DNA of 24,088 nt from IMG/VR virus record IMGVR_UViG_3300011339_000654, positions 1 to 24,088 of that record; one strand, written 5' to 3'. The stretch comes from a virus. Its lineage: Duplodnaviria; Caudoviricetes. The notes below the pieces were generated by a model. It made no database searches. It was not told the DNA's origin and worked only from the letters and a program-made list of their open reading frames with translations. A program made the position numbers and the translations under genes. The stretch's first letter is position 1. Every line of letters starts with the position of its first letter. This document shows, piece after piece, positions 1 through 24,088 of the stretch.

Positions 1-105
1 TACGACAGCAACGTGTTGCTGGGGAAAACTCGAAAGGGAGGGAATTATTACACATACGACCTCGGCGGGTCCGTGCTCGATGTAGAGTGGATGCGTCGAA
101 CATAG
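1..105 (+). CDS. 3' end of a hypothetical protein (truncated by window)
   Basis: Frame 1 open from base 1 (YDSNVLLGKTRKGGNYYTYDLGGSVLDVEWMRRT) to TAG at 103-105; co-oriented with all other genes. Confidence 0.5.
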   Translation, partial: YDSNVLLGKTRKGGNYYTYDLGGSVLDVEWMRRT

Positions 106-172
106 CCCGACATGGGTAAGCACGCGTACGAGTGCGCGTATCTGCTTATGATGCACATCAGGAGGTTGAAAA

Positions 173-1489
173 ATGGATGAGCAAGTCAATGATCTTGCAG
201 AACTATCGCTCGAGGATCTCGCCGCGATATTGCAAAGCGGGGACGAGCGCAGGGTAGGCGCTGTCCTGTCTGGTGGAAAGAGTACATGGTCGCAGGTTTT
301 CCGCCCGCACGGCGAAGGCACGCGCAATGCGGGGCTGGTGGGCTATTGCGGATTCCTCCGCGCAAAGCGGTTTGAGTATGAGCATGCCTTGTACCACGCG
401 ATGGTTTGGAACGATGCCTACTGCGTGCCACCGCTCCCGCGTGAGGAGGTCGAGCGGACCATATCCCGATTCTGGGTTACATGGGCACAAGGCACGATAC
501 CGGACGCACTCCCAGGCGTTACACCTGCCGGCGCGTGGGAAATCTGGGACTGGGACCGGATGCTGGTCGAAGAACAGCAGCTCGGCGCGCAGCAGTGGTT
601 GGTTGACAAGGTTTTTGCGGTTGGTGGATTGCACTACCTATCGTCGCCACCCGGCACTGGCAAGACATGGGTGATGCTCGACCTCATGCGCGCCGCCCTC
701 GATGGCGGTCAATGGCTTGGGGAGTTCGACATCCCACAAACGCCCGTCATGTACATCGATGAGGAAATGGGCCTCCGCAAGCTCATGAGCCGGCTAAGGC
801 GACTCGGCCTCAAGAGCGGTGCGGGATTAACCTACACCAACCGTGTCGGGGTTCGTATGGACACGATGATGGATACCAAGCGCGTCCTCGATCACTGTCA
901 GGCGACAGGCACGCGGCTTGTGCTGATTGACTCCCTGGTGCGCATTCACGGGCTCGATGAGTCGGACAACTCACAGATGCGGATGTTGTTTGAGCGGTTT
1001 AAATGCCTCCTCGAGGCCGACATTGCCGTAGTGATTGCACACCATGACCGCAAGGGAGGGACAGCAGGCGGCATCGCGCACGAGGGAATGCGCGGCGCTG
1101 CGGAGATTGTTGCAGCTGCAGATGCCGCATACAGCCTGTCTCGAGTCGATAAGGGCCAGTATCGCATCCAGACAACTAAAGGGCGTCTGGTGGGCGAGGA
1201 TGAGGCCCTAGACGTCACGTTTGAAATCGCGGACGACGGTGGGCAGACATACATCCGGACAGTGGACAAGGACGCTCGGGCCGCGATTGCATCCAAAGCG
1301 ATACAGGACGAGTTGCTGGCCGCCATTGATACCGGTCAGGGACTTGGTATCAATGTGCTTGCGAAGCAGCTAGGCAAGCGCAAAGCGACGCTCCAGGACG
1401 TGCTCGGGCAAATGCTCAGTGATGGCTTGATAACGTCTCAGCGGGGTCCGAATGCGTCCGTTTTGTACTATCCGCGGGGCATGTTCTAA
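173..1489 (+). CDS. PriCT-1 domain + RecA-like (AAA_25/RepA-type) helicase with probable C-terminal winged helix
   Basis: SD AGGAGGT at 160-166. PriCT-1-like GEGTRN...WND...PPLPREEVERTI; Walker A SPPGTGKT; YIDEE; Walker B LVLIDSL; HHDRK and MRGA motifs; wHTH-like end INVLAKQLGKRKATLQDVLGQMLSDGLI. Confidence 0.88.
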   Translation: MDEQVNDLAELSLEDLAAILQSGDERRVGAVLSGGKSTWSQVFRPHGEGTRNAGLVGYCGFLRAKRFEYEHALYHAMVWNDAYCVPPLPREEVERTISRFWVTWAQGTIPDALPGVTPAGAWEIWDWDRMLVEEQQLGAQQWLVDKVFAVGGLHYLSSPPGTGKTWVMLDLMRAALDGGQWLGEFDIPQTPVMYIDEEMGLRKLMSRLRRLGLKSGAGLTYTNRVGVRMDTMMDTKRVLDHCQATGTRLVLIDSLVRIHGLDESDNSQMRMLFERFKCLLEADIAVVIAHHDRKGGTAGGIAHEGMRGAAEIVAAADAAYSLSRVDKGQYRIQTTKGRLVGEDEALDVTFEIADDGGQTYIRTVDKDARAAIASKAIQDELLAAIDTGQGLGINVLAKQLGKRKATLQDVLGQMLSDGLITSQRGPNASVLYYPRGMF

Positions 1490-1518
1490 GCCATCAAAAA
1501 TGGCCTGATTTGGGGCCT

Positions 1519-1585
1519 CAAGTGGTTCCCGCAAGTGGTTCCGCAAGTGGTTCCCCTTTAAGTATATAAATATGGGAACCACTTG
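1519..1585. repeat. Iteron-like repeats: three direct CAAGTGGTTCC(C) plus one inverted copy across an AT-rich spacer (putative replication origin)
   Basis: Direct copies at 1519-1530, 1532-1542 and 1544-1555; spacer CTTTAAGTATATAAATAT at 1556-1573; inverted copy GGGAACCACTTG at 1574-1585. Origin role is inferred from its position after the helicase. Confidence 0.8.
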
Positions 1586-1704
1586 TAAAAACCCCCCTTA
1601 TAAATCCCCCCGTGTAGGCGGCCTACGGCACCGCCACTACGCTCCGCCTACGGCGGGGTTGGCAGTTAGACAGTTAAGCATATTGGCGTTAAGAATGTTT
1701 GGAA

Positions 1705-1760
1705 TGCGGTGGTCCTGGTACCCGCTCCCTTCGGGTCGCGGAGTACCGAGACCACACGCA
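1705..1760. other. Long imperfect hairpin with C-TTCG-G loop
   Basis: Paired arms TGCG/CGCA, GTGGTC/GACCAC, GGTAC/GTACC, CCGC/GCGG and CC-TTCG-GG in intergenic DNA. Confidence 0.7.
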
Positions 1761-1808
1761 GGATGGACAGCTGGGAGACATCACATGATAGTGTCCAAAA
1801 ATTCACTA

Positions 1809-1838
1809 TTGCGCGGCCATGCGCGATTGTGTTATAAC
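1809..1838 (+). promoter_or_regulatory. Putative sigma70-type promoter
   Basis: TTGCGC (1809-1814), 18 bp spacer, extended -10 TGtTATAAC (1830-1838); upstream of SD AAGGAG and ATG 1881. Confidence 0.55.
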
Positions 1839-1880
1839 GTCGAACCGGTCAAAACCGGCGACGGTAAGGAGTAAGCAAGT

Positions 1881-2522
1881 ATGGCAGGGTTTTTCCAATC
1901 GACCGCATTCCGCCCGGATGCGGTACCAGCACCAGCAGGCACGTACGTGTGCAAGCTCGCTGGGCTCAACGTTGTGCAGCGTCCAAAGTATCAGCGTCCT
2001 GGGGAGTTTGAAGACCAGTACGAGTTTTCGTTCGAGACCACGCAGGTGACGGATGCAAACGGCAACCCGTACCGCTTCCGCAAGTGGACTGGCATGTCTT
2101 ACGGTTCTGATCGCGCGCACCTCACACAGCTGATGGACACGATGCTCGGTCAGCGGTTCACCGCTCAGCAGTGGTCACAGCTCAACGACGCGCTGCTTTT
2201 CAATGGCGCATGGAATGTGACGGTGGAGTGGGTTGCACCTCGCAACGAGACAGGCAGTGGCACGAACGCGATTGTGTCTGTATATCCGGCCACACCAGCG
2301 CCACAGCAGGGATTTGCACAGCAACCGGCACAGATGGCCCCACAGCAGGGATTCGCGCCACAGCAGGCGCCACAGGGGCAAGGATGGGTGCAACAACCAC
2401 CGGTGCAACAATACGCGCCACAAGCGCCGCAGGCACCGCAACCACCACGCGCACCAGGGCGCAAAGCGCAGGCGCCTGCCGGGGATGCGTTCGGCGAGCT
2501 CAAGGATCCATTCGACGAGTAG
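1881..2522 (+). CDS. Putative single-stranded DNA-binding/replication protein
   Basis: Beta-rich N-terminal domain (PAGTYVCKL...YEFSFE), Gln/Pro-rich linker and acidic-aromatic tip DPFDE like SSB tails; next to the helicase and origin. Confidence 0.65.
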   Translation: MAGFFQSTAFRPDAVPAPAGTYVCKLAGLNVVQRPKYQRPGEFEDQYEFSFETTQVTDANGNPYRFRKWTGMSYGSDRAHLTQLMDTMLGQRFTAQQWSQLNDALLFNGAWNVTVEWVAPRNETGSGTNAIVSVYPATPAPQQGFAQQPAQMAPQQGFAPQQAPQGQGWVQQPPVQQYAPQAPQAPQPPRAPGRKAQAPAGDAFGELKDPFDE

Positions 2523-2532
2523 GACGACACGA

Positions 2533-2560
2533 GGCCCGGGCAAAGACCCGGGCCATTTTT
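2533..2560 (+). terminator. Rho-independent terminator
   Basis: Perfect 8-bp stem GGCCCGGG-caaaga-CCCGGGCC followed by ATTTTT, just after the stop at 2522. Confidence 0.8.
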
Positions 2561-2573
2561 GCAGGAGGTAGGT

Positions 2574-3146
2574 ATGGAAGAACAAGCAAAGTGGGACGAT
2601 GGCCCCGTAAGTTTTGGCGTCAAGCCAGTGACTGAGTACACGTTTCAGGAGCTGCGCGTGGCATTTGGCGTGTTTGCGCAGAAGGTTGAGCAACTTGAGC
2701 TCAAGCAGGCAATGTTTGAGCAAGTAGCACAACAGGTTTATGGCGCATTGAAGGCGAGAGTAGACAAACTTGATGGAACCGGCGCCGATGGCAACGATGA
2801 TGACCTCGACCTTATGAGTATCTCGGAGTTGACTACCTGGGCGAAAGCAATGTCTACCAAAGTTGCTGAGTTAGACCTGATGGGTGATTTGGGGAACGCT
2901 GCAGCCACAAAGGGTATTGATGCACTGAGGCAAGACGTAGACAGTCACACGCAACTGATTGAGCGGTTGCAATCGCCAACTGATGAGGACCTCGCGAAGC
3001 TGGCCGAAGCGGTATTGTCGGTGCCGCTCGATAAGTTTGCGTACAAGGGTTATGAGGCCGGTATCTTTGGCAAGGTGCACGACATCGAGTCGCAAGTGAT
3101 GGCACAAGCAGAGGACATCGAGGAGGCGCGAGCAGATGGCGAATAA
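2574..3146 (+). CDS. Hypothetical acidic coiled-coil protein
   Basis: SD AGGAGGT at 2563-2569 favours ATG 2574; helical, heptad-like composition. Confidence 0.75.
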   Translation: MEEQAKWDDGPVSFGVKPVTEYTFQELRVAFGVFAQKVEQLELKQAMFEQVAQQVYGALKARVDKLDGTGADGNDDDLDLMSISELTTWAKAMSTKVAELDLMGDLGNAAATKGIDALRQDVDSHTQLIERLQSPTDEDLAKLAEAVLSVPLDKFAYKGYEAGIFGKVHDIESQVMAQAEDIEEARADGE

Positions 3147-3378
3147 CTTCACGAGTGCCAAGCCTCGGCGTGGTTCGGAGTTTGGCGAGATCTACCGCAC
3201 TCTCACTGAGGGTCGCGGTATTCGTCGTATGGCATGGCCTCCGCGTGCAGCGGTGCGTCTCGATGGCGAACTGCTGATGATTGTCATCGATGGCAAGCCG
3301 CGACAGCGCTGGTATCCGCATCCGGGAGACATCCTGGACAAGGGCACACCAGTGCGCGATTGGGAGGTGGTCGAATGA
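3136..3378 (+). CDS. DUF2829 / Thoeris anti-defence Tad2-like small protein
   Basis: FGE-x4-L-xx-G-xx-I-RR-xx-W ... W-x-P-xxx-DIL ... DWEVVE follows the Tad2/DUF2829 pattern (FGEAL..LK.G..V.R.GW ... W.PSQ.D.LA.DW.IV); GAGGAGG upstream. Confidence 0.65.
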   Translation: MANNFTSAKPRRGSEFGEIYRTLTEGRGIRRMAWPPRAAVRLDGELLMIVIDGKPRQRWYPHPGDILDKGTPVRDWEVVE

Positions 3379-4169
3379 TTGGCGCATATGGCATCGGCAC
3401 TATCAGCCGTTCAAACGTTGTGACATCACCAGGGAGCGGAAAGCGTGAATCTTTCACACGCGAGCGCATCGAGGAGATTGTCCGAGGAGTCGCAAAGCAT
3501 GTCAACGATGGCATGACGGTTGCTCAAGCTAGCCGGATAGTCTTCGGTGATGGTCGTAATTTCTACTATGTCCTGAGCAAGAGCGAGGAGCACAAGCGCC
3601 TGTATTATCGGCTGGTCAATGGTCGCGGTAATCCAGGACAACGGACACTCACGCAGAGCGAGCGCATCGAGCGGCTAAAGACCTACTGGGACCTCCGCGA
3701 CGCAGCTGTAACAAAAGCAGACGCTGAAAAGCAGGCGAGGGTTTGGAGTAGTGACATCCCAAATTGGCTCAAAGATGACACGATCAACTCCTACTGGGTT
3801 GAGCGCGAAGCGCAACACCTCGCAATAAAAGAGCGCATCAACGGCATCCGCCGAGAGAAAAAGGCCGCATCATTCGCGAAGACAATCGCGGAGAAAAAGC
3901 AAGCCTCGATGCAAGACACAGCTGCGAGCACTGCATCATCCATCAAAATCATCAAGCCCACTGGTGTACAGGATGGCTCGATTGCATCGGTGTTGCCTGC
4001 GCTCCGTGCCGGCAAGGCGATACGGCGGAGCGACTCATACACTTGCTATGCGATGTGTGAGGGGCGCATGATTGAGTACAAGGTCATCCTCGGACGTCGT
4101 CAGCATGTGGGGCTTGCGTACATCATCGGTGCAGATCTGCTGGCGACTGACTGGGAGGTGATGGCATGA
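3375..4169 (+). CDS. Putative HTH-containing protein with C-terminal degenerate DUF2829/Tad2-like domain
   Basis: ATGA overlap at 3375 with SD GGAGGTG. C-terminus VLPALRAGKAIRR...ADLLATDWEV; two HTH-like helical segments in the N-terminal half. Confidence 0.6.
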   Translation: MIGAYGIGTISRSNVVTSPGSGKRESFTRERIEEIVRGVAKHVNDGMTVAQASRIVFGDGRNFYYVLSKSEEHKRLYYRLVNGRGNPGQRTLTQSERIERLKTYWDLRDAAVTKADAEKQARVWSSDIPNWLKDDTINSYWVEREAQHLAIKERINGIRREKKAASFAKTIAEKKQASMQDTAASTASSIKIIKPTGVQDGSIASVLPALRAGKAIRRSDSYTCYAMCEGRMIEYKVILGRRQHVGLAYIIGADLLATDWEVMA

Positions 4170-4534
4170 CATTTGAGAGCATCATCGTTCAGCACTGGAT
4201 GGCAGATTTCGTCAATCAGTCACGTGAGATTGCGGTCGCAAAGTCCAGCGACAACATCGCACTCCTACGGCATGTGTTGTATTACTCGCTGCACTTTGTT
4301 CTAGTCGCATCGGTGTACAGCCTGATTGACGACGCGCATAGCTGGGATGTGTTTCGGTATATGGGATTTATCGGCATCAATGCGATGCTGCACCTCGTGG
4401 TCGACTACTTCACCAGTCGGGCATCAACCAAAGCGTACAAGGCTGATGACATCAAGCGGTTTTGGAACATCATCGGGTTTGACCAGATGCTCCACACGCT
4501 TTGCCTCTATGTGACATGGAAGGCTTTCTCATGA
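4166..4534 (+). CDS. DUF3307-like membrane protein
   Basis: HWMADFVNQ, LLRHV, LHLVVDY and IGFDQMLH motifs with hydrophobic helices; ATGA overlap. Confidence 0.8.
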   Translation: MTFESIIVQHWMADFVNQSREIAVAKSSDNIALLRHVLYYSLHFVLVASVYSLIDDAHSWDVFRYMGFIGINAMLHLVVDYFTSRASTKAYKADDIKRFWNIIGFDQMLHTLCLYVTWKAFS

Positions 4535-4851
4535 TGGTGGTCAATGGTTTGAAATATGATTCGAATGAGCTTTTGCCGGTGGTAAGGGCCATCAAGGACA
4601 GGGTGGATATCAAGCAACCACTCAGTGCAAGTGAGATTGACTATATAAGCGCCAACTACGACCCTTTGCGTAGTCAGACGATGATAAAGATTAGCCGTCG
4701 CGATGGTCTCGGTCGATGGAACTACGACACTTTTCTCCATCCTGAGTACATCGATGGAGCAAGCGACGACTACCTGATGGGTACACTCGTCAACTTATGT
4801 CTGGAGTTTGTAAATGAGTCTCGGGATTCCGTTCAGACTGGAGAGCAATAA
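4531..4851 (+). CDS. Hypothetical protein
   Basis: ATGA overlap with the previous stop; fills the operon. Confidence 0.7.
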   Translation: MMVVNGLKYDSNELLPVVRAIKDRVDIKQPLSASEIDYISANYDPLRSQTMIKISRRDGLGRWNYDTFLHPEYIDGASDDYLMGTLVNLCLEFVNESRDSVQTGEQ

Positions 4852-4852
4852 G

Positions 4853-5395
4853 ATGATGTTTGCAGCAATGCCTACCCCTCGTAGGCCTAGGCTAGAACCA
4901 CGGACCATCTACAAGTTCGCGCCGCGCCGCGTACCGACGGATTGCCTTATCCTGGGACATGTTGGTCCTGTCAGGGAGTGCATCAACTTCGCGATGCAAA
5001 CAAAGGTCGACTACGGGGAAGTTCGGCGTGAGACGCTCGGATTCTCAGCAAGTCCAAAGTTTTGGATAGATTTCCATAAGGGAGTTACCGATGTGGTTTT
5101 CGACCCAGCGCAATGCGCGTTGTTTGGGCATCACATCGATATTGTCGACGAGGATGTAGATGTGTGCTGGATCAAAGTCCACATTGCATCCGATCCGACA
5201 CCGTATCCCGACCGGTCGGATTTGATGACGCATCTATTTGCCGCATTCGAGGCACTGACAAAGGCATCGCAAACCATTGACGAGATGCAACATGCAGATG
5301 TGCTCGAGGGCATCGACAGGCATTTTGTCAAGACCGCACAAAAGCAGCTCGGCCACATGCTACACCTCGACATGATGGACCAAGGAGGCACGTGA
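4853..5395 (+). CDS. Hypothetical protein
   Basis: ATG 1 nt after TAA 4851, GGAG upstream; no recognisable motif. Confidence 0.7.
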   Translation: MMFAAMPTPRRPRLEPRTIYKFAPRRVPTDCLILGHVGPVRECINFAMQTKVDYGEVRRETLGFSASPKFWIDFHKGVTDVVFDPAQCALFGHHIDIVDEDVDVCWIKVHIASDPTPYPDRSDLMTHLFAAFEALTKASQTIDEMQHADVLEGIDRHFVKTAQKQLGHMLHLDMMDQGGT

Positions 5396-5652
5396 TGAAG
5401 GGTAAGAATGGCGCGGATGAATACTCCGCACGCCTGGGCGCCGTCATTCGGCGTATGCGGGTACGGACCGGATTGTCACAGGAGATGTTCGCCTGTACTC
5501 ATAACATCAACCGTACGTATATGACTGACATTGAGCTCGGGCGTAGGAATATCACGATTGCCATGGGGCAACGCATCGCGGACGGCCTTGGCATGACGCT
5601 TGTGCAGCTGCTCTCGATGGCGGATGCAATGGAGGTGCAGGATGGGATTTGA
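5392..5652 (+). CDS. XRE-family helix-turn-helix transcriptional regulator
   Basis: LGAVIRRMR...GLSQEMFA...INRTYMTDIELGRRNIT...IADGLG; SD AGGAGG (start GTG 5392 or ATG 5395). Confidence 0.92.
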   Translation: MMKGKNGADEYSARLGAVIRRMRVRTGLSQEMFACTHNINRTYMTDIELGRRNITIAMGQRIADGLGMTLVQLLSMADAMEVQDGI

Positions 5653-6091
5653 AACAATCGTCGGCAAGACAGCCGACAAGGTAGATGCACATCGACACAT
5701 GGTGATGGACTGTATCAGCCTTGGTATGGCGTTTAAGACAGACGACGTCATGCCTAATGCGTGGTTGCCAATCACTGGGCATGGCGTGACGTACGCCATG
5801 TCGTACGGTTGCAAGGTTCGCAAAATGCAATGGACCGATGGATGCTTTGTCGAGATGGTCAACGTCGATGAAGACGACACCGAATCTGAGCGCGTGATGC
5901 GTGCGACGGGCACGGATGTGTTCAAACACGATTGCCAAGCGTTCGGGAGTTTTGTCCTGGAGCAACTTATCGACACACTACACCTCGGCTCGTGGCAAGT
6001 TATGCTCACTCCCTCACAGTACATCCGGTGGACTGTAGTATGGAGAGAGTGGCGCAAGCAAATCACTGAGATGGACGGTGAAAAGTGCTGA
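5642..6091 (+). CDS. Hypothetical protein
   Basis: SD GGAGGTG at 5631-5637 before ATG 5642; overlaps the XRE stop. Confidence 0.7.
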   Translation: MGFETIVGKTADKVDAHRHMVMDCISLGMAFKTDDVMPNAWLPITGHGVTYAMSYGCKVRKMQWTDGCFVEMVNVDEDDTESERVMRATGTDVFKHDCQAFGSFVLEQLIDTLHLGSWQVMLTPSQYIRWTVVWREWRKQITEMDGEKC

Positions 6092-6231
6092 CGTGGGCGC
6101 TTATCATCATCAGCGCAACGGCACTCGCGATGCTGGCCATTGGCGCACTTATCATCGGGTATTGCGCGACCGTGTGCCGTGCGATTGACAGCTCATACGA
6201 GACCAATGGACAACGCGACGATATCGCTTGA
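6085..6231 (+). CDS. Small single-pass membrane protein (48 aa, absent from the ORF track)
   Basis: GTG 6085 to TGA 6229-6231: MLTWALIIISATALAMLAIGALIIGYCATVCRAIDSSYETNGQRDDIA. Exactly bridges the upstream stop (6091) and ATG 6233. Confidence 0.6.
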   Translation: MLTWALIIISATALAMLAIGALIIGYCATVCRAIDSSYETNGQRDDIA

Positions 6232-6232
6232 C

Positions 6233-6550
6233 ATGCAGGAGCCGTGGCATCATAACGTGTCACGGCTCAAGCTGTTAGGTCATAGCCCGCTCGATATCGC
6301 CGAGCATTATCGCTCATACGTCAAGCGGTACATGCGCTCGGCTCGATGGCGAGTGACACGGCAACGCATCCTCGATGCCCACTCGGGATGTTGCGCCAGG
6401 TGCGGAGTTTCACGGGAGCGGTACAAAGTTGACGTGCATCACCTGACATATGCCCGCCTCGGTGGCGAGGATGACGCAGATCTTTTGCCTCTCTGCTACC
6501 GATGCCATGGCACCATTCACTACGTACGGTCGATGTATAAGGCACAATAA
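6233..6550 (+). CDS. HNH endonuclease
   Basis: RW...R..IL...CARC...VDVHHLTY...DLLPLCYRCH; start uncertain (6206 or 6233). Confidence 0.9.
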   Translation: MQEPWHHNVSRLKLLGHSPLDIAEHYRSYVKRYMRSARWRVTRQRILDAHSGCCARCGVSRERYKVDVHHLTYARLGGEDDADLLPLCYRCHGTIHYVRSMYKAQ

Positions 6551-6558
6551 GGTCATGG
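6543..6558 (+). promoter_or_regulatory. Putative -10 element 6 nt before the terS start (leaderless-type)
   Basis: CACAAT-aaggtc-ATGG; same geometry as at 8275 and 14534. Confidence 0.4.
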
Positions 6559-6935
6559 AATCACGACAAGGACGAAAGATAGACGGCGAGCTTGAGGCCG
6601 CTATACAAGCGGCACTTATTGCGGGACAGCGACAGTCAGACATCGCGAGGCATTACGGCCTGCCTGACTCGACGGTGATGCGCATCCGCAAGCGCATGAC
6701 CGACACGCAACTGCAAGCGCTTGCAAATACGCAAACTCAGCAGCAGACGCAACTAGACGACATGCTCGTTGACCTGCTGGCGGACAACATCAAGGCTATG
6801 CAAGGCATAGCAAGGACAGCACACGATGCCAAGTACAGGGAACAGCAGAACGCAGCTGCCCTCGCTAAGCTCTATGACGCGATTGCGACTACAACGCTTC
6901 AGATTCTCAACGCGGCAGCCGAGCCCGGCGACTAA
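6555..6935 (+). CDS. terS: Putative terminase small subunit
   Basis: N-terminal HTH (QRQSDIARHYGLPDSTVMRIRK), helical C-terminus, directly upstream of terL. Confidence 0.7.
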   Translation: MESRQGRKIDGELEAAIQAALIAGQRQSDIARHYGLPDSTVMRIRKRMTDTQLQALANTQTQQQTQLDDMLVDLLADNIKAMQGIARTAHDAKYREQQNAAALAKLYDAIATTTLQILNAAAEPGD

Positions 6936-8271
6936 CACCGGGGCTCAGGAGCTTGCCGGATATCAGGACTATCTACGGCAGACACTCCCGCCCGGTTGGA
7001 CGGCTGAGGCAAAACACATCAAGGCGATCTGCGAGCATCTGGACGCGGTGCAGCGCGGGGAGATTGACCGGCTGGCAATTCACATGCCTCCGAGGCACGG
7101 CAAGACCGAGACCGGCACCGTGCGGTATGGCGCCTACTGTATGGAGATGGACCCACACAGCAACTCTCTGGTCACGGCGTACAACACAAGCATGGCCCGG
7201 CGATTCAGCCGCAAGACACGCGCCATTGTCCGCGCCAGGACACCGCTATCAAAAGACAACGCGGCGCAGGACGAGTGGAGTATGCCAGAGGGTGGAACCT
7301 TTATGGCGAGGGGCGTTGGCAGCCCTCCGACGGGTGTAGGTTTTCGGCGCATCATCATTGATGACCCTATCCGCCGTCGTGAGGATGCTGAGTCTGAGGT
7401 CTACCGTGAAAAAGCGTGGGACTGGTACACGGACGACCTATACACGCGCGTTGAGCCTGGCGGTGCAATTGTGATGATATGCACACGCTGGCATCATGAC
7501 GACATCGCTGCACGAGCTGTCGCATCCGAGCGGGGGCGCTGGACGGTGCTCAATCTTGCCGCCATATGCGAGGACGAGACAGATGCCATCGGTCGCGTGA
7601 TGGGCGATGCTTTGTGGCCTGAGCGGTACACCGTCGCAGATCTCGAGCGTATCCGGGACGTCATCAAGCAGGACGGCGGCGAGTACGGCTGGTCATCCCT
7701 ATATCAGCAGAACCCGACACCACGAACCGGCGCGTATATCCGTACAGACCGCATCGAGGTTGTGACCGAGCGCCCGCAACTCAAGAGTATGTGCCGTGCC
7801 TGGGACCTTGCATCAACGGCAGGTGGTGGCGACTATACCTGTGGAATCCTGATGGGCATCGATGCCGATGGCTACCTGTGGATACTCGATGCCGTAATGG
7901 GCCAGTATGACCCGGACGAGCGGGACCGCATCATCCGTCAGACAGCCGTACTCGATGGCGTACGCGTACGCATCCGTATGCCGCAAGACCCCGGGCAGGC
8001 AGGCAAGAGTCAACGCTTGCACATGATGCGGCTACTCCAGGGATACTCGGTGGTGACCAAGCCAGTGACGGGCGATAAGACCGTACGCGCTGAGCCGTTC
8101 GCCGCAGCTGTCGCGGGTGGCATGGTCAAGATAACGCGCGGTGAATGGACGTCAAGCATCATGGAGCAATGGCGACAGTTCCCAGTCGGCAAACACGACG
8201 ATGCCGTAGACGCAGCTGCAGACGCGTACAACGAGCTCACTCTCAACTCGCGCTCATGGGGCGCGGTGTAG
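6874..8271 (+). CDS. terL: Terminase large subunit
   Basis: Walker A MPPRHGKT, Walker B IIIDD, TRWH coupling region, YQQNP, nuclease motifs AWDLA/DYT/HDDAVDA. Start codon uncertain (6826 or 6874). Confidence 0.95.
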   Translation: MTRLRLQRFRFSTRQPSPATNTGAQELAGYQDYLRQTLPPGWTAEAKHIKAICEHLDAVQRGEIDRLAIHMPPRHGKTETGTVRYGAYCMEMDPHSNSLVTAYNTSMARRFSRKTRAIVRARTPLSKDNAAQDEWSMPEGGTFMARGVGSPPTGVGFRRIIIDDPIRRREDAESEVYREKAWDWYTDDLYTRVEPGGAIVMICTRWHHDDIAARAVASERGRWTVLNLAAICEDETDAIGRVMGDALWPERYTVADLERIRDVIKQDGGEYGWSSLYQQNPTPRTGAYIRTDRIEVVTERPQLKSMCRAWDLASTAGGGDYTCGILMGIDADGYLWILDAVMGQYDPDERDRIIRQTAVLDGVRVRIRMPQDPGQAGKSQRLHMMRLLQGYSVVTKPVTGDKTVRAEPFAAAVAGGMVKITRGEWTSSIMEQWRQFPVGKHDDAVDAAADAYNELTLNSRSWGAV

Positions 8272-8272
8272 T

Positions 8273-8290
8273 GTCATAATGTGAGCATGG
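8273..8290 (+). promoter_or_regulatory. Putative -10 element 6 nt before the portal start (leaderless-type)
   Basis: GTCATAATGTGAGCATGG, 15/18 identical to 14532-14549; TG extension present. Confidence 0.5.
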
Positions 8291-10191
8291 CCAAGTTATC
8301 GATATTCGACCGCATCCGCTCGTTTGGCACCAAGGCAGTGACACCGGCACCGCTTGATACCGCGCTCCCTGGACCATCGCAGACGCGTCAGAGTACATGG
8401 GGCACTGGTTATGGGGACGGACAGTATCGGTCACTACTGACAGTCCGTCTACCGGAGAGCAACCGCAATTGGCGTGACATTGCTGGTGACCTCATGCTCA
8501 ACAGCGTGGTCGCGATCGGCATCGATTGGTATGTTCGCAATTTCCCACAGGGACAACTCCGCGTGATGCGTCCGACAGCTGATGGGCAAGCGGAGCCAGT
8601 GCCGGACCATCCAATCCTCGCGCTCCTGCGTGACCCTGACCCGTACAGCCAAGCAGTGCCTGGTGAGCTCTGGGACAACATGATTGCCGAGTACCGGGTG
8701 CAAGGCCTGACGTACTTGGTCAAGCGCCGCAATCCGTCGAATGGCATCCCTGGCGCGCTGCAGTCAATCCCGCCTGACATGATTGCGCCGCAAACAGACA
8801 AGGACGGGCGCATTATCAGTTATCGCTACACGGCGTCTGGATGGTCTCGCGATCTGCCGGTCGATGATGTGATTCGCGTCAAGTATGGGCGCGACCCGGA
8901 CGACTGGAAGCTCGGGCGCTCACCATTGACGTCGGTGCTCGCAGAGATTGCCGCTGACAACATGGCGTCGCGCATGGGCTACGGGCTCGCATCGTCCCCG
9001 GTTCCGAGCTTCATCGTTGGGCCACCTGATGGCGACGCGGTGATGATTCAGCCAGAGGACGCGCAGGTGACAAAGAGCGCGCTACAGCAGAACTTCCGCG
9101 GTGACCGCTCCGGCGGTGTTGTTGTCATGCAACAGCCGTATAAGATTGAGCGCGTCGCATGGTCGCCTAAAGACATGGCGCTCGATGACATCAGGCGCAA
9201 GCCAGAGGAGCGCATCTGTGCGGCACTAGGGCTTAACCCACTGGTGCTCCAGTTGGGTTCTGGGCTTGAGCGTGCGACATACTCCAACCTTGACCAGGCG
9301 ACGCGATCTGCGTGGACTGATGGCATGATTCCGCTCTATGCCGCTTTCGCCCGTTCACTCACCGCACAGCTGCTCCCGGACTTCCCGGAGACGCAACCGG
9401 GCGATTATCTCGAGTGGGATACAAGCAACATCCCTGCGCTACAAAGCGACCTTAACGAGGATTCCGAGAGAGCGGAGCGACTGTACAAGGCTGGCATCAT
9501 CGACCAAGCAACCGCGAAGCGCATCAGTGGCATTACGCCTGGAGCAGAGGACGAGGGGCGATACTTCCCAAGTGCTCAACCTGCGCCGATTATTGACATG
9601 TCATCGATGCCGACTGGACAACCAGTGCGCACACCGCAAGAGATTGCCGCACTCGTGACAAGCGCAGGCACGCTTATTCGCTCAGGATTCGCACCAGAGG
9701 CAGCACTCGCAGCTGTCGGCCTCGACCCGATACAGCACCTTGGCTTGCTACCGGTCACGGTCCAGACAGAATCGAAGGCATTGCAACTCGAACCAGGAGA
9801 AGAGCAGGGCCTCAAGTATTACCCGACCGACTCAATGCGGAATGCGGCAAAGCGCGCACTCGCATGGCGTGAGGCCGGCAACAAGGGCGGGACGCTGGTC
9901 GGTTTACGTCGCGCAAATCAACTGGTGAACGGGGACAAGTTGTCGGAAGACACCATCCTCCGGATGCACTCGTTTTTCAGCAGGCACGAAGTCGACAAGC
10001 AAGCCGAAGGTTTTCATTCAGGTGAGCCGGGATTCCCGAGTCCTGGTCGCGTGGCGTGGGACCTCTGGGGCGGTGACAGCGGGCAGAGTTGGGCGCGCAA
10101 CCTTGCACGCAAGATTGTAGACCAAGCAGACGAGACTAAGAGCGCGACACACCCCGTATATGGATGGGAGCTCGATGCCGACACTCTATGA
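8287..10191 (+). CDS. Portal protein (HK97-like) with C-terminal extra domains
   Basis: Follows terL; GRSPL, SPKDM, EERICAALGLNP, ATYSN motifs; about 200-aa extension beyond the portal core. Confidence 0.92.
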   Translation: MAKLSIFDRIRSFGTKAVTPAPLDTALPGPSQTRQSTWGTGYGDGQYRSLLTVRLPESNRNWRDIAGDLMLNSVVAIGIDWYVRNFPQGQLRVMRPTADGQAEPVPDHPILALLRDPDPYSQAVPGELWDNMIAEYRVQGLTYLVKRRNPSNGIPGALQSIPPDMIAPQTDKDGRIISYRYTASGWSRDLPVDDVIRVKYGRDPDDWKLGRSPLTSVLAEIAADNMASRMGYGLASSPVPSFIVGPPDGDAVMIQPEDAQVTKSALQQNFRGDRSGGVVVMQQPYKIERVAWSPKDMALDDIRRKPEERICAALGLNPLVLQLGSGLERATYSNLDQATRSAWTDGMIPLYAAFARSLTAQLLPDFPETQPGDYLEWDTSNIPALQSDLNEDSERAERLYKAGIIDQATAKRISGITPGAEDEGRYFPSAQPAPIIDMSSMPTGQPVRTPQEIAALVTSAGTLIRSGFAPEAALAAVGLDPIQHLGLLPVTVQTESKALQLEPGEEQGLKYYPTDSMRNAAKRALAWREAGNKGGTLVGLRRANQLVNGDKLSEDTILRMHSFFSRHEVDKQAEGFHSGEPGFPSPGRVAWDLWGGDSGQSWARNLARKIVDQADETKSATHPVYGWELDADTL

Positions 10192-11206
10192 GGTTGCCGA
10201 GGTTTACCGCCAGAGGATGCTCCGGCGTGAGGCGTCGATAGTCAAGGAGATACGCGACACATACATGGACAGCATGTCCGATGTGCTTGCGCGTCTATCC
10301 GCCGTGACAAAAGCCATCGAGGACGAGCTGGTGAGCGAGGGCGTACTGATCTCTGACCGACTCGACCTTTTGCAGATGTACCAAGAGCGCCTGGAGTCTC
10401 TCGCCGAGCAGATGGGCGCAAAGGTCACGGAGTACGGCATCGATGCCGCCAAGCGTGCGACAGACGCGCAGCGTGGTGGGTTGCAACTTGCGCTTGACAT
10501 GCAGACCGACCCAATCAGACCCGGCATGGGATTGCCAACGAATGTCTCAATCTCGAGCGTGTGGAACGCCGTCGATGAGCAGGGTGTGGAGTTCGCTCTC
10601 GGTTTTGCCGCTGATGGTTCACCACTTGGCGACCTATACGCCGCCATCGGCCCGGATATGTCTAAGCGTGTCGCATCCGCCGTGGCGCAAGGGTTCCACC
10701 CGTACAAACTCGCAAAGATTCTCAGCGACACATACACCGTGCTTGCTCCGGCAAGAGCGGAAACCATCGCACGCACTGAGATGATACGAGCTGCGCGCGA
10801 GGGCACACGTGCCGCCATGCTCGCGAACCAGGACATCATCAAGGGTTATCAGCGTGTATGTGCCGGAGATCAGCGCGTATGCGTCGTTTGCTGGGCTCTA
10901 CATGGTCAGACGTGGCCACTCGACAAGCCGGTTGCGTCACACCCGAACTGTCGGTGTACCATCATCCCGATACTCCTCTCCTACGAGGAGTTAACGGGCA
11001 ATCCGGGCGGTTTACCGTCACCGATGGCGCCTGACCGCGAGGACCTTTTCGGACAACTGACACAACAAGAGCAGCTCGAAGTGCTCGGGCCGATGCGGTA
11101 TAGGTTATGGCAGGCTGGCCTACCATTGGAAAAAATGGGCCGCGTGCGTCAAGATACACAGTGGGGACCGGTCGCACAAACGATACCGGTGAGGGAGTTA
11201 GTCTAA
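10175..11206 (+). CDS. Head morphogenesis protein (MuF / SPP1 gp7-like)
   Basis: RAETIARTE, CVVC..LHG and HPNCRC motifs; GGGAG before ATG 10175. Confidence 0.9.
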   Translation: MPTLYEVAEVYRQRMLRREASIVKEIRDTYMDSMSDVLARLSAVTKAIEDELVSEGVLISDRLDLLQMYQERLESLAEQMGAKVTEYGIDAAKRATDAQRGGLQLALDMQTDPIRPGMGLPTNVSISSVWNAVDEQGVEFALGFAADGSPLGDLYAAIGPDMSKRVASAVAQGFHPYKLAKILSDTYTVLAPARAETIARTEMIRAAREGTRAAMLANQDIIKGYQRVCAGDQRVCVVCWALHGQTWPLDKPVASHPNCRCTIIPILLSYEELTGNPGGLPSPMAPDREDLFGQLTQQEQLEVLGPMRYRLWQAGLPLEKMGRVRQDTQWGPVAQTIPVRELV

Positions 11207-12252
11207 TGCCGGAGATGATCTACATCGGGGACGAGGTCAAAAGCACGCCAGACGGGCGCGTCCGTGGTTACCTCCTGCGCTTTGACGGTGCCAATGGTGC
11301 CGACGTCGCGGGCGATTTCTTCACCCCCGAAACGGACTTTGGTCGACCGATTGACAAGCTCAACGGTATGGCGATTAACCTTTATTACCATCATGGGTTT
11401 GATGAAGCCATCGGTAAAAAGGACATTGGCTACGGCACCATCAACGTTGACGAAAAGGGCATGTGGCTTGACGCTCAACTCAAGATGAGCGAAGAGTACG
11501 CCGATAAGATTGCACAGCTGGTCAAGATGGGCAAGTTGGCATATTCGAGCGGAGCCGCCTCTCACCTGGTCGAGCGCAAGCAAATGCCGGATGGTCGGTT
11601 TATGGTCACACGCTGGCCAATCGGTGAGGCATCATTGACACCAACGCCTGCCGAACCGCGCAACTTTGTGAAGTCGCTCATGGAAGAGACCAAGGATGAT
11701 GGCATGGGTGAGGATATGGGCGAAGGCATGGGCGAGATGGAGACCGAAGCGCCGGACGTTGTTGTCGTCACGGACGTTGCGGAATACATCAGCGAGCTCT
11801 ACGCCAATGCCGAACAGGATATGTTTAGCCAGGCTCTGCACTCGCTCTACTGCGTTCTGACAAGTGGTATGCACGAGATCTACGAATCCGGGATGCCAGT
11901 CGCACAATACATTCCTGCGCTAGTTGACGAGTTTGCTCGCCGCGCGAAAGACCTTGCATCCAAGGTCGAGACCATGAGCGAGGATGAGCTCAAGTCACTG
12001 CAGACAATCGGACGACGGGCGGCACGCCCGGCATCCGTACGAGATGTTGAGGGTCGCTTGCGGGATGCATTGCGACTGTCACGGGAGGAGGCTAAGCGTC
12101 TCTCTCCAACCGTCTGGGAATCGATGCGGGATGCATCGACACAGGACGAAACCAAATCGACGACACCAAGCACGCCGGTAGTTGAAAAGAATCCGGATGC
12201 ACTGAGCACAATAGACCGGCGAGCGCTCCTGCTCTCGCTGTTGGAGGACTAA
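11206..12252 (+). CDS. Prohead maturation protease (HK97-like) with C-terminal helical extension
   Basis: GRVRGY..RF...D..GDFF, LYYHH, YSSGA, EASLTPTPAEPR; TAATG overlap. Confidence 0.88.
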   Translation: MPEMIYIGDEVKSTPDGRVRGYLLRFDGANGADVAGDFFTPETDFGRPIDKLNGMAINLYYHHGFDEAIGKKDIGYGTINVDEKGMWLDAQLKMSEEYADKIAQLVKMGKLAYSSGAASHLVERKQMPDGRFMVTRWPIGEASLTPTPAEPRNFVKSLMEETKDDGMGEDMGEGMGEMETEAPDVVVVTDVAEYISELYANAEQDMFSQALHSLYCVLTSGMHEIYESGMPVAQYIPALVDEFARRAKDLASKVETMSEDELKSLQTIGRRAARPASVRDVEGRLRDALRLSREEAKRLSPTVWESMRDASTQDETKSTTPSTPVVEKNPDALSTIDRRALLLSLLED

Positions 12253-13565
12253 TGTCCAAGATCGAACGATTCGCAGTCGAAGAGTCGCAGTACAAATCTG
12301 CACTCATCGAGTTGCTCAACCAGCCACACTGTGACGACGCTGAAGTAAAGCGCGTCAAGGATGCATACGAAGCCGCTAAGGACCGCCACGAGCTCGCAAA
12401 GACTCTCCTCGTGTCCAAGTCCGAGCCAGAGGTCAAGGCATGGGAGCGCGGACACTACGGCCCGCTGCCATTCGCCGGCAACACTCGTGCTGAAAAGGCA
12501 TTTGAAGCATACAAGATGGGCTCATTCATCCTTGCGATGAATGGCAACGAGTATGCCGACCGCTGGTGCCGTGACCACATGGGCGTCGACGCAAAAGCCA
12601 TCAAGGCGATGACCGAGACGACTCCTGGTGCTGGTGGATATGCTGTCCCAACCATCGTGCAGGAGACCTTGGTCTACCTCCGTGAAAAGGCATCCGTGAT
12701 GCGCCAGTATGCGCGTGTATGGCCGATGAAGAGCAACGCGCTCAACATCCCTATCCTCTCCGGATCTGTCACGGCTAACTGGTACGCTGACGCAGCTGCA
12801 ATTACTCCAAGCGATGGCACGCTGACACAGGCATCCTTGACCGCGAAGAAGCTTGCCGCACTGACTGTTATCTCGTCCGAACTTGACGAGGATGCAGTTG
12901 TCGCGATTGGCTCCTACGTGGCTGCTGACATGGCGAACAAGCTCGGCCACGAAGAAGACCGCGTATGTTTCAACGGCACCGGTATTGCTGGTGACGGTGG
13001 CATTACTGGCGTAATGCAGTACATCTATGCACTGTCTGGCACCAAGGCTAACATCGCATCCCTCGTTGTCGCACCAACTGGATCTGTTGGTACTCCATCT
13101 ACGATGACGCTCGCTACATGGCAAAGTGGATATGGCAAACTTCCTGTGTACGCACAGGACACCGCGGCGCTCTACTGCCACAAGACATTGTTCTACTCCT
13201 ACATCGCGGACAAGCTGGTCACCCTTGGTGGCAACTCCTATAGCGCGCTTGCGATGGGTGTAGGCAAGGAGCCTGAGTTCCTTGGATACCCTGTCCGCTT
13301 TGTTCAGGACATGCCTGCAACGCTTACGGCCAACCAGCCATTTGCGGTGTTCGGTGCACTTGACAAGGGATGTGCATTCGGCGACAAGCGCGGACTCAAC
13401 GTCCAAACATCGTACGAGCGCTACTTTGATCAGGACGCAGTCGCTATCCGTGCGACCGAGCGCTTTGGTTTCTCGGGCGCCATTGATCCGGGTAACGTTG
13501 CCGCTCCTGGGCCTGCTTCACAGTTCCCTGGTTCCGTCATCGTTTTTGCCGCAGGCATCAGCTAG
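12252..13565 (+). CDS. Major capsid protein (HK97 fold)
   Basis: GGYAVP, KKLAALTVISSEL, FNGTG, LGYPV, FDQDAVAIRATER; N-terminal helical scaffold-like region. Confidence 0.95.
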   Translation: MSKIERFAVEESQYKSALIELLNQPHCDDAEVKRVKDAYEAAKDRHELAKTLLVSKSEPEVKAWERGHYGPLPFAGNTRAEKAFEAYKMGSFILAMNGNEYADRWCRDHMGVDAKAIKAMTETTPGAGGYAVPTIVQETLVYLREKASVMRQYARVWPMKSNALNIPILSGSVTANWYADAAAITPSDGTLTQASLTAKKLAALTVISSELDEDAVVAIGSYVAADMANKLGHEEDRVCFNGTGIAGDGGITGVMQYIYALSGTKANIASLVVAPTGSVGTPSTMTLATWQSGYGKLPVYAQDTAALYCHKTLFYSYIADKLVTLGGNSYSALAMGVGKEPEFLGYPVRFVQDMPATLTANQPFAVFGALDKGCAFGDKRGLNVQTSYERYFDQDAVAIRATERFGFSGAIDPGNVAAPGPASQFPGSVIVFAAGIS

Positions 13566-13587
13566 TCCTCGCGGTTTGTTCACTCTC

Positions 13588-13624
13588 GGGGAGTGGGGCA
13601 GCTGCTCCACTCCCTTATTTGTTT
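13588..13624 (+). terminator. Rho-independent terminator after the capsid gene
   Basis: GGGAGTGGGGC-agct-GCTCCACTCCC stem followed by TTATTTGTTT. Confidence 0.75.
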
Positions 13625-13634
13625 GGAGGCATGC

Positions 13635-14111
13635 ATGACACGTACCGAGGCATTGCTCGAGGTCGCGCGCAACTGCGCATCAGACCAATATCCTGAGCTC
13701 GATAGCAGCGACCTTGCGGCGCTCGTGGACAAGTGGCAGGGATATACAGTGTGGACCGCCAGCACCGCCTACGTGGTTGGCGACAAGGTCATTCCTACCG
13801 TATCCAATGGGCGCATCTATCTCTGCATCATTGCTGGCACGTCCGACACTGTCGAACCAGGTTGGCCAGACTATGTCACGCAGCCATACTACGCAATCGG
13901 TGATGGCCAAGATTTAGAGTGGCAAGACATCGGGCCTGCTCCAGTACAGTACGACGTAATGTCCGCCAGCCGTGAGGGATGGCTACTCAAGGCGTCACGC
14001 GCAGCCGGGCTCGTCAATGTCACTGATGGCGCCGTGTCGGCATCGATTGGCTCACTCCAAGACAAGTGCATCCGGCAGGCGTCGCGCTTCCTATCGATGA
14101 GGATTTTGTAG
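13635..14111 (+). CDS. Putative head-tail adaptor with inserted carbohydrate-binding-like module
   Basis: SD GGAGG; position after capsid; helical ends flanking WTASTAYVVGDKV...NGRIYLC..AGTS...EP.WP. Confidence 0.6.
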   Translation: MTRTEALLEVARNCASDQYPELDSSDLAALVDKWQGYTVWTASTAYVVGDKVIPTVSNGRIYLCIIAGTSDTVEPGWPDYVTQPYYAIGDGQDLEWQDIGPAPVQYDVMSASREGWLLKASRAAGLVNVTDGAVSASIGSLQDKCIRQASRFLSMRIL

Positions 14112-14494
14112 TGATACCGCAAGGGCTCCTCAACAACCTGCGCGCCGGCCTGTCACAGTATGTCGGCTCCGAATACCTAGACGTGTATCGGTGGACTCCT
14201 GACAATGACGGCATGGGCGGAGTTATCACCGTATGGCGCAAGGTTGCAACCATCAAGGCAACGGTACGAGCTGGCGTCGACACCGAGCTAGTGACAGCTG
14301 ACGCGATGCAACCGGAGGGCGCATGGATTATGACGTGCGGGTATGGTTCGGATATTGAGATCGAGGACCGCGTATATCGCGAAGGGCAGACACCTTGGGC
14401 TGCTGGTGAATACTGGGAGGTTGCAGGCGAAGACCAAGGACACAGCGATGCGGTGACGCTGACTATTAACTTGCGTCATCATGTCAATGGATAA
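14111..14494 (+). CDS. Head-closure (stopper) protein
   Basis: TAGTG overlap; DGMGG....W..VAT..A and DI...DRV pattern typical of SPP1 gp16-like proteins. Confidence 0.75.
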   Translation: MIPQGLLNNLRAGLSQYVGSEYLDVYRWTPDNDGMGGVITVWRKVATIKATVRAGVDTELVTADAMQPEGAWIMTCGYGSDIEIEDRVYREGQTPWAAGEYWEVAGEDQGHSDAVTLTINLRHHVNG

Positions 14495-14531
14495 TCAACG
14501 CACTCGCCGAGGGTAACCATGGACATACGGG

Positions 14532-14549
14532 GTCATAATGCAGGCATGG
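14532..14549 (+). promoter_or_regulatory. Putative -10 element 6 nt before the holin-like gene (leaderless-type)
   Basis: GTCATAATGCAGGCATGG in one of the few intergenic gaps. Confidence 0.5.
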
Positions 14550-14866
14550 ACAGCAATCAATCCATCAACATTCAGCAGCTCATTGCGGGTTTTGTCGGCG
14601 CGGTCATTATGGTGCTGCGTTCGCCTGCGGAACGCTCAATCGGGACCAATATCGCGAGCGTCATAGCAGGCACAGCGAGTGCAACTTACTTGACACCGCT
14701 CCTGGGGAAAATGCTCAATCAGACTGATCCGAACTATCTGCTAGGGTTCGCATTCTTACTGGGTGTACTTGGTTTACGTGGAATTGAATTGATTGCAGAC
14801 TGGGCCGGGCTAGACGGCAAGCCCGGGGTCAACGGTAAAAAGATTATTGACGGAGTAACAAAGTGA
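14546..14866 (+). CDS. Putative holin (about 3 TM helices)
   Basis: Hydrophobic segments LIAGFVGAVIMVL, IASVIAGTASATYLTPLL and YLLGFAFLLGVLGL; charged C-terminus. Confidence 0.65.
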   Translation: MDSNQSINIQQLIAGFVGAVIMVLRSPAERSIGTNIASVIAGTASATYLTPLLGKMLNQTDPNYLLGFAFLLGVLGLRGIELIADWAGLDGKPGVNGKKIIDGVTK

Positions 14867-15114
14867 ACAGCATATCCATATCTAGACTTGTCGTCGTCGT
14901 CCTGATCGCCTTCGTCGCGAGCTTCTCGACAGTATTCGGTGATGGTGTACGCACGGCTGAAGCACACGACATCTCCGAGCTTGGCGCAGTGATGGCACTG
15001 TACGGGTCTAAGGCTGTTGCGGCTGGTGTCTCTGCTGCGATGAGTGCTGCGCTTGGATTCCTCACGATGCCGTTCAAGGGTACGAATGCGAACAGTCTGA
15101 AGGTGGGCAAATGA
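14863..15114 (+). CDS. Small membrane protein (holin/antiholin-like)
   Basis: GTGA overlap, GGAG upstream; two hydrophobic segments and a basic tail. Confidence 0.6.
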   Translation: MNSISISRLVVVVLIAFVASFSTVFGDGVRTAEAHDISELGAVMALYGSKAVAAGVSAAMSAALGFLTMPFKGTNANSLKVGK

Positions 15115-15338
15115 ATATCCAAAACTTTCGTATGGAGCCAAATCCTGCCGTCCCCGGCGATTGGATTATTTTTGGCGATATTTACGATAATGAAGGCAAC
15201 CTGCTCGGCACATACGGCCCTGATGGAACTTCAGTATTTACGTGGTGGAATCAACAGGATGCAGGATTTCAACAGAATTACGCTCAACTTTTTAGCACTG
15301 TAATGGCTCAAGAAATCGTAAATGGGACGGCTGAATAA
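15111..15338 (+). CDS. Hypothetical protein
   Basis: ATGA overlap upstream and TAATG coupling to the fibre gene. Confidence 0.75.
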   Translation: MNIQNFRMEPNPAVPGDWIIFGDIYDNEGNLLGTYGPDGTSVFTWWNQQDAGFQQNYAQLFSTVMAQEIVNGTAE

Positions 15339-17506
15339 TGGCTACAGCATACGTGTCATCATCTGGAACGGCGGCTTATCCCGGTACGGCATCGGTTCCA
15401 ACATCAATCACTTTAGCACTGTCATCTGCTGGTGCTGGTGACATCATCTATATTGCACCGGGCAACTACGTAGTCAATAACGTTACGTACGGTGGTGCAT
15501 CCGGAACGGCTGGAAACCCTGTACAGTTTATTGGTAATCCTACCGGCTCACAATTTATAGGTATTCCCGCTGGTCGCATTCTATTTACTGCGACAAGTGA
15601 CCTATCAACCGGGACGGGAGCGCAAGTCTTAACGCTGACATCTAAGAGTTATGTAAACTTTAGCAACATTACATTTGACCGAATTTCAGCAATTAGTAAT
15701 GTATTTACACTGACAACTTGTGCAAATGTAATTATTTCAAATTGCGTATTTTACGGTGCTGTTATAGTTACAAACACAGCCGCTGTTCCCAATAATAATA
15801 CTTTTACAAAATGTGTATTATATGGCACACGTATTCTTAACCTGTACTTTGGTCTACATACATCAAACTATGACAACCCATTTGTGATTAGTGACTGTTT
15901 ATTTATCATGATAAACAGTGGAGGATTTGGAAGAGCATTAGAGTTCTATAATACTGGTTCAGGTGCTGGTTTCCCGGGTGGAGGGTTAATCACGAACTGT
16001 ACTTTATTTGGTGGTGACGTTGGAATAAACCACTTCAACACTTCATATGACACGACAAATCCATTTCTTATTAGAAATAACTTGTTTATGTGTGCTACGG
16101 CAATCTTTTGCAGTTTAGCGGCAAGAGTATCGGCTTCATATAATCGGTATACATTTAGTGCTCTGTCAGGCGCATCATCTGGGACTGGTAGTACTTCTAA
16201 CGGTGTCGCTGGTGTCGATTTGTTTGAGTCACTTTTGTACGCAATCAATAACCTACAACCATTTGCAACGTATCTAAGTAGTCCAAATACAAACTTTGGT
16301 ACATCCACTGGCGCACCTGCTACAGACTTGTATGGCGTAACGTGGACAGGTACAAACCCTGACGCTGGCTCCGCAACCTACAGGAGTCTTTCTACTGTTG
16401 GCTCTTATTTACCAACCGAGCGCAACGCATCAGCCATCACAATCGCTCCCGGCTCAACATCACAGTCCATCGAACTATATCTAGGTGCTACAGGTCTCAC
16501 AGCCTCAACCACTGGTCTCTCAGCTCGCTACAACAGAACACGAACAGCCTCTGTCAGCATCCCTCTGGTAGCCCGTACAATCGCACAGGCGTGGACTTCA
16601 GGTGGCTTTGCGGAGGTTGACGCTACCAATATGCCGGGGGTCTATCGCGTCGATATTCCGGATGCAGCTCTAGCGGTTGGAGCTGATGATGTTACGCTTG
16701 TAGTCCGCGGTGCATCTGGTACTAACGGTGCGGTAATGACAATTAAACTGTCCTCTGGTGGCTTGACATCTGCACAAACGGCCTCGGCTGTCTGGGGTGC
16801 AAGCCCAGCAGGCTACAACGACGCTACGACCTTTGGTGGTGTTGTCAATCAGATTGACCAGACGGTTACAGGCACGAGTGTGCTGGTGCAGGACGTGCCA
16901 TCTAATGTCTGGCAAGAGCAGACAGACGATCACACGACGCACGGAACATTCGGCTACAACATCCTCCGCGCTGATGCTCCAAGTAAGGAGGGGTTGGTTA
17001 CACTCCATCAATCGGGCGGTATCTCCCGCGTCGATGCCGACATTCACGCCATTGTAAATGACACGCTGGCAGCTGCTGAACTGAAGGGTGCACTATTGCA
17101 TACTGGCGGAGACTACATCAGCGCAGATCTGCTGACTCCGGTCACGAGCGCGCAGACGGTCCGCATCGGCCCATTCGCCGTACGTACGGATGCCGGCGGT
17201 GCTGATGGCGCGCTGGATCTCAACCAGTCAACTGCCGGCGCTGTCGTTGTGCAGCTGACAGACGCGCAAGGGACGGGCATTGATCAGACATCCGCTACCG
17301 TCCAGGCTAAGGTGTACAACGTCGCAGGAGGGCTAGTGGCAACCTATACATGTACGCCGGCTTATGCTGTCAATGGTTTTGTGTCCATTCCGATGACAAC
17401 CGCGGTGACTGGCACGGCGGGGTCATACATCATCAATCTCTGGAGCACCGTCGGAGCGACGGTCATCATCTACGGCCCGCTACAGCTGCGGGTGAGGGCT
17501 ATCTAA
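15338..17506 (+). CDS. Fibre/spike protein with N-terminal pectin-lyase-like beta-helix
   Basis: AGDIIYIAPGNY start motif; repeated rungs ISNCVF, FTKCVL, ISDCLF, ITNCTL, IRNNLF; G/S/T-rich; Ig/BppU-like C-terminal domain. Confidence 0.75.
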   Translation: MATAYVSSSGTAAYPGTASVPTSITLALSSAGAGDIIYIAPGNYVVNNVTYGGASGTAGNPVQFIGNPTGSQFIGIPAGRILFTATSDLSTGTGAQVLTLTSKSYVNFSNITFDRISAISNVFTLTTCANVIISNCVFYGAVIVTNTAAVPNNNTFTKCVLYGTRILNLYFGLHTSNYDNPFVISDCLFIMINSGGFGRALEFYNTGSGAGFPGGGLITNCTLFGGDVGINHFNTSYDTTNPFLIRNNLFMCATAIFCSLAARVSASYNRYTFSALSGASSGTGSTSNGVAGVDLFESLLYAINNLQPFATYLSSPNTNFGTSTGAPATDLYGVTWTGTNPDAGSATYRSLSTVGSYLPTERNASAITIAPGSTSQSIELYLGATGLTASTTGLSARYNRTRTASVSIPLVARTIAQAWTSGGFAEVDATNMPGVYRVDIPDAALAVGADDVTLVVRGASGTNGAVMTIKLSSGGLTSAQTASAVWGASPAGYNDATTFGGVVNQIDQTVTGTSVLVQDVPSNVWQEQTDDHTTHGTFGYNILRADAPSKEGLVTLHQSGGISRVDADIHAIVNDTLAAAELKGALLHTGGDYISADLLTPVTSAQTVRIGPFAVRTDAGGADGALDLNQSTAGAVVVQLTDAQGTGIDQTSATVQAKVYNVAGGLVATYTCTPAYAVNGFVSIPMTTAVTGTAGSYIINLWSTVGATVIIYGPLQLRVRAI

Positions 17507-17859
17507 TGACACCGATTATCAGGCTGATTGAGGACCCGGACACATCGACACATCACGGCTCATGGGTCGGCGCATTCTACCCATACAGCCTGTCACTCGT
17601 GGATGCCCAGTGGAGTCCGGTTGACATCACGGCAGGCACGCTTTCGGTGACGTTCAGCGATGAGACTACGGGCTTGCCATACACGTTCCCGACAGGTACG
17701 GCGGTGCTGGTCAAGAAGTGGTCTGAGGAGGGGCTCATCGAGCTCACACTCCCGTCAGCATGGCCAACCGCCGCAATGGTCCGCGTGACAGTTGCACTGA
17801 CCAATGGCGCCATCGTCCGGAGGTTTGGCCCGCTGATTGTTGCGGTATCCGCACCATGA
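17506..17859 (+). CDS. Small beta-sandwich (BppU-like) virion protein
   Basis: TAATG overlap; LVDAQ.SPVDIT...G.I...FGPL resembles the C-terminal domain of the preceding gene. Confidence 0.55.
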   Translation: MTPIIRLIEDPDTSTHHGSWVGAFYPYSLSLVDAQWSPVDITAGTLSVTFSDETTGLPYTFPTGTAVLVKKWSEEGLIELTLPSAWPTAAMVRVTVALTNGAIVRRFGPLIVAVSAP

Positions 17860-18278
17860 GTGACTACAAGGTAACGCTCAAGATTGACATGTCGGGACTG
17901 AGTCGCAAGTCCGATGCACTCGACCGACTGTCGCGAATGGTTCGTGATTGTGCCTGGCGCGCAACAAGCTACGCGAGGCTATCGATGACTGGCATCAAGA
18001 GCGGGCGAGCATACCTCATATCGGACAAGCCAGGGAGTCCGCCGCGCGTGCATATTGCATCCGCACCAGGAGAAGCGCCGGCGGCGCTGACTGGAGCACT
18101 ACGCAACAGCATCAAGCCACGCGAAGGTACGAGTAAGTGGGAGTCACGTGTCGCAGTCGAAAAAGAGTACGGGCAGATTCTCGAGCGGAAGAAGAACCGT
18201 CCATTTCTGATTCCTGCTGGGCAGGAGGCGTTCAAATTCTTGATCGCGGCAGCAAGGAGTATCGCCGATGGCAGCTGA
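17856..18278 (+). CDS. HK97 gp10-like tail completion/neck protein
   Basis: HIASAPGEAPA..TGALRNSI, YG.ILE and RPFL.PA motifs. Confidence 0.8.
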   Translation: MSDYKVTLKIDMSGLSRKSDALDRLSRMVRDCAWRATSYARLSMTGIKSGRAYLISDKPGSPPRVHIASAPGEAPAALTGALRNSIKPREGTSKWESRVAVEKEYGQILERKKNRPFLIPAGQEAFKFLIAAARSIADGS

Positions 18279-18747
18279 TGTATTGCAGGTTGACGAGTGG
18301 ATTACCGAGACGCTTCGCGCGGATGCAACGCTCCAAGATCTGCTCGCCATCGATGGCAGGGCGCCAGGATATCAGCTCGGCGTGTATTGCAATGTGGCGC
18401 CAGAAAAGGACGTTGCGAGCCGTAAGCCGGTGATGGTGCCGTTCGTGATTGTCAAGCGCGACAGCGGGTCCACACAGGAGCAGGTATCCATTAGTGGAGC
18501 GCGTTGTATCGTGCGGCACATCGTGTCGGTTGTTGTCTGGGATATCCACACCGGGACCGTGACATTCTCTCGCACCAAGGCAGTTGCGGACCGCGTCGAC
18601 GCACTCCTACACAACGTGTCATTCACCGTGGCGGATGGTCAAGGGTGGAGTATGCGCATGGCGTCAGACACCATCATCGACCCGCAGCCTGACGGGCGCA
18701 TCAACTGTGGCATCATGCAGGCGTACAATGTCACAATATCGGAGTAA
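18268..18747 (+). CDS. Tail terminator protein (DUF3168-like)
   Basis: L.ADATL..L, PFVIV, V.VWD, AVADRVDALLH; directly before the tube gene; SD AAGGAG. Confidence 0.72.
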   Translation: MAADVLQVDEWITETLRADATLQDLLAIDGRAPGYQLGVYCNVAPEKDVASRKPVMVPFVIVKRDSGSTQEQVSISGARCIVRHIVSVVVWDIHTGTVTFSRTKAVADRVDALLHNVSFTVADGQGWSMRMASDTIIDPQPDGRINCGIMQAYNVTISE

Positions 18748-18759
18748 GGGGACCTACTA

Positions 18760-19203
18760 ATGGCCAAACTAATTGCTAAAAACTGCACCGTTAAGTATTC
18801 AATCGGCACCGCCATTGTGGATGGAACCGCCGCTACTCTCGCGACAGCCGTCACTCCTGCGACGGAAATGCGCGCGTTCGCAAAGTCCGTCACGCAGTCG
18901 GTCACGGTAAATACCATCAACCTAACGGCACTCGGCGACGTATACGAGCAGAAAATGCCGACGACGTTCGCTGGGTCAATCACCCTCGAGCTTTATGTGG
19001 ATGGTGTCCGCATTACAAACTCATCGATGATTGGATTCCCGATGAAGGTCACCGTAGACGTAGACGGCGCGGGCGCCGCAACCTCTGAGACATGGGTCGG
19101 CATGATTGCCGATTGTGGATGGGGTACGCAGTCCGAGACCGAGCAGACCGAGAGTATTACCATCAACCTCGGCGTGGCTGGCCAGACAACATGGAGTAGC
19201 TAG
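18760..19203 (+). CDS. Major tail tube protein
   Basis: 147 aa, Thr-rich beta protein (INLTALGD...GSITLE) between terminator and chaperone genes. Confidence 0.75.
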   Translation: MAKLIAKNCTVKYSIGTAIVDGTAATLATAVTPATEMRAFAKSVTQSVTVNTINLTALGDVYEQKMPTTFAGSITLELYVDGVRITNSSMIGFPMKVTVDVDGAGAATSETWVGMIADCGWGTQSETEQTESITINLGVAGQTTWSS

Positions 19204-19592
19204 TGGCGTTATCTGACCTCAAGCGCGCGCGAGCGTCGCAGGCTAAGCCTAACCTCGTCATCGACCTCTCGGCTTTCATGCCCGATGGCGAGGAGGCAAG
19301 CATCACGTTTCGCGAGCCAACAGGTGCAGATCTGTTCCGTGCGTTCCAGGCGCCGACAGTCGCCGAGAAGGTCAAGTATCCGGATTACGATGATGAGCTC
19401 ATCAAACTGCTCCGGCTGATGGCTATCTGCTATGTAGCGACCGAAGGCGACGAGGGTAAGTACAACGTATTCGAGACACTCGGCGATTTAGCACGAGACA
19501 ACAAGCTTTTGTACCTCTACATCCACGGAACGTTTAACACCAACTATCAGCTGGACTTGTCGGTCATTTCGGAGAAGGTCCCAAACGACTAG
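19203..19592 (+). CDS. Tail assembly chaperone (gpG-like)
   Basis: TAGTG overlap; ITFREPT..D; ends at a slippery heptamer; lies between tube and tape measure genes. Confidence 0.8.
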   Translation: MALSDLKRARASQAKPNLVIDLSAFMPDGEEASITFREPTGADLFRAFQAPTVAEKVKYPDYDDELIKLLRLMAICYVATEGDEGKYNVFETLGDLARDNKLLYLYIHGTFNTNYQLDLSVISEKVPND

Positions 19593-19771
19593 GGGCGGTG
19601 GAGCAACAGGTACTCGAGGCATCGGTGACCTGGCTACATCGCCATCCTTCAGAATGTGACTTGACGCTAACAGAACTTGGCGAGGTGTATTACATCGGCG
19701 AGAGTTGGAAAAAGGTCATCCATGATGTGGCCGAAGCGATTATACGGACCATCGCGAGGAGTGGTATCTAA
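19580..19771 (+). CDS. -1 frameshift extension of the tail chaperone (gpGT-like)
   Basis: C CCA AAC at 19580-19586 in X XXY YYZ phase; -1 frame open for 63 codons to TAA 19769-19771, overlapping the tape measure ATG. Confidence 0.8.
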   Translation, partial: PKRLGAVEQQVLEASVTWLHRHPSECDLTLTELGEVYYIGESWKKVIHDVAEAIIRTIARSGI

Positions 19772-21300
19772 TGGCACTTGGACTGTTTGAAATCATCTTT
19801 AAGGCGTCCGGCGCAAACAAAGTCCAGTCCGACATTAAGGCGATCAAGGACGAAGCCGGAAGCGCGGCACCTGCCGTTGAGCAGCTCGCTGGCACAATGT
19901 CCAAACTTGGCAGGATAGGTGCTACACTCGGCGCACTTGGTGGCATCGTGGCATTTGGCAAGTCCGCCCTCGAGGCCAGCGGAGACGCCCAGGAACTCAA
20001 CACGCGACTGGAAGGTGTAACCGGGTCGGCTGCCGAAGCGGCTAAGGTTATGGCCAAGGTACGCGAGGTTGCAGGTCCGTCGCCATTCACTACGAAGCAG
20101 CTCGCGAACGCAGCTGTCGGTTTGCAAGCGATGGGCATCAATGCCCAGAAAGCACTCCCGAAACTCGCGGATCTCGGCGCCGCATTTGGCGCGGATGAAG
20201 AGCACCTAAAGTCGCTTGTCGGCATGATGGGGAAACTCAATCAAGGCATCATGCCAGACTCCGAAACGCTCTCGATGTTCGGCCTGTCTAAAAAGGACTT
20301 TGCTGGAGAGGGAATCACGTTCGACAAAAACGGCACGCTGATTTCAAGTGCGACCGAGACGCTCGATGCGCTATTCCGGATCATCGACAAAAAGTACGGT
20401 GGCATGACCGAGCGGATGGCGAAGAACACCAAGTCGCAGATGGCGACCATCGTTGACTCGTTTACTCAGATGATGGAAAAGGTCGGAAACATTTTCGGTG
20501 CTGGGCTAAGTCTGATAACACCTGCTCTCACAAGTGGGCTCGACAGCGTGACGAAGTTTTTCGACTCCGTGTCGACGAATGGCAGCACTGCGCAAAACAT
20601 CCTCAAGGGGATTGCGGCAACCCTTGCACTCATCACGGCTGTACAGGTTGTCGATGGCATCATCATGCTCAGTAAGGTGATGAAGGGGCTAGCAAACACG
20701 CTGAAACTGGTCGCGGCTGGTGAGGCACTCATTCAGGCGCTTGCCGGTCCCGCTGGTATTGCGAAGGTCGTCGCCGGAGTTGCCGCTGCAGGGCTTGCCA
20801 TCTGGGGAATGGATGCAATTTTCAACCAGATGGAGCAATCGGCAAAGACAAAACCCGAAGGACTAAAGCCTCCGACAACGACGACACCATCGAATCCGGT
20901 TACAGGAGCGACAGGCGGAACGCCAGCAGCAGGGAGCGGGCACGGTGGCTTGATTGGTACCATGGCGCGCGTTGGCATCGGCATGTCCAAGGTCGGCGAG
21001 TTTCGCGAAGAGTGGGGCAAGACCGTTGCTGAGTCCCTGGACAAGATTGCCAAGAACACTGGCACGACAAACGACCTGCTCGACCTACGTCGGCAGACAT
21101 TCGGCGGTGGTGCACTGGGTCGGCTTGGTGCAACGGCTGTTGAGATGCGCGAGGCTAACGGTGGCGGAGGTATTGCAGCTGGGACCGGACGCATCCCGAA
21201 TACGCTCATCCCGTACAACATCGATCTCGAGCGAGGCGTCAAGAAGATATTTGCGGCAGAGTATCGGACACAAGCTGTTAACCTGATGAGGCGCATCTAA
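19771..21300 (+). CDS. Tape measure protein
   Basis: Ala/Gly-rich helical protein; GSA.EA...M...RE.A..SPF...L..A...L.A.G tape-measure motif; hydrophobic segments; SD GAGGAG. Confidence 0.9.
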   Translation: MALGLFEIIFKASGANKVQSDIKAIKDEAGSAAPAVEQLAGTMSKLGRIGATLGALGGIVAFGKSALEASGDAQELNTRLEGVTGSAAEAAKVMAKVREVAGPSPFTTKQLANAAVGLQAMGINAQKALPKLADLGAAFGADEEHLKSLVGMMGKLNQGIMPDSETLSMFGLSKKDFAGEGITFDKNGTLISSATETLDALFRIIDKKYGGMTERMAKNTKSQMATIVDSFTQMMEKVGNIFGAGLSLITPALTSGLDSVTKFFDSVSTNGSTAQNILKGIAATLALITAVQVVDGIIMLSKVMKGLANTLKLVAAGEALIQALAGPAGIAKVVAGVAAAGLAIWGMDAIFNQMEQSAKTKPEGLKPPTTTTPSNPVTGATGGTPAAGSGHGGLIGTMARVGIGMSKVGEFREEWGKTVAESLDKIAKNTGTTNDLLDLRRQTFGGGALGRLGATAVEMREANGGGGIAAGTGRIPNTLIPYNIDLERGVKKIFAAEYRTQAVNLMRRI

Positions 21301-23552
21301 TGGCTATCAAGTGGCCTATCAAGGTCGAGGTCGATTGTCCGGAACCAAGGCCGGCAAAGTCACGGCTCGTCATCGGCGCGGATGGTACGTCATGGGACCG
21401 CGCGACATCGAGCGAGTACGCATGGTTTGACAGCGTGACAGGGTCGGCAATGCTCTTGCCGATGTGTTTCGATGGCGCGTACGACACGACATTCTCGGGC
21501 ATATACAGCCGACTGCAGCTGTCGGACATGGAGACACCATTCGGTGGTACATGGCGTCAGTACCAGGTGCGAGGCGCCGGTGACTACTGGTGCAGCCAAG
21601 AGGACACCACGACGGCGTACAGCATCCGCACAGCGACATCGTGGAGCGCGAATCAAGGGTGGTGCCTTGGTATGTACCACGGCAACATCCCAACCAAGGC
21701 AAAGCGCATGGTGCTTGCGGTGGCATTTGCGCCAACCGCCACCATGAGCATGAGCCCACTCTACCTGCGATTCTTCACAGACGGGTCATTGCAGATATTC
21801 AAGGACGGTGTACTCAAGGGACAGTACGACCAAGAGGACAGCAACAAGACCGCCGGGCGGCTGGTCAATGGACTCACGCCGATGGGCAACCAGTACCACA
21901 GCGTGGTCATCATTCCGCACAAGCGTCGCGAACTGCTCGTGCTCACGAGCTGGGGATTGAACATATCGCACTTGTTCGAGGATTTGAGCCAGGACAGTAC
22001 GACAAACGTCATTATCCCTGCGGGCAAGTTGCAGGTACAGGATGCGGTGTCGCGTCAGTTCCTCCAGTTCTCGCCGATTCGGTTCGTCAGTTCCGCCGCC
22101 ATCTACAGCAAGCCTATCAAGCTGCGATACGCTCCTCCGACTGGTGCGGTTTTCACCGCTCGTGTGATTCAGGACCGCGTCGGGCGTGCGACGGGTGGAA
22201 GCTCGGTCACCGCATCCGTTGTCAAGGCTGACCTAACGGCATACACGCCAGATGGTGTCATCGATACAGTGCGGCTCAAAGTCCAGATGACATCGTCAGA
22301 CAACATCGAGGCGCCGGGGATTGCACTCGGTGAGGCGTGGTATCAGCCTGCACAAGCTACAACGGCAGATGACCCGGTCGACATCACGGGCTTGTATGAG
22401 TCTCTGTCAATCAGCGTCGACGAGACATCGAGGGCAACGCTCAGCATGACGGCGCGTCGTCAACGGCTACTCGATGCTGGAGTACAACAACCGCAGATTA
22501 CAAGCGACCGACCCATTCGGATTGCCGTCGGAAGTTCTGGCGCGTCACCGACATACATCGACATATTCCGCGGATCTCTCACACCTCCGCAGATTCATTA
22601 CGAGCGCCGCTGGACGCAGTCGCATGACGTCCTGCAGTTTGACGGGCAGGACCGGACACGCGATCTCGAGCTCACGATGTATCAGGATGGCATCGTCTAC
22701 GATGGTATGACCATGCAGTCGGCGGTGTCTGACATGATTCAGACCGCAGGATTCCTATCAACGGACCTGATCTGGGATGATACATCCGGATTCACACTCC
22801 CACGGAGCGCGGATATCGCGCGCGGATATTCGACCGTCGTCCCGCAGCGGGGCGAGTATGTGGCTACGCTTCTCTCCAAGATCAAGAACGATTATGCTGC
22901 GACATGGATTACCGGATGGAGTCCAACCACGACGGGCTACAAGTACCAGTGGAGTAATCCGAGCGACCTAAGCAGTACGCCTGTGATGACGCTCTACAAC
23001 TCACGCCAGGACGCAATCACGGCTGGCGTATCGGGCGACCTTGTACCGCACCGTGTCATCTATAAGATGAGTGCACACTATGAGTCGCCCGAGGCGAATC
23101 AAATCATCGTACTCGGGCAGGACCCGCGGAACGGTGACCTGATCTACAGTTATGCAGCCGATGGTGCAAGCGCGGACCCGACAACCGCTCCGGCATCGAG
23201 GCCGTACAACTGGCGTGGGCGCACCGTGTCCTACATCCTGAGCGAGCCAGCCATCACCAGTGATGCAGCTGCAGTGCAGGCGAAGAATGTCGTATCAACC
23301 CGCCTAATGACCGGGCGTATCCTGCTCGAGTTTACGAGCGATTTGCTCATTGACGATGCCACCAACCGCCCGCTCTGGCTACGTGACGTAGTGCAAATCA
23401 TGATGCCTGGCGGAGCAACCATCCGCGGAATCTATCGAATCATCGCGATACCGAGCATCGATCTCGGATTCGAGCCGACAAGCGCAGGCGACAAGCGCGC
23501 AATCCGCACTGCGACGTATCGGTGCTTGTACCTTGGTAGTGGTGGCGACTAG
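21300..23552 (+). CDS. Tail tip/hub structural protein
   Basis: 750 aa beta-rich protein directly after the tape measure; hub-like C-terminal pattern (ANQIIVLG...LWLRDVVQI...YRIIAI). Confidence 0.6.
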   Translation: MAIKWPIKVEVDCPEPRPAKSRLVIGADGTSWDRATSSEYAWFDSVTGSAMLLPMCFDGAYDTTFSGIYSRLQLSDMETPFGGTWRQYQVRGAGDYWCSQEDTTTAYSIRTATSWSANQGWCLGMYHGNIPTKAKRMVLAVAFAPTATMSMSPLYLRFFTDGSLQIFKDGVLKGQYDQEDSNKTAGRLVNGLTPMGNQYHSVVIIPHKRRELLVLTSWGLNISHLFEDLSQDSTTNVIIPAGKLQVQDAVSRQFLQFSPIRFVSSAAIYSKPIKLRYAPPTGAVFTARVIQDRVGRATGGSSVTASVVKADLTAYTPDGVIDTVRLKVQMTSSDNIEAPGIALGEAWYQPAQATTADDPVDITGLYESLSISVDETSRATLSMTARRQRLLDAGVQQPQITSDRPIRIAVGSSGASPTYIDIFRGSLTPPQIHYERRWTQSHDVLQFDGQDRTRDLELTMYQDGIVYDGMTMQSAVSDMIQTAGFLSTDLIWDDTSGFTLPRSADIARGYSTVVPQRGEYVATLLSKIKNDYAATWITGWSPTTTGYKYQWSNPSDLSSTPVMTLYNSRQDAITAGVSGDLVPHRVIYKMSAHYESPEANQIIVLGQDPRNGDLIYSYAADGASADPTTAPASRPYNWRGRTVSYILSEPAITSDAAAVQAKNVVSTRLMTGRILLEFTSDLLIDDATNRPLWLRDVVQIMMPGGATIRGIYRIIAIPSIDLGFEPTSAGDKRAIRTATYRCLYLGSGGD

Positions 23553-24088
23553 TGGCCTACATTGACGGCACGCGCACATCGACCCTCGGCATGGATTACA
23601 CCGAGGGCGTAACGGTTCGCATTTGGAATCCGTACGCACTCGTTCCGCCAGACGTTGACTGGCAATCTATGGCGACCGATTTCAACTTTGGTGGGCATCT
23701 TGGCTTTTCCGCATCGCTCGCAATCCAGACTAGTACAACTGGCACCGCGCCAGGTGCGCCGTGGTCATGGCAACTAAAAGCGCACATTATTGTCAATAAT
23801 GGACACGGTACAAGTAGCACCGGCGACGTTGTACTTGCGTCTGGCACGGAGACAGGAGCAACGCTCTACAAGGACGTGAGTACGACGTGTGCCGGTACAT
23901 TCAGCGCCAGCGTGTCGACCGATAAACTATGGGCAGTGACGGAGACTCCGTACAGCTCGATATCTGCACCGACGAGATTCCCCCCGACTACGGCGTATCG
24001 CTGGTACGAGATGACAACCACGGGTGCGACGGCGAGCTGCTCTCTGACGGCTAATGCTGGCGGCGTGTCAGTAAGTGCAGCTGCAACA
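23552..24088 (+). CDS. Putative tail protein (truncated by window)
   Basis: TAGTG overlap; frame open to the window end (MAYIDGTRTSTLGMDY...), S/T/G-rich. Confidence 0.7.
   Translation, partial: MAYIDGTRTSTLGMDYTEGVTVRIWNPYALVPPDVDWQSMATDFNFGGHLGFSASLAIQTSTTGTAPGAPWSWQLKAHIIVNNGHGTSSTGDVVLASGTETGATLYKDVSTTCAGTFSASVSTDKLWAVTETPYSSISAPTRFPPTTAYRWYEMTTTGATASCSLTANAGGVSVSAAAT

What the first reader, a model, noticed from the sequence alone, without database searches (positions are those of the whole stretch)
3136..4169. Tad2/DUF2829-like sponge coupled to an HTH-Tad2-like fusion: possible immune-signal sensing module
Seen: an 80-aa ORF carries the full DUF2829-like pattern. The coupled next ORF ends in a degenerate copy (ALRAGKAIRR...DLLATDWEV, lacking the first two Trp). 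That copy is preceded by two similar HTH-like segments (TRERIEEI...GMTVAQASRIV...FYYVL and QSERIERL...AVTKADAEKQA...IPNWL) and a charged helical linker. Known: SPO1 Tad2 is an oligomeric sponge for Thoeris gcADPR, and homologues also bind cyclic dinucleotides. Inference: the phage may both sequester a host alarm nucleotide and read it through a DNA-binding fusion, or the two products may co-assemble into a ligand-controlled regulator. I do not know of a described system with this layout.
Basis: partly seen in the sequence, partly recalled or inferred. Interest (0 to 1): 0.78.

Follow-up and report, generated by a model that had tools for sequence, protein, structure and literature searches.

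The report
Phage regulator built on sponge fold
A family of uncultured phages keeps a gene that joins a likely DNA-binding helix-turn-helix to a domain predicted to have the fold of the Tad2 immune-signal sponge but lacking most of its known signal-binding residues, beside a changing set of stand-alone Tad2-like genes, so it likely acts as a regulator of that gene cluster rather than as a classic sponge, and any sensing of host alarm molecules is untested.

Summary
The observation mostly holds. ORF A (3136-3378) is Tad2-like. ORF B starts at 3375; its last 65 residues model as a Tad2 fold (Z 9.0, rmsd about 2 A to HgmTad2 and ModTad2). Its second N-terminal segment is an HTH; the first probably is.

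The domain is not a decaying copy of ORF A (dN/dS 0.07; separate lineage). A one-HTH version occurs in 62 contigs of the same phage family, and 61 of them also carry 1-5 variable stand-alone Tad2-like genes. A third paralogue lies at 5642-6091.

Against sensing: none of 34 fused domains keeps W25 or W73 of the gcADPR pocket, and the insertion that binds cyclic dinucleotides is missing. ORF A keeps W25, W73 and D79 but loses N26 and T78; two similar short homologues were inactive in a published screen.

Best reading (0.45): a conserved DNA-binding regulator that uses the Tad2 fold to oligomerise, beside a variable counter-defence-like array. Ligand control by either route is about 0.27. Co-assembly could not be modelled. 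No paper describing the fusion was found, but this scan noted similar fusions on other DNA.

The parts
3136..3378 (+). ORF A, stand-alone Tad2-like protein, 80 aa; keeps W34, W59, D65 (SPO1 W25, W73, D79); P35 and G64 replace N26 and T78
   Evidence: dN/dS 0.146 against L001; not folded here
3375..4169 (+). ORF B, 264 aa: probable HTH + HTH + long helix + Tad2-fold domain; start overlaps the ORF A stop (ATGA)
3459..3617 (+). ORF B segment 1 (residues 29-81), probable HTH
   Evidence: four helices at pLDDT 65-80; hhalign E 0.002 to the sister HTH; 5 of 38 sister HTHs above background; no Pfam or PHROG hit for the window copy
3654..3779 (+). ORF B segment 2 (residues 94-135), HTH of the HTH_23/homeodomain-like kind
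   Evidence: A117 and W131 invariant in 20 of 20 aligned sequences; sister copies pass the HTH_23 cut-off in 5 of 11; 35 of 38 sister HTHs above background with a long-form-only profile; 10 of 10 PDB profile hits are HTH proteins, E 0.05-0.35
3777..3929 (+). long charged helix (residues 135-185), least conserved part
   Evidence: 28 of 53 identical, dN/dS 0.23 for residues 146-198
3972..4166 (+). Tad2-fold domain (residues 200-264), minimal core without the beta2-beta3 insertion; keeps D254 (SPO1 D79), lacks W25, N26, W73, T78
5642..6091 (+). ORF C, third and more diverged Tad2-like paralogue; directly follows ORF B in L010 and L011
   Evidence: E 0.0055 with a profile built without window-family sequences; L010 orthologue PF11195 E 0.059
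1809..1837 (+). candidate promoter before the ssb-like gene (1881) that probably heads the operon; TTGCG-n5-ATGCG and TGTTATAA are conserved in 3 of 3 long-form loci
   Evidence: function inferred; a terminator-like hairpin at 2533-2554 lies between it and ORF A

Best explanation
ORF B likely acts as a DNA-binding regulator of the phage's own middle gene cluster, in which a domain predicted to have the Tad2 fold but lacking most known pocket residues likely serves to oligomerise the helix-turn-helix domains, while ORF A and ORF C belong to a changing set of stand-alone Tad2-like genes that are likely counter-defence proteins for signals not yet identified. Shown: the fold of the modelled domain, the second HTH by homology, purifying selection, family-wide conservation and fixed position of the fusion, turnover of the stand-alone copies, and loss of pocket residues. 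Inferred: oligomerisation through the alpha1 interface, DNA binding, the target (the promoter before the ssb-like gene), repression as in Aca or AcrIIA15-type control, and any sponge activity of ORF A.
For: The fusion behaves like a core gene. It occurs once in each of 62 sister contigs and lies between the ssb-like gene and terS in 37 of 38 loci that hold both markers. The fused domains form one group in the tree (support 93/75, not starred). The Tad2-fold domain is more conserved than the HTH: 84% against 58% mean identity over 703 pairs of 38 sequences, dN/dS 0.066. That fits a fixed structural partner better than a sponge chasing host signals. W25 is present in 0 of 34 and W73 in 0 of 34 fused domains; W21A/N22A markedly reduced gcADPR binding in HgmTad2 (10.1101/2023.11.15.567273, passages). 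The model has no alpha2 or insertion, whereas cyclic-dinucleotide binding needs a 35-41 residue insertion. The stand-alone copies fall into 25 clusters at 50% identity, and 94 of 98 keep W25. An operator-like palindrome overlaps the sister operon's promoter in 11 of 17 distinct spacers, against a shuffle mean of 0.39. HTH-fused anti-defence proteins that repress their own promoter are known (AcrIIA15, PMC10901769, abstract).
Against: No operator can be assigned to the fusion. The palindrome type does not track the fusion's recognition helix, and a complete sister genome encodes an XRE repressor-like ORF and a sigma-70-like factor that could act on these promoters; the window has its own XRE gene at 5392. 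D79 is kept in 33 of 33 fused domains with a DW motif, and R217, R218, A248 and D254 are invariant in 16 of 16 aligned fused domains, which a pure scaffold need not keep. MoTad2 binds cUMP and cCMP at a second site that does not use the canonical pocket (10.1101/2025.08.24.671296). Loss of alpha2 removes one of the two known Tad2 interfaces, so the oligomer is itself unproven. The sister HTH also resembles terminase small subunits weakly. One tested Tad2 homologue with Trp-Pro in place of Trp-Asn (#72) did inhibit type I Thoeris.
Confidence: 0.45

Rival explanations
1. ORF B is itself a signal-sensing regulator: its remodelled Tad2-fold domain binds a host nucleotide other than gcADPR in its canonical pose, and binding changes what the HTH does on DNA.
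For: Near-invariant domain across 38 sequences; D79 kept in 33 of 33; a basic hairpin tip in the window protein and the one-HTH forms (GRRQH, GNRRY); Tad2 homologues bind many ligands at two sites.
Against: W25, N26, W73, T78 and the insertion are all absent. A long helix and a low-confidence stretch separate the domain from the HTH in the long form, and linker length differs by about 50 residues between forms, which is hard for allostery.
Confidence: 0.15
2. The fusion and the stand-alone copies co-assemble into mixed oligomers. The variable copies supply the tryptophan half of an inter-subunit pocket and act as swappable sensor or anti-repressor subunits for the constant DNA-binding subunit.
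For: Tad2 pockets form between protomers. Retention is complementary: stand-alone 94 of 98 with W25, fused 0 of 34. 61 of 62 sister contigs carry at least one stand-alone copy nearby. A and B are translationally coupled in 3 of 3 long-form loci.
Against: Only 13 of 62 sister loci have a stand-alone copy adjacent to the fusion, and no stand-alone lineage is universal (25 clusters). Further Tad2-like genes sit in a separate upstream operon, so co-occurrence may only reflect family-wide expansion. A near-invariant interface is hard to square with partners this diverse.
Confidence: 0.12
3. ORF B has two independent jobs, like AcrIIA15: the HTH represses the operon and the Tad2-fold domain sequesters an unknown host signal, with no coupling between them.
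For: Precedent for HTH-fused anti-defence proteins and for Tad2 working inside fusions (Acb4-Tad2 blocks Thoeris and CBASS; 10.1101/2025.07.12.664507).
Against: Pocket loss. Sponges need high copy number, and the fused domain does not diversify as the stand-alone copies do.
Confidence: 0.13
4. The fusion is not a transcription factor but a DNA-binding helper in replication, late-gene activation or packaging, and the Tad2 fold is a general small-barrel assembly module in these phages, with no link to immunity.
For: Fixed position between replication and packaging genes; weak hits of the sister HTH to terminase small subunits and of the long form to a transposase family (E 2e-4); the fold also matches a chain of the phage 812 neck (Z 5.8, rmsd 3.0, 73 aligned) and Sm proteins weakly. 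Two short Trp-Pro homologues like ORF A were inactive in 7 of 7 systems.
Against: A separate terS is present. The matches to Tad2 stand 3 Z units above all others. Rapid turnover of the stand-alone copies is typical of conflict genes.
Confidence: 0.15

Closest known systems
Tad2 sponges, PF11195 (formerly DUF2829): SPO1 Tad2 (8SME/8SMF/8SMG, 8WJE), HgmTad2/AcrIIA7 (8KBI), ModTad2 (9EIB, 8V3E)
   Same: Fold of the ORF B domain (Z 9.0, rmsd 1.9-2.0 A over 61-62 residues); N-terminal helix, G-x-x-I-R-R strand, D-x-L-A-x-D-W end; ORF A keeps W25, W73, D79.
   Different: ORF B is fused to HTH domains and lacks W25, N26, W73, T78, alpha2 and the insertion. ORF A lacks N26, T78 and the insertion. Both score below Pfam's cut-off. 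There are several paralogues per genome.
Sponge-sponge fusions Acb4-Tad2 and Tad2-Sequestin (10.1101/2025.07.12.664507, passages)
   Same: Tad2 domain inside a larger polypeptide.
   Different: The partner here is a DNA-binding-type domain, not a second sponge, and the Tad2 pocket is remodelled.
HTH-fused anti-CRISPRs that repress their own promoter (AcrIIA15; PMC10901769, abstract) and Aca repressors (search listing)
   Same: N-terminal HTH joined to a domain from an anti-defence family, inside a cluster of variable small genes.
   Different: No CRISPR link. AcrIIA15 dimerises through its HTH domain and keeps an active inhibitor domain; here the anti-defence-derived domain is the predicted oligomerisation part. 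No operator is assigned.
Csa3 (CARF-HTH) cyclic-oligoadenylate-responsive regulators of hosts (recalled; no call)
   Different: Host-encoded, unrelated fold, and ligand binding is shown there but not here.

Membership tests
Tad2 sponge (PF11195) | Score above Pfam's curated cut-off (25 bits) | tested here: not met
   ORF A 14.7 bits; ORF B domain 18.8 bits; the L010 orthologue of A reaches 22.1
Tad2 sponge (PF11195) | Tad2 fold (alpha1, beta1-5, alpha3) in the ORF B domain | tested here: met
   model at mean pLDDT 82.9; Foldseek top 10 rows all Tad2; Z 9.0 to 8kbi and 9eib
Tad2 sponge (PF11195) | Tad2 fold in ORF A | tested here: inconclusive
   not folded (both jobs went to ORF B); sequence and language-model evidence agree
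Tad2 sponge (PF11195) | gcADPR pocket W25, N26, W73, T78, D79 in ORF B | tested here: not met
   1 of 5 kept (D254); 0 of 34 fused domains have W25 or W73 (residues)
Tad2 sponge (PF11195) | gcADPR pocket in ORF A | tested here: inconclusive
   3 of 5 kept; of 3 tested Trp-Pro homologues, 1 was active and 2 were not
Tad2 sponge (PF11195) | Long insertion after beta2 (cyclic-dinucleotide pocket; alpha2 dimer interface) | tested here: not met
   two-residue turn in the ORF B model against 35-41 residues in HgmTad2-like binders; ORF A is equally short by alignment
Tad2 sponge (PF11195) | Homotetramer that sequesters a signal and blocks defence | not testable with these tools
   needs biochemistry; the complex predictor was not available
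HTH regulator of an anti-defence operon (Aca / AcrIIA15 type) | HTH domain, segment 2 | tested here: met
HTH regulator of an anti-defence operon (Aca / AcrIIA15 type) | HTH domain, segment 1 | tested here: inconclusive
   hhalign E 0.002; 5 of 38 above background; transposase-family hit spanning both segments in 2 of 3 distant homologues
HTH regulator of an anti-defence operon (Aca / AcrIIA15 type) | Operator at the operon's promoter that belongs to this protein | tested here: inconclusive
   palindrome in 11 of 17 sister spacers, but no covariation with the recognition helix, and an XRE alternative exists
HTH regulator of an anti-defence operon (Aca / AcrIIA15 type) | Neighbouring genes shown to block host defence | not testable with these tools
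   no tested protein among the neighbours

The most novel reading that the evidence does not exclude
These phages carry a modular receptor for host immune second messengers: one constant HTH-Tad2-fold subunit that binds DNA, and a fast-changing set of stand-alone Tad2-fold subunits that complete its inter-subunit pocket. The phage would then both soak up an alarm signal and retune its own transcription to the defence system it meets. The 25 stand-alone lineages would be a catalogue of undiscovered bacterial immune signals.
Probability: 0.12. Interest if true: 0.88.

Novelty: new variant of a known kind. Interest (0 to 1): 0.56.

Why it matters
Known Tad2 proteins are stand-alone sponges or are fused to other sponges. 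Here the fold is joined to an HTH, fixed as a core gene across a phage family and flanked by up to five variable paralogues. At the least this shows that Tad2-like annotations cannot be read as anti-Thoeris activity and that the fold was reused for regulation. If ligand or partner control holds, it would be a phage reading host immune signalling to set its own gene expression. The 137-aa one-HTH form is a small, direct test object.

Tried and rejected
Single-sequence PDB searches found no Tad2 for either ORF. No HTH protein is among the top 50 structural rows for either model, because the long helix fills the lists; this is no evidence against an HTH. P0011 and P0012 (E 2e-4) were rejected as repeat proteins. 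L003-L007 are 9-residue chance matches. Single long-form sequences score barely above shuffles against the sister HTH profile; only profile-level tests separate them. The complex predictor was not available, so neither co-assembly nor homo-oligomers were modelled. Host not found: two scans of bacterial and archaeal genomes gave no relative, and the capsid protein has only partial matches below 35% identity. Annotated phages hold no close relative of either ORF. Covariation of promoter palindrome and recognition helix was sought and not found. A recent tandem duplication of ORF A as the origin of the ORF B domain was rejected. Expression data were not examined.

Full report
Setting. The window is an uncultured tailed-phage record of 24,088 bases, estimated 81% complete. 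The gene order is primase-helicase, a gene I call ssb-like from position and composition (no family hit), small genes, HNH, terS-like, terL, portal, head and tail genes. The host is unknown. The finding lies among the small genes between replication and packaging.

The two ORFs. ORF A is 3136-3378 (80 aa). ORF B starts at 3375, overlapping the ORF A stop, and has 264 aa; five homologues start at the same Met. Both hit PF11195 below cut-off. For ORF A, 26 of 30 language-model hits are Tad2-like clusters, and a 5-sequence profile ranks SPO1 Tad2 first of 11 PDB hits at E 0.42. For the ORF B domain, 3 of 4 PDB profile hits are Tad2 (E about 1). A model of ORF B residues 90-264 from 20 sequences reached mean pLDDT 82.9. 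Its residues 200-264 match Tad2 in the top 10 Foldseek rows among 350,542 chains (best E 0.012) and give Z 9.0 to HgmTad2 (rmsd 2.0, 62 aligned) and ModTad2 (rmsd 1.9, 61 aligned), with the next row at 6.1. The fold of that domain is settled as far as prediction allows. ORF A was not folded.

Relatives of the long form. The pair is kept, with the same overlap, in L001 (74% identity for B) and L010 (33%), that is in 3 of 3 loci where the upstream DNA is visible; L011 begins inside ORF B. A search of 1.84 billion representatives found only one distant full-length relative, so the two-HTH form is rare. All parts are under purifying selection; the Tad2-fold domain is 62 of 66 identical to L001 with dN/dS 0.066. 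It is not a decaying copy. It does not group with ORF A, and the two profiles align only weakly (probability 9.8%). A third paralogue, ORF C (5642-6091), was found with a profile built without window-family sequences (E 0.0055 over 3,561 frames) and directly follows ORF B in L010 and L011.

A sister form with one HTH. Profile scans found a 136-138 aa protein in 62 contigs (one locus counted per contig), giving 38 distinct full-length sequences. Many contigs are near-identical, so these are not independent events; four are cut by contig ends and one is frameshifted. Its C-terminal domain aligns with that of ORF B at probability 97.7%, E 2e-12. Its N-terminus passes the HTH_23 cut-off in 5 of 11 representatives and hits an HTH family at E below 0.01 in 10 of 11. 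These phages share portal (41-51% identity, 41 of 62 loci), ssb-like and primase-helicase genes with the window, and the fusion lies between the ssb-like gene and terS in 37 of 38 loci holding both. The fused domains of both forms make one group in a tree of 52 rows (93/75, below the starred level). The fusion is therefore most likely an inherited core gene of this family.

The HTH claim. Segment 2 (residues 94-135) aligns without gaps to the sister HTH (E 1.5e-4), with A117 and W131 invariant in 20 of 20 sequences. A profile from long-form sequences alone ranks 35 of 38 sister HTHs above the 99th percentile of 4,620 background fragments; two control segments rank 0 of 38. All 10 PDB hits of the joint profile are HTH proteins by name (homeodomains and Cro; the tenth, CG11849, I recall as an HTH), at weak E-values. 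Segment 1 is less sure: E 0.002, 5 of 38, with a transposase-family hit spanning both segments in 2 of 3 distant homologues. The two segments are not significantly alike (E 0.18). Structural searches showed no HTH because the long helix filled the lists.

The pocket. SPO1 Tad2 binds gcADPR with W25, N26, W73, T78 and D79 in a pocket between protomers, and one of its two interfaces uses alpha2 (10.1101/2023.05.01.538930, passages). HgmTad2 binds cyclic dinucleotides through a 35-41 residue insertion, and W21A/N22A reduces gcADPR binding (10.1101/2023.11.15.567273, passages). ORF B keeps only D79 (my mapping, anchored on the RR and DW motifs). Among distinct fused domains, 0 of 34 have W25, 0 of 34 W73, and 33 of 33 with a DW motif have D79; the one-HTH form has a Trp two residues downstream of W25 that the long form lacks. 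The model has no alpha2 and a two-residue turn after beta2. ORF A keeps W25, W73 and D79, with Pro for N26 and Gly for T78. In the screen table of PMC12393519 (supplement media-2; 15 homologue rows seen, numbers 74 and 77 not returned), three homologues have Trp-Pro. The two short ones (#69, #80) showed no activity in any of 7 systems; #72, which has a long insertion, was validated against type I Thoeris. ORF A resembles the short ones. Against over-reading this, MoTad2 binds cUMP at a second site independent of the canonical pocket (text parts 2-3 of 7).

The variable array. Within the fetched flanks, 61 of 62 sister contigs carry 1-5 stand-alone Tad2-like genes (iterated profile, E below 0.01); 13 have one adjacent to the fusion, and 91 distinct sequences fall into 25 clusters at 50% identity. 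Of 98 distinct stand-alone domains, 94 keep W25 and none has W25-N26; of 88 with a DW motif, 61 have D79 (that positional rule misses ORF A-type insertions). Five whole records hold 2-6 Pfam matches each. The fused domain is the constant element (84% mean identity against 58% for its HTH), and the stand-alone copies turn over. I had no proper background rate for Tad2-like genes in unrelated phages, so co-occurrence alone does not show interaction.

Possible targets. Sister loci have a sigma-70-type promoter before the ssb-like gene in 35 of 36 cases. Of 17 distinct spacers, 11 hold a 6+3+6 palindrome with at least 5 matches (shuffle mean 0.39, maximum 4 in 2,000; related sequences). Two palindrome registers occur, and they do not track the fusion's recognition helix. 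A complete sister genome also encodes an XRE repressor-like ORF and a sigma-70-like factor. In the long form, TTGCG-n5-ATGCG is conserved at the matching promoter in 3 of 3 loci; a direct repeat would suit tandem HTHs, but this is only a lead.

Mechanism. The simplest account is a regulator whose Tad2-fold domain holds HTH domains together, controlling a cluster that includes variable Tad2-like genes, much as HTH proteins control anti-CRISPR operons (AcrIIA15, PMC10901769, abstract). I give this 0.45. Direct sensing (0.15) and co-assembly with swappable partners (0.12) remain open because D79 and several arginines are invariant and pocket residues are kept in a complementary way. The complex predictor was not available, so no oligomer was modelled.

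Novelty. Tad2 fusions to Acb4 and Sequestin are published (10.1101/2025.07.12.664507, passages). Searches for Tad2 with 'fused', 'helix-turn-helix', 'DUF2829', 'HTH/transcriptional regulator' and 'paralog/heterotetramer' (listings only, except where passages are cited) showed no HTH-Tad2 fusion. A 2026 review mentions none in the passages read (PMC13712596). Four motifs of this family are absent from the published homologue tables, where a control motif was found (media-1). Supplements of bioRxiv preprints were closed and most subscription papers are not searched, so a listing elsewhere is possible. Earlier notes of this scan report HTH-Tad2-like fusions and arrays in other genomes; none matched the sister sequence. 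Verdict: a real, selected, apparently undescribed variant of a known fold, with the sensing idea unproven. Interest 0.56.

Noticed in passing
window 1513-1770: Non-coding stretch nearly invariant in window, L001 and L010, with three direct CAAGTGGTTC repeats and one inverted copy around an AT-rich core, just after the primase-helicase; likely a replication origin.
   Followed up: partly
L020, L022-L024, L059-L094, upstream of the ssb-like gene: Sigma-70-type promoter with an operator-like palindrome in two registers, with compensatory changes between variants; the binding protein is unknown.
   Followed up: partly
L058:3-1602 and L054:321-1669: Six and five Tad2-like genes back to back, starting with the fusion.
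   Followed up: partly
L097:1152-1647 (G001) and L096:2487-2702 (G004): More Tad2-like genes next to a phage sigma-70-like gene, away from the fusion; the 72-aa one passes Pfam's cut-off.
   Followed up: no
model of window 3972-4166: The Tad2-fold domain also matches a chain of the phage 812 neck (8qkh_S, Z 5.8, rmsd 3.0, 73 aligned) and, weakly, Sm proteins; the fold may have structural uses in virions.
   Followed up: no
window 4166-4534: DUF3307 membrane protein coupled to ORF B; absent from L001 and L010 and present in 5 of 62 sister loci, so a mobile accessory gene.
   Followed up: partly
window 8281-10191: Portal protein with an extra C-terminal domain (residues 514-611, phrog_2859, unknown function).
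   Followed up: no
window 15338-17506 and 21300-23552: Two large ORFs (722 and 750 aa) in the structural region with no PHROG match.
   Followed up: no
L037:996-1416: The sister fusion is frameshifted within the Tad2-fold domain; an assembly error or a broken copy.
   Followed up: no
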